Of a DNA stretch of 64,000 bases, positions 1 through 64,000 are shown piece by piece. The stretch comes from an uncultured Chloroflexia bacterium (lineage in GTDB: Bacteria > Chloroflexota > Chloroflexia > Thermomicrobiales > Thermomicrobiaceae): NCBI GenBank assembly GCA_963763185.1, contig CAVXNZ010000004.1, positions 10,791-74,790 of the forward strand. Direction: 5' to 3'. The position numbers were made by a program, and so were the translations under genes. Below the pieces are notes generated by a model. That model searched no databases. It was not told where the DNA came from and worked only from the letters and a program-made list of their open reading frames with translations. Every line of letters starts with the position of its first letter. Positions within the stretch are counted from its first letter, which is position 1.

Positions 1-1629
1 CACCTCCTCCGACTGCGGCCGGTAGAGCGGGCGTGAGTTGTTGATCGGGACGGGTGGTATGGTCGCGAAGTTCCAGGGCGGTGGCGGTGAGGACGTAGCC
101 CATTCAAGCGTCCACGCGTTCCACGGATTGTCCCCAGCGGGTTCACCATGACGCGCACTCTCCCAGATGTTGATGACGAACAGCAAGGTCGCGAATGCCA
201 TGACGAATGCGCCGACGGTCTCGATGAAGTTAATCGTGGCCCAGCCGGGCAGCGCCGGATAGGTGTAGACGCGGCGCGGCATGCCCATCAACCCGATGAT
301 GTGCATCGGGAAGAAGGTCAGGTTAAAGCCGATGACCATCATCCAGAAGTGCCACTTGCCCAATCGCTCACTGAGCATGCGACCGAACATCTTGGGAAAC
401 CAGTAGTAGGCTCCGGCGAACATGGCAAACGCCGTCCCGCCGAAGAGGACGTAGTGGAAATGTCCGACTACGTAGTAGGAGTCGGTGAGCTGCCAGTCGA
501 GCGGAACATTGGCGAACTGAACGCCGGTGATGCCGCCAATGGTGAACTGCGCGATGAAGGCGATGCAGAAGAGCATGGCGGTGGTGAGGTGGAGTTGCCC
601 GCCCCACATCGTCCCGATCCAGTTGAAGACCTTGATGCCGGTCGGAATGGCGATCGCCATGCTTGCCGCGCCGAACGCCATGTCCGCTGGGAATCCAAGG
701 CCGACGGCGAACATATGGTGTGCCCAAACGCCGAACGACAGGAGTCCGATCAGTGCGCCGGAGGCGATCACGATCGCGCGGCCGAAGAGTGGCTTGCGCG
801 AGAAGACCGGGACAATCTCGGAGATCATGCCGAAGGCGGGCAGCACCATGATGTAGACCTCGGGGTGTCCGAACCACCAGAAGAGGTGCTGCCAGAGGAC
901 CGGGTCGCCGTTTGACGATGGGACGAAAAACTTCGTGCCGAGGGTGCGATCGAACAGGAGCATGATCTGCGCGGCGGTGAGGCTGGGAATCGCATAGAGA
1001 ATGATGAAGCCGTTGATGAAGGACATCCAGACGAAGACCGGCATCCGCCGCATGCTCATTCCTGGCGCTCGCTCGGTGATGACGGTGACGACGATGTTGA
1101 TGCCGGTCCCGATCGTTCCGAAGCCGGTGATCATGACACCCAGCGTCCACCAGTCGATGTTGTGGCGCAGCGTGTAGGGAATTTCGGTCAATGGAGCGTA
1201 GGCAAACCAGCCAGCGTTCGGCGGGGCGTCGTTGGCGATGCCGTAGTAGAGCACGATGCCGCCGAAGACCAAGAGCCAGAAGGTCAGCGCGTTAAGCCGT
1301 GGAAAAGCCATATCGCGCGCGCCGATCATCAACGGCATGAAGTAGTTGATGAATCCGATCAGCATCGGCATCACCACCAGGAAGATCATGGTGGTGCCAT
1401 GCAGGGTAAACATCCCGTTGTACTGCGACGGCGTCAGCGCGTGGGATTCCGGAAGCGCAAGCTGAACGCGCATCATCAACGCCTCGATGCCGCCGATGAT
1501 GAAGAAGAAGAGGGTGGCCCCCAGGTAGAGCAAGCCAATCTTCTTGTGGTCGGTCGTCGTCACCCACTCGAGTAGCTTCTCGTAGTGACGCGACTGCGGC
1601 AGGTCTTGAGCGTGTTCGGCAGTTGCCAT
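1..1629 (-). CDS. ctaD: cytochrome c oxidase subunit I (heme-copper oxidase); 3' end lies beyond the window edge
   Basis: Absent from the supplied ORF track because it has no stop inside the window. Hand translation of the minus strand from the ATG at 1629 gives MATAEHAQDLPQSRHYEKLLEWVTTTDHKKIGLLYL... It contains WWFGHPEVYIMVLPAFG, VWAHHMF and YYVVGHFHYVLFGG. It starts 2 nt after the subunit II stop. Confidence 0.95.
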   Translation of the reverse strand, partial: MATAEHAQDLPQSRHYEKLLEWVTTTDHKKIGLLYLGATLFFFIIGGIEALMMRVQLALPESHALTPSQYNGMFTLHGTTMIFLVVMPMLIGFINYFMPLMIGARDMAFPRLNALTFWLLVFGGIVLYYGIANDAPPNAGWFAYAPLTEIPYTLRHNIDWWTLGVMITGFGTIGTGINIVVTVITERAPGMSMRRMPVFVWMSFINGFIILYAIPSLTAAQIMLLFDRTLGTKFFVPSSNGDPVLWQHLFWWFGHPEVYIMVLPAFGMISEIVPVFSRKPLFGRAIVIASGALIGLLSFGVWAHHMFAVGLGFPADMAFGAASMAIAIPTGIKVFNWIGTMWGGQLHLTTAMLFCIAFIAQFTIGGITGVQFANVPLDWQLTDSYYVVGHFHYVLFGGTAFAMFAGAYYWFPKMFGRMLSERLGKWHFWMMVIGFNLTFFPMHIIGLMGMPRRVYTYPALPGWATINFIETVGAFVMAFATLLFVINIWESARHGEPAGDNPWNAWTLEWATSSPPPPWNFATIPPVPINNSRPLYRPQSEEV

Positions 1630-1631
1630 TC

Positions 1632-2720
1632 CTATTTGAGCCCTTCCAGGTAGGCGACGAGGGCGTTCAGCTGATCTGGTGAAAAGTGGAAGCTCGGCAT
1701 GCGCGTTCCTGGTTTGATCTGCTGTGCATTGTTGATCCAGCGTGCCAGGTTCTCCGGATTGTTGACGAGCACGCCCGAGCCGATCCAGCCACGCTGGCCG
1801 AAGTCGGTCAGGTTCGGGCCGACCCGGCTGAGTACGTGGCAGGTGACGCAGGTATTGCTCTCGAAGATCTGCTGGCCCTGCTTGGCGAGGGCGGTCGACG
1901 GTGGCGGTGGACCGTTGCGCTCGTTGGCGACCCAGGCGTCGAAATCACTTTTCGACTGCGAGACGACCCGGATCATCATCCAGGCGTGTTCGGTGCCGCA
2001 ATACTCACTGCAGAAGCCGACATAGTCACCGGTTTGCGTCAGCTTCAGGTGCATGTCGTTGATCTTGGCCGGAATTGCATCCCGTTTCCAACCAAGCGCG
2101 GGAACCCAGAAGCTGTGAATGACGTCGCCGCTGGTGATGTTGAGCACGATCGGGGTGTTCGTGGGCAGGTGAATGTCCCCGGCGGTATCGATGCCGTAGC
2201 TGGGATACTGGAACTCCCACCACCATTGATGGCCAATGACGTTGATCTGGATCGGGTCTTTGAACGACTGGTTGACCGAACTCATGGTGAACCCGGAGTA
2301 GATGGCGAGTGCGGTAAGCATCAGCACCGGGATACCGATCCAGGTTGCCTCGATCTTCCGGTTGCCCGCTGTCTGAGCCGGCTCACCTTCCTGTCCGCGG
2401 TGACGATATCTCAGGAGGATAACGGTCAGGAGCCCAAAGACAATCAGGAGGACAATGCCGGACAAGATGAAGACGGTGATGAATTGGTTGTTGATGACCT
2501 TGCCCTCGATGCTGATCGGGGCCAGCGTGCGGAACCCGTTCTCGCAGTTACCCGCGGTCGGTGCGGACGGGAGATTGTTGCACCCGGCCGGGTTCATCTG
2601 GTGCAACCAGTTTCCGACATCGCAGCCGGTTAATATGATCAATAGGAGGCTGAGGGGAAGCAGCGCCCGAAGGCGGCGCGGACTCAAGACGCTCAGACGT
2701 TCTTTTCCCAAACGATTCAT
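1632..2720 (-). CDS. ctaC: cytochrome c oxidase subunit II with fused C-terminal cytochrome c domain (caa3-type)
   Basis: 362-aa ORF. CuA site CSEYCGTEHAWM, HSFWVPALG, C-terminal heme-c motif CVTCH, and an N-terminal lipobox LTGC. Confidence 0.93.
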   Translation of the reverse strand: MNRLGKERLSVLSPRRLRALLPLSLLLIILTGCDVGNWLHQMNPAGCNNLPSAPTAGNCENGFRTLAPISIEGKVINNQFITVFILSGIVLLIVFGLLTVILLRYRHRGQEGEPAQTAGNRKIEATWIGIPVLMLTALAIYSGFTMSSVNQSFKDPIQINVIGHQWWWEFQYPSYGIDTAGDIHLPTNTPIVLNITSGDVIHSFWVPALGWKRDAIPAKINDMHLKLTQTGDYVGFCSEYCGTEHAWMMIRVVSQSKSDFDAWVANERNGPPPPSTALAKQGQQIFESNTCVTCHVLSRVGPNLTDFGQRGWIGSGVLVNNPENLARWINNAQQIKPGTRMPSFHFSPDQLNALVAYLEGLK

Positions 2721-3086
2721 GATGCTCCTCAGGGCCCCCTCCTGGGTGAGAAGGTCAACCGAACATTGTCCTTTTTAGCTCTAGGCGACTTCAGCCTAAG
2801 GGCGTGTCAGAATAATTGGGACAAAAAAGTGAGAAAGGACGTGAATTGTCTCGTCTGGTCGGTCGATTTGTAGTCCCAACGGCCGTGACCTCGCGCCGCA
2901 CAATTCATGCCTATGATGCAAACCTTACCAATCCCAGCCCTATCGACTTCGGTTGCGGCGAGACTAGCAATTCCGTGGCCGAGACGCGTGAGAACCAGTG
3001 GGTTCCTTCGTTTGGGGTAATACTGGCGACTACCCGCCCGTTCACCGCGCGGGGACGGGAGTTGGTGATCCGTCAGGAAACCGGGA

Positions 3087-3111
3087 CCGAGCGACGCATC
3101 GCGTCGCTCGG
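3087..3111 (-). terminator. hairpin downstream of the SDR gene (11-bp stem ccgagcgacgc/gcgtcgctcgg, 3-nt loop)
   Basis: Perfect inverted repeat about 50 nt after the SDR stop. The minus-strand tail GGTTTCC is only weakly U-rich. Confidence 0.4.
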
Positions 3112-3161
3112 CTGAATCTTGAATTACGGTCGACTGTTATCAAGTCTTTCAGGTGGCTGAG

Positions 3162-3929
3162 TTACCAAAGCGCGGTGACACCGCCGTCCACGACCAGCAT
3201 CTGTCCGGTCATGAACGAGGAGTCGTCGCTCGCCAGGAAGAGCGCGGCGCGCGCCAGCTCCTCCGGCTGGCCGATACGCTTGACCGGCATCCGTTCGATC
3301 ATGCTTTGCTCGTGCTCGCCCGGGTCGGACCGCTCTCCGTGAAGAAGCGGCGTATTGACGGGACCCGGGCACAGGGCGTTCACGCGGATACCTTGCGCCG
3401 CGTGGTCGACCGCGATGGCGCGGGTCATCCCGACCAGCCCTGTCTTCGAGGCGCAGTAGGCCGCGGCGTTCTCGGTGCCGACCAGCGCCAGTTCAGACGC
3501 AGTGAAGATCAGCGATCCGCCTCCCGACTCGAGCATGCGAGGAATCGCATGCTTGGCACAGAGAAACCCGCCGCGGAGATTGACCGAGATCACCCGGTCG
3601 AACGCATCCTCCGGCATATCGATCACGTTGTAGCGTGCGCTGATGCCCGCGTTCGAGAACATCACGTCGAGACGACCAAACTTGTCGATGGTCATCTCTA
3701 CCAGTTGCGCCACCTGCTGGCTGTCGCTGACGTCTGTCGGCTTCCCGAGTACCGACGCGCCGAGCGACTCCACCGCGCTCTTCAATCGGTCCGCATTGAT
3801 ATCCGCCAATACAACACGGGCTCCTTCGGCAACGAAGAGCCGTGCGGTCGCCAGGCCAATGCCCGATGCTCCACCCGTGATGATCGCCACTCGTCCCTCG
3901 AGTCTTCCCGCCATGGTTCGTTCCTCCAC
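3162..3929 (-). CDS. SDR family oxidoreductase
   Basis: 255-aa ORF with the TGGASGIG cofactor motif and the YCASK (YxxxK) catalytic motif. Confidence 0.92.
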   Translation of the reverse strand: MEERTMAGRLEGRVAIITGGASGIGLATARLFVAEGARVVLADINADRLKSAVESLGASVLGKPTDVSDSQQVAQLVEMTIDKFGRLDVMFSNAGISARYNVIDMPEDAFDRVISVNLRGGFLCAKHAIPRMLESGGGSLIFTASELALVGTENAAAYCASKTGLVGMTRAIAVDHAAQGIRVNALCPGPVNTPLLHGERSDPGEHEQSMIERMPVKRIGQPEELARAALFLASDDSSFMTGQMLVVDGGVTALW

Positions 3930-4047
3930 AACTCCGGCGTCGCGCCATTCCTGCTCGTTGCGCTACTCTACCCTAGACCTGCCTGTTTGGCTGGTGGGCA
4001 CGAGAACGGCACCGGACCCACTGGTGTCGCGAATTGAGGAGTTGACG

Positions 4048-4836
4048 ATGGATCTGGAACTCGCGGGAAAAGTGGCGCTCGTACCGGCGTCGAGCCAGGG
4101 GCTCGGCCGGGCGGTCGCGGTGGCGCTCGGGCGTGAAGGCGCCAAAGTGGCGATGTGCAGCCGTGCTCAAAAGTCGATCGAAGAGGCGGCGACGGAGGTG
4201 CGGGCGACTGGAGCCGAGGTGATGGCGATGGCCTGCGACGTCACCAAAGCCGATCAGATCGAGGCGCTGGTGAGTGCCGCCGTGGGTCGCTTCGGCGGGG
4301 TCGACATTCTCGTGACCAACGCGGGCGGTCCTCCAGCGGGCACGTTCGATCGCTTCAGCGACTCCGACTGGCAGGCCGCCTTCGAGTTGACGTTGATGAG
4401 CTCGGTCCGGCTCATCCGGGCCGTACTCCCCTTGATGCGATCACGGGGTGGCGGCTCGATCGTCGCGATGACGTCGTCGTCGATCAAACAGCCGATCCCG
4501 AACCTGCTCCTGTCAAATGTGATGCGCTCGGGTGTCGCGGCGATGATCAAGACGCTGGCGGACGAGGTGGCCGGAGACGGCATTCGTGTGAATACCGTCG
4601 TGCCGGGACGCATCGCGACGCAACGTATCGCGCAGCTCGATCAGGCCAATGCGGAACGACAGGGCAAAGACGTCGAGACCGTCCGTAACCAGTCGCTGTC
4701 CCAGATTCCAATGAGCCGCTACGGCGAGCCGTCGGAGTTCGGGGACATGGTCGCGTTCCTGGCCTCGCCCCGTGCGTCCTACATCACGGGTGCGACGGTC
4801 CAGATCGACGGCGGCATGATTCGCTCGCTCTGGTAA
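4048..4836 (+). CDS. SDR family oxidoreductase (3-oxoacyl-ACP reductase-like)
   Basis: C-terminal 263 aa of track ORF 3643..4836. ATG at 4048 (MDLELAGKVALVPASSQGLG...) is preceded by GAGGAG. The longer N-terminal extension overlaps the divergent SDR gene and looks non-coding. Confidence 0.88.
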   Translation: MDLELAGKVALVPASSQGLGRAVAVALGREGAKVAMCSRAQKSIEEAATEVRATGAEVMAMACDVTKADQIEALVSAAVGRFGGVDILVTNAGGPPAGTFDRFSDSDWQAAFELTLMSSVRLIRAVLPLMRSRGGGSIVAMTSSSIKQPIPNLLLSNVMRSGVAAMIKTLADEVAGDGIRVNTVVPGRIATQRIAQLDQANAERQGKDVETVRNQSLSQIPMSRYGEPSEFGDMVAFLASPRASYITGATVQIDGGMIRSLW

Positions 4837-4844
4837 TTCAGCGC

Positions 4845-5723
4845 CTACCGCGCTGACTCGGGCTCCCAGTGCCAGCCCTTGCCTCGTGAAGTGACATAAC
4901 CGATACCGGGGAACGGGAAGTGGTAGATCAGGACACGAGCATTGTCGGCCACGACCCGGTCATAGACGCGGCGCCGGGTTTCGATGGCGACCTCCGGCAG
5001 GAAATCAAACGCGGGCTGCCAGGTTGGTTCTGCCAGGTGAACTGGGTTGATGGCGACGTCGACCAGGTTCAGTAGTTGGTCGTTGCCGGATGCGATGACG
5101 AGGCCCATGTGGTGGGTGGTGTGTCCTGGAGCCGGGAGGGCGAAGATGCCGGGCACGATCTCCTGGCCCTCGTTCCCTTCGATGAGGTCGATCTGGCTCT
5201 CGATCGGCGGTAGGTAGGTGCGGGCCCAGTTGCCCATGAACTGGTCGAGTTCGCCAAGATTGTGGAGCGTACCGGCGGCGGCTTTTTCCAGGTTGATCTC
5301 GTCCGTCCAGAAATCCCACTCGCCCTGACGCATCACGATTCGAGCGTTGGGGAAGACAGAGTTGCCTTCGGCGTCGATGGTCGTGCCGATGTGGTCCGGG
5401 TGGCCATGGGTGAGGATAACGGTATCGATGCTATCCGGCTCGATGCCAGCCTGGCGCAGATTCTCGACCAGGTGGCCAGTGGTCGGAGCGAAGGGTCCGA
5501 TGCCCGCGTCGATTAGCACCCGGTGGTTCCCAGTGTTGACGATAACCGACGTGAGCGACGACTGGACCATGTCGGTCGGCATGCCCCGCTCTTCGAGCAC
5601 GCGGTTGCGCTCCTCTTCTGGCGCGTTCCCGAAGACCACCATCGCCGGAAATGCCGACATTCCGTCGGTTACCGCCACGCAGTCGAACTCACCAACCGAA
5701 AACCGGTGAATCGTCTGACTCAC
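4845..5723 (-). CDS. MBL-fold metallo-hydrolase
   Basis: 292-aa ORF with the HGHPDH (HxHxDH) motif. RBS GAGGAGG lies just upstream. Confidence 0.9.
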   Translation of the reverse strand: MSQTIHRFSVGEFDCVAVTDGMSAFPAMVVFGNAPEEERNRVLEERGMPTDMVQSSLTSVIVNTGNHRVLIDAGIGPFAPTTGHLVENLRQAGIEPDSIDTVILTHGHPDHIGTTIDAEGNSVFPNARIVMRQGEWDFWTDEINLEKAAAGTLHNLGELDQFMGNWARTYLPPIESQIDLIEGNEGQEIVPGIFALPAPGHTTHHMGLVIASGNDQLLNLVDVAINPVHLAEPTWQPAFDFLPEVAIETRRRVYDRVVADNARVLIYHFPFPGIGYVTSRGKGWHWEPESAR

Positions 5724-5737
5724 TCATTCCTCCTCAA

Positions 5738-5764
5738 CACGAAGAAAACCCGTGTACGCACGGG
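5738..5764 (-). terminator. intrinsic-terminator-like hairpin immediately upstream of the MBL hydrolase RBS
   Basis: Minus strand reads cccgtg-cgta-cacggg followed by TTTTCTT. It ends about 15 nt before the RBS and ATG at 5723. Confidence 0.5.
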
Positions 5765-6006
5765 CGCTAACCTGAGAATGACGCAACTTTGCGCTGTCCA
5801 GCAATTGGCTGGCGGGTCTTGTTTCCAAGAGGAAAGCTGCGTACACTGGAAGTGTACGCAGCGTGTGGCGCAGCGCCAGGCGACGCCCGTTGTGAGTACA
5901 GCCGAGCAGCTGTTTTCCGGGGGTTGTGATAGCTGCTCAGCAACCGGCCTCCCAAGGGCCGGAGGGAGCCGGACACTGACACCGGCTCCTTACTTTGTGA
6001 ACGACT
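5765..6006 (-). promoter_or_regulatory. highly structured leader or 3'UTR RNA (several perfect hairpins) between the 104-aa ORF and the MBL hydrolase gene
   Basis: Perfect stems in plus coordinates: gctgcgtacac/gtgtacgcagc (5836-5862), gagcagct/agctgctc (about 5904-5938), ggagccgg/ccggctcc (about 5965-5989). No protein-like ORF in this stretch. Confidence 0.4.
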
Positions 6007-6321
6007 TCAGTGGGCAAGCAATTCCATAATCGTATTCTGCGTGCCGTCCGTCATCTCGAGCGGCTCCAGTTTCGCCCCGACCAGTTCTCCCTGGTGGGTA
6101 TGCCCGCTGGTGATCAGGTCGAGCTGATCGTTATTCCGCTTGCGCCAGAGAACGAATCCGACCTCGGTCAGCCCGTGCACCTCATGGAGCTCGAGACGAT
6201 AGTCATCGCTATCGATGGTCGTTGCGTTCCAATTCGCCCGTTGAATACGTTGCATGAGCTTGCTCGCGGTATCCACCTGTCTTCCAAACTCCGCTTTCTC
6301 GCCACGCTGGACCGATTCCAA
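6007..6321 (-). CDS. hypothetical protein (104 aa)
   Basis: Same strand as, and downstream of, the EamA gene. Amino-acid composition is protein-like. The competing plus-strand ORF 6010..6372 cannot be fully excluded. Confidence 0.5.
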   Translation of the reverse strand: MESVQRGEKAEFGRQVDTASKLMQRIQRANWNATTIDSDDYRLELHEVHGLTEVGFVLWRKRNNDQLDLITSGHTHQGELVGAKLEPLEMTDGTQNTIMELLAH

Positions 6322-6417
6322 CGTGAGAACGAACCACTCAAGATCTGTGAATCCGGTGGATCACGAGCATGAGTCGTGCCAGTGGAGTTGCTTGGGCCTT
6401 CTGAGCGCGGAACCGCG

Positions 6418-7278
6418 TCAGCCGATTGCCAGCGCGACGATGCCGATGACCATGGTTCCGGCGGCAATCAGACGCCGTGATTCATGCCCTTCCGCCAGAA
6501 GTCGCGCACCCATCAGCGTGCCGATGACGATACTGATCTCCCTGGCTGGCGCGACATAGCTGACGGGAGTGAAGGTCATCGCGGTGAGCACCAGGACATA
6601 GGCGAGCGGGCTCAGTACGGCCACCCCGACAACTTCCCAGCGGAACTTCGACCAGAGCGCGCGCACCTCGGCGGGCCGGCGAATCGCCAACGGGGCGAGA
6701 AAGACACTGCGGACTGCCGACGAGCCGAGATCCTGGATCAGTGGGGGGATCATCAACGTGCTGACGGCGTGCTTGTCCCACAGTGTGTAGGTTGCGATGA
6801 AGAGTCCGGTCAGGAGCCCGAAGGCGATGGCTTGATGATTGCCCGCCGAGCGGAGTGCGCTGGGACCACCGGTGAAGATGAAGATACTCGCGATGACCAG
6901 TACGGCACCGCACGCGCCGATGATGCTCGGACGCTCGCCAAGAATCACGATGGCGCCGATGGTCGCGAGCGTCGGTCCGGTGCCACGAGCGAGCGGGTAC
7001 ACGAGCGAGAGATCACCGACCCGATAGCCCTTCTGCAAGATGAGGAAGTAGCCGATGTGGATGATGCCACTACCGCTAATGAAGATGATCTCGAGCGGGC
7101 CGAATGACGGATGCTGGAGCAGGATGATGAGGAGAACCAGGGGCGAATAGAGGAGAATCGAGAGCGTTCCGAACAGCCAGATGAAGGTTGGCCCACCGCC
7201 GACCCGTTTCACCAGCAGATTCCAGGATGCGTGGATGAAGGCGGCGACGAGGACGAGCGCGAGCGCCAAAAGAGACAC
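6418..7278 (-). CDS. EamA/DMT family transporter
   Basis: 286-aa ORF, about 10 hydrophobic helices, duplicated EamA-like halves. Confidence 0.88.
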   Translation of the reverse strand: MSLLALALVLVAAFIHASWNLLVKRVGGGPTFIWLFGTLSILLYSPLVLLIILLQHPSFGPLEIIFISGSGIIHIGYFLILQKGYRVGDLSLVYPLARGTGPTLATIGAIVILGERPSIIGACGAVLVIASIFIFTGGPSALRSAGNHQAIAFGLLTGLFIATYTLWDKHAVSTLMIPPLIQDLGSSAVRSVFLAPLAIRRPAEVRALWSKFRWEVVGVAVLSPLAYVLVLTAMTFTPVSYVAPAREISIVIGTLMGARLLAEGHESRRLIAAGTMVIGIVALAIG

Positions 7279-7511
7279 GGCAGAGGCCCCTGTTTTACTT
7301 CCCTGGCGGCCAAGCGCCAGGCACGGTGATCCGGCTACCTCAAGCCTTTTCTGCCGTCAGTTGTGCGATCGAATTGTCGACCGTGGCGCCGCTCGGACCA
7401 GTCCCCGTCTGCCCTGATTGTGGATGGAGGTACGGGCGTTGGGCGGAACCCTAGGCGCAACCACAAGCTAGGCGGAGTATAGCACCGCCTGGTTTGGGCC
7501 GGATGTGGGGA

Positions 7512-8936
7512 TCAGAACGATAATCTTTCCCGCAGCTTCTCGGCATCGTTGGTCTGGAACTGATTCCGCCCTGCTCTCTTGGCGGAATAGAGTGCGGTAT
7601 CCGCCCGCGCGAGAAGTTCGTCCGGGTCAATCGTCTGAGTACTCGCGATTGCGATACCAAGACTGGCGGTAATGGTCACCGCTCCACTGGCCAGCGGCAC
7701 GGGAATCCGGACGGCGTCGAGGACACGCGCCGCTGCCCGCTCGGCGTCGTTCAGGCTGGTCAGTCCTTCGAGGAGGATGATGAACTCGTCTCCACCAAGT
7801 CGCGCCACCGTCTCACCAGACCGAACACTGGTGCGCAGTCGCTCTCCAATTCGCACCAGCAGTTGATCACCGGTCGAGTGACCGAAGTGGTCGTTGATGC
7901 CCTTGAAGCCATCCAGGTCGAGATAGAGGATGCCGACCTTCTCACCGGATCGCTCGGAGCGCGCCAGAGCACGGCGAAGGTCATTCAGCAGCAGCGCCCG
8001 GTTGGCAAGCTGGGTGAGGGGATCATGTAGTGCTTGCCAGTGCAGGCGGTCTTCCAACCGTTTCCGGTCGGTGACATCGTGCGCGGTCACGACGATGCCA
8101 CGGATGAGCGGATTGTCGACCTGATTCGTGCCAATCGCTTCATACAGGCGCCAGCTTCCGTCTGCGTGCTGAAGTCGGATCTCGACGCGCTGCTGTCCAC
8201 CCGGGTTCTTCAGAATCTCTGAGAACGCTTGCGCGACACGCGGTCGATCCTGCTGGTGGATCGGGCTCTCAGCATCGTCCTTCGCCAGGTTCTCAAGCGA
8301 CCCGCCAAAGACCTGGCCCGCACGCGGGGTGTACGACAGGATCGTGCCGTCCGGACTGACGACCGAGATGATGTCGGTGGAGTACGTCAGCGCGGCTTCC
8401 AGTCGTTGGTAACGCTGCGCTATCGTGCGCATCGTTGAGATCGCGATCGCGTCGGCAGCGACCTTCCCGAGAGCTTGAACGTCGCCGCTCCTGCTGCCAG
8501 TTTCACCGGGGACAGTGCATAGCACGACCGCAACGAGGTCGTTCTCAGCGATCACCGGAGTCGCCAGCACTGACCGGATCTGTTCATCCGGCTGGTCAGT
8601 CTCTTCGATTGCGAAGGCCACTGCGTCGCCCTGGATCAATGTTTCGGCACGTGACTCCAGTTCATGGCGTACCGTCTGGTCCTGGTCATCGTCGAGCGGC
8701 GCTCCCGGCGTCAGGACGCGATTGAATTCGAATATGCGTTCGTCGCTCGGTCCCTGCCGGGCAACCTGGTAGACAACCAGCCGCATCGGTTCGATGGCGC
8801 GCGCGCAGAGGCGCAGCGTCTCGCCCAGAGCGTGCTGGATGTCGTCACTCGTCAGGATCCTGCGTAGCGAGCCGGTGGCCACGTCGAGGAACGGTCCGGT
8901 GGTGTCGGAGTGAGTCGAAGCTGCGTCGCGATCCAT
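7512..8936 (-). CDS. GAF/PAS sensor diguanylate cyclase (GGDEF domain)
   Basis: The last 475 aa of track ORF 7512..9323. ATG at 8936 (MDRDAAST...) follows GGAGAGGA. Contains RLGGDEFIIL and a PAS-like block. The longer ORF version overlaps dcd and is Arg/Ser-rich, which looks like noise. Confidence 0.9.
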   Translation of the reverse strand: MDRDAASTHSDTTGPFLDVATGSLRRILTSDDIQHALGETLRLCARAIEPMRLVVYQVARQGPSDERIFEFNRVLTPGAPLDDDQDQTVRHELESRAETLIQGDAVAFAIEETDQPDEQIRSVLATPVIAENDLVAVVLCTVPGETGSRSGDVQALGKVAADAIAISTMRTIAQRYQRLEAALTYSTDIISVVSPDGTILSYTPRAGQVFGGSLENLAKDDAESPIHQQDRPRVAQAFSEILKNPGGQQRVEIRLQHADGSWRLYEAIGTNQVDNPLIRGIVVTAHDVTDRKRLEDRLHWQALHDPLTQLANRALLLNDLRRALARSERSGEKVGILYLDLDGFKGINDHFGHSTGDQLLVRIGERLRTSVRSGETVARLGGDEFIILLEGLTSLNDAERAAARVLDAVRIPVPLASGAVTITASLGIAIASTQTIDPDELLARADTALYSAKRAGRNQFQTNDAEKLRERLSF

Positions 8937-9096
8937 AGAGCGTTCCTCTCCAGGGTAGCCGAATGACCGTCGGCGCGCGGAATTCCGTTCGTGAAGTCCA
9001 CGCGAAACTACCGTATGCCATTCGGATTCTGACGAACATGGGAGAGAAGAGTGAAATAGGTACGGGACGCGATGCCCCGGCTGCTCAGGCGAACGT

Positions 9097-9633
9097 CTAT
9101 GGCCGGAGGCGTTCGCCCTGGTACTGCCCGGCGTAGCCCTGGGTTGTCGCTTGTTCGAGCCGGTGGAAAACGAGCTGGACGATGCGCGCGTCACGTTCGA
9201 CGCGGAAGCCCGCCGGGTTGTAGACGACCAGCAGCGCGACCCCCTGGCCGGAGTAACCCGCATCCCAGACAGCCGTATGGAGCGCCACACCGGAACGGAG
9301 CAGGCTGGAGCGTGGCCGCGCATAGGCCATCACGTCAGCGGGCAAGTTGACCGTCTCATTGAAGCGGACGAGATATGGGCCGGGCTGGAGCGTGACCGAG
9401 TCTCGTTCGTCGAACGAGAGCGGCTCGGCGTCTGGCAACACCCGGCGCTGGTTGTCGGTCGCGAGCGTGCCAGGTCCGGTGAAGACGGCAACCGCGGCCA
9501 GCGTGAGGTCGATGCCGTTTGGTTGCAGCTGAGATTCGCGATCGGCCAGGTGATCGATAATTGGCGTGTCGGCATCCAACAGAGCGGCGATCTGCTCGCG
9601 ACTCAGAACCGCGCCCTCTGGACGATCACTCAC
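9097..9633 (-). CDS. dcd: dCTP deaminase / dUTPase-superfamily protein
   Basis: 178-aa ORF. NGIDLTL, PRSSLLRSG and VWDAGYSG are typical of the short Dcd family. Confidence 0.85.
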   Translation of the reverse strand: MSDRPEGAVLSREQIAALLDADTPIIDHLADRESQLQPNGIDLTLAAVAVFTGPGTLATDNQRRVLPDAEPLSFDERDSVTLQPGPYLVRFNETVNLPADVMAYARPRSSLLRSGVALHTAVWDAGYSGQGVALLVVYNPAGFRVERDARIVQLVFHRLEQATTQGYAGQYQGERLRP

Positions 9634-9701
9634 ACCGCTGCTCCATCTTCGCTCACCCCAATCGACACGTCAGCACAGCCTAGGGATGGGAGGACGGGCT
9701 G

Positions 9702-10289
9702 TCAAGGCGTGGACGAGCCGTCGTCGTGGGGCGACACGGTAGTCCGCCAGTAGAACCCTCGATCACGCTGGAGAAATCCGTTGTCGACCAACTCTCGGCG
9801 CAGCGTTGCGAAGTCGGGATGGTACTGCTTCAGGAACGTGCTGATCTCGCGCTCGGAAAGGCGGACGTCTTCAGGGACGAGCGTCGTTAGCCAGCGGAGA
9901 ATGACCAGCTTCTTCTTGTGGGTGGCCGGGATCGAGGTCAGCCGGTCGTCTTTGACAAAGTCGCGCAGGACCTTCTGATCAAAGGCGTCGCCGTCGGTCT
10001 CCGGGCTGGACGATCTTGGAGTGGCGAAAGCCGCTCGACTGATGCGCCGCAGGGCGTCGAGGTCGAGCCGGAAGTGAGGCGGCTGGTCGTCCGGCACCTC
10101 GTCGACAAGTCCGCTGTCGTGCAGCAACTTGAGATGGCGCGCGATGTCGGCTGGACGAACGCCGGCGGCTATCGCGATCTGTTCCAAGGTCAGTTCCTGC
10201 TCGATCAGCGCCGCGGCGATACGAATGCGGGTTGGGTCGGAGAGGGCTCGCGCAAGTTGGACAACGGCCTCGTTTGCGTCGGTCTCCAC
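9702..10289 (-). CDS. ArsR-type winged-helix regulator with DUF2087-like C-terminal domain
   Basis: 195-aa ORF. N-terminal ALSDPTRIRIAAAL HTH and C-terminal FLKQYHPDFATLRRELVDNGFLQR. Confidence 0.8.
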   Translation of the reverse strand: METDANEAVVQLARALSDPTRIRIAAALIEQELTLEQIAIAAGVRPADIARHLKLLHDSGLVDEVPDDQPPHFRLDLDALRRISRAAFATPRSSSPETDGDAFDQKVLRDFVKDDRLTSIPATHKKKLVILRWLTTLVPEDVRLSEREISTFLKQYHPDFATLRRELVDNGFLQRDRGFYWRTTVSPHDDGSSTP

Positions 10290-10360
10290 AGGCGTTTCAC
10301 CTCTCGCGTCGATCAGGTCATGACGGGCTCAATTCTGCCGCAAACGCCGCCCAGAATTCA

Positions 10361-11068
10361 CTATTCGATCCGGACGCGCTCCGGTTCCGCGGCGGTGCTC
10401 GCCATCACCCGCCCGTCAGAGATGCGGACCACGCGATCGCACAGATCGAGCATGCGCTCGTCGTGCGTCACCATGACCGTGGCTTTCTGACGACCGTGGG
10501 CCTCGCGCGCCAGCATCTCGACCACTTCACGCCCACGCCTCGAATCGAGATTGGCGGTCGGCTCGTCGGCCAGCAGGATGTCCGGATCGTTCATCAGCGC
10601 CCGGGCAATTGCGACCCGCTGGCGCTCGCCGCCAGACAGTTCCTCCGGGTAGTGGTTCGCCCGGTTCGTCATTCCGAGTTCGAAGAGGAGCTCATCGGCG
10701 CGCGATTTGGCGTCCGCGTCGAGCCCGCCGCTCAGCTTGGCTACCAGCAGCAGTTGATCGCGTGCCTTCAGGTAGGGGATCAGGTTGGCCGACTGCAACA
10801 CGAACCCGACGTGCTCCAGCCGTAGCTTGCCGAGCGCGGCTGATTTCAGTCCGGTAAGTTCGGTACCGTTGAGGACAACGCGTCCGCTGGTTGGATGGAG
10901 CAGCGCTCCAGCGATGGCGAGCAACGTCGTCTTCCCAGAACCGGACGGACCAACGACCGCGACCAGCTCGCCGCTGTCGACTGACAGGGAGACGTCGTCG
11001 AGCGCGCGAACCGCGATATCCCCCTCGCCAAACGTCTTGGTGACGTGCTCGAGGACGAGCTTTGCCAT
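10361..11068 (-). CDS. ABC transporter ATP-binding protein (MacB/LolD-like)
   Basis: Walker A GPSGSGKTT, signature LSGGERQRVAIARAL, Walker B ILLADEPT. Confidence 0.95.
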   Translation of the reverse strand: MAKLVLEHVTKTFGEGDIAVRALDDVSLSVDSGELVAVVGPSGSGKTTLLAIAGALLHPTSGRVVLNGTELTGLKSAALGKLRLEHVGFVLQSANLIPYLKARDQLLLVAKLSGGLDADAKSRADELLFELGMTNRANHYPEELSGGERQRVAIARALMNDPDILLADEPTANLDSRRGREVVEMLAREAHGRQKATVMVTHDERMLDLCDRVVRISDGRVMASTAAEPERVRIE

Positions 11069-11070
11069 GA

Positions 11071-12231
11071 TCAGTCTGCCCTTCCGATAGCGACCAGTGG
11101 ATCGATCGACGCGATGCGGCGAAGCGACAGGAGCGTTCCCACGAGGGCAACGACGAGCAGAATGACCCCATAGGTGACGATGAGTTGATAGCTCAGCGCG
11201 AACGGTAGTTCCGGCGGTATCACTGCGGCGACCGCGAAGGTCAACACTGCTCCAATCACGACGCCGACGACCGTCAGTACCATGACCTGTCCGATGAGAT
11301 CCTGCGCCAGGAAGCGCGTCCCGGCGCCGAGAGCCTTCAGGACGCCAAACTGGTTCGACTTCTGCAGTGTAATGACGTAGAAGAAGACAGCTAGCACGAA
11401 GGCCGCGATCACGAAGAGGAAGACGAGCATCATGGTGATGGTTCCGTTCTCCTCCTTGTAGCCGGGCAAGCTCTCGAGGGCGGTCTGGCGTGTTGCGACC
11501 TCGACGCCCGGAACCTGTTGCGCTACACGGCCGGCCGCGGCGCTGTCGGCCTGAATGGCCACGGCACTGATCGGATTGTCGACGCTGCCCGCCGAGCCAG
11601 GCGCGGCAAACTTGAGTGATTGCCAGAGCGGGATGTTGGTGAAAATGACCGGCAGGTGGTTGTACTTTTGTCCGGTGGTAAAGCCAGTCACCGTCAGTGG
11701 CTGATTTGACGGCGTGATCATCAATTGATCGCCAAGCTTCACCCCGTAGCGCTTGAACGTGTCGTCGACGACCACGTTGTTCGAGGAGTCGTTCGGTAGT
11801 GCCTGCCCTCCGACGATCTTTGGCGCCAGAAAACTGGTCGGATCGATCGCCAGAATCGTCGCGTCGATCTGCGTGCTGCTATTGTTGCGCTGCACCGTGA
11901 CCGTGAGATGTCCGAGCGGCGCTGCTGCCTTCACCCCGCTGACCTGCTGTATCTTGGCCACGTCGGCCATCGGGAGAATTGAGCGGTGGAGGTAGAGTTT
12001 CACGTCCGACTGGAAGACAAGGTGGTCGGCGTTCATGTGAATGAGCGCGGCGCCGTTGTCGGTCGAGAGGCCGTTGGCCAGTCCTGACAGGAGAAAGACG
12101 AGCCAGGCGATGAGCGTGATGATGGCTCCGATCAACAAGTAGCGAAGCCGGGAATGGCGGAACTCTCGCAGGGCCAGAAACATGTTTCTGCCTTTCTCGG
12201 GAACGAACTCTGCGGCTGGCATCGACATCAC
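11071..12231 (-). CDS. ABC transporter permease, FtsX-like
   Basis: 386-aa ORF. One N-terminal TM, a large extracytoplasmic domain and 3 C-terminal TMs. An alternative start (MFLALREF) is at 12183. Confidence 0.87.
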   Translation of the reverse strand: MMSMPAAEFVPEKGRNMFLALREFRHSRLRYLLIGAIITLIAWLVFLLSGLANGLSTDNGAALIHMNADHLVFQSDVKLYLHRSILPMADVAKIQQVSGVKAAAPLGHLTVTVQRNNSSTQIDATILAIDPTSFLAPKIVGGQALPNDSSNNVVVDDTFKRYGVKLGDQLMITPSNQPLTVTGFTTGQKYNHLPVIFTNIPLWQSLKFAAPGSAGSVDNPISAVAIQADSAAAGRVAQQVPGVEVATRQTALESLPGYKEENGTITMMLVFLFVIAAFVLAVFFYVITLQKSNQFGVLKALGAGTRFLAQDLIGQVMVLTVVGVVIGAVLTFAVAAVIPPELPFALSYQLIVTYGVILLVVALVGTLLSLRRIASIDPLVAIGRAD

Positions 12232-12254
12232 CGGACGCTGCCGGTCCTGACGCC

Positions 12255-12322
12255 AGGCGAAGTATAGAGGCCAGACGGTATATAATCAATCTTGACTAAT
12301 CAGGATTGAATAGGTACGAGAT
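12255..12322. promoter_or_regulatory. divergent promoter/operator region between the ABC exporter and the PadR gene
   Basis: Plus strand: TTGACT (12292-12297), 17-nt spacer, TACGAG (12315-12320). Minus strand: TTGATT, 17-nt spacer, TATACT (complement of 12284-12289 and 12261-12266). Inverted repeat tcaatc (12286-12291) / gattga (12304-12309). Confidence 0.4.
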
Positions 12323-12859
12323 GTGACGGAGATTCGTGTGGACGAGCGAGCGTTGCTGCTTCTGGGGATTCTCAAGGCTCAGAGCCAGCATGGATATCAG
12401 ATCAACGAATTCATCGAGCGGAACCTGAGCCGGGTGACCGACATGAAGAAGGCGACGGCGTATGCCGTGCTCGACCGGCTGAGCCGCGGAAACTACGTTG
12501 AAGTCCAGACGGAGCAAGCGGGTAACCGTCCGCCGCGCAAGGTCTATTCGATTACACCGTCTGGGGAGAAGCTCTTTCTTGACTTGTTGCGGGAGAACCT
12601 GGGTGCCTATGACGTACCAACCTTCGCGGGCGACACCGCACTGATGTTTCTCGACGAACTGCCCCGTGACGAAGCCTTGGCCTGCCTGCGACAGCGGCTC
12701 GATAAGGTCGAGCGCCAGGTTGGGATCTACGAGCAGGCACCTCCACACGGGCACGGCCTAGGCGTTGACCTGGCGCTTGACCACGTGCGGCAGCTCCTGA
12801 GCGCCGACCGCGACTGGCTGGCCGCGACGATCGTCCGTCTGGAATCCTCCAGTCGTTGA
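12323..12859 (+). CDS. PadR family transcriptional regulator
   Basis: 178-aa ORF with HGYQINEFI and PRKVYSITPSGEKLF. GTG start; the true start may be the GTG at 12338 if the transcript is leaderless. Confidence 0.87.
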   Translation: MTEIRVDERALLLLGILKAQSQHGYQINEFIERNLSRVTDMKKATAYAVLDRLSRGNYVEVQTEQAGNRPPRKVYSITPSGEKLFLDLLRENLGAYDVPTFAGDTALMFLDELPRDEALACLRQRLDKVERQVGIYEQAPPHGHGLGVDLALDHVRQLLSADRDWLAATIVRLESSSR

Positions 12860-12925
12860 CGCTCAACCGCTCCCCTGCGATGATCGGCTAAAGTTGACGA
12901 TCCGACCGAGGAGTTAGGGGAGACG

Positions 12926-13282
12926 ATGTCATCATCCGGGTCCGCCAGTTTGCCGCGAGATCGGATCATCTGGAAGCATCCGGTGCTGGACGATCTGCCG
13001 GAAGAGCCCACGATCCATTTCACGCTTGACGGCCGCGAACTCGAAGCGTTCGAGGGAGACTCTATCGCATCGGCACTGTTGGCCAACGGAATTCGCGTCT
13101 TCCGTACGTCGCCGCACACCGGCGAGCCACGCGGTCCACTCTGCGCGGTTGGTCGCTGTCCGGACTGCATGATGACCGTCGACGGCATGCTCAACGTGCA
13201 GACCTGCATGACTCCCGTGAAAGACGGCATGCGCGTCGAGACGCAGCAGGGATTAGGCACCTGGAAGGGCAAGGCGGAGTGA
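12926..13282 (+). CDS. (2Fe-2S)-binding protein, HcnA / sarcosine-oxidase-alpha N-terminal-like
   Basis: 118-aa ORF with the Cys cluster CAVGRCPDCMMTVDG...VQTC. Confidence 0.78.
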   Translation: MSSSGSASLPRDRIIWKHPVLDDLPEEPTIHFTLDGRELEAFEGDSIASALLANGIRVFRTSPHTGEPRGPLCAVGRCPDCMMTVDGMLNVQTCMTPVKDGMRVETQQGLGTWKGKAE

Positions 13283-14235
13283 AGACTTCCGATGTGGCGG
13301 TGGTCGGCGCTGGACCGGCCGGAGTCGCGGCGGCGCTGGCCGCGGCAAGCGTGGGCGCAAAGACCTCCCTGATCAACGAGACGGCTGATGTCGGCGGCAA
13401 CCTCAGATGGCGACTGGCTGAGATCGACAACCTTCCGGGCGACTTCGCTGACCTGAGCGGGCAGCGTGCCTTCAAGTTAGTCGTAGCACTCGAAGAGCGG
13501 GTGAAGGGGTCGACGGTCGAGTTCGTCGATAAGGGAACTGCCTGGGGCTGGTTCGACGAGAACACCCTTGGCGTGGTGCAACGTGGCGATTCGTACGAAC
13601 TGAAAGCGAAGTCGATCGTCGTCGCTACTGGCTCAACTGACATCATGGCGTCGTTTGCCGGGTCGACCCTTCCGGGTGTCATGACTGCCCGCGCCGTGAT
13701 GATCTTTCTGAATATTCACCGGGTCCTTCCCGGGACACGCTTCGCCGTGATTGGGTCGGGCCGGGATGCGCTGGAGGTCTCGGACGCGATCGAGATGGCT
13801 GGGGCGGAGGTCGTCTGCCGGGTCGAGAGCCTCGACGGTGTGCGTGTCGCCGGAAATACCGAAGTTCAGGAGATTTATCTGCCGGAGCGCTCATTCAACG
13901 TTGATTCCGTGGCGGTCGCGCTCGGACGCCAGCCCGATCCGGAACTGGCTTTGCAGGCGCTGGCGCAGAACGTCTTCTCAGTGGGAGCCGGTGGATTCGT
14001 TCCACGACGCGGAGGTTGTCTCGAAACCTCAACGCCTGGCATCTACGTCGCCGGTGAAGCAGGTGGGAATGTCAGCGTGGCCGAGGCGATGGCAGAAGGC
14101 TGGCTGGCCGGGCTTGCGGCAGCCGGAGCGGACGACGGACTGATCGGGGCCGCGCAGGAAACGCTCTCAGCCCTCCGTGACGAAGCGCGTACGTCGGTGG
14201 TCGACAGTCTTCGACTCGAAGCCGCGATCCACTAA
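13279..14235 (+). CDS. FAD/NAD(P)-binding oxidoreductase (HcnB / opine oxidase subunit A-like)
   Basis: GTGA start/stop overlap with the previous gene. VVGAGPAGVAAA dinucleotide fold, a second Rossmann motif VIGSGRDALE, and YVAGEAGG. Confidence 0.83.
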   Translation: MKTSDVAVVGAGPAGVAAALAAASVGAKTSLINETADVGGNLRWRLAEIDNLPGDFADLSGQRAFKLVVALEERVKGSTVEFVDKGTAWGWFDENTLGVVQRGDSYELKAKSIVVATGSTDIMASFAGSTLPGVMTARAVMIFLNIHRVLPGTRFAVIGSGRDALEVSDAIEMAGAEVVCRVESLDGVRVAGNTEVQEIYLPERSFNVDSVAVALGRQPDPELALQALAQNVFSVGAGGFVPRRGGCLETSTPGIYVAGEAGGNVSVAEAMAEGWLAGLAAAGADDGLIGAAQETLSALRDEARTSVVDSLRLEAAIH

Positions 14236-14262
14236 CATGCAACGAAACCGGAAGGAACAACC

Positions 14263-14544
14263 ATGAGCCAAGAGGTGGAGGGCGGCGTCTGCGTCTGCCG
14301 TTGTGAAGGGGTCGACGTGGCGGCGATCCGTCAGGCGATCAGCGAAGGTGCGATAACGATCAACGATGTGAAGCGCCGGACCCGTGCCGGGATGGGCATT
14401 TGCCAGGGCATCTACTGCACGCGTTCTATCGGCGAAATGATCCACCGCCAGGCGGGAATCGCACTTGCGGAGATCGAGCCGATGACGGCGCGGCCGCCCG
14501 CGCGACTGATGCCGGTCGGCGAGCTCGCGGGGTTGGACGAATAA
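14263..14544 (+). CDS. BFD-like (2Fe-2S)-binding domain protein
   Basis: 93-aa ORF with CVCRCEGV...GMGICQGIYC. Confidence 0.78.
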   Translation: MSQEVEGGVCVCRCEGVDVAAIRQAISEGAITINDVKRRTRAGMGICQGIYCTRSIGEMIHRQAGIALAEIEPMTARPPARLMPVGELAGLDE

Positions 14545-14613
14545 GACTACCCGACTCCGGTTCCGCGCTCGCTCGCCTATCACCGAATATCTTCTAGCTC
14601 GACGTTCAGTTCA

Positions 14614-15961
14614 ATGGGGGACACATTCGTGATCGCCTACCCGTTGCTGCTCGAACCACATTACGACGTCAAGATCTGGGGCGGTCGTCGTCTGGAGACG
14701 GTTCTCGGCAAGCATCTGCCGGATGACGGGCCGGTTGGCGAGTCGATCGAAAGCGGCGGCGACGCTCGCGTGGTCAACGGCCCGCTCGCGGGACAGACCC
14801 TCAACGATCTGATCGCGCGGGACGGACAGGCGCTACTCGGAGAGCGGGGGATGACGGCGTGTGGGCCGTTTGGTGATTTCCCCCTGCTGGTGAAGTTCAT
14901 CGACGCCTCCGACGTCCTGTCGCTCCAGCTGCACCCGGATGACGCAGGAGCGCTGCACCTCAACAAACGAGGAAAGACCGAGGCCTGGTATATCGTCCAG
15001 GCCCAGACAGGCGCTCAGCTGATCACTGGCATGTCGCGCCAGGCCAGCGCCGACGATGTGCGCGCCAGTATCGCGGATGGAACCTTCGAGCAGCTGCTCG
15101 AGCGGCGAGTGGTGCGCGGGGGCGAGGCCATGGTCGTACCGGCCGGAACTATGCACGCTATCGGCGCGGGCGTCTTGCTGTACGAGATTCAGCAGAACTG
15201 CGACGTCACCTTTCGTCTTTACGACTGGGAACGTGTTGACGATAAGGGCCGGCCGCGCGAGCTTCATCTGGAGCAGGCACTGGTCGCGCTACGGAACGAC
15301 CTCCACGCGCACATCGCTCAACCCCTACGGCTCGACGAATGGCGTGAGGTGCTAGTGGCCTGCCGCTATTTCGCGCTCGAACGCTGGAGCGTCGGCGGTG
15401 CACGTGATGTCCCGGCATCGGACGGCACCACCTTCCGACTCCTCTCCTGCATTCGAGGGTCAGGCAGTATTGCGGACCGATTCGACGGAACTGGAGCTCC
15501 GGCTCGGTCAGACGGCGCTTCTCCCGGCTGACCTGCCGCCAACGACGATCTCCGGGATGGCGACGCTGCTCTGCGGCTACATCCCCGATTTGGCGGCAGA
15601 CATTGCCCGGCCATTGCGCGCGGCGGGGCATGATCGCGATGTCATCGCGCGCCTCGCGGGGGATACCGGCGATCTGGATTCGATTGACAAGTACAGCACC
15701 GGCGGGGGAGAGATGACGCACAGCGCCAAGACCCGGCTCACCGTGAAAGAAGCGATGCGACGTGCCGTCGAGTATTTTGGACCTCAGGGGCGCTGTCGCT
15801 TGAACGTCACCGAACGCGGAGACTACCGCATCGTCTTCGCGGGGGACGGCGGCTACGTCATCGTCTCAGCCCACCGTGCTCCCCGTGGCAGCCACCTCGA
15901 ACTCGAAGTCTGGGGCTTCGACAAGGAGGCGGAGGAGTTTCTGGAGGGGGTGCGGGAGTGA
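14614..15961 (+). pseudogene. manA: type I phosphomannose isomerase with an apparent +1 frameshift near 15450-15475 and a C-terminal in-frame extension
   Basis: Frame 1 (14614..15531) carries the PMI motifs LSLQLHPDD, GKTEAWYIV and VPAGTMHAIG. It ends in Arg/Gly/Ala-rich text after ...TFRLLSCIRGSGSI. Frame 2 (15398..15961) continues with the expected PMI C-terminus ..LRTDSTELELRLGQTALLPADLPPTTISG.ATLL. Confidence 0.7.
15713..15961 (+). CDS. possible separate small protein (82 aa) embedded in-frame in the manA tail
   Basis: ATG at 15713 directly follows GGGGGAGAG. The product MTHSAKTRLTVKEAMRRAVEYFG... has globular-looking composition. No stop separates it from the manA frame-2 tail. Confidence 0.3.
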   Translation: MTHSAKTRLTVKEAMRRAVEYFGPQGRCRLNVTERGDYRIVFAGDGGYVIVSAHRAPRGSHLELEVWGFDKEAEEFLEGVRE

Positions 15962-16085
15962 CAGCCCTCACCCGGCTCGCGTGCTCGCCACCCTCTCCCG
16001 CAAAGCAGGAGAGGGTTTTCTTACGTCGTAACTTTCTCCCTTCTCCTGTTTGACGGGAGAAGGGCTGGGGATGAGGGCTGTTCGT
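15962..16085 (+). repeat. REP-like palindromic intergenic element, copy 1
   Basis: Core 15962-16017 is CAGCCCTCACCCGGCTCGC..GCTCGCCACCCTCTCCCG....CAGGAGAGGGTT. A second hairpin cccttctcc/ggagaaggg follows, and the element ends in GGGGATGAGGGCTGTTCG. The core matches the reverse complement of 51303-51357, differing only at the two positions after GGCTCGC and in the hairpin loop. Confidence 0.8.
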
Positions 16086-16094
16086 TAGGGCCGT

Positions 16095-16571
16095 CTACTT
16101 CCGCTTCGGCGTCAGCATCTCGTAGGCCAGGCCCATGACGGCGCCGAAAACGGCGTGTCGCACCACTTCCGCGACGAACGGCCCCGGGCGATTGTACGGC
16201 TCGAGGTCGCCACGTTTGATGCCGGGGTGGATGTGGTCGAGCACGATGATGATCGGCCAGAGAACCAGATTCTCGACCTGCCCAAAGATCAATCCACGCA
16301 CCCAGGCCGGGCCGGGCAGCCCGTGATGCACCCGTGAGAAGACCGCTCCCAGCGCGATGCCGTTGGTGACGTGCGAGACACTGCCGATGACCGGCCAGAG
16401 TCGCCGCCCGCCGGGGACCATGCCGGAGAGGAGTCGCAAGTCATTCGTCCGCTGGCGCGTGATCGCCAGGTCCACGCCCATTGCGAGCATGAAGGCCACC
16501 GCGCCGATGGCACCGGCGATCGCGCCGCGCTGCGCCTCGTCGCTCGTATCGATGCTCTTCATCATTTCCAC
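16095..16571 (-). CDS. hypothetical membrane protein (158 aa)
   Basis: 4 predicted hydrophobic helices and good third-position GC bias. No family recognised. Confidence 0.7.
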   Translation of the reverse strand: MEMMKSIDTSDEAQRGAIAGAIGAVAFMLAMGVDLAITRQRTNDLRLLSGMVPGGRRLWPVIGSVSHVTNGIALGAVFSRVHHGLPGPAWVRGLIFGQVENLVLWPIIIVLDHIHPGIKRGDLEPYNRPGPFVAEVVRHAVFGAVMGLAYEMLTPKRK

Positions 16572-16581
16572 AGTTCCGTCC

Positions 16582-17316
16582 TTACTCGGCCTGGTTCGGA
16601 TCGAAGATCGGCGCTGGCCGGCGCTTGTGGGCCGATCCTGCGATCATGCGCTGCACCTTGGCGACCTTATCGTCGGGATACTGGCTGATGTCGCCCCGGT
16701 CGAGTGCCATCAGGATGCCATCGAGGTCCTCGTAGGTGATGCCCATTTCTTCCTCGTCGGTCTGTCCGGCCCAGAGCCCGGCGCTTGGAGGTCGGTCGAT
16801 GATCGCCTGTGGCACGTCGATCTCACGAGCGACCGCGCGAACGTCGGTCTTATAGAGACTGCCGAGTGGGAGCAGGTCGACACCGCCGTCGCCGTACTTG
16901 GTGAAGTAGCCGACCATCAGTTCGCTCCGGTTACCCGTGCCGACCACCAGCAGTCCACGCGTATTCGCCACGTGGTAGAGCGTCAACATGCGCAGGCGCG
17001 GCTTGATATTGGCGGTCGCCAGCTGACTGCCATCCGGCAGCTTGCCTACCAGCAGGTCGAACGGCTCCGAGAGGTCGATGGTTAGCGACTCGATGTTGAA
17101 GGCCCGGGCGACCAGTTTCGCGTCGTCGACATCGGCTTGTTGACTGTGGGCGGGCATGATGACCCCGAGGACGCGATCACTGCCAAGGCCGCGGGCAGCC
17201 AGTCCGGCTACCACAGCCGAGTCGATGCCGCCGGAGAGTCCGACCACGGCGCCGTTCGCTCCCGCGCCGTCGATCTGATCACGAATCCAGTTCGCGATGT
17301 TGTCGGCGAGGCTCAT
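16582..17316 (-). CDS. nadE: ammonia-dependent NAD+ synthetase
   Basis: 244-aa ORF with the PP-loop GLSGGIDSAV. Confidence 0.92.
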   Translation of the reverse strand: MSLADNIANWIRDQIDGAGANGAVVGLSGGIDSAVVAGLAARGLGSDRVLGVIMPAHSQQADVDDAKLVARAFNIESLTIDLSEPFDLLVGKLPDGSQLATANIKPRLRMLTLYHVANTRGLLVVGTGNRSELMVGYFTKYGDGGVDLLPLGSLYKTDVRAVAREIDVPQAIIDRPPSAGLWAGQTDEEEMGITYEDLDGILMALDRGDISQYPDDKVAKVQRMIAGSAHKRRPAPIFDPNQAE

Positions 17317-17341
17317 TTATCCTCCTGCATGTTCGGTCGGG

Positions 17342-18811
17342 TCACGACGGCATGTCCAGATAGACCGTGCGTGTTTGGGTGTAGAAATCCATCGCCGCCC
17401 GTCCCTGCTCGCGTGAGAAGGAGCTCGACTCCTTCATTCCCCCAAACGGCACGTGCGGCTCGGCGCCAGCCGTCTCGGAGTTGACGTGAACGACGCCTGC
17501 TTCGATCGAGCGGATGAACGTAAAGGCGGTCGCGATGTTACCGGTGACGATCGACGCACTCAAGCCGTATTTCACACCGTTGGCGATGCGTACGGCCTCG
17601 TCCAGGTCGCTCGCCCGAATGACGCTTACGACTGGGCCGAAGATCTCTTCCTGTGCGATGCGCATGTCTGGCCGGACGTTGTCGAATACCGTCGGTGCGA
17701 CGAAAAAGCCGCTCGCGTAGTCGCTGCCCGAGAGTTTCTCCCCGCCGGTGACCAGACGAGCGCCCTCCTGCTTGCCGATGTCGATGTAATCGAGCACAGA
17801 CTTCTGAGCGGACGCGGAGACGAGCGGCCCCATGTAGGTGCCACTGTCGATGCCGGGTCCGACTTTCATCGATTTGACGCGCTCCACCAGCGCCTCGGTG
17901 AAGGCGCCCTCGATGGGCTGCTCGACGATCACCCGGCTCGTGGCGGTGCACTTCTGGCCGGTCGAGCGCATCGCGCCCGAGAGGACGATGTCGACCGCCT
18001 GGTCGAGTTTGGCGTCGGCCGCGACGACCACTGGGTTCTTGCCACCCAGTTCCAGTTGGACGCGAGCGCCCCGAGCAGTGGCGATGCTGTAGATGTTGCG
18101 GCCGACCTCGCCCGAACCCGTGAAGCTGATGCCGTTGACGCCCGGATTGTTGGTCAGTTCGTCGCCCACCACACTGCCAGGTCCGTGGACCAGGTTGAGG
18201 ACCCCGGCGGGAAGCCCAGCCTCCTCGAAGACTTCGGTGATGAGATGGGCGGTCAATGGCGTGAGTTCGGCTGGCTTGAAGATGGCGACGTTGCCGTAGG
18301 CCAGGCAGGGGGCCAGTTTCCAGATCGGGATCGCCACCGGGAAGTTCCAGGGCGTGATGATGCCGACGACGCCGAGCGGCACACGCTCCGAATAGAGGAA
18401 CGTCGTCGGGTTGGCGGAATTGTAGGTCTCACCAGTTGGACGCCACGGCTCGCCCGCGAAGAACTTCAGGATGGCAGCCCCACGTTTGGCCTCTCCAGTG
18501 CCCTCACCGATGGTTTTGCCCTCTTCGAGCGTCAGCGCCCGGCCAATCTCATCGGCGCGACGCTCCATGATCTGCCCGGCCCGGTCCAGGATTCCCGCAC
18601 GCTCAGCGGCAGAAATCCGGCGCCAGTCCTGAAAGGCACGATTGGCGACGTCAACCGCTCGCTGGACGTCTTCCCGAGAGGAGCGTGGAAAGCGGCCAAG
18701 CCGCTCGTCTGGATTGGCCGGGTTGCTATTTTCGTTCGTGTCATTGCCAGAGGCGTCGACCCACTCGCCGCCGATGTAATTCCTGTACGTGCCGCGTTGC
18801 TCGGTTTGCAT
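17342..18811 (-). CDS. aldehyde dehydrogenase family protein
   Basis: 489-aa ORF with ELGGKNP, the catalytic Cys block GQKCTATSR, and EEIFGPV. Confidence 0.93.
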   Translation of the reverse strand: MQTEQRGTYRNYIGGEWVDASGNDTNENSNPANPDERLGRFPRSSREDVQRAVDVANRAFQDWRRISAAERAGILDRAGQIMERRADEIGRALTLEEGKTIGEGTGEAKRGAAILKFFAGEPWRPTGETYNSANPTTFLYSERVPLGVVGIITPWNFPVAIPIWKLAPCLAYGNVAIFKPAELTPLTAHLITEVFEEAGLPAGVLNLVHGPGSVVGDELTNNPGVNGISFTGSGEVGRNIYSIATARGARVQLELGGKNPVVVAADAKLDQAVDIVLSGAMRSTGQKCTATSRVIVEQPIEGAFTEALVERVKSMKVGPGIDSGTYMGPLVSASAQKSVLDYIDIGKQEGARLVTGGEKLSGSDYASGFFVAPTVFDNVRPDMRIAQEEIFGPVVSVIRASDLDEAVRIANGVKYGLSASIVTGNIATAFTFIRSIEAGVVHVNSETAGAEPHVPFGGMKESSSFSREQGRAAMDFYTQTRTVYLDMPS

Positions 18812-18945
18812 CTCGATCCATCCTTCGCGTGTCAGGCTTGCGCCAGCGATCAGATTCGCGATGGCACAAACGCCAGACGAACTGGACTCGCTCAGCCTAT
18901 CATCGCGCAGTCGCCATTCAGAGACAAACCAGTTTGGGGAGATCG

Positions 18946-19719
18946 TCAGCCGTTAACCAAATTCGCCAGGTAGTCCGGCTTGACGTAGGTCTCAACGGCG
19001 CGGTCGCCGTCCCGCTCGACCCGGAATGCGCGGGCATTGGGCCGCGACGAGATGACTCGCTTGAGCTCTGTGCCGGCGTAGTGGAGTGCGACGCCGTCGT
19101 CGGTGGCGTAGCCGGGGAGCATCTGGCCACTGGCGACCATGCGCGTGTAGGTCGGCTGGCGCTTCTCCTCGCTGTCATAGTGCGGGCAGTTGCTCCCCTT
19201 GAGGAAGCCGAGGCAGTCGAGCGCGGTGAGTTCGCCGGGAACGGAATCGGTCGTTCCCTGCTCGAACCAGCAGATTGACCCGGCGCTGACGCCTGTCAGG
19301 ACGGTACCGTTCTCCCAGGCCTGGCGCATCAGTTTATCGACACCCCAGTCCTTCCAAAGGACGAGCAGGTTGCGGGTGTTTCCGCCGCCGACGTAGATGA
19401 TGTCCTGATTGAGTAGGACGGAGGCGATGTCGGGGGTCTCACCTCGGAAGAGCGAGAGGACGCTCGGCACCCAGGGGAGTTTTTCACTGGCGGCGTAGTA
19501 GCGGTCGATGTAATCCTGCGAGTCACCGCTGGCGGTCGGGACGAAACAGACGTGCGGGGCCGTCTTTCCAGTCAAGTCAATGACATAACGTTCGAGCGCG
19601 AGATTGTCCGGCTCAGCCGAAAAACCGGCGCCGCCGACCGCCACGATATGCCGCTCTCGCACTGACTCACTCACCCTCGAATCCTTTCCCGTGTACCAGA
19701 TCGTCCGGGGTATCTTCAC
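18946..19719 (-). CDS. peptidase S51 (dipeptidase E / cyanophycinase-like) family protein
   Basis: 257-aa ORF with IYVGGGNT and the Ser block LTGVSAGSICW. The start is uncertain. Confidence 0.78.
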   Translation of the reverse strand: MKIPRTIWYTGKDSRVSESVRERHIVAVGGAGFSAEPDNLALERYVIDLTGKTAPHVCFVPTASGDSQDYIDRYYAASEKLPWVPSVLSLFRGETPDIASVLLNQDIIYVGGGNTRNLLVLWKDWGVDKLMRQAWENGTVLTGVSAGSICWFEQGTTDSVPGELTALDCLGFLKGSNCPHYDSEEKRQPTYTRMVASGQMLPGYATDDGVALHYAGTELKRVISSRPNARAFRVERDGDRAVETYVKPDYLANLVNG

Positions 19720-19747
19720 ATGACGGCGCGCCGAGGTCTACCCGTCG

Positions 19748-20509
19748 TCAGCGCGCGCTGCCCAAAGCTTTCACCTCACTGTCGAGACGAATTCCCAGAA
19801 TGTGCTGTAGCGCCTCGGTCCCGTCGGAGGTTAGGTGCAGTTGGCGTCGCTCGGTTCCCGGTGCAACCCAACCGGCCGTGATGAACCGTTCGTAGATGGC
19901 CGCTCCAAGCGCCCCACCCAGGTGAAACCGTCGCTCGGTCCAGTCGCGGCAGGCGTAGGCGAATTGCCGCCGCGATGTGCGGAGCGCGTCGAGATCGACG
20001 CCCAGACATTCGAAGACGTCAATCGCTGCCGGACCGAGCGTTACCTCCCCGGACGGACCCATGCGGAGCGAGGCGTCGCCGATCGCGGGCGGCACGATCG
20101 CGTCTGCCTTGACCAGCGCGTCGAAGAGCGCGACGCCGAGCGTTCCGGCCAGGTGGTCATAGCACGTGCGAGCGGCTGCCAGGGGAGCGAGCTCCTTCGG
20201 CAATTCCGGGGGGTCGCCTGCGAGAACCGCCAGTGCCTCGATCAACTGTGCCACGGTCGAATCGGCAATGCTGTAGAGCATTTGACGTCCCTGACGCTCT
20301 CGTGAGACGAGTTTCTGCGCTCTCAGATTAGCGAGATGGTTCGACACATTCGACTGGCTCGCCCCAGTGATGGAGACCAGTTCGGCAACGGTCGCCTGAC
20401 CGCCCATCAGGTGTCGAAGCAGGGTCAGCCGGAGTGGATCGGCAAGCGCCTGGGCGATCTGCGCGGCACGCTGGCTGTGATCCATGATGTCCTCCTCGAA
20501 CGCATCCAC
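19748..20509 (-). CDS. ArsR/SmtB family transcriptional regulator with extra C-terminal domain
   Basis: ALADPLRLTLLRHL...SQSNVSNHLANLRAQKLV. The start may be the MDHSQ at 20485. Confidence 0.85.
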   Translation of the reverse strand: MDAFEEDIMDHSQRAAQIAQALADPLRLTLLRHLMGGQATVAELVSITGASQSNVSNHLANLRAQKLVSRERQGRQMLYSIADSTVAQLIEALAVLAGDPPELPKELAPLAAARTCYDHLAGTLGVALFDALVKADAIVPPAIGDASLRMGPSGEVTLGPAAIDVFECLGVDLDALRTSRRQFAYACRDWTERRFHLGGALGAAIYERFITAGWVAPGTERRQLHLTSDGTEALQHILGIRLDSEVKALGSAR

Positions 20510-20576
20510 ATATCAGCACATACTGATGTATTGGAGGAGATCATATCACGTTTCGGGCCGCGGGCTAAACGACTGA

Positions 20577-20598
20577 CGGGGAGCCAGCTGGCTCCCCG
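20577..20598 (-). terminator. perfect 22-nt palindrome cggggagccagctggctccccg downstream of the small membrane protein gene
   Basis: Lies about 40 nt after the stop at 20641. A second palindrome ccgctgatcagcgg is adjacent. Confidence 0.4.
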
Positions 20599-20640
20599 CT
20601 GATCAGCGGCATGATTCAGGGCGTGGGACGGGTGAGCGGA

Positions 20641-21024
20641 TTAGATCGCGGGCTGGATGCGTGGTTCAGCCGAACCTCCAGCGCTCGGGCCGAGATAGCG
20701 CGCGTCACCGAATCCGAGAATCGGGAAGAAGATGAAGCTGAGGAAGATCATGCCAACGACGAACCCGCCGCCCTTGCCGAACGAGCGGGCAATGTCGATC
20801 AGCAGGATGATTCCAGCGATTACGTTCACGAATGGGATCAGGAAGAGTACAAGCCACCAGACCGGGCGCCCAGCGATCTTCAGCCAGATGATCAGGTTAT
20901 AGATCGGAATGATCGCTGCCCAGCCCGGTTGTCCAGCTTTGGTGAAGATTTTCCAAATGCCGGCGATCTCGAGCACGATGATCGCGATGTACAGTACGAC
21001 GAACAGACCGGATCCGTTGTTCAT
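20641..21024 (-). CDS. small membrane protein (DUF5684-like)
   Basis: 127-aa ORF, 3-4 TM, IFTKAGQPGWAAIIPIYN motif typical of that family as I recall it. Confidence 0.72.
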   Translation of the reverse strand: MNNGSGLFVVLYIAIIVLEIAGIWKIFTKAGQPGWAAIIPIYNLIIWLKIAGRPVWWLVLFLIPFVNVIAGIILLIDIARSFGKGGGFVVGMIFLSFIFFPILGFGDARYLGPSAGGSAEPRIQPAI

Positions 21025-21339
21025 GAGACCTCCTTAGATCGCGAACTCGACGAACCGATATGGCGCGCCCTTCGCGCGCGTCTGCCCTGTCAGACTCCCG
21101 CTGACCCCAACCCCCTCTGGTCGACGCTCACGGAACGGAAAGCATACCCACGATTGGCAGATCATTTGACGTTCGTTGGCCCGTCGCGTGATTCGCACCG
21201 AACCAAACGCGTATTTCCTGAATGTCACAGTGATTTCTGACGCGATTATAGCTTGATCAGGGGTGTATGTACAGGGGTTACGCAGAGACGGGTGAGAGAG
21301 TATCCCGCCCGTCTGATCGCGATGCTGGTTTGTTCGGCT

Positions 21340-21366
21340 TAGTAGTGGCTGCTGACCGCTGAGCCG
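21340..21366. repeat. 27-bp direct repeat, copy A (TAGTAGTGGCTGCTGACCGCTGAGCCG)
   Basis: Exact match to 22261-22287. On the minus strand it reads ..GSAVSSHY followed by TAA. Confidence 0.95.
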
Positions 21367-21388
21367 GGGGAACGCTCGAAATGACGGA

Positions 21389-21718
21389 TCAGTGATAGAA
21401 ATCCAAGTTCGGTGGAACAATTTGCGATGACTGCTCCCTCGCCATTCGTTCGACTCTCGTTCTTGTTCGCACGGGCACGACGTGAATCGGTAGATGTTCT
21501 TCGAGCTGCAGTTCAAGGATGCGGTCGATCACGACATCCAGCACTTCATCAGGGTCATCCAGATCAACGCATGCGGTCAGGTAGATTCCTTCCGAGCTCT
21601 CCCCTCCAGGACCAACCGTGAAGGTTGCTGTCGGAAAGTGTCTCGTAATACACGTCTGCAGTTCGGCCAACACTTCCCGAGTGCGTGGGTCATCGGCGGT
21701 GTGGTGTTGGTGGCTCAT
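21389..21718 (-). CDS. hypothetical protein (109 aa), cassette partner of the HEPN gene
   Basis: Its ATG overlaps (ATGA) the TGA that would terminate the read-through-extended HEPN frame. Contains VGPGGESSEGIYLTACVDLDD, loosely resembling the minimal nucleotidyltransferase hG[GS]..DxD pattern; this is unverified. Confidence 0.6.
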   Translation of the reverse strand: MSHQHHTADDPRTREVLAELQTCITRHFPTATFTVGPGGESSEGIYLTACVDLDDPDEVLDVVIDRILELQLEEHLPIHVVPVRTRTRVERMAREQSSQIVPPNLDFYH

Positions 21719-22125
21719 TCGGCGTCACTCCCTAGCGACTGAATAGCGTGCACAAAGTCCTGCGTAGCCTTCAGCGCGCGCTGCGCCTGAGTCTGGCTGA
21801 CGAAGTCGGGCTAATAATCGGCTGTTTCTCGTAGGCTAGCCAGGCGCTCGAGTGTCGTGCGCAGCGTGGACGGATAGCGCTTCCGCCGATTAATCAATTC
21901 GCCGACGAACAGCGCCGGCAGTACCTCGTGACTCCAGCGAGGGCGCGAGCCTCGGGGAGTAAAGCCGGCTGCGAAAAGCGCCGCGGCCGCGGCGTGGAAA
22001 CACGCGTAGTAGCAGCGGTTGGCGCAGTTGTTGTAGCGCCCATTGACAAACTCACTTTGAGCGCCTGCCAAACATTCGATTGCTTTGGTCAGATAAATGA
22101 TGACGCGGCCATTCACAGTGCTCAT
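21715..22125 (-). pseudogene. HEPN domain protein interrupted by an in-frame TAG at 21811-21813
   Basis: Track ORF 21811..22125 ends ...LRETADY-TAG. The same frame continues PDFVSQTQAQRALKATQDFVHAIQSLGSDAE-TGA, which is the expected last HEPN helix. Total length is 411 nt, or 137 codons. Confidence 0.7.
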
Positions 22126-22259
22126 CGCAATTTCACATTATGACACGGCAGCCAACGACGAGCGAAGGGAGCGAGACAAATGTCCGCGCCCCCAGTCATT
22201 CGCGCAGTATCTGCCCCGCTCGTTCAAATCTGTATTGCAGAGCGCAAATACGGTAAACA

Positions 22260-23282
22260 CTAGTAGTGGCTGCTGACCGCTGAGCCGATGTTCAGGAAGT
22301 TCCACATGAAGTAGGCGTCGGCTTCCATCATGTTGACGCAGCCATGGCTGCCGTAGGTCCCGTACGCGGCCGGGGAACTCCAGTAGTTGGTGTGAATCGC
22401 GAACCCGCCGTCGGCGAAGTACTGCGTCCACTTGACGTGTGGCAGGTAGTAATAGCCTGGGCTCCCCTTCGGGACGCCGACGGTTGCCGAGTCCATCGTC
22501 TCGTCCGCGACGCGACGGATGATCTGGAACTGTCCGTCCGGTGTGCCGTGACCCTCGGTGCCCGTGATGATGATCGCCACGTGGACCGGCGTCGGCCCGT
22601 CGTAGGCCACCGCATAGAACTGCGACAGGTTGATGTCGAGCCAGTGACCGCTGTAGGTGGTCTGCGGCGTGTCGTAGACGAACGGCTGGACCAGCGAGGA
22701 TGACACGAACTGCCCGTCGCCGATGCGGAACCAGGTGGAGTTGCCGTTGACATCGTCACCTTTGACCGGCTCGATGACCGTGACCGGGTGCTTGTAGTAG
22801 GTGACACCCACCACTGACGCGCTCAGGGACGGCGCCGAACGAATGTTGAGCGAGCCGCTGGTTACCGTGCCGACGATCGAGCCATCCTGCAACTTCATCG
22901 CCTGATCCCAGCCATCCGGCATCTGCGCCGTGTTCGGATCCGTCGTCGGAGTCGGCGTCACCGGCGTCGGCGAGGGAGTCACCACCGGTGTTGGCGACGG
23001 CGTCACTGATGGCGCAGGAGTTGGTGTCACGGGCGCCGGAGTCGGCGTGACCGGGGTTGGCGTCGGTGTCACCGGTGTGGGTGTCGGCGTCGCCGGTTTC
23101 GGAGTGGGTGTGGGCGTCACGACGACTGGTGTCGCCTCTGGAGTCTGTGTGACGGGAATGGGTGTGGGCGTGCCGTCATTCGCCGCTGCTGGCTGATCGA
23201 AGATCAGCCCACTCGAGGCACCGATGGCAAAGACCATCATCAAAACCCCCACAAGTAGGGTCGCGAAGGCAGCGGCGCGCAT
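22260..23282 (-). CDS. L,D-transpeptidase (YkuD) with N-terminal TM, Pro/Thr-rich linker and SH3b-like domain
   Basis: 340-aa ORF. Catalytic GSHGCVNM and long PTPTPVTPTP repeats (DNA about 22930-23150). Confidence 0.9.
   Translation of the reverse strand: MRAAAFATLLVGVLMMVFAIGASSGLIFDQPAAANDGTPTPIPVTQTPEATPVVVTPTPTPKPATPTPTPVTPTPTPVTPTPAPVTPTPAPSVTPSPTPVVTPSPTPVTPTPTTDPNTAQMPDGWDQAMKLQDGSIVGTVTSGSLNIRSAPSLSASVVGVTYYKHPVTVIEPVKGDDVNGNSTWFRIGDGQFVSSSLVQPFVYDTPQTTYSGHWLDINLSQFYAVAYDGPTPVHVAIIITGTEGHGTPDGQFQIIRRVADETMDSATVGVPKGSPGYYYLPHVKWTQYFADGGFAIHTNYWSSPAAYGTYGSHGCVNMMEADAYFMWNFLNIGSAVSSHY
22261..22287. repeat. 27-bp direct repeat, copy B (3' end of the L,D-transpeptidase gene)
   Basis: Exact match to 21340-21366. 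Encodes the C-terminal GSAVSSHY of the transpeptidase. Confidence 0.95.
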
Positions 23283-23702
23283 GTCCAGTTACTCCCTCTT
23301 TGCCGAAGTCAATCTTCACTGGGGGACAGGAGCGCTACCGCGCTTTCCCGTCCACTATTAATAAGCGCCCAAGGACCCGAATTGTTACTTCTCCAAACAG
23401 ACAGATTCGGACTGTACAACCGGACAGTGAGATTCCCTGTCGGTTGGGTTGTCCACCCTGTGTTCGCGTTCGTTCGCGTAGTCGGGCGCGAATGCGGAAT
23501 GGATGCAATCGAGCAGGGCAAGAAAGGAAGGGAACGCTCCTCTTGATTCAGAATTGGCTCGCGACAGATTGTAATGATCCTGTAGCCTGCTTGTGAAAAC
23601 CCTCACGCGGATGTCACGTCCCTCAGCGTAGCCTGAAACACAGAGTCGCGACTCGTGCGGCTCGTCGGTTTCATCTCTTTAACGGACGAATGGAGTCGGG
23701 TG

Positions 23703-24128
23703 ATGCAGGAAAAAGCTGACAGAATGGCGATCATCGCTTTCTCTGGCACCGTCGATAAGATGATTGCCGTCTCCACCCTGGCGACGGGCGCGGTCGCCAT
23801 GGGGATGGAGGTCGATATCTTCATAACCACCTGGGGGCTTCAGGCATTCCGCAAAGGGGCTGTTGCGACCAACATGCGGATCAGCAAGGACTTCGAAGAG
23901 TTTGGTCCGGCGATGATGGAAGCGATGCAGGCCAAAAAGATGCCGTCCTGGCTCGACACCCTCAAGCAAGCGAGGGAGTTCGGCGATATCCACGTCTTTG
24001 CCTGCAGCCAGACCATGGAGCTGCTCGGCATGACCATGGACGACCTCGAGGATGTGGTCGAGGACGTCATGGGCGCGGCGGGATTCGTCGGCCGGGCACA
24101 GGATTCGAAGATTCAGCTCTTTATCTAG
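23703..24128 (+). CDS. DsrE/DsrF-like sulfur-relay family protein
   Basis: ATG at 23703 (MQEKADRMAIIAFSGTVDKMIA...) within track ORF 23655..24128. The ...HVFACSQTMELLG Cys block is present. Confidence 0.78.
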   Translation: MQEKADRMAIIAFSGTVDKMIAVSTLATGAVAMGMEVDIFITTWGLQAFRKGAVATNMRISKDFEEFGPAMMEAMQAKKMPSWLDTLKQAREFGDIHVFACSQTMELLGMTMDDLEDVVEDVMGAAGFVGRAQDSKIQLFI

Positions 24129-24176
24129 CTAGAGTCCGGCGGCCGTACATCGCAGAATGGCGACAAGGAGAACAAC

Positions 24177-24416
24177 ATGGCTGAAGTCACGATCGATAAA
24201 GAAGTCGATGCACGCGGGAGTTTCTGCCCAGGTCCATTGATGGAGCTCATGCGTGCGGTCAAGACCGCGTCGGTCGGCAGCACCATCGCGGTCCTCTCGT
24301 CCGACCCCGGTTCGAACAAGGACATCCCGGTCTGGGTCGCGAAGGCGAAGCACGAGTATATCGGTGCGTTCGAGGAGGATGGGTACACCCGGTTCGTGAT
24401 TCGCAAGGCGCACTAG
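24177..24416 (+). CDS. TusA/SirA-like sulfurtransferase
   Basis: 79-aa ORF with the DARGSFCPGPLMEL (CPxP) motif. Confidence 0.87.
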   Translation: MAEVTIDKEVDARGSFCPGPLMELMRAVKTASVGSTIAVLSSDPGSNKDIPVWVAKAKHEYIGAFEEDGYTRFVIRKAH

Positions 24417-24428
24417 AGGGAGGGTCCG

Positions 24429-25568
24429 ATGTCGTCACGCGTGTTGATTCTAGGAGGAGGTGTCGGCGGCACGCTCGCCGCTAATCTCCTGGCCCGGAAG
24501 CTGAGAAAGGATGATGTCGAGCTAACCATTGCCGATCTGGACGGCAAGCACGTCTACCAGCCGGGCTGGCTCTACATTCCGTTCGGCAAAGAGTCGGAGC
24601 GCAATCTGGTCAGGTCGGAACGGAGCCTGCTCGACCGTCGCGTCAACCTGGTAATCGACAATTTCAGCAGGATCGATCTGGAGAAGAAGCAGGTCGTGGC
24701 TGACAGTGGCACCGTCCTCTCATACGACTATCTCGTCATCGCGACGGGCTCACGGAACCACTCCGAGGAGGTTCCGGGGATGGTCGAGGGCGCGCATCAC
24801 TTCTACTCGGCCGAAGCGGCCAACCGGCTCGCTGCGGCGCTCAAAGGAATGGAATCGGGCAGGATCATCGTCGGAGTCGGTGGCATCCCGCATCGTTGCC
24901 CACCCGCGCCGCTCGAATTCGTTCTGCTGCTCGATGCCGAGCTTCGCCATCAGCACAAGCGCGACCGGTTCGAACTGACGTATACCTATCCAATCGGACG
25001 CTGCTTCACCATCGAGAGTGTCGCAAACTTCGTGACGCCCATTCTCGCGGAGCGAGGCATTCGGGACGAAGTCTTCTTCAACCCAGAGATCGTCGATGTC
25101 GAGAAGAAACAGGTTACCTCGATGGAGGGGACGACCCTCGACTACGATCTGCTGGTGATGATCCCACCGCACCGGGGAGCCCAGATCGTCGACGATTCCA
25201 AAATTGGCGACGACCAGGGCTGGATCCCGACCGAACGGAACACCTTGCAGATGAAGGGCCAGGAGCACGTCTTCGCCATCGGCGACGCGACGGACCTGCC
25301 AGTGTCGAAGAGCGGCTCGGCGGCGCACTTCCAGGCGAAGGTCGTGGCCGACCGGATCGAGGCGGCGATCACTGGACGGCCGCTCGAGAACGGGCATTAT
25401 GACGGCCACGTCATGTGCTTCCTGGAGACCGGCAACGAACAGGCGACGACGTTGAACTTCGACTACGATCATCCGCCTGAACCACCGCGTCCGAGCCGGA
25501 TCTATCACTACGAGAAGACCCTCTTCAACAAGACCTACTGGTACATCGTGCCACGGGGGATTGTCTAG
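24429..25568 (+). CDS. FAD-dependent pyridine nucleotide-disulfide oxidoreductase, sulfide:quinone oxidoreductase-like
   Basis: 379-aa ORF with ILGGGVGGTLAAN, FAIGDATD and conserved Cys residues. Confidence 0.82.
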   Translation: MSSRVLILGGGVGGTLAANLLARKLRKDDVELTIADLDGKHVYQPGWLYIPFGKESERNLVRSERSLLDRRVNLVIDNFSRIDLEKKQVVADSGTVLSYDYLVIATGSRNHSEEVPGMVEGAHHFYSAEAANRLAAALKGMESGRIIVGVGGIPHRCPPAPLEFVLLLDAELRHQHKRDRFELTYTYPIGRCFTIESVANFVTPILAERGIRDEVFFNPEIVDVEKKQVTSMEGTTLDYDLLVMIPPHRGAQIVDDSKIGDDQGWIPTERNTLQMKGQEHVFAIGDATDLPVSKSGSAAHFQAKVVADRIEAAITGRPLENGHYDGHVMCFLETGNEQATTLNFDYDHPPEPPRPSRIYHYEKTLFNKTYWYIVPRGIV

Positions 25569-25700
25569 CCCGCAGTCACGAGGGGGTGGAATGGTTCACG
25601 GGGGCGAGAAATCGCCTCCGTCGTTCGTGTCTGTGACGCGTGGTTCACGTGCATAATTTGATCGATTTGTCGCTGCCGCGTTCACTGGTGGGAGTACCTG

Positions 25701-26513
25701 ATGACGGACCGCCGCTGCTTACCCGACTACCATCTGCACACCGCGATGTCGATTGACAGCAAGATGTCGATGGAGGAAGCGTGCCGCCAGGCGATCGCTC
25801 TCGGGCTCGACGAGATTTGCTTCACCGAGCACGTCGACTTCATTCCTGAAGATGAGGGCTGCGGCTTCTTCGACCCGGGTAGCTATTTCCAGTTGATCGA
25901 GCGTTGCCGCGAGGAGTTTGACGGACGCATGACGGTGCGCGCAGGCATCGAGATCGGCGAAGCGCACCGGTTTGCCGATGAGGGCCGTGAACTTACCGCG
26001 TCCAATCCGTTCGATTTCGTGATCGGCTCGCTCCACTGGGTGGGGCCGGATCTGGTGATGACGCCCGACTATTTCGTGGGCAAGTCGTTGGAGCAGGCGT
26101 ATGGCGCCTATTTCGACGAGTTGCTGGCGCTGGTGCGGGTAGGCGACTTTGACATCGTCGGGCATCTGGATGTGCCGAAACGCTATGCGGGCGATCTTCA
26201 CGAGCGCTTCGATCCACGACCGTTCGAGGATCGGATTCGTCCCGTCCTGCAAGTCTGTGTCGAGCGAGGCATCGGCATCGAGATCAATACAGGAACGATT
26301 CGTAAGACCGGGAACGATCCATCTCCATCGATCGAGGTACTGAACTGGTACCGGGAGCTGGGCGGCGAGATCCTGACGATCGGCTCCGACGCCCATCGTC
26401 CGGAGGACATGGCCTATGGCTTCGATCAGGCGCGTGCCATGGTCCGAGAGGCCGGTTTTACCCACCTGACCACGTTCCAGCAGCGACGATCCCAGTTCGT
26501 GCGCCTGGATTGA
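25701..26513 (+). CDS. PHP-domain histidinol-phosphatase (HisJ family)
   Basis: 270-aa ORF with DYHLHT, CFTEHVDF, GSLHWV, HLD and GSDAH metal-ligand blocks. Confidence 0.84.
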   Translation: MTDRRCLPDYHLHTAMSIDSKMSMEEACRQAIALGLDEICFTEHVDFIPEDEGCGFFDPGSYFQLIERCREEFDGRMTVRAGIEIGEAHRFADEGRELTASNPFDFVIGSLHWVGPDLVMTPDYFVGKSLEQAYGAYFDELLALVRVGDFDIVGHLDVPKRYAGDLHERFDPRPFEDRIRPVLQVCVERGIGIEINTGTIRKTGNDPSPSIEVLNWYRELGGEILTIGSDAHRPEDMAYGFDQARAMVREAGFTHLTTFQQRRSQFVRLD

Positions 26514-26944
26514 GGCACTCTGACCCACTCCTTGGTATCCGCGCCACTCTCGCCGGTGACCACGATAGCAGCTTCACTTGTACTCCCACTGCGTCTGCTT
26601 CGAAATCCACCGGTCGAACGGATCCGCGGTACGTCATCACGCGAGCGCGAGGCGATCGTCTCGATGAAGGCCAGCAAGATTCCGATGCCGAGGATGATGT
26701 AAGTCATGGTGAAGGCTTTGCCGAGAACGGTATGCGGCGAGAAATCACCGTACTCGACGGTAGTCAGCGTGATCACACTGAAATAGAGCGCGTTGAACAG
26801 CGACCAGCCTTCGACTCGCCAGTAGAAGAGGCTGCCGACCGCCAGCAGCACCGCAACGAGCGCGAAGAGGGAGCGGAACTCTGGATCCGCCAGCGAGCGG
26901 ATGATCGTGCGCACGAATCGAAACAGGACCCAGATTCCCAGCAC
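26426..26944 (-). CDS. 2-TM ion channel (potassium-channel family) with non-canonical filter TVEYGD
   Basis: 172-aa ORF with two TM helices flanking a pore helix and LTTVEYGDF. The Arg-rich C-terminal tail overlaps the convergent hisJ-like gene by 88 nt. Confidence 0.72.
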   Translation of the reverse strand: MLGIWVLFRFVRTIIRSLADPEFRSLFALVAVLLAVGSLFYWRVEGWSLFNALYFSVITLTTVEYGDFSPHTVLGKAFTMTYIILGIGILLAFIETIASRSRDDVPRIRSTGGFRSRRSGSTSEAAIVVTGESGADTKEWVRVPQSRRTNWDRRCWNVVRWVKPASRTMARA

Positions 26945-27095
26945 CGCGGCACCTCCCGATCAAACCTCGGCAAACGATGGGTGTACTGTACAGTCTTTTG
27001 CGATTCGACCTGAACCGTGTTGGCGTGAGAGGTTGCCCGATCTCTGGGTCATTTTCATCAACGGGCGGGTTGCCGAACAACTGATTCCTACACAG

Positions 27096-27122
27096 ACGGC
27101 CCCGGTTGATCACCGGGGCCGT
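27096..27122 (-). terminator. 10-bp GC-rich hairpin (acggccccgg/ccggggccgt) downstream of the E2 gene
   Basis: Lies about 25 nt after the E2 stop. The U-tract is weak. Confidence 0.35.
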
Positions 27123-27147
27123 TGCTCGTGCTCGGTTGTCGTGTGGC

Positions 27148-28521
27148 TCAGTAGAGTGACGTCTCCGGGTCGAAGCGCTCGAGCCAGCGTTTGACCTCGC
27201 TCAAGAAGCTGGCGGCCTTCAGCCCATCGAGTGCCCGGTGATCGACCGACATCGACAGATTCATCATCGAGCGGATCGCGATAGTGTCGTCGATGACCAC
27301 CGGCCGTTTGATGATCGCCTCGGTGCTCAGGATGGCCGACTGCGGCTGAACGATGAGTGGCGTCGAGAGGACTGTGCCGAACGTACCGGGATTGTTGACC
27401 GTGAAGGTGCCGCCCTGGACGTCCTCGACGGTCAGGCGGTTCTCTCGCGCGCGAGTCGTCAGATCATTGGCCGCCCGCGCGATGCCGGCGATGCTCTTCT
27501 CGTCGGCGCCCTTGATAACCGGCACAATCAGCCCATCTTCGAGGCCGACCGCAATGCCGATGTTGACCGCCTTGCGCTGGATTACGCGCGTCTCGTCCCA
27601 GACAGCGTTGACATTGGGATGCTCCCGTAGCGCGTTGACCACCGCTTTGATCACGAACGGCAGGTAGGTGAGCGAGAATCCCTCTTCAGCGGCGAAGCGA
27701 TCCTTTGCCTGCTGGCGAGCCTGGACCACGCGCGTCATGTCGACTTCCATCCAGACGGTGACGTGTGGCGCGGTGCGCTCGCTACGGACCATGTGCTCGG
27801 CAATCTGACGCTGCTTCGCGGTGAGCGTGACGACCTTGTCGCCAGGGAAGATCTCGACCTGTCCCGCCGTTGCCGGTTGTGGCTCCGGAGCAGCCGGTGG
27901 CGCGGTCTGTGGCTGGCGATCCGGCGTGGCCGGTGCTGGCTGCTGAGACGGCGCGGCCTGTGGCTTGGTCCGACGTTCGTCGATGTATCTCAGGATGTCG
28001 CTCTTGGTCACGCGGCCGCCGTTGCCGTTGCCGTGTATCTCGCCGATATCGATGCCGTGTTCTTCCGCGATACGGCGCACGGCAGGTGACGATCTCGTGC
28101 GCAGCAGCTCCATCGCGCCGTCTTCACCGGTCGGCCGCGCGGAACGCTGTTCGGGTTTGGCGGAGGCCGCCGGAGTTGATGATTCATTCTGCTGGGCCGG
28201 TTCCGGCTGATTTGCCTGGGTGGCGACCTGGGTCGCCAAATCGGTCTCGGCAGGTGATGCCGCGCCGTTGCCTTCGTCGATCACGCACAATTCGGCGCCA
28301 ACTGGCAGGGTCTCGCCTTCGGTCGCGATGATCTCGACGATCGTGCCGGTAACTGGCGAGGGAACCTCGGCGTTGACCTTGTCGGTCGTGATCTCGACCA
28401 GCGGATCGTAGCGTTCCACTTGATCGCCAACCTGTTTCAGCCAGACACCGATCGTTCCCTCGGTGACACTCTCACCGAGCTTGGGCAATTGGACATGGGT
28501 TCCAGTCTTCGCGGTGGACAT
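27148..28521 (-). CDS. 2-oxoacid dehydrogenase E2 (dihydrolipoamide acyltransferase)
   Basis: Lipoyl domain (ITTDKVNAEV), an Ala/Pro linker, a peripheral subunit-binding domain (SPAVRRIAEEHGID) and the catalytic DHRALDG. Confidence 0.94.
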   Translation of the reverse strand: MSTAKTGTHVQLPKLGESVTEGTIGVWLKQVGDQVERYDPLVEITTDKVNAEVPSPVTGTIVEIIATEGETLPVGAELCVIDEGNGAASPAETDLATQVATQANQPEPAQQNESSTPAASAKPEQRSARPTGEDGAMELLRTRSSPAVRRIAEEHGIDIGEIHGNGNGGRVTKSDILRYIDERRTKPQAAPSQQPAPATPDRQPQTAPPAAPEPQPATAGQVEIFPGDKVVTLTAKQRQIAEHMVRSERTAPHVTVWMEVDMTRVVQARQQAKDRFAAEEGFSLTYLPFVIKAVVNALREHPNVNAVWDETRVIQRKAVNIGIAVGLEDGLIVPVIKGADEKSIAGIARAANDLTTRARENRLTVEDVQGGTFTVNNPGTFGTVLSTPLIVQPQSAILSTEAIIKRPVVIDDTIAIRSMMNLSMSVDHRALDGLKAASFLSEVKRWLERFDPETSLY

Positions 28522-28584
28522 AGGGCCAGGCCTCCTTCCGGTCGAGGCGGTTCACACTCTCTGGTGCCGGGATCGTGATGCCGG

Positions 28585-29571
28585 CTAGAATGCCGCGAGC
28601 TTGTCGAGCGCGGCGCCGATCTTCTCGGCGTTGGGGAGGAACGCCGACTCGAGCGGCTTGCTGTACGGCATCGCCGGCACTTCTGGCCCGCCAATGCGCA
28701 TGACTGGCCCGTCGAGCCAGGGGAACGCTTCCTCGGCGATGATCGCGGCTACTTCGGCGCCAAAGCCACCGAAGCGGTTTGCCTCGTGGACGATCAAGAC
28801 CTTGCCGGTCTTCATCACTGACTGCAGGATCATGTCGGTGTCAAGGGGCCGGAGCGAGCGCAGGTCGATCACCTCGATGCTCGTGCCGCCTTTTTCCTCC
28901 ATGGCCTTGGCCGCTGTCAGCGACTCCTCCAGCATCATGCCGTAGCTGATGATCGTGACGTCGGAGCCCTCCGTGACGATTTTCGCCTTGCCGATCGGGA
29001 CGACGTGGCCGTTGTCCGGCACCTCATCGCGAATCGCGCGATAACCCTTCTTGTGTTCCAGGAAGAGGACCGGGTCTTCGTCGCGAATCGCGCTGCGCAG
29101 CAGGCCAGCCGCATCGGCTGGATTGATCGGCGCGACGACCTTGAGCCCCGGTTCGCGAGTAAAGATCGACTCGATGCTCTGAGAGTGGTACAGCGCGCCG
29201 TGTACGCCACCGCCATACGGTGTGCGAATCACGATCGGTACGTGGAAATCGCCATACGAGCGATAGCGAATCTTGGCCGCCTCGTTGAGGATCTGGTTCA
29301 TGGCGGGGTGGATGAAGTCGAAGAACTGGATCTCGGCGATTGGGAGCAGCCCGTTCATCGACGCACCAATTGCGGTGCCGATGATCGAGGACTCGGCCAA
29401 CGGCGTGTCGATTACGCGATTTTCGCCGAACTCGTCGATCAGCCCGGCGCTGACGCGGAAGACTCCGCCGCGCTTGCCGACGTCTTCGCCCATGAGAATG
29501 ACGCGCTCATCGCGTCGCATCTCGTCGGCCATCGTGTCGTGGATGGCCTGAATCAAGGTCTTGGTCGCCAT
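28585..29571 (-). CDS. 2-oxoacid dehydrogenase E1 beta subunit
   Basis: 328-aa ORF with the transketolase-like pyrimidine-binding and C-terminal domains. Confidence 0.93.
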   Translation of the reverse strand: MATKTLIQAIHDTMADEMRRDERVILMGEDVGKRGGVFRVSAGLIDEFGENRVIDTPLAESSIIGTAIGASMNGLLPIAEIQFFDFIHPAMNQILNEAAKIRYRSYGDFHVPIVIRTPYGGGVHGALYHSQSIESIFTREPGLKVVAPINPADAAGLLRSAIRDEDPVLFLEHKKGYRAIRDEVPDNGHVVPIGKAKIVTEGSDVTIISYGMMLEESLTAAKAMEEKGGTSIEVIDLRSLRPLDTDMILQSVMKTGKVLIVHEANRFGGFGAEVAAIIAEEAFPWLDGPVMRIGGPEVPAMPYSKPLESAFLPNAEKIGAALDKLAAF

Positions 29572-29583
29572 CTCCGACTCCTC

Positions 29584-30606
29584 CTAGCTGCCGTAAACGT
29601 GGAGCAAAAGCTCAGCAACATCGGGATAGGGGGCTTTCTCGGCGAAGTCGGTCGCGTCGTTGACCGCTTCCTTGACCCGCGCGTCGATCTCGTTCGCTTG
29701 ATCTTCCGACATCACGTCCTCGTCGACGAGCCGCGCGCGGAAGCGCTTGTTAGGGTCGTGCGCGCGTTCTTCCTTCATCTCTTCGGCTGGACGGTAGGTC
29801 TTATCGTCGTCGTCACTAGAGTGAGCCGTGTAGCGGTAGACGAGGGCCTCGACGAGGGTCGGGCCGTCGCCGCGCCGGGCGCGCTCGACCGCCTCTTTCA
29901 TCACGCCATAGACGGCTACCGGGTCGGTGCCGTCCACCGTCACGCCGGGCATGCCGTAACCCGCGGCACGCTCGGAGACGTGCTTGATCGCCATCTGCTT
30001 CTTCTGTGGTACCGAGATGGCCCAGCCATTGTTCTCGATCAGGAAGATGACTGGCAGCTTGTGAATCGCCGCAAAGTTCAGCGCTTCGTGGAAATCACCC
30101 TGGCTGCTGCCACCCTCGCCGGTCGCGGTGAGTGAGACAGCGTCCTCGCCTTTGATCTTCGAGGCGAGTGCCACGCCAACCGCATGCTGCAGGTGATTGG
30201 CGACCGGACTCGATCCGGTGATGATGTGATGTTCACGCGAGCTGTAGTGGGCGGGCATCTGCCGCCCCTCGCTGGTCGGATCACCATGCTTCCCGAGGAG
30301 GCTGAGCATCATGTCTCGCGGCGTCAGTCCGAAATGCAGGGCAAGCGCGAGGTCGCGATAGTAGGGAAGGAGGAAGTCCTTCTTCGGATCGAGTGCGAAC
30401 CCTGCGCCCGCCTGGGCGGCCTCGTGTCCCTGACAGGAGATGACAAATGCCGCCTGACCGGCGCGATTCAACAGCCACATGCGTTCGTCGAGCGCTCTGG
30501 CAGTGGCCATCAACTCGTACATCTGTCGCAGCTGCTCGGCCGGAAGCTGATCGAGGCTTTTCTCGCGCTGTTGTACTCCCACCGGCCCGGACGTCGAACT
30601 CGTCAT
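29584..30606 (-). CDS. 2-oxoacid dehydrogenase E1 alpha subunit (ThDP-dependent)
   Basis: 340-aa ORF with the ThDP motif GEGGSSQGDFHEALNFAA...NNGWAIS. Confidence 0.93.
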   Translation of the reverse strand: MTSSTSGPVGVQQREKSLDQLPAEQLRQMYELMATARALDERMWLLNRAGQAAFVISCQGHEAAQAGAGFALDPKKDFLLPYYRDLALALHFGLTPRDMMLSLLGKHGDPTSEGRQMPAHYSSREHHIITGSSPVANHLQHAVGVALASKIKGEDAVSLTATGEGGSSQGDFHEALNFAAIHKLPVIFLIENNGWAISVPQKKQMAIKHVSERAAGYGMPGVTVDGTDPVAVYGVMKEAVERARRGDGPTLVEALVYRYTAHSSDDDDKTYRPAEEMKEERAHDPNKRFRARLVDEDVMSEDQANEIDARVKEAVNDATDFAEKAPYPDVAELLLHVYGS

Positions 30607-30651
30607 GGTGCAGCCTCCTGAACGTTGATGGGGCCCGCAGGCCCCACCCCT

Positions 30652-32046
30652 TTAGATGTGTATCTGGTGTCCGTCGACCGCAAGAGCGGCCTCTGCGATG
30701 ACTTCGGAAATCGTCGGGTGAGGATGGACGCTCTCGCCGATTTCCCACGGAGTCGCCTCGAAGAGCTTGGCCATGGCGCCTTCGGCGATGAGCTCGGTAG
30801 CGTTGCCGCCGATCATGTGAATGCCGAGGAGATCGTCGGTGTCCTTGTCGGCGATGACCTTGCAGAATCCGTCGTCGGCACCTTCGATGAGGGCCTTGCC
30901 GTTGGCTCGGAGGGGGAACTTGCCGACCTTGATCTCGTGGCCAAGTTCGCGCGCCTCTTTTTCGGTGAGCCCAATGCTGCCGATCTCCGGATGGCAGAAG
31001 GTGACGTTGGGAATGCGGAGATAATCGATCGGCAGCGGCTTGCCGCCCGAGAGCATCTCCATGATGAACATGCCCTGGTGCATCGCGGTGTGGGCCAGCA
31101 TCTGCTTGCCGATGACGTCACCGATGGCGAAGACGCCATCAACACCGGTGCGGAATTGATCATCGGTGACGATATAGCTTCGCTCGGTCTTGATGCCGAG
31201 TTCCTCGAAACCCATGTCCTCGATGTTTCCCTGTCGGCCGGTGGCGACCATCAGCGCGTCGGCCTCGACGACCTCTTCCTTGCCGTTCTGCTTGATGCGC
31301 AGGCTGACTCCGCCCTCAGTAATGTCGAAGTCGTCGGCAGTGGGGCGATAGCCGGGCACGATCTTGATACCGGCTTTGGTGAAGGAACGAGTGAGCTGCT
31401 TCGAGACTTCCTCGTCCTCGTTCGGGACCACGTTGCCGACCAGTGTCACCTCGGCTCCGAAGTCGTTCCAGACAGTCGAGAACTCCACGCCCGTCGCACC
31501 GGCGCCACGAACGATCACGCGCTTCGGCACCCAGTCCATCCACGTGGTGTGGTCGCTATTGATCACGCGTTTGCCATCGAACGGAATGCCGGGGATCGGC
31601 CGTGGGCGCGATCCGGTGTCAATGATGACGGATTTCCCGGTGACATCCTTGCGCGACCCGTCGGGGGCCGTAACGGTGACGGTGCGATTGTTCTTCAGGT
31701 AGCCGACACCTTCGTAGGTCGTGATGCCATGCTTGCGGAAGAGGAATTTGACGCCGTTGTAGTTCTTCTCGACGATCTCGCCCGAGCGCTTGACGGCCTG
31801 TGGATAGTTGGCCTCAACGCCACTGACGTTGACGCCGTATTCGGCGGCCACCTGCATCATGTGCATAACGGAGCCGCTCTTCAGCAGGGCTTTCGTCGGG
31901 ATGCATCCACGATGGAGGCATGTACCTCCGACCTTATCTTTCTCAATAACCGCAATCTTGAGCCCGAGCTGGGCTCCGCGAATCGCGGCAACGTAACCAC
32001 CTGTCCCGCCACCTAGCAGGACAACATCGTAGGCATCCTCTGGCAT
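30652..32046 (-). CDS. lpdA: dihydrolipoyl dehydrogenase (E3)
   Basis: 464-aa ORF with GGGTGGY, the redox disulfide GGTCLHRGCIPTK and the C-terminal HPHPT. The gene order lpd-E1a-E1b-E2 matches the Bacillus bkd arrangement. Confidence 0.95.
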   Translation of the reverse strand: MPEDAYDVVLLGGGTGGYVAAIRGAQLGLKIAVIEKDKVGGTCLHRGCIPTKALLKSGSVMHMMQVAAEYGVNVSGVEANYPQAVKRSGEIVEKNYNGVKFLFRKHGITTYEGVGYLKNNRTVTVTAPDGSRKDVTGKSVIIDTGSRPRPIPGIPFDGKRVINSDHTTWMDWVPKRVIVRGAGATGVEFSTVWNDFGAEVTLVGNVVPNEDEEVSKQLTRSFTKAGIKIVPGYRPTADDFDITEGGVSLRIKQNGKEEVVEADALMVATGRQGNIEDMGFEELGIKTERSYIVTDDQFRTGVDGVFAIGDVIGKQMLAHTAMHQGMFIMEMLSGGKPLPIDYLRIPNVTFCHPEIGSIGLTEKEARELGHEIKVGKFPLRANGKALIEGADDGFCKVIADKDTDDLLGIHMIGGNATELIAEGAMAKLFEATPWEIGESVHPHPTISEVIAEAALAVDGHQIHI

Positions 32047-32676
32047 GCCTGCTCCCCTCTACATCATCGTAGGTCCGCGCTCACCTGGCGGTCATGGGGC
32101 AAGGGCAGCCCGCTTCGTTCACATAACCTGCGCCGGATCAACTGATCGCGGCGTCCGTTCGTACAACATGCGAGCGAATGTCCCGCCGGTGACGGCTGCA
32201 CCTTCTGTGCCAAGATACACGCACCGAATTACGGGCGTCTCTATCGCCTAGTATAACAGTGGTCGCGCGGTGGCAGGTCCCAATATCGTAACGACTTTAC
32301 GCATTTCTCAGCAGCCAGCCGGTCACCTTCGCCCGCGAAATGGCGAATAGCATGGGAGTTTTGGCGTCGTTCACTCAAACGAACAGCGAATGTCGGGACC
32401 AAGGTTAACGAAATGCGGAAAAAAGAGATCCATCGGCTCCGGAAACGGTTTTGAGGGGCGTGGGCATGTCTTCGCCTGTACGAACGAACGTGGCACGCTG
32501 GCGACTTCGGCGCTCTATGCGGCCATGAGTCACGTTTCTATGAGCCTGTTCCATGAACCTGTTCGCTTGATCCCGTAGCGGACGAGACCCATCATCGGCT
32601 GCGTGTCTGAGTGTCATATCCAGGTCGATTTCCAGCGAATGCCCGGGCCGATTAGGAGAGCGGAAATTCATTCGGG

Positions 32677-33132
32677 ATGATGGCCAAATTCCTCATCCAG
32701 ACGCAGAAAATCTTCACCGAATTCGAGGCCAAAATCGTGCCGAGGAGTCACGGAATTTGGCATAATTACAGGATAGAAGATGGCCCCGGACCTGGAATGG
32801 AAGCAGGCACAATGTCGTTCGTATTTGAGCAGGTGGTCCCGATCGCGACGTGGATTCGCATGTCAGAAAAGGCCGAGCGAGAGGGACTGAAAGCGTTCCG
32901 AATCAACGATGATCGTCGATCCTGGGTCGTGACGAGTTACAGTCATGACGGCGTCGCGTACGAAGTGACGATTCTCGATGGTGATCTGCTCTGCTCATGT
33001 CGCGGTAGCAGCTTTCACCCGTATTGCAAGCACCGCGCACTCGTCCTGCAGGAGCTCGGCGTGCTCGACGACGAGGATGCCGACGGACCGCTCGTTCCTG
33101 ACCACGTCAAAACCGCTCTGTCCGCGGCCTGA
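32677..33132 (+). CDS. SWIM zinc-finger protein (small, stand-alone)
   Basis: CxC-x(n)-CxH pattern: LLCSCRGSSFHPYCKHRAL. The start is uncertain; internal Met codons give MEAGT.. or MSFVFEQ.. Confidence 0.65.
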   Translation: MMAKFLIQTQKIFTEFEAKIVPRSHGIWHNYRIEDGPGPGMEAGTMSFVFEQVVPIATWIRMSEKAEREGLKAFRINDDRRSWVVTSYSHDGVAYEVTILDGDLLCSCRGSSFHPYCKHRALVLQELGVLDDEDADGPLVPDHVKTALSAA

Positions 33133-33255
33133 GCTGATCGCCGAAACCCGGACACAGGCGGTTCGTCATAGTCAACGTGACGATGTAGCCTGGTCTCGTC
33201 GACGTCGCGCCTGCCGTATCGATGCTCGTCCTGACACACTCTGGGGATATTGCTC

Positions 33256-34086
33256 ATGGACTCTCGGTTCAACTCAACCGTCCCCGATCGGACCCTCCCG
33301 TTTGGCTGGTGGGGGCACCGGTCGAGTCCGGAGCGACCCTTCACCATCATCGATCTCCTGCGCGGGGGCAATCTCGACGCGCGCACCGCCGCGTTCCTCT
33401 GGATGGCAATCGAGCGGCGCGCGTCCTTCGTTGTGGCGAGCACGCTCGAGGATGCCGGCAAGACGACGCTACTGACAGCTCTGCTCGATTTTCTGCCGCC
33501 AAACATCCAGACGCTCTACCTTCGTGGCTGGTACGAACGATTCGATTTTCGCAAGACCCACGACCCCGCTTCGACCTACCTCCTCTGCAACGAGATCAGC
33601 GACAATCTCCCGACCTACATGTGGGGGCAGGGTGTCCGGCGCCTGTTCGAGGTCGCGGGAGAAGGCTTTCCCTTCGCGACGACGCTCCACGCCAGGAGCG
33701 CACACGAGATGATTGGCCTGCTCACGTCGTTCCCACTCGAAGTGCCACAAAACCTGGTCGATCAGATTGACCTGGTGTTGGCGCTCGACGGCGGCAGCCG
33801 GTCGTCGAACTTCATACGACGTCTGATGCGTGTCGAGTTGATCAACTCTGATGTTGAGGGTGTTCGTGCGGAGACGATCGTCGAGCGAGACGTACTGCAA
33901 GGTCCGCTCGTCTCGCGCCCGGGCAGGCTCATTGGAGTCCTGTCGGATCGCTTCGGGATCGACCGCAACGACGCGACGAGCGAGCTGGCGCGCCGGGAAC
34001 AATTCCTCGAACGGCTCCAGCGCGATGGCCTGCCCAAAGATGGCTCGCTGGCTCAAGCGATTCGCCAGTTTCGGGGCCGGTCCTGA
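33256..34086 (+). CDS. CpaF/VirB11/PilT-family secretion-ATPase-like protein with degenerate nucleotide-binding motifs
   Basis: ASTLEDAGKTTLLTAL sits where GxxGSGKTT is expected. LLCNEIS replaces the vGEiR Asp box. The His box TTLHARSAHE is retained. ATG at 33256 (the track starts at the TTG at 33250). Confidence 0.65.
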   Translation: MDSRFNSTVPDRTLPFGWWGHRSSPERPFTIIDLLRGGNLDARTAAFLWMAIERRASFVVASTLEDAGKTTLLTALLDFLPPNIQTLYLRGWYERFDFRKTHDPASTYLLCNEISDNLPTYMWGQGVRRLFEVAGEGFPFATTLHARSAHEMIGLLTSFPLEVPQNLVDQIDLVLALDGGSRSSNFIRRLMRVELINSDVEGVRAETIVERDVLQGPLVSRPGRLIGVLSDRFGIDRNDATSELARREQFLERLQRDGLPKDGSLAQAIRQFRGRS

Positions 34087-34158
34087 CCGCTTCCTTCCTA
34101 TAGGTCTGACCCCATGTCACGGGGAGCCTGGCGTACTCGTCACGCCGGCCCTTGCCAA

Positions 34159-34186
34159 TTGACATATGCTTGCCCGGTAGTACGAT
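34159..34186 (+). promoter_or_regulatory. sigma70-like promoter upstream of the AAA+/vWA operon
   Basis: TTGACA (34159-34164), 16-nt spacer, TACGAT (34181-34186). RBS AAGGAG lies about 10 nt before the ATG at 34283. Confidence 0.45.
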
Positions 34187-34282
34187 TAGGATCATCGTCG
34201 GTCGAGAATTTGCGTCTGCACGTTCCCACTGGACACATGACCCCACGGGACTCCCATCGGCGTATTAAGGAGCAGGTTTCAT

Positions 34283-35683
34283 ATGAGTAAGCCGCGTACG
34301 CTCGGCGAACTCCGCGAGAGCGGTTACCAGGTTTTGTCGGTGCGCGAAGAGATGCGCAAGAATTTGATCGAGAAGCTGAGATCCGGCGACTCTATTTTCC
34401 CCAATGTTCTTGGTTACGAAGAGACTGTGATTCCTCAACTCGAAAACGCCATTCTCTCCGGGCAAGACGTGATCTTTCTTGGCGAGCGTGGGCAGGCGAA
34501 GACACGCATGGCCCGTGGACTGATCAATCTTCTGGACGACGAGGTGCCGGTCGTCGCCGATAGCGAGATTAACGACAATCCGTTCGAGCCCGTGAGCCGT
34601 TTCGCGAAGGAGCGGATCGACGAGGAAGGCGACAGTACGCCGATCGAATGGCTGCCGCGCAACCGGCGCTATGCCGAGAAGCTTGCGACGCCGGATACGA
34701 CCATCGCTGACCTGATCGGCGAGGTCGACCCGATCAAGGTCGCCGAGGGTCGCTACCTCTCGGACGAGCTGACGATTCACTATGGCCTGATTCCCCGGAC
34801 GAACCGCGGCATCTTCGCCATCAACGAGCTACCGGATCTCGCCGAGCGTATTCAGGTCGGCCTGCTCAACATCATGGAAGAACGGGATGTTCAGGTGCGT
34901 GGTTATCGTATTCAGTTGCCGCTCGACGTCTATGTCGTCGCCAGCGCCAACCCTGAGGACTACACCAACCGCGGCCGCATCATCACCCCGTTAAAGGACC
35001 GCTACGGCTCCCAGATTCGCACTCACTATCCGAATACGATCGACCTCGAGGTCGACATCATGGAGCAGGAGCGTACCCACTTCCAGACCGCCGGTGTTGA
35101 CGTGGTTGTTCCCGATTACATGCGGGAGATCATCGCCGAGGTTACGCATCTGGCCCGCCGCAGCCACGACGTCAGCCAGCGTTCCGGCGTCAGTGTCCGT
35201 ATGTCGATCGCGAACTACGAGAACGTGGTGAGCAACGCGGTCAAGCGGGCAATTCGCCTGAACGAGAAGCACGCCGTGCCGCGCATGAGCGATCTCCACG
35301 CCGCTATCGCCTCGACCACCGGCAAGATCGAGCTGGAGGCGATGGGTGATGTGCGTGAGGATCGGGTGGTCGACAAACTGATCCAGGGCGCGATTCTGAC
35401 GACCTTCAATCGCTACTTCTCGTCCCGCGATTTCGACGACTTGATCCTCGGCTTCGAGAACGGGCTGACCGTCGAGACGTCCGACATGATGCCGGCGATG
35501 GAATACGTCCACCAGGTGTCGCACATGGACGGTATGCGTGAAGCGGCAACGACCCTGGGAGCCAGCGGCGATCCCGCCGCCATCGCGGCCACGGTCGAAT
35601 TCGTGCTCGAAGGTCTGCATCTCAATCGACGTTTGAACAAAGACCGTTCGTCCGGCGAGGGCGGCACACTCTATCGGGGGTAA
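34283..35683 (+). CDS. ChlI/BchI-like (Mg-chelatase/MoxR-class) AAA+ ATPase with atypical Walker motifs
   Basis: 466-aa ORF. P-loop FLGERGQAKTRMAR, Walker B GIFAINELPDL, then LLNIMEERDVQVRG and ASANPEDY..GRIITPLKDR. Confidence 0.82.
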   Translation: MSKPRTLGELRESGYQVLSVREEMRKNLIEKLRSGDSIFPNVLGYEETVIPQLENAILSGQDVIFLGERGQAKTRMARGLINLLDDEVPVVADSEINDNPFEPVSRFAKERIDEEGDSTPIEWLPRNRRYAEKLATPDTTIADLIGEVDPIKVAEGRYLSDELTIHYGLIPRTNRGIFAINELPDLAERIQVGLLNIMEERDVQVRGYRIQLPLDVYVVASANPEDYTNRGRIITPLKDRYGSQIRTHYPNTIDLEVDIMEQERTHFQTAGVDVVVPDYMREIIAEVTHLARRSHDVSQRSGVSVRMSIANYENVVSNAVKRAIRLNEKHAVPRMSDLHAAIASTTGKIELEAMGDVREDRVVDKLIQGAILTTFNRYFSSRDFDDLILGFENGLTVETSDMMPAMEYVHQVSHMDGMREAATTLGASGDPAAIAATVEFVLEGLHLNRRLNKDRSSGEGGTLYRG

Positions 35684-35687
35684 CACC

Positions 35688-37886
35688 ATGCCACGTTGGT
35701 CCGGATTCGACTCTCGCTACTCACGCTGGGATGGTACCCAGGAGATCAACCCGTTCGATGCCGATGCCGTCATGGACGCAATCTCGGACGACGTCCTCTC
35801 GGATGGCGATCTGAATCGCGCGCTGCAACGGCTGTTCCGGTGGGGTGCTCAGCAGCAGGATGGCACCCAGATGCCCGGCATGCGCGACCTGATGGAGCGC
35901 ATCCGTCGCCAGCGCCAGCAGGAGATGAACCGCTATGACCTCGGCTCGATTCTCGACGACCTGAACAAGGCCCTCGATGACGTGATCGACACGGAGCGCG
36001 CCGGTATTGAGGAACGGCTGCAGCAAGGGCGCGAGCGGCTGGAACAGATGCGGCAGAATCAGCAAGACCAATCTGGGCAGGAACAGTCTGGCCAGCAATC
36101 TGGTTCGCAGCAGGCTGGGCAACAGCAGTCCGGCCAGCAACAACCTGGAGGTCAGCAGGGACAGCAATCGGGCCAGGGCCAGATGGGCGAATCCGGCGAG
36201 CCGGGAGACGGCGACGCTGGCGAGTATGACGAGAACATCCACAAACTGCTCGAGCGCATGGCCGCGCGCAACCAGCAGGCGCTCGAGCAGCTTCCAGGCG
36301 ATCCGGCTGGGCGCATCAAAGAGCTAAACGACTACGAGTTCATGGACCCGGCGGCGCGGCAGAAATTCCAGGACCTGCTGGCGTCGCTCCAGCAGCAGAT
36401 GCTGCAGCAGACCTTCCAGGGGATGCAGCAGGCGTTGCAGAACATGTCGCCGGAAGACATGCAGGGTATGCGCAACATGCTGCGGGATCTCAACGAGATG
36501 CTCGAAGAGCGCATGCGTGGTGGCGAGCCCGACTTCGATCGTTTCATGCACAAGCATGGCCACTTCTTCGGTCCGGATATCAACAGCCTCGACGAACTGC
36601 TCGATCACATGGCGAAGCAGATGGCGGCGATGCAGAACCTGCTCGACTCGATGACGCCGGAGATGCGCCAGCAGCTGCAGGAATCGCTCGATGCGGTCAT
36701 GCGCGATCCTGAAATTCAGGAGCAGATGGGCCAGCTGGCCCAGAACCTTGGCCAGATGATGCCGAACAACCCGTATCGCAGCCAATTTGACGTCGGCGGC
36801 AGTGAAGATCTGACGCTGGGTGAGGCGATGCGGTTGATGGAGCGGCTGCGCGAGATGGAAGAGGTGGAGGATCAGCTCAAGGGCGTGCGCGACTGGCGCG
36901 ACCTGGAGAATGTCGACGACCAGAAGATCCGCGAGCTGCTTGGCGACGATATCGGTCAGGATCTCGACCAGCTTCGCCAGCTCACCAAGATGCTCGAGGA
37001 TGCCGGGTACATTCAGCGCACGCGTCGCGGCTACGAAATGACGCCGCTGGGCGTGCGCAAGATCGGTCAGAAGGCGCTAAAAGACATCTTCCAGCACCTG
37101 AAGCGCGATCGATTCGGCGAGCACAAGCTCGACCGAGCTGGCGGCGGCGGCGAGCGAACCGACGACACCAAAACCTACGAATACGGCGATCCGTTCCTGC
37201 TCGACCTGCCCAAGACCGTGATGAACGCGGTGCATCGAGACGGCGTCGGCAGCCCGGTACGGCTGCAGCCGGAGGACTTCGAGGTCTACCGCACCGAGAT
37301 GATGTCGCAATCCTCAACGGTGCTGATGGTCGACATGTCCCGCTCGATGCTCTATAACGGCTGCTTCACGGCGGCCAAGAAGGTAGCGCTGGCGCTCGAT
37401 AGTCTGATCCGCTCGCAATTCCCGCGGGACAATCTCTACATCATCGGGTTCTCGTATATTGCCAGCGAGCTGAAGCCGTCGATGCTGCCGAACATCAGCT
37501 GGGACGAATACAACTACGGCACGAACATGCAGCACGGCTTCATGCTGTCGCGCCAGCTTTTGGCTCGTCACAAGGGCGGCAACAAGCAGGTCATCGTTAT
37601 CACGGACGGCGAGCCTACGGCCCACTTCGATGGGTCACAGGTACGCTTTTCCTACCCACCGACCTACCAGACGTTACAGGAAACCCTCAAAGAGGTGGTG
37701 CGTTGCACCCGGGAGCGCATTACAATCAACACGTTCATGCTCGAGCGGAGTCCATACATGGCTGGCTTCGTCAGCGAGATGGCCAAGATCAATAAAGGGC
37801 GCGCGTTCTTCGCGGAGCCGGATCATCTGGGTGAGTACATTCTGGTCGATTACGTGGCGAACAAGCGCCGGCACGTTTATCAGTAG
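35688..37886 (+). CDS. vWA-domain protein with long helical Q/E/M-rich N-terminal region (BchD/CoxE-like architecture)
   Basis: 732-aa ORF starting 4 nt after the AAA+ stop. MIDAS motif LMVDMSRSM, and VIVITDGEPT in the C-terminal domain. Confidence 0.85.
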   Translation: MPRWSGFDSRYSRWDGTQEINPFDADAVMDAISDDVLSDGDLNRALQRLFRWGAQQQDGTQMPGMRDLMERIRRQRQQEMNRYDLGSILDDLNKALDDVIDTERAGIEERLQQGRERLEQMRQNQQDQSGQEQSGQQSGSQQAGQQQSGQQQPGGQQGQQSGQGQMGESGEPGDGDAGEYDENIHKLLERMAARNQQALEQLPGDPAGRIKELNDYEFMDPAARQKFQDLLASLQQQMLQQTFQGMQQALQNMSPEDMQGMRNMLRDLNEMLEERMRGGEPDFDRFMHKHGHFFGPDINSLDELLDHMAKQMAAMQNLLDSMTPEMRQQLQESLDAVMRDPEIQEQMGQLAQNLGQMMPNNPYRSQFDVGGSEDLTLGEAMRLMERLREMEEVEDQLKGVRDWRDLENVDDQKIRELLGDDIGQDLDQLRQLTKMLEDAGYIQRTRRGYEMTPLGVRKIGQKALKDIFQHLKRDRFGEHKLDRAGGGGERTDDTKTYEYGDPFLLDLPKTVMNAVHRDGVGSPVRLQPEDFEVYRTEMMSQSSTVLMVDMSRSMLYNGCFTAAKKVALALDSLIRSQFPRDNLYIIGFSYIASELKPSMLPNISWDEYNYGTNMQHGFMLSRQLLARHKGGNKQVIVITDGEPTAHFDGSQVRFSYPPTYQTLQETLKEVVRCTRERITINTFMLERSPYMAGFVSEMAKINKGRAFFAEPDHLGEYILVDYVANKRRHVYQ

Positions 37887-37933
37887 CACGCGGGTCACGC
37901 CGCGGCTGACTCGGATGGTGAGGGTCGGGGACG

Positions 37934-38227
37934 ATGTCAGGAAATAACGGGTCCGGAGTCGAGCTCTATCGCTACGAGGACATCCTGCGTGCGATCGGGC
38001 GCTACGTCGACGACCACGGACTGCAGGATGTCGTGCTCCTCCAGCTCGAGGATGGCATTCTTTTGCGCGGATTGGAGCCGTCCGCGGGCTCTGGCGACCG
38101 GGCGCTGGTCGAGCACATGTTCACGGCCAAGGAGATGGTCGAGCACATCTTCACGCCGGAGGACCTGGCACGAATTGCCGAGTCGGCCAAGCGAGACCGT
38201 GGTAAGGGCTCGCCGCTTTTCAGGTAG
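37934..38227 (+). CDS. hypothetical small protein (97 aa)
   Basis: Lies 47 nt after the vWA gene on the same strand, with good third-position GC bias. Contains the internal duplication LVEHMFTAKE/MVEHIFTPED. Confidence 0.6.
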   Translation: MSGNNGSGVELYRYEDILRAIGRYVDDHGLQDVVLLQLEDGILLRGLEPSAGSGDRALVEHMFTAKEMVEHIFTPEDLARIAESAKRDRGKGSPLFR

Positions 38228-38262
38228 AGCCGTCTCCGAGCACTCAAACACGGTTGAAAAGA

Positions 38263-38294
38263 CAAACCCGTGCGTCGCTCGACGTGCGGGTTTG
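38263..38294. terminator. bidirectional hairpin between the convergent plus-strand operon and the ABC importer operon
   Basis: 14-bp stem (caaacccgtgcgtc/gacgtgcgggtttg, 2 G-U pairs), 4-nt loop. The minus-strand tail is TCTTTTCAA and the plus-strand tail is CTATTGCGTT. Confidence 0.55.
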
Positions 38295-38484
38295 CTATTG
38301 CGTTACAGCCGGAACGGTCCGCGCCCGGCATGGCGTCGCAACAGGACATGGTCGCGATGTACTAAGAGCAGCTTGCGGAATGATTGGCGCGGTCGCGACT
38401 GCTGTAGTGTGATGCGCCACCTGACGGCTCGGGAGCAGAGCACCCAGAGGGTACCCGGCTCCCCTACAGACTCTGCTATTTGCT

Positions 38485-39402
38485 CTACCGGGCCCCGCCA
38501 CGCAGCATGTTCGAGAACCCATCCCCGAGGACGCTGAACGAAATGCCGACGATAGCGATGGCCAGTCCAGGAAAGGTCGGCAGCCACCAGGCCAGCGTCA
38601 CGTATTCCCGGGCGTCGGCGATCATCGACCCCCACTCCGGATTCGGCGCCTGCACGCCGAGGCCGAGGAACCCGAGTGCCGCGCCAGCCAGAATGTTGAA
38701 TACCACGACCGACATGGAATAGATCAGAGCGGGTCCGATCACGTTCGGCAACAGGTGGCGCACCATGATGCGGCTGTCGGTGCAGCCGAGTGTCCGGGCG
38801 GCGACGGTGTATTCGAGGTTCTTCGCGGCCAGCACCTCACCACGTATGAGCCTGGCAAAGGCCACCCAACTGACCAGGATCAGCGCGTAGTACATATTGA
38901 GCAGGCCAGGCCCCAGGACCGCGATAATCGCGATGAGCAGCACGTAGAAGGGGAAGGCGACTTGAATCTCGATGATCCGCATGAAAAGCGTGTCGACCTT
39001 GCCGCCGTAGTACCCCGAGATGCTGCCGATCACGATTCCGATCGCCAGTGGAACCAGCGCCGTGATGATGCCGACTCCGAGATCGATGCGTGCTCCATAG
39101 AGGATCCGCGACAGTTGATCGCGACCGAACTTGTCAGTCCCAAGCCAGTGGGCAGCGCTCGGCGCTTCCACGGCTGCGCGATAGTTCTGCTTGAGCGGGT
39201 CGTATGGTGCGAGGAATGGCCCCAACAGGCCGACCACCAGCACCAGTCCGACCATGACGATGCCGACGATAATCGTCGGGTTGCGGCGCGCCTGCTTCTT
39301 TGCACGCATCCACCGAGTCGGCCGTGCTAACTCGCGAGTCGCGAATGCTTCAGCGGTCGTGGTCATCAAAACGTCCTTACAGCGTGATGCGTGGATCGAC
39401 AA
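38485..39402 (-). CDS. ABC transporter permease (DppC/OppC-like)
   Basis: 305-aa ORF, 6 TM, EAA-like loop AARTLGCTDSRIMVRHLLPN. Confidence 0.92.
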   Translation of the reverse strand: MSIHASRCKDVLMTTTAEAFATRELARPTRWMRAKKQARRNPTIIVGIVMVGLVLVVGLLGPFLAPYDPLKQNYRAAVEAPSAAHWLGTDKFGRDQLSRILYGARIDLGVGIITALVPLAIGIVIGSISGYYGGKVDTLFMRIIEIQVAFPFYVLLIAIIAVLGPGLLNMYYALILVSWVAFARLIRGEVLAAKNLEYTVAARTLGCTDSRIMVRHLLPNVIGPALIYSMSVVVFNILAGAALGFLGLGVQAPNPEWGSMIADAREYVTLAWWLPTFPGLAIAIVGISFSVLGDGFSNMLRGGAR

Positions 39403-40315
39403 ACGAGTACGCGAGGTCGGTTAAGAGATAGATCATCAGCACCAGCACGGCGTAGACGAGTGTGAACCCCTGTACGACCTGGTAATCACGGCCCATGATG
39501 GCCGAGATCATCATCGTGCCCATTCCCGGTAGGGCGAAGACCGATTCGATGATGACCGATCCACCGACGAGCCAGCCGAGATAGAGCCCGATGAGCGTCA
39601 CAGTCGAGATCAACGCGTTGCGCAGGACGTGCCTCATCAACACGACCTGACCACGCAGTCCCTTCGCCCGGGCTACTCGCACGTGGTCGGATCGCAACGC
39701 CGCCAGGATCGAATCACGCAGGTTCCGAATGAGTACGGCAGAGACGCCAAAAGCCATCGTTGCGGCTGGCAAGAAGAGATACTTCAGGTTCTCGATCGCG
39801 TTATTGCCGATCCCGCCGACCGGGAAGATCTGAATCTTCACGCCGAGCAGGATCAAGAGCAGAATCCCGATCCAGAAGGAGGGTGTTGAGATGCCGATCA
39901 CCGTGAAGGTGCGGATCGCCTGATCGATCCAGGTGCCTTGTTTCATGGCTGAAAGCACAGCAAGCGGCACCGTGACAACCAGCGCGATGAGCATTGAATA
40001 GGCAACGAGACCAAGCGTGAGTGGCAGCCGTTGACGAACCAGTGTCGAGACCGGCACACGCACGACGGCCGAGCGCCCAAGGTCACCACGGAAGATCTGC
40101 TTCACGAAAATGCCGAACTGTACCGGGAGCGGATCGTTCAGGCCGAGGTGGTCACGCATCTCCGCGACCTTCTCGGGTGTGGCCTGTACGCCCAGCAATG
40201 TGATCGCTGGGTCACCCGGAATCGCACGAATCATCAAGAAAATCAGTACCGCGAGGACCACAAGGGTCGGAATCATCTGGATCAAACGATTGAGAACATA
40301 GGCAGTTCGGCCCAT
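39377..40315 (-). CDS. ABC transporter permease (DppB/OppB-like)
   Basis: 312-aa ORF with RVARAKGLRGQVVLMRHVLRNA. Confidence 0.92.
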   Translation of the reverse strand: MGRTAYVLNRLIQMIPTLVVLAVLIFLMIRAIPGDPAITLLGVQATPEKVAEMRDHLGLNDPLPVQFGIFVKQIFRGDLGRSAVVRVPVSTLVRQRLPLTLGLVAYSMLIALVVTVPLAVLSAMKQGTWIDQAIRTFTVIGISTPSFWIGILLLILLGVKIQIFPVGGIGNNAIENLKYLFLPAATMAFGVSAVLIRNLRDSILAALRSDHVRVARAKGLRGQVVLMRHVLRNALISTVTLIGLYLGWLVGGSVIIESVFALPGMGTMMISAIMGRDYQVVQGFTLVYAVLVLMIYLLTDLAYSFVDPRITL

Positions 40316-40422
40316 AAGTCACTCCCTGGTTCGCGGGATGTTTGCGATTTTAGTCCGCTCGTGTATTGGGGATGACCAGGCGGGGACACGTCCCCGCCTG
40401 GTTCGTGTCGATCGATTCGAGC

Positions 40423-42189
40423 CTACTTCGACTTCCAGAACTCGTGCCAATACGGTCGGCCGAGCGGAGTGCGGTAGTATCCCTCGACGTTGTTCCCGAT
40501 GTAGGCAACGTTCTGGGTGTAGTACAGGTCGATCGTGCCTCCAACGTCGTTGTTGTAGATCTCCTGGAGCTTGTAGTAGAGCTGCTTGCGCTTCTCCGGA
40601 TCCAGTTCCTCGGATGCCTGTTTCACCATGTCCTTCGCATCTTGACTTGGTTCGTAACCACTGTTCATGCGCGGTGTGATGAAGAAGAACTGAACCAACT
40701 GATCGGGGTCGGCCATGCCATTGGTCCACTGGTACCCGGAGATCGCTTCGTAGTTGCTGTTGTACCAGTTGTCGCCGAGGGTTGATGATTCGACCTCTTC
40801 GATCTCCAGCTCGATGCCGATCTCCTGCCACATCTGCTGGGCCAGGACGGCGTTGTCGTTTCCGATCTGCGCGCCACTCGGGTATTGCAGCTTGGCGCCC
40901 TTGTGCCCGTTGGGGTATTTCGACTTGGCGATCAGGTCCTTGGCCTTCTGCACGTCGTAGGGCAATTCCAGGCTCTCGTCCCAGTCCAGTGTCCCTTTCG
41001 GGAAGAAGGAGTTGGCGATCTCAGCGGTACCGGCGGTCGCGCGGTCGATCATAGCCTGGCGGTCGAGCGCGAGGCTCATGGCCTGCCGGACGTTGATGTC
41101 GTCGAACGGCGGCTTGGTCACCTGGATGACCATGAAGTAGACCTGCTGCTGCGGCATCATGACCAGCTGGCCCTTGTTGTCTTTCTGTAGGGAAGCCACC
41201 TGGCTGTATGGCGCTGAGCCCCCGTCGATCTGCCCGGCCTGAACCTGCAGCACCTGGGTCGTGATCTCCGCGACCTGCTTGATGATGACCTCATCGAGGT
41301 AGGGATAGGGTTGGCCATCGGGTGCCATGTCCCAGTAGTCCGGGTTCTTGTCCATGGTGAAGTGATCGTTGCGGACCCATTCCTTGAGCTTGAACGGCCC
41401 CGTGCCGATCGGGTTCGTGAACTCGTCCTTGCCAATCTTCTCGATTTCGGAAGCCGGGAAGACGCCGTTGGAGAGGACCGCCATACGCGCCAGGAAGCTG
41501 GCGATCTTGGTGTTCAGCACGACCTTGACGGTCGAGTCGTCGACGGCGTCGATGCTGGTGGCGTTCTCGAGCTGCCACATGTAGCTGCCCATCGACTTGT
41601 TGCGGTTGAGTGACGCGACGACATCTTTGGCCGTCACTGCGGATCCGTCGTGGAACTTGACTCCCGAGCGGAGGTTGAAGGTGTAGGTCAGGCCGTCGTC
41701 GCTGACATCCCATTTCTCGGCGAGCGCCGGCTCAACGCCAGAGCCGTCACGGTTGGCGCGCGCCATAGCCTCGATCATTGGGGCCATGACGGTTCCATCG
41801 ACAAGTGCCTGCGACCAAATCGGGTCGAGCTTCTGTGGCGAGCTCGTGTAGGCCCAGGTGAGCGTGCCGCCACGAACGACGTCGCCAGCGGGTGCTGTCG
41901 AGCTACTCGACGTCGCCGTGGATGCCGCGGCCGGTGATCCGCTGCTGCCGGAACTCTGGGTGGCAGAGGACGCCGTGGTAGCGGTTGAGCCCCCGGCGGA
42001 TGCCGCAGTGGTCGGCGTATTGTTGTTGCTGCTGCCCCCGCAAGCAGTGAGCAGAGTCGAGATGGTGCCACCAAAGACGGCGAGCCCGCCCATCGCCCCG
42101 GCGCGCCGCAGGAAACTTCGTCGAGAATGTGGAGCCAGCGCCCGATCTATCCGTGCCGCTCCAAATTGGTCATTGTGTTCACCAGTCAT
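40423..42189 (-). CDS. ABC transporter substrate-binding protein, family 5 (peptide/nickel), TAT-lipoprotein
   Basis: ATG at 42189 follows GGAGGAG. Twin-arginine SRRSFLRRAG and lipobox LLTACGG. Confidence 0.92.
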   Translation of the reverse strand: MTGEHNDQFGAARIDRALAPHSRRSFLRRAGAMGGLAVFGGTISTLLTACGGSSNNNTPTTAASAGGSTATTASSATQSSGSSGSPAAASTATSSSSTAPAGDVVRGGTLTWAYTSSPQKLDPIWSQALVDGTVMAPMIEAMARANRDGSGVEPALAEKWDVSDDGLTYTFNLRSGVKFHDGSAVTAKDVVASLNRNKSMGSYMWQLENATSIDAVDDSTVKVVLNTKIASFLARMAVLSNGVFPASEIEKIGKDEFTNPIGTGPFKLKEWVRNDHFTMDKNPDYWDMAPDGQPYPYLDEVIIKQVAEITTQVLQVQAGQIDGGSAPYSQVASLQKDNKGQLVMMPQQQVYFMVIQVTKPPFDDINVRQAMSLALDRQAMIDRATAGTAEIANSFFPKGTLDWDESLELPYDVQKAKDLIAKSKYPNGHKGAKLQYPSGAQIGNDNAVLAQQMWQEIGIELEIEEVESSTLGDNWYNSNYEAISGYQWTNGMADPDQLVQFFFITPRMNSGYEPSQDAKDMVKQASEELDPEKRKQLYYKLQEIYNNDVGGTIDLYYTQNVAYIGNNVEGYYRTPLGRPYWHEFWKSK

Positions 42190-42399
42190 CGCAAGAATCT
42201 CCTCCCGAAAATGATGCTTACCGGTGGCGATCAATCGCCGCAAGAATCATGCACGTCACAGCAGCGCGAGATCATGTGCTGTGGCAGGTGCTCCTTTCTC
42301 TCGCTTCGCCGCCACCTTCGATGTTCTGGCGGCAAGTACCGAACACCGGAGATTGAGTTCGTAGGTCACGTCTGCGGAATGCGCGCGATACGGAATTGA

Positions 42400-42945
42400 C
42401 TAACGCGGGATCGACTGCAGCCGCCTGCTGTCGTCGTCAAGCTCGAAGAGTTCGGCTTCGACTCCGGCCTGCAGCATCCGCTCCCAATCGAACGCGAATT
42501 TGGGAACCTCGAGTATGTGGGCCGTTCGTATCTGCGTGATACCCTCGATCTTCCCGATCTTGTCGAGCAACAGGTGGCGCAGGTGTCGATGCGAGCGCAC
42601 CATCGCTTCGGCGAGAAGATCGAAGGTCCCGGACGCCACACCCATCCACCGGATCTCGTCGAGCGCCACCAGCGCAGCAACGACCTCGTCATGCTTTTGC
42701 TGCTCTGTCCAAATTTCGATCATTACCTGGACCGGTAATCCAATTCGATCTCCGTGCGCAAACGCGGCGACGGTGATGACGCGGTCGCGCGTCATCCGTT
42801 CGATCCGGCGCGCGACGGTGGTTCGTGGAACGTTGAGCGCGCGCGCTATTTCGGCTGTTGGCTTTCGTCCGTCATCTTGAAGTTGAGCAATGATTTTGAG
42901 GTCAAGATCGTCCAACTCATAGTCGTTGGGCACACACGGCTCCAC
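42400..42945 (-). CDS. Lrp/AsnC family transcriptional regulator
   Basis: 181-aa ORF with LDLKIIAQLQDDGRKPTAEIARALNVPRTTVARRI. Confidence 0.9.
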   Translation of the reverse strand: MEPCVPNDYELDDLDLKIIAQLQDDGRKPTAEIARALNVPRTTVARRIERMTRDRVITVAAFAHGDRIGLPVQVMIEIWTEQQKHDEVVAALVALDEIRWMGVASGTFDLLAEAMVRSHRHLRHLLLDKIGKIEGITQIRTAHILEVPKFAFDWERMLQAGVEAELFELDDDSRRLQSIPR

Positions 42946-43230
42946 TCATGAGAACGAACGGGCAAGGTCAGAATGGTCGGATCGTAACAAGAAGATGGGC
43001 GAATGTCAACGAATTCTGGCATGATTGTGTCAAAACGACCACGCGTAGAGACCGCACGGATGGGTCACGCACGAATCGCCGGTCGCAGTTTCGCAACGCG
43101 GAGTTAGCTCGAATGGAGAGGGAGATGGCCATTTCAGGCGAGGGTTTGGCGAGGAACGCCAGCCTGAGTTGCGCTCTCTGGTCCGTATCGAGGAACGGGC
43201 TGGATGAGGACTTGACGTGGTCGTTCGCGT

Positions 43231-44010
43231 CTACGGAATCGCGTAGGTCCAGTCGTCGGTGCCGTATTTGTCGTGGGTGAGGACCTCGGCCGTGCTGAGT
43301 TCTTCATCCGTAAGCGAGTCCTCTTCGGCACCGTAACTGTTGACGAATTCCTCGATCATGCGGTCGATGATAGCTTGTCGAGGCAGGTGCGTTTGGAGCC
43401 GCAGCGGTCCGACGCGTTTGGCCGCGCTGGTGATGCCCTTGTCGCTCAGCTTCTCCTTGCCGATGCGGAGCACCTTGAGCATTCGGTCGGAGTTCAGGTC
43501 GTACGACATGGTTGTGTGGTGCAGGACGGCGCCGAAGCGGCGAGCCTGGGCGGAGCCGCCGATCTTACCTCGACTCGACGTAATGTCGTTGATCGGCTCG
43601 TACCACGCATCGATGCCCAGCGCCTTGAGCGCTCTGATGACCCAGTCGTCGAGGAACGCATAGGAATCGACGAAGGACATGCCTGCCACCAGGTCCGCGG
43701 GAGCGTAGATCGAGTAGGTGATGATGTTCGGCACCTCGACGTACATAGCGCCGCCGCCGGTCATGCGGCGGGTCACCGGAATGCCGAGATCTCTGGCGAC
43801 CCGCTCGTCGACCTCGTTCTTGACCGATTGGAATCGTCCGATCACCACCTCGGGCTCGAGTCGCTCCCAGAAGCGGACGGTCGGCTGACGCTCGCCGGAT
43901 CCGACACCGCGTGTCAGGACCTCGTCTATGGCATGGTTGACCGGCGCGGCAACCGGCTCACCACGAATCAATTTCCAGGGATATTTCGTCCAGCGAGACT
44001 CATCGCTCAT
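43231..44010 (-). CDS. lplA: lipoate-protein ligase catalytic (BPL/LPL) domain protein
   Basis: 259-aa ORF with RRMTGGGAMY and GKIGGSAQ (lipoyl-AMP binding Lys). Confidence 0.85.
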   Translation of the reverse strand: MSDESRWTKYPWKLIRGEPVAAPVNHAIDEVLTRGVGSGERQPTVRFWERLEPEVVIGRFQSVKNEVDERVARDLGIPVTRRMTGGGAMYVEVPNIITYSIYAPADLVAGMSFVDSYAFLDDWVIRALKALGIDAWYEPINDITSSRGKIGGSAQARRFGAVLHHTTMSYDLNSDRMLKVLRIGKEKLSDKGITSAAKRVGPLRLQTHLPRQAIIDRMIEEFVNSYGAEEDSLTDEELSTAEVLTHDKYGTDDWTYAIP

Positions 44011-44281
44011 CGACGGCCCGCTTTACTGCTCTGGCGACGGCCTCTGGCGAAAAGCCGATCATCTCGACTCCCTCGGCAATCGAACTCCGGATCTGTTCGG
44101 CAATCTCCACCTCAGAGGCGTCTGCCGGGAGCCCCTCGACCGATTCGGTGATCTGCGAGAGCGCCTCGGCGGGCTCGAGGAAGAAATCACCGCTGACGAC
44201 GACCTGTCTGAGCCGCCGATCAGCGATCTCCAGGTCGACGACGACCAGTTTGCCGCCGGGTGTCTTGTACTCTCCATGCAT
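44000..44281 (-). CDS. lipoate-protein ligase C-terminal accessory domain as a separate protein (LplB-like)
   Basis: 93-aa ORF overlapping the catalytic gene by 11 nt. Contains YKTPGGKLVVVDLEI....VVSGDFF. Confidence 0.7.
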   Translation of the reverse strand: MHGEYKTPGGKLVVVDLEIADRRLRQVVVSGDFFLEPAEALSQITESVEGLPADASEVEIAEQIRSSIAEGVEMIGFSPEAVARAVKRAVDER

Positions 44282-44431
44282 CGAAATCGATCCTATCTAA
44301 GCGACTTTCCAATCCTATCTTACGACCGGGGACCCGGAGACGGCAATTGGGCCGAGACCGGCGATCCATCACTGGTAACTGTGGAGAGGTTGTCGATGGT
44401 CCGGCGATGCCTGTTGCATGGATATGCGCCG

Positions 44432-45313
44432 TTATTGCCGCGGGAGACGATCCGCGAGCGCGCTGGCGATTTCCTCGGCGGTCTTCCAGGTCGAGAACCG
44501 GGGGCCGAGGTCCCCATCGGGCTTGACGTCAGCGATCCACTGGAAGAGGACCGCGGCACCCTGGTGCAATTGGGGCGGCAAGCCAAGCGCCTCGAACGTT
44601 GAGGCCACCTCTTCCATCTCGCCGACCCAGCGGTCGGATTTGGCCGGCATGGTGGGGATCTGACGTTGCATCCAGGCAAGCAGTTCGCGCTGGCTGGAGC
44701 TGAACTCGGCGTCGAGCACATCGCCCAGCCCGAGTGCCTCGCTCGCGACCAGGATCTCGGTTGCCAGCGCGTTGAGGCCTTTGGTCAGCGCGCCGTAGCA
44801 CATCTTGAGGCCGGACGCTTTGCCGGATTCTTCTCCGATGACGCGAATGTCGAGCCCCAGATCGCGTAGCGATTCGAGTTCGGCGGCCCCCGGGCCGGAT
44901 GCATAGAGGCGAGGACCGGCCCCGTCGATCATGGGTGGGCCGCCGACGATGCCGACGTCAGCGAAACGAGCACCAACATCAGTCATGGTGGTTTCGATCG
45001 GTCGAACGGTATGCGGCGCGATGGCGTTGCAGTCAACGTAGAGAAGGCTCGTTCCGGTCTGGCGCACCGCTGTCGCCATGCGTTCGGCCACGTCGCGAGC
45101 AAGGGCTGGAGCAACGACGCAGAGAAGCACGTCAGCCTGCTCGACCAGGGCTTCGTCGCTTCCGACATCCGTGATCCCACCATTGCTCGCCCGATCGGCG
45201 GAGCGGTCGCTACGTCCAGAGAGGTTGGTTATGACGGTCGCGCCGTGGTGGTTCAGCACCGCGCCGATCGCGCTTCCCATCTGGCCCGGGCTAATCAGTC
45301 CAATGGTCGTCAT
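44432..45313 (-). CDS. NAD(P)-binding 6-phosphogluconate-dehydrogenase-like oxidoreductase (DUF1932-type C-terminus)
   Basis: ATG at 45313 (MTTIGLISPGQMGSAIG) forms an ATGA overlap with the upstream gene's stop. Confidence 0.78.
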   Translation of the reverse strand: MTTIGLISPGQMGSAIGAVLNHHGATVITNLSGRSDRSADRASNGGITDVGSDEALVEQADVLLCVVAPALARDVAERMATAVRQTGTSLLYVDCNAIAPHTVRPIETTMTDVGARFADVGIVGGPPMIDGAGPRLYASGPGAAELESLRDLGLDIRVIGEESGKASGLKMCYGALTKGLNALATEILVASEALGLGDVLDAEFSSSQRELLAWMQRQIPTMPAKSDRWVGEMEEVASTFEALGLPPQLHQGAAVLFQWIADVKPDGDLGPRFSTWKTAEEIASALADRLPRQ

Positions 45314-45987
45314 TTCACGTCCTTTCGTGCTTCTGGGTTCAGGGTCTCGGCGATCCGTGGATAGTCCAGAATAGAGTTTCCATCCCGCAGCCACTGTCGA
45401 ATGTTCGGCGAATTGGCGAAGCGCTGCCGGACTCGCTCGAGCACGTCGGCGGCCTCTTCCGGCCGGATCACCACGATACCGTCGTCGTCAGCTACGACCA
45501 GGTCGCCAGGCGAGACTGGCACGCCGCCGCAGTTGACGGTCGTGTTGATCTCGCTGTCGACGCCACTACCGCGAGCCAGGAGTCCGGAGACGGACCGCGA
45601 GTAGACCGGCCAGCGAAGGTCGGTGATCTCCATGGTATCGGTGATGGCGCCGTCGACGATCAGCCCAGCGATCCCTTTGGCTTTGGCGAGCATGGTGGTG
45701 AAACCACCCCAGCAGGCGATCTCGGTATCACCACCCCGGTCCATCACGATAACGTCGCCGGGCTGGGCGGCTTCGATGATCTTGCGGTTCGATATGCCGC
45801 CGGTGCTTGGCATGCGGAGCGTCACGGCCGTGCCGACGAGATGGATGTCGCGCCAGACGGGCCTGATGGCGGTGCTCATGAATCCCCACTGCAGGATATG
45901 CCCGATGTCACCGACTCCGATCGACCGGTACCCTTCGATGATCTCCTGAGGGATCGTTCGCTGGTGATCGCGAATGATGTCCGGCAC
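45310..45987 (-). CDS. RraA family protein (aldolase/decarboxylase-like)
   Basis: GTG at 45987 is preceded by AAGGGAG. Contains GDVIVMDRGGD...ACWGG and GLIVDGAITD. The long N-terminal part of track ORF 45310..46152 looks non-coding. Confidence 0.8.
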   Translation of the reverse strand: MPDIIRDHQRTIPQEIIEGYRSIGVGDIGHILQWGFMSTAIRPVWRDIHLVGTAVTLRMPSTGGISNRKIIEAAQPGDVIVMDRGGDTEIACWGGFTTMLAKAKGIAGLIVDGAITDTMEITDLRWPVYSRSVSGLLARGSGVDSEINTTVNCGGVPVSPGDLVVADDDGIVVIRPEEAADVLERVRQRFANSPNIRQWLRDGNSILDYPRIAETLNPEARKDVK

Positions 45988-46188
45988 GTGCCGCTCCCTT
46001 CGCTCTCGCGTCCATGATCGTGTACGGGCATCATACTGCCGGTGGACTGCAGAGCGCGAACCGGGCCAACGGCTGTGAAATAAGCACCGGAGCGGGGACG
46101 TCTTAGCGTATGATGGATTCTTCAGGCTGGACTGCGGGTATCCTGAATTCAAGAGGACGCACGCATTGTGTTGAACGAGGAGAAGGCC

Positions 46189-46569
46189 ATGGCGAACTTT
46201 GACCGGTCGGTTCTTGATGCGGCCAGTGAACAGCGTGAGGTGGAATTGACGACGTGGGGCCGGAAGACCGGCAACCCATCGCGCAAGATCCTCTGGGTCT
46301 TCGTCGAAGACGACCGGATCTTTGTCCGCAGTGGAGGAGGGCTACAACGTGATTGGCCCCAGAATTTCCTGTCACGCGGTCACGCGATTCTCCACGTGGA
46401 CGGTCGCGACATCCCGGTCACCGGACGGCACGTGACTGACTCTGAGCTAGCGCGGAGCGTTTCCGCGGCGGCCGCGCGAAAGTACCAGGCAAACGTCCAG
46501 CGCTCCAGTGGTGACGAGCCGTTGACTCCGGGAGAGAGCGCAACGTTCGAACTCCTGCCGGATCAGTAG
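46189..46569 (+). CDS. split-barrel flavin/deazaflavin-dependent nitroreductase-like protein (DUF385-like)
   Basis: ATG at 46189 follows GAGGAG. Contains TTWGRKTGNPSRKILWVF...VRSGGG..DWPQN. Confidence 0.6.
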   Translation: MANFDRSVLDAASEQREVELTTWGRKTGNPSRKILWVFVEDDRIFVRSGGGLQRDWPQNFLSRGHAILHVDGRDIPVTGRHVTDSELARSVSAAAARKYQANVQRSSGDEPLTPGESATFELLPDQ

Positions 46570-46768
46570 CGCTCGAACGGGGAAACGAGCGCGCCTCCGA
46601 GTATGACGTTGTCCGGTATCCTCGGACCAGCCGGTACGTTCGGATGCTGGCGGCAATCCTGCGAGTTCGTGATTGGCTACCGGGCACTGGGCCGTCGTGT
46701 CCGACGTTAACTCGAAATCGCGTGCGTGTCCCAGCCCAGGATGGCCGCCGCGAAGAGGATTGGCTGCG

Positions 46769-48169
46769 ATGACGTCCTTTTCACTCGACCGGTTGAAGAA
46801 CAACTGGCAGAACACGAAGTCGAGTCTCTGGTTCTTGCCGACGGCCCTGGGATTACTCGCGTTGATCCTGTCCTATGCGGTGCCCGCCATTGACACCCAT
46901 CTGCCGCGTCAGATCGCGGCCCACAGTGGATGGCTCTTCTATGGTTCTCCAGACGCGGCGCGCACGCTTGTCTCGACACTGGCCGGATCGCTGATTACGG
47001 TCATCTCGCTCCTCTTTTCGATCACCATCCTGACGATGCAACAGGCGTCGACCCAATTTACGTCACGCGTGTTGCGGAACTTCACCGACGATCGTGGAGT
47101 CCAGTGGGTATTGGGCACCTATATCGCGACATTCGTCTACTGCATTCTCATTCTCCGTCGCGTCCGCAGCGCGACTGGGGGAGTAGCGAACTTTGTGCCG
47201 GTCCTCAGCATTACCCTGGCGATTGTCCTGGCTGTCATCTGCGTCGCGCTGCTGGTTTACTACGTCCATCACATTGCCACGTTACTCCAGAGTGCGACCG
47301 TCATCGAGCGGGTGCACCGGTCCCTGATTTCCGTCATCGAGGATCGGTACCCAACGCGGAGTTCAGACGAGGATGAGCATGCCGACCCGGCTTCCAAGAA
47401 TCGGACGGCGGACATTCGCCGTCTCGCCGCCGATCCAGATGCCTTCCAGGTTCACGCGCAGGCCTTCGGTTTCCTACGTTCCATCGACGAAAACACCGTG
47501 CTCAAACTATTGCCGGATGAATCAGTCGGCATCGTCGACGTGGCACTTGGCCAGTATGTTCCAGCCGACACAGCCCTCCTGAAGGTGAGCAAGTCGATCG
47601 ATGATGCTGGCTGTCTGAAGAGGATACGTGCCGCGTTCATCCTGGACCGGCAACGTTCATTGCCCGATGACGTCCTGTTCGGTGTTCGGCAGTTGGTCGA
47701 CATTGCGTTGCGTGCGTTATCACCTGCGATCAATGACCCGACAACTGCCGAACACGTGATCGCAACGCTCAGTAACGTGCTCATTGATCTGGGAGGACGG
47801 TCGCTCCCGTCGCCCGTCCGGCATCGATCGGACAGCGACGAATCGCGGTCTCCGGTAATGTGGGTGCGGCGCCCAACCTATGCTGACTTCGTTGAATCCG
47901 CGTTCTCGCAGATTCGGCGGGCGGCGCGAAACGATGTAGATGTCACCTTGCATCTGCTGCATGCGCTTCGCTCGGTTGCGCTGCGGGTAAACGAAGACCA
48001 TGCACGCCCTGTTTGGGAGCAGGTCTCACGGATCGTCACTCAGATCAACGAGTCGAATTTCACGCCTGAAGACCGGGCCATGCTTCTGCGGGTTGCGAAT
48101 TCTGGCGACACTTCGGAGGGTGTCGCCGGAATCGTCGAGAGTGGAGCCGGCGGCGAACGTTTCCGGTAG
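46769..48169 (+). CDS. DUF2254-like membrane protein
   Basis: ATG at 46769 (MTSFSLDRLKNNWQ..). 4 N-terminal TM helices followed by a soluble domain. Confidence 0.7.
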   Translation: MTSFSLDRLKNNWQNTKSSLWFLPTALGLLALILSYAVPAIDTHLPRQIAAHSGWLFYGSPDAARTLVSTLAGSLITVISLLFSITILTMQQASTQFTSRVLRNFTDDRGVQWVLGTYIATFVYCILILRRVRSATGGVANFVPVLSITLAIVLAVICVALLVYYVHHIATLLQSATVIERVHRSLISVIEDRYPTRSSDEDEHADPASKNRTADIRRLAADPDAFQVHAQAFGFLRSIDENTVLKLLPDESVGIVDVALGQYVPADTALLKVSKSIDDAGCLKRIRAAFILDRQRSLPDDVLFGVRQLVDIALRALSPAINDPTTAEHVIATLSNVLIDLGGRSLPSPVRHRSDSDESRSPVMWVRRPTYADFVESAFSQIRRAARNDVDVTLHLLHALRSVALRVNEDHARPVWEQVSRIVTQINESNFTPEDRAMLLRVANSGDTSEGVAGIVESGAGGERFR

Positions 48170-48190
48170 CCAGCTCTCACTCGAACTCAG

Positions 48191-49339
48191 CTATACGGAG
48201 ATCTTGATCGATTCCAATGCCTGCTCGAAATCGCCGATGATATCAGTTGCGTTCTCGCAGCCCACCGAGACGCGCACCCGGTTTTCCCCGTGTGGCCAGA
48301 CGAGGGTCGAGACATCACCCAGGCTGACGGCATGAGCGCAGAGCTTCAGTTCGTTCGCGAACCGGCTGGGCACGTCGGCCCCGCCCTCTATCTCGAACGA
48401 GAGCATGCCGCCGTATTTACCGTTCAGGAGTCGCTTGGCGACGTCGTGACCGGGGTGGCCCACAAGTCCGGCGTAGTTGACCTTTTTGACTTCCGGCTGT
48501 CGCTCGAGGAAGTTGGCCAGCTCCATCGCGTTCTGGCAGTGTCGCTCCATACGCAATTCCAGCGTCTTGACGCCGCGCAGCAGCAGCCAGGAATTGAATG
48601 GGCTGATGCAGGAGCCAAGGACCTCGATTTGCCGCAGGATCGGATCGATCAGGGCCTTGTCACCGGCGATGACTCCGGCGAGGGCGTCACCATGGCCGCT
48701 GATGTACTTGGTCGCGGAGTGGAGCGACAGGTGCGCCCCGTGCTCAAGCGGCCGGAAGAGATAGGGGCTACAGAAGGTGTTGTCGACGATCAAGACCACG
48801 TCATTGGCCCGGGCGATCTCGGCGAGAGCCGGGATGTCGGCCACGCGGATGCTCGGGTTGGCCAGGAACTCCGTGTAGATGACTTTGGTATTCGGGTTGA
48901 TGGCGGCGCGAACGGCATCGAGATCGGTGATGTCAACGCGCGTCACCGCGACGTTGTCGGCGGGCGCCTCCTCGTTCATGAAGATGTTCGCCCAGAAGTA
49001 GATATCGTCCGAGGCGACAATGTGATCGCCCGAGCGGGCCAGCGAACGAAGCGCCGCCGCGATTACGCCCATTCCGGACGCGCCAGCCACGGCCGCCTCA
49101 GCGCCTTCCAGGTCGGCGATCTTCTTCTCCAACGCGGCGGTGGTCGGGTTGCCTCCACGCGTGTAGACCCAGCCCTCGATCTCGCCGCTCGTCACGGCGG
49201 CTTTGTCCTCGAGTGAGTGAAATTGGTAGGTCGTCGTCTGGTAGATCGGCGTATTGTGGGCGCGGGTCGCCGGATCGCTGTGCTCGCCCGCGTGGATCGC
49301 TCTGGTCGAGAAGCCGAACCTGTTGTCGGGTGCGTCCAT
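48191..49339 (-). CDS. Cys/Met-metabolism PLP-dependent enzyme (cystathionine gamma-synthase/lyase or O-acylhomoserine sulfhydrylase family)
   Basis: 382-aa ORF with the PLP-lysine block HSATKYISGHGD. Confidence 0.9.
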   Translation of the reverse strand: MDAPDNRFGFSTRAIHAGEHSDPATRAHNTPIYQTTTYQFHSLEDKAAVTSGEIEGWVYTRGGNPTTAALEKKIADLEGAEAAVAGASGMGVIAAALRSLARSGDHIVASDDIYFWANIFMNEEAPADNVAVTRVDITDLDAVRAAINPNTKVIYTEFLANPSIRVADIPALAEIARANDVVLIVDNTFCSPYLFRPLEHGAHLSLHSATKYISGHGDALAGVIAGDKALIDPILRQIEVLGSCISPFNSWLLLRGVKTLELRMERHCQNAMELANFLERQPEVKKVNYAGLVGHPGHDVAKRLLNGKYGGMLSFEIEGGADVPSRFANELKLCAHAVSLGDVSTLVWPHGENRVRVSVGCENATDIIGDFEQALESIKISV

Positions 49340-49505
49340 CGCTGTTCCTCCCTGTTCGACCGCAGCGCGGCCAGTCGTGTCGCGAGGCTATTGTCGCATA
49401 CCCTCTGACCGCCGCTGTCGTCGCGCGCCCAGTCATTTTCAGCCGTGGCCCTGGGGGTTAGTATGGAACCATCATCGGATTGGTCAACAACCTGGAGGAT
49501 GAACC

Positions 49506-51227
49506 TTGGGCACGCGAAGCCAGTGGATCATCGACAAGACGGAGGCAATCTCGAAAGATGGCATGGTCGCGGCGATGCAGCCTCTGGCGGCCGAAGCCGG
49601 AGCCGCGATGCTAAAGCGCGGGGGGAGTGCCATCGACGCCGCGGTCGCAACCGCGTTCGCGGTCGGCGTGGTCGAGCCATTCATGAGCGGCGTTGGCGGC
49701 ATCGCCTTCATGGTCTACCGCGACGCGGCGAGCGGCCGGACCATCTGCTTCGACGGCAGCACCGTCCTGCCGCGCGCGATTCGTCCCGAGATGTTCGAGC
49801 TCGATCCGGACGCTCCGCCATCCGGGATGTATGGATGGCCCGCGACCATGGGGGACGCAAGTAATACTGGCTGGCTGGCACCCGGTGTGCCGGGCACGCC
49901 GCATCTGCTCGGCGAGGCGCATCGTCGATACGGACGGCTCCCCTGGAGTGAGGTTCTACAACCAGCCATCAAATTGGCCGAGGAAGGCTTCGAGGTCAAC
50001 CACTACGTGGCGATGTCGATCGCCGCGGCCTACGAGAACTTGCATCGGTTCCCGGAGTCGAAGCGCACCTTTTTCCGCCCGAGCGGTGCGCCGCCCGCGC
50101 CTTCGGTCGGTGGCAGAGGCGACAAACTGGTTCAGTCCGACCTCGCTCGGACGTTGAAGCTGATCGCCGAAGAGGGACCCGACACGGTCTATCACGGTGA
50201 AGTATCCCGGCTGATCGCCGAGGACATGCGGCGAAATGGCGGATTGATCACCGAAGAGGACCTGGCGGCCCACGCGACGCGCATCTTCGACCCAGAGGTG
50301 ATCGAATATCGTGGATACCAGGTAGCGGGACAGCTTATCTGCAGCGGCTACCCCACGATCGCGGAAGCCTTGCAGATCCTTGAGGGGTACGACCTGGGCA
50401 AGATGGGATTCCAATCGACCGAGGCCACGCACTTGATCATCGAGGCGCTGCGACGCGCGTTGGTCGATCGTCTCTCCTTCCTGGGCGATCCGGACCTGGC
50501 GCCGGTTCCGCTCAAGGGTGCCGTCTCGCGTGGCTATGCCGAGGCACGACGCGCGACGATCGACCTGGAGCGTGCGACGCCGGACGAGGGGCCGGGAGAT
50601 CCCTGGCCGTTCGAGCCGGATCGCGACGCGGTCTACCCCGAGCGCGCCGGAGTCACCGGCGAGGGGCAGACGACGCACATCTCGGTGGTCGACAAGGACC
50701 GGAACGTCGTCTCGCTGACCTCGACGCTGGGCGCCGCTTTTGGATCAGGCGTCGTGATCAAGGGGGCAGGCATCACGTTGAATAACGCCGTGACCTGGTT
50801 CGATCCGCGTCCCGGCGCGGTCACGTCGATTGGGCCAGGCAAACGCGTCATGTCGGCGGCGACGCCAGTGATCCTGATGCGGGACGGCAAGCCTTACGCG
50901 GCCGTCGGGTCGCCGGGCGGACGCCGGGTGATGTCGGCCGTCTACCAGATCATCGTCAACCTGATCGACTTCGGACTCGGGATGCAGGCGGCTATTTCGG
51001 CGCCGCGCGTCCACTCGGAAGGTCCGGCGACCGAGATCTCGACGCGCTTCCCAAGCGAGGTAATCGAACAGCTCGAGCAGATGGGACATCAGATCGTGCG
51101 GCGCGAGGAGTCGATCTCATCCAGCTTCTTCGCTCGGCCAAACGGCGTGAAGATCGATCCGGAAACCGGCGAACTGTCGGCCGGCGTCTTCCCGTACACG
51201 CCAGCGACGGCTATCGGCGTGGATTAG
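49506..51227 (+). CDS. ggt: gamma-glutamyltransferase family protein (no obvious signal peptide)
   Basis: 573-aa ORF with the autoprocessing Thr block GEGQTTHISVVD, and GSPGGRR. TTG start; an alternative ATG is at 49563. Confidence 0.9.
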   Translation: MGTRSQWIIDKTEAISKDGMVAAMQPLAAEAGAAMLKRGGSAIDAAVATAFAVGVVEPFMSGVGGIAFMVYRDAASGRTICFDGSTVLPRAIRPEMFELDPDAPPSGMYGWPATMGDASNTGWLAPGVPGTPHLLGEAHRRYGRLPWSEVLQPAIKLAEEGFEVNHYVAMSIAAAYENLHRFPESKRTFFRPSGAPPAPSVGGRGDKLVQSDLARTLKLIAEEGPDTVYHGEVSRLIAEDMRRNGGLITEEDLAAHATRIFDPEVIEYRGYQVAGQLICSGYPTIAEALQILEGYDLGKMGFQSTEATHLIIEALRRALVDRLSFLGDPDLAPVPLKGAVSRGYAEARRATIDLERATPDEGPGDPWPFEPDRDAVYPERAGVTGEGQTTHISVVDKDRNVVSLTSTLGAAFGSGVVIKGAGITLNNAVTWFDPRPGAVTSIGPGKRVMSAATPVILMRDGKPYAAVGSPGGRRVMSAVYQIIVNLIDFGLGMQAAISAPRVHSEGPATEISTRFPSEVIEQLEQMGHQIVRREESISSSFFARPNGVKIDPETGELSAGVFPYTPATAIGVD

Positions 51228-51239
51228 CCCGCGGGAGTG

Positions 51240-51376
51240 GCCCTCACTCCCGGCCCCTCTCCCGTACGTACGAGAGAGGGGGGCGGCCCACTCGATGTGG
51301 GGAACCCTCTCCTGATCTCGGGAGAGGGTGGCGAGCTTGCGAGCCGGGTGAGGGCTGCCGGGGGGTGAGGGCTGTT
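51240..51376 (-). repeat. REP-like palindromic intergenic element, copy 2 (inverted relative to copy 1)
   Basis: The reverse complement of 51303-51357 matches 15962-16017, differing only at the two positions after GGCTCGC and in the hairpin loop. There are additional ccctctc/gagaggg hairpins and a GGTGAGGGCTGTTC end. It lies between convergent genes. Confidence 0.8.
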
Positions 51377-51789
51377 CACTCTTCCTCGAACACGATGTCC
51401 TGTGCGCCTTCCCAGACGACGAGGCGGCCGAGCTCCTTCAGGTGCTCCTGGCCCTCCACGATCGTCAGGAAGTGGTTTCCGGCAAGCTGGCCCATCTTGC
51501 TGGCGAAACACGTCGAGCCATAGGGAAACAGGATCTCGGTTTCACTGTAGCCGCCCGGATAGAGCAGGATGTCGCCGCGTGACGGGTAGCTGGTGTGGTT
51601 CTCGAAGCCGATGCCCAGGTCGAAGTCGCCGAGGGGGATCCATGCAGACTCACCGCTCCACCGCGCCTGGATAATCTTGTTGCGGAAGGGGAGTTGGGCA
51701 CGAAAGGCGGCGCAAGTCTTTGGCGCTGCCTCTTCCTCCCAACGGGCGATGAACGTTAGCGGGCCGACCCTGATGCGAACTCTGCTCAC
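51376..51789 (-). CDS. DUF3830-like (cyclophilin-like fold) protein
   Basis: 137-aa ORF. I recognise the sequence pattern IARWEEEAAPKTCAAF..ARWSGE as that family, but this is unverified. Confidence 0.65.
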   Translation of the reverse strand: MSRVRIRVGPLTFIARWEEEAAPKTCAAFRAQLPFRNKIIQARWSGESAWIPLGDFDLGIGFENHTSYPSRGDILLYPGGYSETEILFPYGSTCFASKMGQLAGNHFLTIVEGQEHLKELGRLVVWEGAQDIVFEEE

Positions 51790-51912
51790 GAGGTTTGTCC
51801 TTCCAATAATATGATGGGGCCGGATCGTCGTGATCCCCAGGTTGACCTATGATGACAGAGGGCCGTGATCCTGTCGCGGCGTGATAGACGTTCGCAAATT
51901 GAGAAGCTGGGT

Positions 51913-52644
51913 ATGTCAACACCTTGTCTCGCGGTTGATCTGGTGACCTTCGATATCGGCGGTACGCTCCTGACCTTCCGGCCGGATCAGGTTCAGGAAT
52001 GGGTGAGAGTGCTCGCCGAGATTGGGCTGACGGTTGACGAGAAGCGCGTCCATGCGGCGATTGATGCGGAGAGGCCCAATGCACGAGCGCGGCGCGTTAA
52101 GAGCGTGCCGGAGGATCACCGGGTTACACCAGAAGCCGGAGAAGCGAGGCGCCGCCAGTTCATTCGTAACGTTCTCGAAAACGCAGAGGTCGAGGATCGC
52201 GTCCTGGAGCGGGCGACCGCGGCAGTGAAGGAGGCGTTCGATTCTCCGCGCATGTACGTCGCGTACGACGACGCCCTCCCAACACTTCGCGAGCTCTGGT
52301 TGCGTGGCCTGAAGCTGGCCGCGATCTCGAATACCTGGCCGTCGATGCCGAAGATCCTGAAAGCACTTGGGTTCGATCAGTACCTCGGTTACTGGATGAT
52401 GTCGGAGTTCGTCGGCGTGGAAAAACCGGCTCCCGAGATCTTCCAGCGAGCGCTCGATTTCGGAGCGTCGGAGCCGGGACGCGCGGTGCACGTGGGTGAT
52501 GATGTCACGACCGACGTTAAAGGAGCACTTGGCGTCGGGATGCAGGCGGTGCTGCTCGACCGTGGCGGTCACTTCGAGACGCCGCCCGAGCACGGGGTCC
52601 GGGTTATTCGGCGTCTGGATGAACTGCTGACGCTGATCGGGTAG
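51913..52644 (+). CDS. HAD-superfamily hydrolase
   Basis: ATG at 51913. Motif I VTFDIGGTL and motif IV HVGDD. Confidence 0.85.
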   Translation: MSTPCLAVDLVTFDIGGTLLTFRPDQVQEWVRVLAEIGLTVDEKRVHAAIDAERPNARARRVKSVPEDHRVTPEAGEARRRQFIRNVLENAEVEDRVLERATAAVKEAFDSPRMYVAYDDALPTLRELWLRGLKLAAISNTWPSMPKILKALGFDQYLGYWMMSEFVGVEKPAPEIFQRALDFGASEPGRAVHVGDDVTTDVKGALGVGMQAVLLDRGGHFETPPEHGVRVIRRLDELLTLIG

Positions 52645-52664
52645 ACCGGCGACTGGCTCAGGAT

Positions 52665-53972
52665 TCAGTCCGGTCCGGCGGGCTTCGGAGCCGACTTCGC
52701 GGTGCTGGGCTCTGCCATTTCGCGTTTCACGCTCGTCTCCTTCGCAACCAGTGCGAATACGGCGGCCGCGACGATCAGCAGGATCAGATTCACATAAAGA
52801 GAAAACGAGAAGCCGGAACGGTCGGCGAGCCAGCCGAGTAACACCGGACCAATGACGAAGCCGAGGTCGCTGATGGTGCGAAAGAGGCCGAGTGTCGCGC
52901 CGTAGTTCTCGCCGCGCGCCAGGTCGGCAACGTAGGCAGCTGGAGCAGGACCGGCGATACCGGTTCCTGCACCCATGACCGCGGCAGCGACGAAGAACAT
53001 CGCCGTTCCGGGCGCGGTGGCAAAGAGCAGCAGCGAGAAAGCGCTCACCAGCAGGCTCGGCACGATGACCGGTTTCCGGCCCAGCCGGTCGATGCCCCAG
53101 CCCGCGACCGGCAACGTGACAACGTTGAAAACGGCCGCCACCGTGAGCACCAGGCCAATAGTCGATTCGGACATATGGAGTCGCTCGGCGCCGAGCAGTG
53201 GGATGATCGTCGAGCGGCTGCCGGTGCGCATGAAGAAGATCGAGAGCGAGACGAGCGACACCGCCAGAAATCCGGGATTGAGCAACATCGACCAGGTCCG
53301 CGGCGCGGCCTGACCAGTTCCCCCGCTGGTGCTGGGACTTGCCCGACGCCGCGACTGGTTGGCCGGATCGAGCGTCTCCTTGACCCTGAAGTAGGCCCAG
53401 ACCGCGGCAAGCGACGAGATTACCGCGTAGATATAGAAGACGCCCTGCAGCCCCACCACTCCGGCCGCGAGACCGCCGATCGATGGCCCGATGCTCGTTC
53501 CCAGCAAGAGCGAACCCTGGAAAACGGTCATCAGACGACCGCGTGTTTCCGGCGTCGAAATGTCGGCAAGCATGGTCATGGCCGCGGTGGCAAAGATCGC
53601 AGAACCGGCTCCCTGCACGAAACGCGCGGCGACCAGCAGCCAGAAACTCGGAGCGAGCCCGGCGAAAATGGCTCCTGCCGTGGTGATGAGCGGCGCGAAG
53701 ACGATGAGGGGTCGACGGCCAATGCGGTCAGCCAGTCGCCCGGCCGGGAGATTGGCGAAGAGACGGGCGAGGCCGAACGCCGTGACGAGCATTCCCACCA
53801 GGGCCGACGAGACGCCGAAGGAGGCGCCATAGAGGGGGAGTACCGGCGAAATCATGCCGAAGCCGACCATGACGAAGACCATCATGATGCAGAGCGTCAG
53901 CAGGGTCTCATTCTCGCGAAGTGCTGCCAGCCCGTGTGTCAGTTGACCGCCGCGCCGTCGCAATGTCTCCAT
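52665..53972 (-). CDS. MFS transporter
   Basis: 435-aa ORF, 12 TM, GRLADRIGRR loop motif. Confidence 0.92.
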   Translation of the reverse strand: METLRRRGGQLTHGLAALRENETLLTLCIMMVFVMVGFGMISPVLPLYGASFGVSSALVGMLVTAFGLARLFANLPAGRLADRIGRRPLIVFAPLITTAGAIFAGLAPSFWLLVAARFVQGAGSAIFATAAMTMLADISTPETRGRLMTVFQGSLLLGTSIGPSIGGLAAGVVGLQGVFYIYAVISSLAAVWAYFRVKETLDPANQSRRRASPSTSGGTGQAAPRTWSMLLNPGFLAVSLVSLSIFFMRTGSRSTIIPLLGAERLHMSESTIGLVLTVAAVFNVVTLPVAGWGIDRLGRKPVIVPSLLVSAFSLLLFATAPGTAMFFVAAAVMGAGTGIAGPAPAAYVADLARGENYGATLGLFRTISDLGFVIGPVLLGWLADRSGFSFSLYVNLILLIVAAAVFALVAKETSVKREMAEPSTAKSAPKPAGPD

Positions 53973-54030
53973 GATCGAGAGAATAGCACGAATGAGGGCA
54001 ACTCGATCAAACGCCTATGAGAGAACAATG

Positions 54031-54061
54031 GAACGGGACCGCCACCGTGGCGGTCCCGTTC
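54031..54061 (-). terminator. 14-bp perfect hairpin (gaacgggaccgcca / tggcggtcccgttc) downstream of the LysM-SLT gene
   Basis: Lies about 75 nt after the stop at 54135. The minus-strand tail is CATTGTTCTCTC. Confidence 0.55.
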
Positions 54062-54134
54062 GGCTTGCAGTCCGCGCCAGGGGGACACCGGCGCGGAGCA
54101 AGGGAAGTGGGGACTCAACGTTGAACGACGCCCG

Positions 54135-55019
54135 CTAACGTGGTGGAACGCCGTAAACCAGCAGATACGACCGGATAGCCATGACGTTGGCGACGTATTG
54201 CCGTGTCTCCGGGAGCATGCCGTCACGCTGGAGACTGCCCGGTCCCTGGTAATAGGCCGCGACACCGAGCTCGACGCTGCCGGTTCGATCGATCAGGAAG
54301 CGAAGATAGGCCACACCCGCCTCGACGTTGTCGGTAACATTTCCGCTCACATCGAGTGGACGCCCAACCACGTCGGTCGCGAGCCAGTCGGCGGTCGCGG
54401 GCATGAGTTGCATGACGCCGATCGCTCCGGCCGAGCTGACCACATTCTGTCGCCAGCCGCTCTCCTGCCAGGCGAGAGCTTCGACCGCGGCCGGCTCCAG
54501 TCCATAGCGCGACGCGTATTCCGCCAGCAGTGACTGGACATTAGCTGACGAGGCGACGACTGGCGCCGGTGACGTCGTCGACCCACCGGGGATGACGAGA
54601 TTCTGACCGACGTAGATCGTGTTTGGATCGACCAGATCAGGATTGGCAGCGATCAGTTGCGCCACCGTTGTACGCCGTGTCGCGGCAATCGACGTCAGCG
54701 TCTCGCCCGGTTGCACGGCGTAGCTTCCGGCCGGTGGCGGACCTGCCGGCGGCGCCTGGCCCGGGACGTCGATCGTCTCGCCGGCATAGATTAGATTGAC
54801 GTTGACGATGTGATTCTGCGCGGCGAGCACGTCGAGTGGGACGCCGTACGCGTCGGCAATGCCGCTCAGGGTCTCACCAGGCTGAATGACGTGTGAGCTG
54901 TCCGCCGCCGCCGGGAGAATCGTGGCGGTCGACAGGAACACGGTGGTCGCGACGACAGTGCAGAGTGGCCGCCAACTTGGAACCTTGATCATTTCCCAGC
55001 TCCTAGAAGTTTTACCCAA
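54135..55019 (-). CDS. secreted peptidoglycan hydrolase: two LysM domains plus a lytic transglycosylase (SLT) domain
   Basis: The YxVQPGETL LysM pattern occurs twice. The catalytic block is ALAWQESGW. Confidence 0.9.
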   Translation of the reverse strand: MGKTSRSWEMIKVPSWRPLCTVVATTVFLSTATILPAAADSSHVIQPGETLSGIADAYGVPLDVLAAQNHIVNVNLIYAGETIDVPGQAPPAGPPPAGSYAVQPGETLTSIAATRRTTVAQLIAANPDLVDPNTIYVGQNLVIPGGSTTSPAPVVASSANVQSLLAEYASRYGLEPAAVEALAWQESGWRQNVVSSAGAIGVMQLMPATADWLATDVVGRPLDVSGNVTDNVEAGVAYLRFLIDRTGSVELGVAAYYQGPGSLQRDGMLPETRQYVANVMAIRSYLLVYGVPPR

Positions 55020-55441
55020 TACCCATACGGCCGCAATCGTCCGTACGCTGAGTACGTTCGCAGTCTACTTACCAGGAGGGCTGGGGTCAAATGTTGCCAA
55101 TCAGGCAAAGTGACAGGTTGGCACAGAATCTGGGCAGGTGTGAGCCGCTTGGAATCAAGCGAACGTACAGCTTTGCTGGCTTGACCGTGGTTATCTGCGC
55201 GGGAGACGCGCTACGGACAAGAAGCGTCTGTCTCTCGCGTGAGCGTCTGTTCAGGTCCCATGTGGCTGTGAGTCAAGATAGCCCGTTTAACGGGTATCGA
55301 ACGGGACCATTTGGCGGTAAGGTGTGAGGCTGGCGGAGCGCTCCACTTGTAACCAGATTTGAAAGGGCTCATGCTGTGACACAAACAGTTGACGTTGAAC
55401 CTGGGGTTCGCTCTTATCGGGTTGTGAGAAAGGGATCGACT

Positions 55442-56584
55442 ATGTCGAGCATACCGTCGCTGTCGTTTTCGAGAGACGAATACCGTTCGCGTGTTGACGC
55501 GGTACGGGCGAAACTTCGCGAACGTGGTGCCGACGTGGTCTTGATCGACGAGAAGGAGCACCTTGCGTATCTGACCGGATTCAGCCCGTCGGCCACGATG
55601 TATCAGGCCTGCATTTTGCCACTCGAGGGTGAGCCCGTCATGGTGCTTCGTCGACTCGATGAGACGACGATGACCGAATCGACCTGGCTTGAGCACTATG
55701 TCACCTTCCCGGACAACGCGAACCCGATGCAGATCGTCGCCGACACGCTCTCAGAACTCGGGTTGGCAAGCTCGAACGTCGCGCTGGAACTCGATTCACA
55801 CTATTTGACGCTCAAGCGGTTTGAAGCGCTCAAGAACGCGTTGCCGAATGCGACGTTTGTCGATTTCTCCGGTGTGCTCTGGGAGATGCGATTGCGCAAG
55901 TCGCCCGCGGAGATTGACCTGCTGCGCCGGGCTGCCCACGTCGCGGACCAGGCGATGGGTGCGGCGATTGAGACCGTGGGTGAAGGCGTCAACGAGCGTG
56001 AGGTAGCCACCAGAATCAGCAATATCTATCTGCAACACGGTGCCGATAGCGCCGACGTTGGGCTGATCGCCTCGGGAAAGCGAACTGACGCAATGCATGG
56101 TGGCCTGAGTCATCACGTGCTCCAGCCAGGCGATATTATCCACATTGAGCTGCTGCCGACGGTAGCAGGATACAGTGCCCGCATGATGCGGCCAGCCATC
56201 GTCGGGGTGCCGTCTGACACTCAGACATGGGCCGCGCGAGAACTGGTCCGGATTCAGGACGAGCAGATCGCGTCGATGCGCCCAGACGCTGTGGCGAGCG
56301 AAGTTGACCGGATCTGCCGGGAACAGGTGCTGGCGGCGGGTTTGCGTGGAATCTATGAGAATACAACCGGTTACACGCTTGGCTACTATGGTTCGCCACT
56401 CCCGGCGCGAACCAGCGATTTCACGCGCATCTTCGTTCCCGGCGCCGATTGGCGGCTCGAGCCGGGAATGGTGTTTCACATGTATACGAGCGGCGCCGGG
56501 ATGTCGTTCAGCGAGACGGTGCTGGTGACCGAGCATGGCCCCGAGCGTTTGACGTCGTTCGAGCGTCGTCTGTTCGAACGCTAG
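55442..56584 (+). CDS. M24 family Xaa-Pro peptidase / creatinase-like
   Basis: ATG at 55442 follows AAGGGA. A creatinase-like N-domain plus the pita-bread metal ligands (..GDIIHIEL.., ..HM..). Confidence 0.87.
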   Translation: MSSIPSLSFSRDEYRSRVDAVRAKLRERGADVVLIDEKEHLAYLTGFSPSATMYQACILPLEGEPVMVLRRLDETTMTESTWLEHYVTFPDNANPMQIVADTLSELGLASSNVALELDSHYLTLKRFEALKNALPNATFVDFSGVLWEMRLRKSPAEIDLLRRAAHVADQAMGAAIETVGEGVNEREVATRISNIYLQHGADSADVGLIASGKRTDAMHGGLSHHVLQPGDIIHIELLPTVAGYSARMMRPAIVGVPSDTQTWAARELVRIQDEQIASMRPDAVASEVDRICREQVLAAGLRGIYENTTGYTLGYYGSPLPARTSDFTRIFVPGADWRLEPGMVFHMYTSGAGMSFSETVLVTEHGPERLTSFERRLFER

Positions 56585-56609
56585 CCCGATGCCTGGCGAG
56601 GCCGGCGCG

Positions 56610-57584
56610 TCAGATCTCTCGCAGTGTCGGGTCGAGGATGTCGCGCAGCCAATCGCCGACCATATTGATGCCGAGGACCGCGATCATGATCGCGAGTCCA
56701 GGGAAGGTGATGACCCACCAGGCATTGTAGATGTAGAGGCGGCCGTCGTTCACCATCGAGCCCCAGGTCGGGATGGACGGATTCACGCCGAGTCCCAGGA
56801 AGCTCAGCGCCGCTTCCGTCAGCAGCACGAACGCCACCTGAAGCGTCGCAAGGACAATCACTGACGCGGCGACATTCGGCAGGATGTGACGCAGCAGGAT
56901 ACGCGGGCTTGATGCTCCGGCGACCCGCGCCGCGTCGACATACTGATTCTGTTTCACGGACAGAACCTGTCCGCGAACGAGGCGAGCGTACTGGACCCAG
57001 CCAGTCACAACGAGGACAAGAATCAGATTAAGGAGACCAGCTCCGAGGACGGAGATGATGGTAATGGCGAGCAGGATGAACGGGAAGGCCAGGAAGAGAT
57101 CGGCGACGCGCATGATGACCTCTTCGATCCACGACTCATAGTATCCGGCGATCAGTCCGACCAGGATGCCGGCCACGGCGGCCAGGATGGTGACGGTCAG
57201 ACCGATGAAGAGCGAGATCCGCGCGCCAAAGATGAGGCGGCTGAGAATGTCCCGGCCGACCGGATCGGTGCCAAGGAGGTATTTGGACGAACCGTTGGCT
57301 TCCCAGAGCGGGGGCGTATTGCGAGCCAGTAGGTCGGTTTTATTCGGATCGTGCGGCGCAAGAACGGGTGCGCCGATGGCCGAGATCACCATCACTAAGA
57401 TGATGAAGCCGCCGAAAATCGCCGATGGGTCGCTAAGGAAGCGCCCCCACCACGTATAGCGCCACGCGCGCGCTGTCTCTCGGACTTCGAGCAGGGCGTT
57501 GTCGACCTGCGAGGCTGTCACGTCCGATTCCTTCCGGATCATCACGTACTCACGAATACTGAATTCGCGGGTCGAGGAACCCAT
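56610..57584 (-). CDS. ABC transporter permease (DppC/OppC-like)
   Basis: 324-aa ORF with AARVAGASSPRILLRHILPN. Confidence 0.92.
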   Translation of the reverse strand: MGSSTREFSIREYVMIRKESDVTASQVDNALLEVRETARAWRYTWWGRFLSDPSAIFGGFIILVMVISAIGAPVLAPHDPNKTDLLARNTPPLWEANGSSKYLLGTDPVGRDILSRLIFGARISLFIGLTVTILAAVAGILVGLIAGYYESWIEEVIMRVADLFLAFPFILLAITIISVLGAGLLNLILVLVVTGWVQYARLVRGQVLSVKQNQYVDAARVAGASSPRILLRHILPNVAASVIVLATLQVAFVLLTEAALSFLGLGVNPSIPTWGSMVNDGRLYIYNAWWVITFPGLAIMIAVLGINMVGDWLRDILDPTLREI

Positions 57585-58485
57585 AGAGTAGGTCGACCGC
57601 CAGGTTGGCCAGAATCAGTACCGTCGCCAGGAGCGTCACGGCCGCTTGGACGATCGGATAGTCGCGTTTATTGATCGAATCGACGACGAGCCTGCCGACA
57701 CCGGGCCAGGAAAAGACGACTTCGACGATTACCGCACCGCCGAGTAGGAAGCCGATCTGCAGGCCGGCCAGGGTCGTCACCGGAATGAGTGCGTTGCGAA
57801 GCGCGTGACGGACGAGGATTTTGGATTCATTAAGCCCTTTGGCCCGCGCGGTCCGGACGTAGTCCGCCTGGAGAACGTCGAGCATGCTCGACCGCAGGAG
57901 CCGCGTCAGCGTCCCGGCGTAGACCACGCCGAGGGTGATGGCCGGCATGATCAAGGACTCGATGCTCATGCGTAGGCCCTCTCCACGTCCGGAGACCGGG
58001 AGCCATTTCAGCCGGACGCCGAAGAGCAGAATCAGCATCAGTCCGAGCCAGAAATTCGGGAAGGAGACGCCGATTAGGCTGACCAAACGGCTGACGAAAT
58101 CAGTCAAGCCGCCACGGTGGGCGGCTGACAGAATTCCAGTTGGAATCGCGATCAGTAACGCAAAGAGGTAGGCGACAACCGCGAGTTCGATCGTAGCGGG
58201 CATGCGCGACATAACTTCGTTGAACGCCGACGTCTTGTAAACCAGGGAACTGCCGAAATCGCCGCGGACCGCATGGGTAACAAAGCTGAAGTACTGCTGG
58301 TACAGGGGCAGATCGAGGTGCATCGCGTGCCGCAGCGCGTCGATGTCCTCTTTTGTTGGATTCCCCTGACTGAGCAGGATCTGAACGGGGTCGCCGGAAA
58401 GACGAAGCGCGACGAAGACGATGAGCGTGACACCCCAGAGAACCAAGATCGAATAGAGCAGACGGCGGATGATATACCGCGTCAT
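57550..58485 (-). CDS. ABC transporter permease (DppB/OppB-like)
   Basis: 311-aa ORF with RTARAKGLNESKILVRHALRNA. Confidence 0.92.
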   Translation of the reverse strand: MTRYIIRRLLYSILVLWGVTLIVFVALRLSGDPVQILLSQGNPTKEDIDALRHAMHLDLPLYQQYFSFVTHAVRGDFGSSLVYKTSAFNEVMSRMPATIELAVVAYLFALLIAIPTGILSAAHRGGLTDFVSRLVSLIGVSFPNFWLGLMLILLFGVRLKWLPVSGRGEGLRMSIESLIMPAITLGVVYAGTLTRLLRSSMLDVLQADYVRTARAKGLNESKILVRHALRNALIPVTTLAGLQIGFLLGGAVIVEVVFSWPGVGRLVVDSINKRDYPIVQAAVTLLATVLILANLAVDLLYGFLDPRIQYS

Positions 58486-58567
58486 CCTGGCGGACTACCC
58501 TCCATGATGGAGAGAGCGGGTGAGCGCCCTCTCCCAGACACATCTGTGTGATGACGTCCCGTTGTGG

Positions 58568-60385
58568 CTAGCCCTTGACCCAGGAGCCAACCCACCAGAG
58601 CCGCTCGTCCGGAGGGATCGAGAAGTTCTGGACTTTGTTGCTGACCCCCCAGAGGTAGGTCTGCTGGTAGAGCGCGACGTCGACGTAGTCGTCGTAGATC
58701 AGCTTGTTGCACTGCTTGGCGATCTCGAGGCGCTTGGCCTGATCGAGCGTGTTCCGCTCTTCGTCGAGCAGCTTGTCGAGGTCGGGGTTGGAGTAGCTCG
58801 GGTTGTACGACTGCTTGGTGTAGTACATGGAGTAGTACGTGTTGTCGTAGTCGAGCGTCCAACCGCCCCAGCCGAATGGAACGATGTTGTTCAACTTACC
58901 GGCCACGTAGTCATCGTAATAGGTCGCCGAGTCGTGCTGTTGAATCGTGACGTCGAATCCGACGGCGCCCAGCATGTCCTTGACCGCGTTCGCCATCTCC
59001 TTGGCCTGTGTGTCGGATCCGATGACGTCGTACGTGACCTTGACCGGTGACGACAGGCCCGCCGACTGGAGCGCCTGCTTAGCCTTGTCCGGGCTGTACT
59101 CATAGGGCGCGATGTCCTCGTAACCGAAGGAGAACGGGCTCTGCCAGATGGCGACCGGCTTGGCGTAACCTCCGAGGATTGTCTTCACGATGGTGTTGAG
59201 GTCGATCGCATGGGCGATGGCCATGCGAACCTCTTTCTTGTCGGTCGGCGCCTTGGACGCGTCGAGGCGCAGGCCCGAGACAGTCGGGACGCCGATGTCG
59301 ACGACCTGCAAATTCGGGTTGCCCTTGGCGGCATCCGCCTGGCTGACATTCAGCGTCAGGACGTCAATCGACCCCGCCAGGAACTCCGACAGACGGGTAT
59401 TGTCGTCCGGAATCACCCGATAGGTCAGCTTCTGGATCAGCGGTTTCTGCTTGCCCCAGTAACCGTCCCATGCCTCGAGTGTCAGATGATCGTCCTTGAC
59501 GTACTCGGTCGTCTTGTATGGGCCGGATCCGACCGTCGTGCCCGTGCTGAACTTCTGATCGTCTTTGACGGCATCAACCGGCGTGATGAATGCGCCATAG
59601 CCGGCGAGCTTGGTGATCATGACCGGGTCAACCGAGTTGAAGTGGAACTTGACTGTCTGGTCGTCAATAACTTCAACAGATTCGATCGCGGTGTAGTTGA
59701 AGGCCTGCGGCGACTTGTTCGCCTTGTCGAGCATGCGTTCGAAGGTCGATTTGACGCTGTCCGCGGCGAATTTCTCGCCGTCGTGGAAGGTGACGCCGGT
59801 TTTCAGCTTCATCGTGAGCGTCTTGTCATCCTCATAGTTCCACGATTCGGCGAGGCCGAAGCCGTCGGTGGGTGGAGGGTTGCCATTCTCGCCGTCGTAG
59901 AGCACAAGATTGGTATCGCGCCAGACGAGCGGGCTGAAGACGTTGGTCTCCCAGCGCCCGTTGTTGAGAGAGTAGGTGTCGATTGGGTCCAGGCTCGTCG
60001 GGTCGAACGCGAGCGCGATCTTGAGCTCGCCACTGGCAGACGAAGGTGCAGTTCCACCACCGTTGACCAGCTTGGCGGTTCCGGACGTCGATCCCGACCC
60101 AGTTCCTGGCGTTCCGGCTGAACTCGGCGTGGCGGCTGAGGTCGCGGCAGACGTGGCGGTGCTGCCGGTTCCGCCGGACGCCGCGGTACTGGCTGGTGAC
60201 GAATTGCTCGAGCCGCCACAGGCGGCAAGCAGTGCTTGTACGGCCGCGATACCGGCAACGCCACCAGACAGGCGCAGGAAATCGCGGCGGGAAACTTGCC
60301 GGCCAACGACAAAGAAGCTCGACGACTCACCTGAACCGTCGGCGGGATCGCCCTGCGGCGGTTGATTATTGAACTTTCGACTCAT
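58568..60385 (-). CDS. ABC transporter substrate-binding protein, family 5, TAT-lipoprotein
   Basis: 605-aa ORF with SRRDFLRLSGG and lipobox LLAACGG. Confidence 0.92.
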   Translation of the reverse strand: MSRKFNNQPPQGDPADGSGESSSFFVVGRQVSRRDFLRLSGGVAGIAAVQALLAACGGSSNSSPASTAASGGTGSTATSAATSAATPSSAGTPGTGSGSTSGTAKLVNGGGTAPSSASGELKIALAFDPTSLDPIDTYSLNNGRWETNVFSPLVWRDTNLVLYDGENGNPPPTDGFGLAESWNYEDDKTLTMKLKTGVTFHDGEKFAADSVKSTFERMLDKANKSPQAFNYTAIESVEVIDDQTVKFHFNSVDPVMITKLAGYGAFITPVDAVKDDQKFSTGTTVGSGPYKTTEYVKDDHLTLEAWDGYWGKQKPLIQKLTYRVIPDDNTRLSEFLAGSIDVLTLNVSQADAAKGNPNLQVVDIGVPTVSGLRLDASKAPTDKKEVRMAIAHAIDLNTIVKTILGGYAKPVAIWQSPFSFGYEDIAPYEYSPDKAKQALQSAGLSSPVKVTYDVIGSDTQAKEMANAVKDMLGAVGFDVTIQQHDSATYYDDYVAGKLNNIVPFGWGGWTLDYDNTYYSMYYTKQSYNPSYSNPDLDKLLDEERNTLDQAKRLEIAKQCNKLIYDDYVDVALYQQTYLWGVSNKVQNFSIPPDERLWWVGSWVKG

Positions 60386-61041
60386 CTGTTCCTCCCAAGA
60401 ATGGCTTCATTTCGACTGGACCTTCAACTCGTGATTGGCTGTTCACGTGTCAGGTGATCAGTACGGGATAACCACCTCACTCTTCTATCCGGTCGTGACG
60501 ATGTGACATCGTTGACGTCGCTGGCAGCATCATATTCGTCGCGATCAGTCAAAATGTCCGCGGCATGGATTCACCGGGACGAAGCCACCTGGTCACACCG
60601 GAGCACCCAGAATCCGAGCACGCTCCCGGTGCCAGCACGGCATCGACCGCGCCACCTCTGGAGCTTTTCTGCTTTTCGCATGTCGTCGTGTCATTTGCGT
60701 GATTTCGTGCGATTTTCAGATCCACGCGTACACGCACCGGTATCCCAGCCGGACCGTGTGAAATCCGAATTTACTCTAGGTCCGTGATGATGGGCTGTCA
60801 AGAACGCCTTCAAAGACCAGTCCGTTTGCTGAATCAGTGACCGGACGAGACATTGATGATTGCGATCGGCAGTGCTCGGCTGAGCGTAAAGCCTGTCTAC
60901 CGGAGTGTTCGTGGGTGAGAGGAGCGCGCCAGAATCCGCGAAATCGGGTATAAGATCGACGGTCATGCTGGTTGCGAGATGACCGAGCACGTTTAATGCA
61001 TCGTGGTGAGCCTGGGCGAACAAGACACAGATGGGAATGGG

Positions 61042-63048
61042 ATGGCAAAGCGACTGGTTGGCGTCGACACCGGAGGGACCTTCACCGATTTCGTTCTGCT
61101 GAACGGAGGCCGGATCGGCGTTCACAAGGTTCTGTCCACGCCGGACGATCCGGCACGTGCGATTTTGCAAGGACTGGATGAGCTTGGCGCGCGGGACAAC
61201 CTCGGTGCGCTCGTCCATGGTTCGACGGTCGCAACCAATGCCGTGCTGGAGCGCAAGGGCGTCCGAACTGGGCTGATAACGACCGAGGGATTTCGAGACG
61301 TGCTCGAGATTGGGCGGCAGACTCGGCCGAAGCTCTACTCGATTCGGGTCGAGCGGGAGCCCGCGCTGGTACCGCGCGACCTGCGTGTGGAGGTGACCGA
61401 GCGACTCGACGAGCTTGGCGACGAGCTTATTCCGCTCGATGACGCGACGGTCGACGAGGCGATTGAACTGCTGAAGTTGGCCGATGTGCGCTCGGTCGCG
61501 GTCTGCCTTCTCTTCAGCTTCGCCAATCCGGACCATGAGCGGCGGGTTGTGCTGGCCGCGCGGGCGGCTGGCTTCCACGTCTCCGCCTCGTCGGAGGTGT
61601 TGCCCGAATTTCGCGAATACGAGCGGACCAGCACCGTTGTCCTGAATGCCTATGTGGCGCCGATCATGGATCGCTATCTCGGCCGCCTCGAAGGTTCGCT
61701 TCCGACAGATGTTCCCCTGCGCATCATGCAGTCGAACGGCGGCTCGATCTCGGCCGCGACGGCGCGTCAGGAAGCGGCGCGGACGCTGCTGTCTGGTCCG
61801 GCAGCGGGTGTGGTTGGGGCAGCCTATGTGGCCAGCGCGGCCGGTTTCGACCAGTCGATCTCCTTCGATATGGGCGGTACGTCAACCGATGTGGCGCTGA
61901 TCGACGGTGGTGTGTCGGAGACGACCGATGGGAGTATCGGCGGGCATCCGAGCAAACTCCCCATGATTGACATTCACACGGTGGGCGCTGGAGGCGGGAG
62001 CATCGCCTGGTTCGACAGCGGCGGAGCGCTGCGGGTTGGACCGCAATCGGCCGGAGCCGATCCCGGACCGGCGGCCTATGGACGCGGCGGGACCGAACCG
62101 ACTGTCACCGATGCGAATGTCGTGTTGGGGCGATTGATTCCGGATGCATTCCTTGGCGGAGGGATGCGGCTCGACCGGGACGCGGCCCTGGCGGCGGTCG
62201 GCAAGATCGCCGAACGGCTCGAGTCGTCGGTCGAAGAGGCCGCGCTCGGCATGGTCCGCGTGGCCAACGCCAACATGGAGGCGGCGATTCGCGTGATTTC
62301 GGTCGAACGCGGCCACGACCCGCGACTCTTCACGCTCGTTGCCTTTGGTGGTGCCGGACCGCTCCATGCCTGCGAATTGGCCAGTGCGCTGCGAATTCCT
62401 CGGGTTCTGGTCCCTTCGGCGCCGGGCGTACTCTCGGCGCTCGGAATGCTTGCGGCGGACATCCTCAAGGATTACGTGCAGACGGTGATGGTGACGTCAG
62501 GCGACGCTGCCGGACGAATCGAGCCGATCTTCGCCCATCTCGAAGAACGGGGACGGCACGACCTCGCGCGTGAGGGGATTGAGCCGGAGCGAACCGTCAT
62601 TGAACGCTATCTGGATCTGCGATACGTCGGGCAGTCCTATGAACTGGTCGTACCGTATGAAGGAGATCTCCAGTCGGCGGTTGCCGGATTCCACGAGGCA
62701 CATGATCGCCGCTTCGGTTACAGCGATCCGACCGAGCGTGTTCAGGTCGTCAACGTGCGGCTGAAGGCACGAGGCGTGGCGGAGCGTCCAGAGATCGAAC
62801 GAAGCCCGCTCCAACCAGCGGCAACGGCTGAGCCGGTTCAGACGCGTCCCGCCGTCTTCAGCGGCGAATCAGGCGCAACGGTGTACGACACGCCGATCTA
62901 CGACCGTCCAACGCTGGCTCCGGGCGTGGCGATCGACGGTCCGGCCATCGTGACACAATACGATACGACGACGGTGCTACCACCGGGCTGGCGGCTGACG
63001 GTCGACGAAACGCGGAGTCTGGTGGCCGAGCAGTTGCAAACGGGCTAA
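61042..63048 (+). CDS. hyuA: hydantoinase/oxoprolinase A-type (HyuA, acetone-carboxylase-beta-like) protein
   Basis: ATG at 61042 (MAKRLVGVDTGGTFTDFVLL). 668 aa within track ORF 61003..63048. Confidence 0.9.
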   Translation: MAKRLVGVDTGGTFTDFVLLNGGRIGVHKVLSTPDDPARAILQGLDELGARDNLGALVHGSTVATNAVLERKGVRTGLITTEGFRDVLEIGRQTRPKLYSIRVEREPALVPRDLRVEVTERLDELGDELIPLDDATVDEAIELLKLADVRSVAVCLLFSFANPDHERRVVLAARAAGFHVSASSEVLPEFREYERTSTVVLNAYVAPIMDRYLGRLEGSLPTDVPLRIMQSNGGSISAATARQEAARTLLSGPAAGVVGAAYVASAAGFDQSISFDMGGTSTDVALIDGGVSETTDGSIGGHPSKLPMIDIHTVGAGGGSIAWFDSGGALRVGPQSAGADPGPAAYGRGGTEPTVTDANVVLGRLIPDAFLGGGMRLDRDAALAAVGKIAERLESSVEEAALGMVRVANANMEAAIRVISVERGHDPRLFTLVAFGGAGPLHACELASALRIPRVLVPSAPGVLSALGMLAADILKDYVQTVMVTSGDAAGRIEPIFAHLEERGRHDLAREGIEPERTVIERYLDLRYVGQSYELVVPYEGDLQSAVAGFHEAHDRRFGYSDPTERVQVVNVRLKARGVAERPEIERSPLQPAATAEPVQTRPAVFSGESGATVYDTPIYDRPTLAPGVAIDGPAIVTQYDTTTVLPPGWRLTVDETRSLVAEQLQTG

Positions 63049-64000
63049 GCGGCGCCGTCTTTGTGCTCGTGCGTGATTGGAATCGTGACGCGAAACGTGG
63101 TCGCACCCGGTTCGGATTCGACCTCGATCATTCCGTGGTGTTCTTCGGTGACGATGCGCCAGGCGATGTCGAGACCCAAACCGGTTCCGTGTCCCTGATC
63201 TTTCGTCGTGAAGAACGGCTCGAAGATGCGAGTGAGGATCTCCGGTGGCATTCCCGGGCCGTCATCCGTGATCTCAACGACGGCGTTTCCGTCCGATCGA
63301 CACGAGCGAATAGTAATCGCGCCGTGTTCATCGAGCGCGTCGGCGGCGTTGTCGAGGATGTTCGTCCAGACCTGATTCAGGCCGCTGCCGTGGACCATGA
63401 CTGGGGGGATCGATCGATCGTACTCGCGTCGCACCGACACGTCTTTCAGGCGGTGCGCTAGGATGACCAGGGTGTTCTCGATCCCGTCGTGAATATCGAC
63501 GGTCTGTTCCACCGCCCGATCCATGTAGGAGTAGGCCTTCACCGCACTCACCAACTCCGAGATGCGGCGGGTGCTGCGCATGATGACATCGGTCAGATCC
63601 CGGGTCTCGATCGTGCCGACGATCTGCGCGATAGCTGGGACAATCGCCGAGCCTGGGAGAAAGACTTCCAGATCATCAAGCTGCGTTCGCGTGAACCCGG
63701 CCTGAACCAGCGTGGAACCCAGTTCCCAGCTTCGCTGGAATTGTCGATCCGAGAGCCATGACTCGAGGTCCTCCTCGATCTCACTCAGCATGAGCGGATC
63801 GTCACTTCGTTCGAATGTCTCCGCGTTGGTGATCTGTAACAGCACGGTATTGAGCATCTTGCACTGCTCGACGCTGAGGCCCTCGGCAATCAGCTCGCGC
63901 AAGATCTGTTGCTGCTGGGGCATGGCTTCAGCGAGACGAGCACTTGCGCGTTGGGCGGCGGCAGCCGGATTGTTGAGTTCGTGCGCCAGTCCGGCCGAAA
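63045..64000 (-). CDS. sensor histidine kinase; 5' end lies beyond the window edge
   Basis: HATPase_c blocks (NILDNA, DDGPGMP, GTGLGL). The frame stays open upstream of the track's Met at 63923 and encodes the H-box AGLAHELNNPAAAA. Its stop overlaps the hyuA stop (CTAA). Confidence 0.88.
   Translation of the reverse strand, partial: SAGLAHELNNPAAAAQRASARLAEAMPQQQQILRELIAEGLSVEQCKMLNTVLLQITNAETFERSDDPLMLSEIEEDLESWLSDRQFQRSWELGSTLVQAGFTRTQLDDLEVFLPGSAIVPAIAQIVGTIETRDLTDVIMRSTRRISELVSAVKAYSYMDRAVEQTVDIHDGIENTLVILAHRLKDVSVRREYDRSIPPVMVHGSGLNQVWTNILDNAADALDEHGAITIRSCRSDGNAVVEITDDGPGMPPEILTRIFEPFFTTKDQGHGTGLGLDIAWRIVTEEHHGMIEVESEPGATTFRVTIPITHEHKDGAA

What the first reader, a model, noticed from the sequence alone, without database searches (positions are those of the whole stretch)
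21340..22287. Compact HEPN two-gene cassette bracketed by exact 27-bp direct repeats that duplicate the 3' end of the L,D-transpeptidase gene
Seen in the sequence:
- TAGTAGTGGCTGCTGACCGCTGAGCCG occurs at 21340-21366 and at 22261-22287.
- Copy B is the last 8 codons plus part of the stop of the L,D-transpeptidase gene.
- Copy A, 921 bp downstream, preserves the same 8 codons followed by TAA, but has no gene attached.
- Between the repeats lies only a roughly 135-nt promoter-like stretch, the HEPN gene and a translationally coupled 109-aa gene.
- Sequence outside the repeats shows no further similarity.

Established knowledge: integrative elements that target the 3' ends of genes regenerate the gene end and leave att-like direct repeats.

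Inference: this looks like a roughly 0.9-kb integrated toxin-antitoxin or defence mini-cassette with attL/attR-like repeats. It has no integrase of its own, so it is either mobilised in trans or a decayed islet.
Basis: partly seen in the sequence, partly recalled or inferred. Interest (0 to 1): 0.6.

Follow-up and report, generated by a model that had tools for sequence, protein, structure and literature searches.

The report
Recombinase-free toxin-antitoxin cassette duplicating gene end
A 0.9-kb two-gene toxin-antitoxin-like cassette was recently inserted at the very end of a cell-wall enzyme gene, duplicating the gene's last 27 bases. Related cassettes in other bacteria leave the same footprint at unrelated genes, so these selfish gene pairs appear to spread without a mobility enzyme of their own.

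Summary
The exact 27-mer occurs only at 21340-21366 and 22261-22287 in the 5.1-Mb genome. Nine genomes of the same genus have ldt, terminator and DUF5684 with a single copy of the site, so this is a clean 894-bp insertion plus a 27-bp duplication.

The cargo is a PF05168 HEPN gene, now carrying an in-frame TAG, followed by an uncharacterised 109-aa partner that I call p109.

The att/integrase reading is only partly supported:
- The HEPN-p109 pair is conserved in Chloroflexota (about 89 non-redundant loci).
- It is flanked by direct repeats far more often than controls: 11 of 79 real loci, 0 of 232 shifted positions, 3 of 600 random positions.
- Those repeats lie at unrelated targets (guaA, a pyrE-like gene, a carboxyltransferase, a LuxR-type gene, a TPP riboswitch). 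They measure 22-98 bp and share no motif. The inserts have no conserved ends and no integrase.
- The same genome holds three more small inserts bracketed by duplicated gene ends: MNT-HepT at comM, ParE at an RraA-like gene, and a hydrolase at a glyoxalase gene.
- Across five repeat pairs, the intact and displaced copies differ mostly by synonymous changes (28 against 9).

Best reading: host-recombination insertion with gene-end duplication or displacement. The closest known cases are "insertion with long target duplication" of restriction-modification units and homology-facilitated illegitimate recombination. The mechanism is inferred, not shown.

The parts
22260..23282 (-). L,D-transpeptidase gene (ldt; signal/TM segment, Pro/Thr-rich linker, SH3_3, YkuD). 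This is the intact target gene; its stop TAG is at 22262-22260.
   Evidence: ORF. Pfam PF03734 E 3e-17 and PF08239 E 4e-9. Orthologues at 70-85% identity in 10 genomes of the same genus.
22261..22287 (.). Repeat copy B: the last 25 nt of the ldt coding sequence plus the TA of its stop codon. The G that completes TAG is the first base of the insert.
21367..22260 (-). The 894-bp insert that is absent from relatives. GC is 56.8% against 61.1% in the flanks.
   Evidence: Empty-site alignment; composition. Single copy in the genome and absent from 14 genomes of the same genus.
22126..22260 (-). 135-nt non-coding 5' part of the insert. Only the last ~16 nt, holding the -10 box, resemble any related cassette.
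   Evidence: blastn against all related loci
22137..22145 (-). Extended -10-like box (TGT CATAAT), ending 11 nt before the HEPN ATG. It is conserved as TGnTACAAT in related cassettes. It is a likely promoter for a near-leaderless mRNA (inferred).
   Evidence: Sequence; comparison of the upstream regions of 13 loci
21715..22125 (-). HEPN-domain gene, a pseudogene here. In-frame TAG at 21811-21813 replaces Gln, directly after the family motif R-x2-A-D-Y. The read-through frame ends in an ATGA overlap with the next gene.
   Evidence: A Logan contig from a soil metagenome covers the site with no change there.
21389..21718 (-). 109-aa partner gene (p109), intact. No Pfam, NCBIfam or PADLOC family. 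The predicted alpha/beta fold has no PDB match. Inferred antitoxin.
21367..21388 (-). 22-nt 3' spacer of the insert, between the p109 stop and copy A.
21340..21366 (.). Repeat copy A: the displaced ldt end, now non-coding. It is followed by the native TAA (21341-21339).
21286..21314 (-). Terminator-like hairpin (AGACGGG...CCCGTCT). It is homologous in position to the G+C-rich hairpin that follows ldt in the empty-site relatives.
20641..21024 (-). DUF5684 membrane-protein gene, the native downstream neighbour of ldt in all relatives.

Best explanation
The 894-bp segment is a horizontally acquired, non-autonomous two-gene addiction-type module. It consists of a HEPN toxin-like gene, now inactivated by a nonsense codon, and an uncharacterised 109-aa antitoxin-like partner, with its own promoter.

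It entered the chromosome at the stop codon of ldt. I infer this happened through the host's own recombination and repair, not through a dedicated recombinase. The event left the gene intact and pushed a 27-bp copy of the gene end, with the native TAA and terminator, downstream of the cassette.

Two sub-mechanisms fit, and I cannot separate them for this locus:
(b) Homology-anchored import, either homology-facilitated illegitimate recombination or Campbell-type single crossover. Here the incoming DNA carries the cassette joined to a copy of the gene end, which becomes the functional end while the resident end is displaced.

What is shown:
- The insertion, the duplication and the empty sites.
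- Recurrence of the same footprint in this cassette family and in other cassettes of the same genome.
- Absence of a recombinase gene and of conserved element ends.

What is inferred:
- The enzymology.
- The toxin and antitoxin roles.
- That addictive cargo explains why such otherwise unstable repeat-flanked inserts persist. With the toxin now dead, the cassette should be free to be lost by recombination between the repeats.
For: Insertion:
- Nine genomes of the same genus have ldt, hairpin and DUF5684 with one copy of the site. The closest is G002, with 2 mismatches in 27.
- Both flanks align up to and from the 27-mer.
- Insert GC is 56.8% against 61.1% in the flanks.
- The cassette is single-copy in the genome and absent from 14 genomes of the same genus.

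Recurrence in the family:
- Flanking direct repeats score >=20 in 11 of 79 evaluable HEPN-p109 loci, against 0 of 232 shifted positions and 3 of 600 random genome positions.
- The target sites are distinct:
  - guaA 3' end (L049: 98 bp, 96%; L065: 81 bp, 95%).
  - A LuxR-type gene end (L069: 22 bp, exact).
  - The 3' region of a carboxyltransferase (L119-122).
  - A pyrE-like gene (L148: 43 bp).
  - The start of a TPP riboswitch (L103 and L124).
  - The 5' end of a hyuB-like gene (L110).
  - A candidate-phyla-radiation locus (L040).
- The guaA empty site was confirmed in G043 and G045.

No dedicated machinery:
- The repeats share no motif.
- The inserts have no conserved termini or inverted repeats.
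- The non-coding flanks of the inserts are unrelated between loci.
- There is no integrase on the contig.

Generality within this genome:
- MNT-HepT sits at comM with a 92-bp repeat, ParE at an RraA-like gene with a 73-bp repeat, and a hydrolase at a glyoxalase gene with a 73-bp repeat.
- The ParE site is empty in G002.

The displaced copies look like alleles:
- There are 28 synonymous or stop-to-stop codon differences against 9 nonsynonymous.
- The displaced RraA copy is closer to the genus consensus than the functional copy.

HEPN decay:
- HEPN is intact in 38, disrupted in 20 and absent in 15 of 73 loci, while p109 is retained.

Precedents:
- Restriction-modification units inserted with long variable target duplications that often span start or stop codons (PMC2853133).
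- Homology-facilitated displacement of gene 3' ends (PMC5361080).
Against: - No enzyme or intermediate was observed. Reads from the only runs that hold this organism are too sparse to show empty-site alleles or circles.
- In at least four independent cases the insert abuts the preserved gene's stop codon within 0-8 nt (WIN, guaA, L069, L119). A plain staggered-break model does not predict this, and it is also the hallmark of integrase att sites.
- For ldt itself the two copies are identical (27/27), and ldt stays sister to G002 up to its 3' end. There is therefore no positive sign of an imported allele at this locus.
- 27 bp is just under the 30-bp threshold used in the literature for 'long' target duplication.
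- The HEPN-decay count is biased, because loci were found through p109.
- The toxin and antitoxin roles are untested.
Confidence: 0.6

Rival explanations
1. Site-specific integration: the cassette is a miniature integrative element (CIME-like). Its attP mimics the ldt 3' end, and a tyrosine or serine recombinase encoded elsewhere moves it in trans. The 27-mers would be attL and attR.
For: - The repeat ends at the gene end, and the insert supplies the last base of a new stop codon.
- In the guaA, comM and RraA cases the functional copy and the displaced copy differ like two alleles. That is what is expected when an element-borne gene end becomes functional on integration.
- guaA 3' ends are known integrase targets (own knowledge).
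- The genome has 6-7 tyrosine recombinase genes and two classical islands at tRNA genes.
Against: - There is no integrase in or next to any of the >=12 repeat-flanked mini-cassettes examined.
- The 27-mer has no third copy or near copy in the genome.
- No recombinase gene lies on contig C4.
- Related cassettes use unrelated repeats of 22-98 bp.
- The 0-180-nt flanks leave no room for conserved arm sites and are not conserved even between the two guaA elements.
- The repeats have no dyad symmetry.
Confidence: 0.2
2. Decayed islet: a larger integrase-bearing island once sat at the ldt end and was deleted down to the toxin-antitoxin pair, leaving both att sites.
For: Addictive modules can survive deletion of the rest of an island (general knowledge). 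The repeats have an att-like position.
Against: - The same ~0.9-kb spacing recurs at >=8 independent targets: 878-976 bp in most, about 1.08-1.28 kb in three. That would need deletions ending within 0-170 nt of the far att site each time.
- The insert holds no gene fragments other than the cassette.
Confidence: 0.04
3. Not an insertion: either the arrangement is ancestral and relatives lost the cassette, or the repeat is an assembly artefact.
For: - Precise loss by recombination between the repeats would also give empty sites.
- For the older comM and RraA cassettes the distribution is patchy: present in the more distant G001 (and, for comM, G004) but absent in the closer G002.
Against: - For ldt, all 9 genomes of the same genus that have the locus are empty, and none of the 14 searched carries the cassette anywhere.
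- The displaced copy is still 27/27 identical although it is non-coding.
- Insert GC is lower than its surroundings.
- Imperfect repeats in related loci cannot be k-mer artefacts.
- Independent Logan contigs cover parts of the cassette and the copy-B junction side.
Confidence: 0.04

Closest known systems
Insertion with long (variable) target duplication of restriction-modification gene complexes (Nobusato et al. 2000, Gene 259:99; Furuta, Abe & Kobayashi 2010, NAR 38:2428, PMC2853133)
   Same: - A small selfish 'addiction' gene unit with no mobility gene.
- Direct repeats that align with a single target copy in a related genome.
- Repeat length and sequence differ from case to case.
- The repeats often span the stop or start of the neighbouring gene, so the gene stays intact.
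- The mechanism is unknown.
   Different: - The cargo is a HEPN toxin-antitoxin-like pair, not a DNA-cutting restriction-modification system. The proposed role of restriction breaks therefore cannot apply.
- The duplication here is 27 bp, below their 30-bp cut-off; relatives have 43-98 bp.
- In older cases of this lineage the two copies differ like alleles, which those papers did not describe.
Homology-facilitated illegitimate recombination and displacement of gene 3' ends (de Vries & Wackernagel 2002; Prudhomme et al. 2002; orphan 3'-end arrays at Rhs/CDI/T6SS loci, e.g. Kirchberger et al. 2017, PMC5361080)
   Same: - An incoming segment is anchored in a conserved gene and brings new downstream genes.
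- The resident gene end is pushed downstream as a relic.
- No dedicated recombinase is involved.
- The functional and displaced ends differ mainly at synonymous sites.
   Different: - Those arrays concern polymorphic toxin genes whose 3' ends are themselves the cargo. Here a housekeeping gene end is only the anchor.
- For ldt no allelic difference is visible (27/27).
Integrase-type integrative elements and CIMEs (att-flanked elements without recombination genes, e.g. at the fda 3' end in streptococci; own knowledge)
   Same: - Direct repeats made of the 3' end of a gene.
- The gene end is regenerated.
- There is no integrase inside the element.
   Different: - CIMEs derive from, and are moved by, a cognate ICE or IME integrase with a fixed att site. 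Here there is no cognate element.
- There is no fixed site and there are no conserved ends.
- Many different targets are used by related cassettes.
HEPN-MNT (HepT/MntA, type VII) toxin-antitoxin modules
   Same: A small HEPN-domain protein encoded in a tight two-gene operon. HEPN is frequently pseudogenised while the partner persists.
   Different: - The HEPN is of the PF05168 type with R-x2-A-D-Y instead of Rx4-6H.
- Gene order is HEPN first.
- The partner is not a nucleotidyltransferase and matches no known family or fold.

Membership tests
Integrase-mediated integrative element / CIME | Direct repeats at both ends that correspond to one site in an empty relative | tested here: met
Integrase-mediated integrative element / CIME | A cognate recombinase, either in the element or in a related resident element that uses the same att sequence | tested here: not met
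   - The insert holds only HEPN and p109.
- The 27-mer has no further copy with <=3 mismatches.
- PF00589 hits lie on C1, C2 and C7 only.
- Serine recombinases were not searched.
Integrase-mediated integrative element / CIME | Conserved att and arm sequences among related elements | tested here: not met
   Repeats and insert flanks are unrelated between loci, even between the two guaA elements
Integrase-mediated integrative element / CIME | Excision to a circle and an empty site | not testable with these tools
   The only runs holding the organism give 0-3x contig depth and no joints
Insertion with long target duplication (criteria of Furuta et al. 2010) | Insert <20 kb without mobility genes, flanked by direct repeats that both align to the single target in a related genome | tested here: met
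   criteria quoted
Insertion with long target duplication (criteria of Furuta et al. 2010) | Duplication longer than 30 bp | tested here: not met
   It is 27 bp here. Related HEPN-p109 loci have 43-98 bp, and the other cassettes of this genome have 73-92 bp.
Insertion with long target duplication (criteria of Furuta et al. 2010) | Both repeat copies derive from the recipient target | tested here: inconclusive
   The copies are identical here, and both carry the lineage-specific Tyr codon. In older cases the copies look like two alleles.
Homology-facilitated illegitimate recombination / gene-end displacement | The native gene end with its own stop and downstream flank is displaced behind the incoming module | tested here: met
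   Copy A, TAA and the hairpin are homologous to the empty-site flank. The same holds for guaA and L069.
Homology-facilitated illegitimate recombination / gene-end displacement | The functional gene end is of donor origin | tested here: inconclusive
   There is no difference in the 27 bp, and ldt stays sister to G002 to its end. The feature is supported for RraA and by the shared GAATAG end in the guaA cases.
HEPN-MNT (HepT/MntA) toxin-antitoxin | HEPN domain with the Rx4-6H catalytic motif | tested here: not met
   PF05168 hit E 4e-14, but the motif is R-E-T-A-D-Y. The family consensus is R-x2-A-D-Y.
HEPN-MNT (HepT/MntA) toxin-antitoxin | Nucleotidyltransferase (MNT) partner | tested here: not met
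   - p109 has no Pfam, NCBIfam or PADLOC hit.
- Its AF2 model (pLDDT 72) has no PDB match with E<0.03.
- A profile search of PDB sequences found nothing relevant.
Type II-like toxin-antitoxin module (generic) | One product is toxic and the other neutralises it | not tested
   The only evidence is indirect: a tight conserved gene pair with an ATGA overlap, and frequent HEPN decay with the partner retained.

The most novel reading that the evidence does not exclude
Small toxin-antitoxin cassettes form a class of recombinase-free mobile cassettes. Examples here are HEPN-p109, MNT-HepT and ParE modules in the same genome. They travel joined to a short copy of a conserved host gene end or start, which serves as a portable homology patch. 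They cycle in and out of that site by the host's homologous or illegitimate recombination. Because each repeat copy is the functional gene end in one of the two states, both stay under purifying selection, which would explain why their differences are mostly synonymous.
Probability: 0.3. Interest if true: 0.75.

Novelty: new variant of a known kind. Interest (0 to 1): 0.6.

Why it matters
How chromosomal toxin-antitoxin modules move between genomes is a long-standing loose end. They are patchily distributed and clearly mobile, yet most carry no mobility gene.

This locus gives a clean, young example with an exact duplication and nine empty sites. Its relatives show that the footprint is systematic. 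It recurs at unrelated genes in one cassette family, and it is shared by three other cassettes in the same genome.

This extends 'insertion with long target duplication', described for restriction-modification units, to RNA-targeting addiction modules. That argues against the proposed dependence on DNA cleavage by the cargo. It points instead to host recombination, with persistence aided by addiction.

It also defines a new HEPN partner protein family without known fold relatives.

Finally, it makes a testable prediction: one-sided homology plus an addictive cargo should be enough for capture.

Tried and rejected
- **Dispersed repeat family:** rejected. The 27-mer has only two copies in the genome.
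- **Chance repeat:** rejected.
- **Integron attC, dif/Xer site or transposon inverted repeats:** the repeat has no dyad symmetry and the insert has no terminal inverted repeats.
- **tRNA or known RNA at the site:** none.
- **CRISPR-like or casposon-like duplication:** considered only from the repeat length and not pursued. The insert has no conserved ends and repeat lengths vary 22-98 bp.
- **Retro-insertion of a transcript:** rejected, because the insert includes its own promoter and idiosyncratic upstream DNA.
- **Foreign tract in the ldt 3' part:** none seen.
- **Read evidence for excision or an empty allele:** depth is too low.
- **Identity of p109:**
  - Pfam, NCBIfam and PADLOC found nothing.
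  - The PDB sequence profile found nothing relevant.
  - AF2 plus Foldseek against the PDB found nothing significant.
- **Other exact-repeat candidates in the genome** (C1:2204772, C3:171441, C1:1005506): these turned out to be paralogue motifs.
- **Literature:** searches for toxin-antitoxin cassettes with this footprint found no description under the phrases used.
Full report
**1. The observation**

The 27-mer TAGTAGTGGCTGCTGACCGCTGAGCCG occurs exactly twice in the window, at 21340-21366 and 22261-22287. None is expected by chance. It occurs nowhere else in the 5.12-Mb genome, even with three mismatches.

All genes here lie on the minus strand.
- Copy B is the last eight codons (GSAVSSHY) plus the TA of the TAG stop of a YkuD/SH3_3 L,D-transpeptidase gene at 22260-23282.
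- Copy A carries the same codons followed by TAA and a hairpin at 21286-21314.
- Nothing outside the 27 bp is similar.

Between the copies lie, in order:
- 135 nt of non-coding DNA;
- a PF05168 HEPN gene (E 4e-14);
- a 109-aa ORF with no family match, which I call p109;
- 22 nt of spacer.

The HEPN frame has an in-frame TAG at 21811-21813 where relatives have CAG. The gene is therefore a pseudogene, and the ATGA overlap with p109 exists only in the read-through frame. A Logan contig from a soil metagenome covers this stretch without a change at that codon.

**2. It is an insertion**

Ten genomes of the same genus have an ldt orthologue (70-85% identity), and DUF5684 matches lie beside it. In the nine I checked at the site there is a single copy of the 27-mer homologue. 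The closest relative, G002, has TAGAAGTGGCTGCTGACCGCCGAGCCG.

The window's left flank plus copy A aligns with the empty site up to the end of the 27-mer. Copy B plus the right flank aligns from its start. The event is therefore a clean 894-bp insertion with a 27-bp duplication.

Further support:
- The insert has 56.8% GC against 61.1% in the flanks.
- It is single-copy in the genome.
- It is absent from all 14 genomes of the same genus that were searched.
- The displaced copy is still identical to the functional one, so the event is young.

**3. The cargo**

p109 belongs to a small family; 20 hits were returned in the 5.8-billion-protein search. It is essentially confined to Chloroflexota.

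In 111 loci, 89 of them non-redundant, p109 lies directly downstream of the same HEPN type. That HEPN type has the motifs NNCANRCYY and R-x2-A-D-Y. An extended -10 box (TGnTACAAT) lies 7-12 nt before the HEPN start.

p109 has no Pfam, NCBIfam or PADLOC match. Its AF2 model (pLDDT 72; helix-strand-strand-helix-strand-helix) has no significant PDB neighbour.

HEPN is intact in 38, disrupted in 20 and missing in 15 of 73 evaluable loci, while p109 persists. This fits HEPN as toxin and p109 as antitoxin. The sample was anchored on p109, however, and neither role has been tested.

**4. The footprint recurs**

I aligned the 450 bp left of each cassette against the 450 bp to its right. Repeat scores of 20 or more occurred at:
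- 11 of 79 evaluable loci;
- 0 of 232 shifted positions in the same loci;
- 3 of 600 random positions in this genome.

The distinct targets are:
- **guaA 3' end:** L049 (98 bp, 96%) and L065 (81 bp, 95%). Empty sites were confirmed in G043 and G045.
- **End of a convergent LuxR-type gene:** L069, 22 bp exact, ending precisely at its TGA.
- **3' region of a carboxyltransferase:** L119-122.
- **A pyrE-like gene:** L148, 43 bp.
- **First bases of a TPP riboswitch:** L103 and L124.
- **Ribosome-binding site and start of a hyuB-like gene:** L110.
- **A locus in a candidate-phyla-radiation genome:** L040.

Spacing is 878-976 bp in most cases, so the two-gene cassette is the unit. The repeats share no motif. 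The inserts have no conserved or inverted termini. Their non-coding flanks are unrelated between loci.

**5. The same genome has more of them**

A scan for imperfect repeats found three further cases:
- comM/yifB, then MNT (PF01909) plus HepT (PF01934), then a 92-bp copy of the comM end.
- An RraA-like gene, then a ParE-family toxin gene (PF05016), then a 73-bp copy of the gene end.
- A glyoxalase gene, then an alpha/beta-hydrolase, then a 73-bp copy of the gene end.

The ParE site is empty in G002. The comM and ParE cassettes are also present in the more distant G001, and the comM cassette in G004 as well.

Across five repeat pairs, the functional and displaced copies differ at 28 synonymous or stop-to-stop codons against 9 nonsynonymous ones.
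- p = 1e-8 against a 30% expectation for unconstrained change.
- p = 0.008 against a 55% expectation for a mixture of constrained and unconstrained change.

The displaced RraA end is closer to the genus consensus than the functional end. Both guaA elements share a GAA TAG functional end, while the displaced ends keep the GAG TGA seen in an empty-site relative.

The displaced copies therefore look like alleles that were functional until recently. A duplicate left to decay neutrally would not look like this.

**6. Mechanism**

*Against a dedicated integrase.* No recombinase gene lies in or beside any of these cassettes. None of the genome's 6-7 tyrosine recombinase genes is on this 119-kb contig. 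Targets differ, the repeats lack symmetry, and there is no space for conserved arm sites.

*Against a decayed islet.* The size of the unit is constant across independent targets.

*What fits* is insertion by host recombination with duplication or displacement of a gene end. There are two variants:
- (a) Insertion with long, variable target duplication, as described for restriction-modification units. Those repeats also often span stop or start codons (PMC2853133).
- (b) Homology-anchored import, either homology-facilitated illegitimate recombination or Campbell-type. Here the incoming DNA supplies the functional gene end (PMC5361080).

Variant (b) better explains the allele-like differences. 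It also explains why the insert abuts the stop codon within 0-8 nt in several independent cases.

For ldt itself the copies are identical, and ldt remains sister to G002 up to its end. Either the donor was conspecific, or variant (a) applies.

I also infer that addictive cargo explains the persistence of repeat-flanked inserts that would otherwise be lost by recombination between the repeats. With HEPN now inactivated, this copy should be free to be lost.

**7. Unexplained**

- The insert junction coincides with functional edges: stop codons, and the riboswitch start.
- In L119 and L148 the repeat is internal to the gene's 3' region, and the displaced copy is not followed by a recognisable gene tail.

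**8. Earlier notes of this scan**

Earlier notes list many analogous toxin-antitoxin cassettes with duplicated gene ends in archaea and candidate-phyla-radiation bacteria. I saw them after forming my reading. I treat them as leads, not as support.

**9. Verdict**

The att/integrase interpretation is partly supported: the architecture is right, the enzyme is not. This is a new variant of a known kind, and it carries a new HEPN partner family. Confidence in the host-recombination explanation is about 0.6.

Noticed in passing
G000:C7:279028-281437 (locus L161:29-2438): The comM/yifB gene is followed by an MNT (PF01909) plus HepT (PF01934) toxin-antitoxin pair, then a 92-bp copy of the comM 3' end. 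The copies match at 84/92, with 7 synonymous and 1 conservative differences. The cassette is also present in G001 and G004 and absent in G002 and five other genomes of the same genus.
   Followed up: partly
G000:C1:2360061-2361412 (locus L162:262-1613): An RraA-like gene is followed by a ParE-family toxin gene (PF05016; upstream antitoxin ORF not examined), then a 73-bp copy of the RraA gene end (62/73). The site is empty in G002. The displaced copy is closer to the genus consensus than the functional one.
   Followed up: partly
G000:C7:940052-942280 (locus L163): A 73-bp copy (65/73, mostly synonymous differences) of the 3' end of a glyoxalase-family gene lies 2156 bp downstream. The two copies bracket a 368-aa alpha/beta-hydrolase gene, so this is the same footprint with a cargo that is not a toxin-antitoxin pair.
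   Followed up: no
G000:C1:1721290-1729034 and C1:1764996-1770175: Two classical islands of 7.7 and 5.1 kb are bracketed by 58-bp and 76-bp exact repeats of tRNA 3' halves. The first holds a tyrosine recombinase gene (C1:1721861-1722364).
   Followed up: no
window 23800-25720: The stretch carrying the DsrE-like and TusA genes and the start of the SQR-like gene has no counterpart in the otherwise collinear region of G002, which has only about 220 bp there. It is another presence/absence difference close to the cassette.
   Followed up: no
L103:2838-2948 and L124:2889-3019: In two related metagenome loci the HEPN-p109 cassette sits just upstream of a TPP riboswitch (RF00059). It is flanked by a duplicated copy of the riboswitch's first 23-47 nt. 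HEPN is a pseudogene in both loci.
   Followed up: partly
L162:1696-1830 (G000:C1:~2361495-2361630): A REP-like dispersed element of about 35-130 nt has dozens of near-identical copies in this genome and in all genomes of the same genus. It sits just downstream of the displaced RraA end.
   Followed up: no
L035:2629-3327 and L036:2636-3309: Two Chloroflexota loci carry two tandem, diverged p109 genes after a single HEPN gene.
   Followed up: no

Follow-up and report, generated by a model that had tools for sequence, protein, structure and literature searches.

A ChlI-like AAA+ and vWA gene pair in Thermomicrobia with counterparts in mycobacteria

Several described motors combine an AAA+ ring ATPase with a partner that ends in a vWA domain carrying a MIDAS metal site. 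In Mg-chelatase and cobaltochelatase these are ChlI/BchI with ChlD/BchD and CobS with CobT, found in systems that also contain a substrate subunit (ChlH/BchH or CobN). In the MoxR class (NorQ/NorD, CbbQ/CbbO, RavA/ViaA, CoxD/CoxE) the AAA+ gene is followed by the vWA/MIDAS gene in a small operon that adjoins genes of its clients (nor, cbb, cox). In published models a finger or shaft of the vWA protein enters the pore of the ring and the motor twists the adaptor linker (PMC13036017; CobSTN preprint), and there is a general model of the vWA domain capturing a peptide (PMC7159879). A further pair is present in mycobacteria, as Rv0958 ("possible magnesium chelatase") and Rv0959 of M. tuberculosis, MSMEG_5512 of M. 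smegmatis and mmar_4541 of M. marinum, for which the literature holds omics-level observations only and gives no function.

We analysed a pair of this kind in a 64-kb stretch of Chloroflexia DNA (the window). The three ORFs of the unit, all on the plus strand, as well as the promoter-like site, the ATPase motifs, the MIDAS and the terminator hairpin were all found where an earlier note on this DNA had placed them (Table 1). The AAA+ and vWA genes form a real, tightly packed operon, being separated by 4 nt in the window, by 0 nt at a related locus (L012) and overlapping by 8 nt in Tsukamurella. The unit is not an "orphan", as it had been called, since the pair in Thermomicrobia belongs to a conserved block of five genes, namely a SWIM gene, a FlaI/GspE-type ATPase domain gene, the AAA+ gene, the vWA gene and a gene for a protein of about 97 aa.

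Table 1. Positions of the features of the locus in the window.
Feature	Position	Strand	Description
SWIM zinc-finger protein	32812-33132	+	106 aa; Pfam SWIM E=2.9e-5
Stand-alone P-loop protein	33256-34086	+	276 aa; homologous to GspE/FlaI C-terminal ATPase domain
Sigma-70-type promoter-like site	34159-34186	+	TTGACA, 16-nt spacer, TACGAT
Leader	34187-34282	+	96 nt from -10 box to ATG; AGGAG ribosome-binding site at end
AAA+ ATPase	34283-35683	+	466 aa; ChlI/BchI-LonB-MoxR superclade, Rv0958 family
vWA adaptor protein	35688-37886	+	732 aa; Rv0959 family
Gln/Gly/Ser low-complexity tract in vWA protein	36054-36227	+	about residues 123-180
vWA/MIDAS domain	37305-37886	+	about residues 540-732
97-aa conserved small protein	37934-38227	+	operon's last gene; Thermomicrobia-restricted
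Intrinsic-terminator-like hairpin	38260-38296	+	14-bp core stem

Judged by its sequence, the pair is unexceptional within its two-protein family, which is very widespread and strongly conserved and includes Rv0958/Rv0959. It shares with the mycobacterial pairs the two-gene architecture, the lengths and the domain order, and the vWA protein likewise bears PF27532 (Mb0984_helical) and PF27098 (Rv0959_3rd), both recorded on a database protein 100% identical to it. The Thermomicrobia copy differs in its three extra linked genes (SWIM, FlaI-type domain and 97-aa protein) and in a Gln/Gly/Ser low-complexity insert. The AAA+ protein is 53-78% identical across Chloroflexota, Actinomycetota, Rokubacteria, Dormibacterota, Binatia, Planctomycetota and Proteobacteria, and 47-49% identical to the AAA+ proteins of Tsukamurella, Nocardia and Nonomuraea. 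Of 70 informative loci from many phyla, 54 have a vWA gene no more than 8 kb from the AAA+ gene, and no other partner of the AAA+ gene was found outside Chloroflexota; the remaining 16 have no vWA gene at that distance, so that, as far as gene order goes, the two need not be paired. The neighbours of the pair are lineage-specific housekeeping genes, with contexts such as sdhAB, aroA-cmk-rpsA, purNH and a 2-oxoacid dehydrogenase operon, and among the Nitrolancea relatives the downstream flank alone varies. Whereas MoxR-class systems adjoin their client genes, no conserved client gene was seen near the pair in the compared loci. The suggestion that this might be an uncharacterised system holds in that the family has no assigned function, but not in the sense of novelty, as Pfam domains and thousands of database entries already exist for it.

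The first gene does encode a ChlI/BchI-like AAA+ protein, with homology to ChlI, BchI and LonB; its match to ChlI (8osf) has E=1e-10 when the sequence is used alone and 8e-15 when a profile is used. It is closest by sequence to ChlI, and nearer to ChlI and LonB than to MoxR models; in Pfam, AAA_3 stays under its cut-off and only the generic AAA_5 passes. In the vWA protein, a conserved RYSxWDGTQ module at the N-terminus is followed by a long helical region and then by the expected C-terminal vWA domain (Pfam VWA_2, residues 544-642) with a complete MIDAS (VDMSRSM ... TN ... TDGEPT; D549-x-S551-x-S553, T612 and D640), whose DxSxS, T and D residues show little or no variation among 19 homologues from across phyla and 32 closer ones. 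The Gln/Gly/Ser tract reported ahead of this domain was located; it is predicted to be disordered (pLDDT about 30), varies between lineages and is absent or short in most aligned homologues. The protein can be aligned over its full length with the product of the gene after purN-purH in Tsukamurella (E=9e-91). AF2 modelled it poorly (pLDDT 60, pTM 0.33), and every Foldseek match of the vWA part is a vWA domain, the best being NorD of the NorQD complex, although none of these matches is significant (best E=0.045).

The homology of the AAA+ protein to ChlI and the complete MIDAS of its partner bear out the proposed likeness to the ChlI/ChlD and MoxR/vWA logic, and we lean towards the view, by analogy with those systems, that the pair is a ChlI/MoxR-like AAA+ ring motor with a dedicated MIDAS adaptor that remodels a client. 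The 466-aa protein would form the ring and the 732-aa protein would serve as its dedicated adaptor, linked to the ring through its long helical N-terminal part. The C-terminal vWA domain could then use its intact MIDAS to hold a client protein by an acidic residue or peptide, and nucleotide-driven movement of the ring would twist or pull the adaptor, thereby remodelling the client; possible outcomes include complex assembly, cofactor insertion or release. Such remodelling is the way in which NorQ/NorD, CobS/CobT and ChlI/ChlD are described, and the same remodelling or cofactor-insertion mechanism has been proposed for the MoxR-class pairs. Given its strong conservation and its place among genes of core metabolism, the pair most likely acts on a housekeeping protein or complex that is itself conserved, and not on an invader.

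We also considered whether the ATPase site is functional, since the earlier note had drawn attention to atypical motifs. The letters are real: Walker A reads GERGQAKT (residues 67-74) and Walker B FAINE (residues 178-182), aligned with GDRGTGKS and ILYVDEV of ChlI (here IFAINEL), so that NE stands in place of the DE of ChlI/BchI. They are not peculiar to this copy, however. Walker B is NE in 120/120 close relatives and in 135 of 138 distant cluster representatives, and in 66 of 78 representatives the residue preceding the Walker A Lys is Ala instead of Gly; these substitutions are hallmarks of the family and do not reflect decay. Together they could mean very weak hydrolysis, and the adjacent FlaI-like protein is likewise degenerate at Walker A, all of which would fit a pseudo-ATPase acting as a nucleotide-binding switch or scaffold, with the vWA protein as a mainly static, MIDAS-dependent assembly platform. 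We regard this as unlikely: Walker-B Glu182, the candidate sensor-1 Asn223 and the candidate Arg-finger Arg240 are invariant across phyla, which is unexpected for a dead site, and some family members keep the canonical GK[ST]. The invariant Walker-B Asn may point to an ATPase that is slow or under tight gating.

The earlier note had also mentioned AAA+/vWA pairs as proposed signalling or conflict modules. On such a reading the unit would be a MoxR-vWA conflict or threat-sensing module in which the SWIM, FlaI-like and 97-aa proteins would be sensor or effector parts. AAA+/vWA pairs with variable third components have indeed been described as conflict systems (PMC7159879), and in Actinomycetota such pairs have been described as sensors of threats; lineage restriction of the accessory genes at this locus would also fit. 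However, we found no signal of mobility or defence: PADLOC models matched none of the five block proteins, profile searches found no effector-type domain, phage and viral searches returned no relatives, and all four matches in the plasmid collection are non-mobilizable large replicons. The flanks are stable housekeeping genes and the AAA+ protein is highly conserved across phyla, whereas genes of conflict systems usually change rapidly, and we consider this interpretation improbable.

It is likewise improbable that the pair is the I/D motor of a true ATP-dependent tetrapyrrole chelatase (Mg or Co) whose CobN/BchH is encoded elsewhere in the genome, although databases label it "magnesium chelatase". 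The closest solved and curated relatives are indeed ChlI, BchI, BchD and a putative cobaltochelatase family, hemC, hemD and hemB follow the block's last gene in Thermorudis at a distance of about 3.3 kb, hem genes occur near the pair in one Binatia locus, and B12-resistant M. marinum mutants included a transposon insertion at -49 of the orthologue. However, NCBIfam BchI, BchD and cobaltochelatase models gave 34-36 bits against equivalog cut-offs of 467-779, and hem genes are adjacent in just 2 of about 80 loci, the conserved contexts being purNH, sdhAB or aroA-cmk-rpsA rather than cob or bch clusters. In the AAA+ protein, the Walker B Asp retained by the aligned ChlI is replaced, and the partner protein has a long helical N-terminal region in place of the AAA-like domain of ChlD, with no BchD match in NCBIfam. 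As previously concluded, the window holds no CobN/BchH gene, since none of its ORFs exceeds 732 aa; nor was a CobN domain detected in the 8 large neighbouring ORFs scanned, of 22 ORFs of at least 900 aa across 80 related loci. A plain chelatase is not what these data describe. That the AAA+ protein is a sigma-54 enhancer-binding transcription activator, the NCBI name of many members, can be practically dismissed, as the Pfam Sigma54_activat match that agrees with such names (26.1 bits, cut-off 20.2) is limited to residues 166-224 (59 of 168 profile positions) in the generic Walker B/sensor-1 core, neither a GAFTGA loop nor a DNA-binding domain is visible in the sequence, and the tagged orthologue of M. 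smegmatis was not found associated with DNA.

Comparison of neighbourhoods showed that the SWIM gene, the 276-aa ATPase-domain gene and the 97-aa ORF all co-occur with the pair in Thermomicrobia, where they probably encode lineage-specific accessory or regulatory subunits. The SWIM gene, first in the block, has orthologues at the matching position in four loci (L002, L003, L084 and L085); alignments place its true start at the ATG at 32812, and a conserved TTGGCATAATT promoter-like box of its own precedes it by about 45 nt. The 276-aa protein had no Pfam match even at E=10, but a profile of 10 orthologues found PDB 2oap (E=1.3e-29) and FlaI 4ii7 (E=1.1e-19). It shares the C-terminal RecA-like ATPase domain of the archaeal GspE/FlaI secretion ATPases, yet has no N-terminal domain, has lost the first Gly of Walker A, carries an insertion after its Walker B-like NE motif and has no pilus or secretion genes nearby. 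Its gene lies upstream of the AAA+ gene at all Thermomicrobia loci and in 7 of 70 genome-scan loci, all Chloroflexota-type; the T. roseum orthologue, annotated as T2SS protein E, is just 26 nt from the AAA+ gene. The trailing 97-aa ORF is a real gene with 39 homologues, all from Thermomicrobia and always after the vWA gene, a position common to Thermorudis, T. roseum and the Nitrolancea relatives. Its product had no match in Pfam, NCBIfam, PADLOC or PHROG, and the predicted alpha-beta3-alpha fold (AF2 pLDDT 74) no counterpart in the PDB.

Finally, we examined the signals that flank the three-gene unit. The near-consensus promoter is present, matches 10 of 12 consensus positions and is the sole consensus match in 32000-38700, albeit in a count that is not above chance (1 observed, 1.8 expected). 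TTGACA-16-TACGAT is nevertheless invariant in an alignment of 5 Nitrolancea-group genomes in which the sequence immediately upstream has diverged so fully as to be unalignable. The leader is nearly unchanged among aligned close relatives; it matched no Rfam family, and covariation support for it is weak. The hairpin after the 97-aa ORF is as strong as had been supposed (-24.9 kcal/mol, z = -3.4, with none of 200 shuffles equally stable). Its 5' side is A-rich and its 3' side T-rich, and it is preserved, with compensatory changes, in relatives (loci L084-L086).

The observation in the earlier note is confirmed and its interpretation is supported in part: the locus is a chelatase-like AAA+/vWA pair, not a plain chelatase, and it is neither orphan nor degenerate. 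By its sequence, the pair belongs to the Rv0958/Rv0959 family, named after the M. tuberculosis genes. The closest relatives of the window (G+C content of approximately 61%) are Nitrolancea-type Thermomicrobia; an exact database look-up returned no record for the AAA+ protein, which is 92% identical to a protein from a Nitrolancea MAG. The vWA protein has a 100% identical database entry (P0121), and the Pfam domains PF27532 (Mb0984_helical) and PF27098 (Rv0959_3rd) are recorded on this entry and on all close homologues. In Tsukamurella, the AAA+ protein is 47% identical to that of the window, and the vWA proteins align over their full length (E=9e-91), covering the N-terminus, the helical region and the vWA domain. 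The Tsukamurella genes run purN, purH, four intervening genes, AAA+ and vWA, and we take this purN-purH-AAA-vWA order to be the Rv0956-Rv0959 arrangement of M. tuberculosis H37Rv.

The family is very widespread and unusually conserved. Searches with the AAA+ protein scored more than 8000 clusters at the 90% identity level; at the 50% level, 768 clusters matched with E <= 1e-30. A scan of species-representative genomes yielded no fewer than 600 matches, the best 80 of which were 53-78% identical to the window protein and came from Chloroflexota, Rokubacteria, Actinomycetota, Dormibacterota, Binatia, delta-proteobacteria/Myxococcota, Planctomycetota and Gammaproteobacteria. The suggestion in the earlier note that this may be an uncharacterised system stands insofar as the family is without an assigned function; however, it is large and already catalogued through its Pfam domains. 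Homologue records are variously named "magnesium chelatase", "sigma 54-interacting transcriptional regulator" and "AAA family ATPase".

HMMER alignment of the AAA+ protein to ChlI pairs GERGQAKT with GDRGTGKS and IFAINEL with ILYVDEV, so that both substitutions, Ala in Walker A and Asn in Walker B, are real. Walker B reads NE in all 120 close relatives and in 135 of 138 representatives of 50% clusters. Walker A reads AK[ST] in 120/120 close relatives and 66/78 cluster representatives, versus GK[ST] in 0/120 and 12/78, respectively. Glu182 of Walker B, Asn223 (a candidate sensor-1 residue) and Arg240 (a candidate Arg finger) are invariant. Together, the motif statistics and the invariant residues indicate that the unusual Walker motifs are a selected signature of the family. 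Thus, the ATPase motifs described earlier as atypical do contain the Ala and the Asn, but these are family-wide and neither copy-specific nor degenerate. Among solved structures, the protein is most closely related to ChlI, BchI and the LonB AAA module. Since it passes the gathering cut-off for Pfam AAA_5 (31.8 bits vs. 22) and falls below that for AAA_3 (22.1 bits vs. 27), it is probably a member of the broad superclade and not MoxR proper.

The C-terminus of the vWA protein carries the MIDAS-containing domain that had been recognized from the sequence, with the full DxSxS ... T ... D set conserved: D549-x-S551-x-S553, T612 and D640 occur in all or at least 90% of the sequences of two alignments (A10 and A12; 19 cross-phylum and 32 closer homologues). 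The Pfam VWA_2 score is 23.3 bits, below the cut-off of 27. The N-terminal 480 aa are helical and not AAA-like. PDB searches with the single sequence and with a profile gave no informative relatives. The AF2 model is of low confidence (pLDDT 60, pTM 0.33), and Foldseek returned only weak vWA-domain matches with it, the best being NorD from the complex NorQD, with E=0.045, which is not significant. A Gln/Gly/Ser low-complexity insert is shared with the Dehalococcoidia MAG at related locus L010 and absent from most homologues; the Binatia and delta-proteobacterial proteins also lack approximately 140 aa of the helical region.

We weighed three other readings of the pair, the first being a plain chelatase. 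The scores against the BchI/ChlI, BchD and cobaltochelatase equivalogs are 23-36 bits vs. cut-offs of 467-779, in agreement with the earlier view that this is not a plain chelatase. The AAA+ protein scores 33.7 bits against the BchI/ChlI model TIGR02030 (cut-off 466.95), and in place of the canonical Mg-chelatase I motifs (GxxGxGK[ST] and hhhhDE) it reads GERGQAKT and FAINE. The vWA protein scores 22.8 bits vs. 779 for the cobaltochelatase model TIGR02442 and does not match the BchD/ChlD model TIGR02031; ChlD and BchD have an N-terminal AAA-like domain, whereas the window protein is helical there. As the earlier note had stated, the 64-kb window holds no CobN/BchH large subunit, its longest ORF being the 732-aa gene itself. 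Regarding routine adjacency to CobN or BchH in relatives, which would mark a plain chelatase, the 8 large neighboring ORFs scanned, of 22 in related loci, contained no CobN domain, and hem genes lie close to the pair in two lineages only. A sigma-54 activator is the second reading. The Sigma54_activat model does match, but only from position 85 to position 143 of its 168, a stretch that amounts to the generic Walker B/sensor-1 core; neither a GAFTGA loop nor an HTH or other DNA-binding domain is visible in the sequence, and the M. smegmatis orthologue showed no DNA association. The names "magnesium chelatase" and "sigma-54 regulator" are contradicted by the evidence and find no support in these tests. 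Finally, the conflict module proposed earlier is unlikely and the locus is not a recognizable defense system, since PADLOC gave 0 matches for all five proteins of the Thermomicrobia block discussed below, PHROGs gave nothing meaningful, profile searches found no domain that would point to an effector or to a third component of the VMAP type, phage and viral searches found no relatives, and the 4 matches in a plasmid collection are all non-mobilizable large replicons.

The three ORFs of the proposed operon are present with the positions, sizes and 4-nt gap first described, and a single AAA+-vWA-97aa transcription unit is well supported in the lineage of the window. A count of consensus promoter matches in 6.7 kb (1, TTGACA-16-TACGAT, vs. 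1.8 expected) is by itself not above chance. However, phylogenetic footprinting rescues the site: across five genomes of the Nitrolancea group, hardly any change is seen in either hexamer or anywhere in the 96-nt leader, while the DNA immediately upstream cannot be aligned. The leader may be an operator or regulatory leader; an Rfam scan found no family in it, and consensus folding showed little covariation. The hairpin at the other end (-24.9 kcal/mol, z = -3.4) is retained in relatives via compensatory changes. It is the footprinted promoter and leader, along with this conserved hairpin, that support the unit. In Thermomicrobium roseum the gene upstream of AAA+ is only 26 nt away, and the window promoter is therefore best viewed as lying inside a larger functional block.

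Features of the locus and of related loci (window positions unless a related locus is named)
Feature	Coordinates	Strand	Remarks
2-oxoacid dehydrogenase and other TCA/lipoate genes	27148-32046	-	beside the block
SWIM zinc-finger protein	32677-33132 (ORF)	+	real start ATG 32812; long-ORF start not conserved
FlaI/GspE-type ATPase domain	33256-34086	+	276 aa
Promoter-like site TTGACA-16-TACGAT	34159-34186		upstream of AAA+ gene
5' leader of AAA+ gene	34187-34282	+	96 nt
AAA+ ATPase	34283-35683	+	466 aa
vWA protein	35688-37886	+	732 aa; starts after 4-nt gap from AAA+ gene
Gln/Gly/Ser low-complexity insert	36054-36227	+	within vWA protein
Small protein	37934-38227	+	97 aa
Hairpin	38260-38296		3' of 97-aa gene
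IS element, L084	2653-3770		rve integrase + HTH_Tnp_1
TCA/lipoate genes, L084	9636-10686		beside the block
TCA/lipoate genes, L087	9905-10968; 3882-4997		beside the block
WhiB-like gene, L043	4215-4541		directly downstream of vWA gene
WhiB-like gene, L055	8904-9224		directly downstream of vWA gene

That block consists of the genes for a SWIM protein, a second ATPase (276-300 aa, approximately), AAA+, vWA and a last small protein of approximately 95-120 aa. Thermorudis peleae and four genomes of the Nitrolancea group have all five in the same order, and T. roseum has the last four, with no SWIM gene listed; the downstream flank differs among these genomes, which sets the limits of the block. 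Its conservation contradicts the description of the pair as an orphan. This Thermomicrobia-specific elaboration is the sole locally unusual feature of the locus, which is otherwise a typical family member. Although the 276-aa protein has no Pfam match, T2SSE included, a profile of ten orthologues found the archaeal GspE C-terminal ATPase domain (2oap, E=1.3e-29) and FlaI (4ii7, E=1.1e-19). The first Gly of its Walker A is not conserved, and an NE motif stands where Walker B is usually found. These alignments identify it as a secretion-type ATPase domain that stands alone and is partly degenerate; a full GspE/FlaI secretion ATPase was rejected, as only the C-terminal domain is present and Walker A is non-canonical. 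The SWIM gene is preceded, approximately 45 nt upstream, by an invariant TTGGCATAATT box that looks like an extended -10 promoter of its own. All 39 homologues of the 97-aa protein come from Thermomicrobia; for its predicted alpha-beta3-alpha fold, of moderate AF2 confidence, no structural match was found in the PDB. In L084, the locus of a Nitrolancea relative, an IS element lies between the E3 dehydrogenase and SWIM genes and the block is intact.

We also compared gene neighborhoods, using tblastn with the five window proteins and clustering of all ORFs from 80 loci, 70 of which were informative. The vWA gene, the only partner found outside Chloroflexota, co-occurs with AAA+ across phyla: it lies within 8 kb in 54 of the 70 informative loci, often tens of nt away or overlapping. 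The SWIM gene and the small protein are confined to Thermomicrobia (tblastn, 80 loci), and the FlaI-like gene lies upstream of AAA+ in 7/70 loci, all Chloroflexota-type; the hypothetical gene upstream of the Tsukamurella pair is unrelated to it. The 16 loci with no vWA gene within 8 kb include several from Dehalococcoidia/Tepidiformaceae, Dormibacterota and Limnocylindria (among them L013, L015, L022, L024, L025, L048, L050, L066, L070 and L080).

A conserved client gene was sought among the clustered neighbors of the 80 loci, and only lineage-specific synteny, including a GH2 gene, was found. The recurrent neighbors are housekeeping genes that vary with the lineage. Actinomycetota have sdhAB, formiminotransferase (FTCD) and a WhiB-like gene; Binatia and delta-proteobacteria have pheA-hisC-tyrA-aroA-cmk-rpsA-HIT; Mycobacteriales have purNH; and Thermomicrobia have a 2-oxoacid dehydrogenase operon (E3-E1alpha-E1beta-E2), citrate synthase and a lipoate-protein ligase-like gene (LplA). 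The recurrence of TCA/lipoate genes near the block is suggestive, but we rejected it as evidence for a client because each lineage involves a different gene. The sdhA/sdhB genes are upstream in 14 Actinomycetota loci. In 9 Actinomycetota loci, a gene for a WhiB-like small Cys-rich protein directly follows the vWA gene, the position of the 97-aa gene in Thermomicrobia.

Published studies of other AAA+/vWA systems support a shared way of working. NorQD places a finger of its vWA protein inside the ring pore, with the motor twisting a linker (PMC13036017); in CobSTN, a shaft of the adaptor reaches into the ring, and the adaptor's opposite face is where the substrate subunit binds; and a comparative survey states more generally that a client peptide is captured by the vWA domain while AAA+ transmits a conformational change (PMC7159879). 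By analogy with these, we infer that the AAA+ protein would be a ring motor and the vWA protein its MIDAS adaptor, together remodeling a client, probably a housekeeping one. The conserved NE of Walker B suggests slow or gated hydrolysis. A more ambitious reading, to which we give little credence at present, would make Rv0958/Rv0959-type pairs unrecognized housekeeping remodelers, the bacterial counterpart of midasin- or MoxR-like machines, acting on a universal complex (e.g., a respiratory/TCA-cycle enzyme, the ribosome or RNA polymerase) through a mechanistically distinct, gated AAA+ cycle marked by the invariant NE of Walker B; Thermomicrobia would then have added three components (a truncated FlaI-type ATPase, a SWIM protein and a 97-aa subunit) to make a two-ATPase machine without a described parallel. 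The family is present in M. tuberculosis, and identification of the client would define a new AAA+/vWA remodeling pathway in core bacterial physiology and put thousands of annotations right. The change from Asp to Asn in Walker B, natural and invariant, also makes the family useful for the study of AAA+ mechanism.

The literature on Rv0958/Rv0959 orthologues is all at the omics level. Rv0958 is a "magnesium chelatase" by name only, and Rv0959 is listed in a host-QTL table. B12-resistant M. marinum mutants included one with a transposon inserted at -49 of mmar_4541, with no follow-up. MSMEG_5512 is in an RNA-polymerase-centered AP-MS list, with no DNA association; it is also a repeated ClpC1 interactor, and had been listed in an earlier ClpC1/P2 knock-down study.
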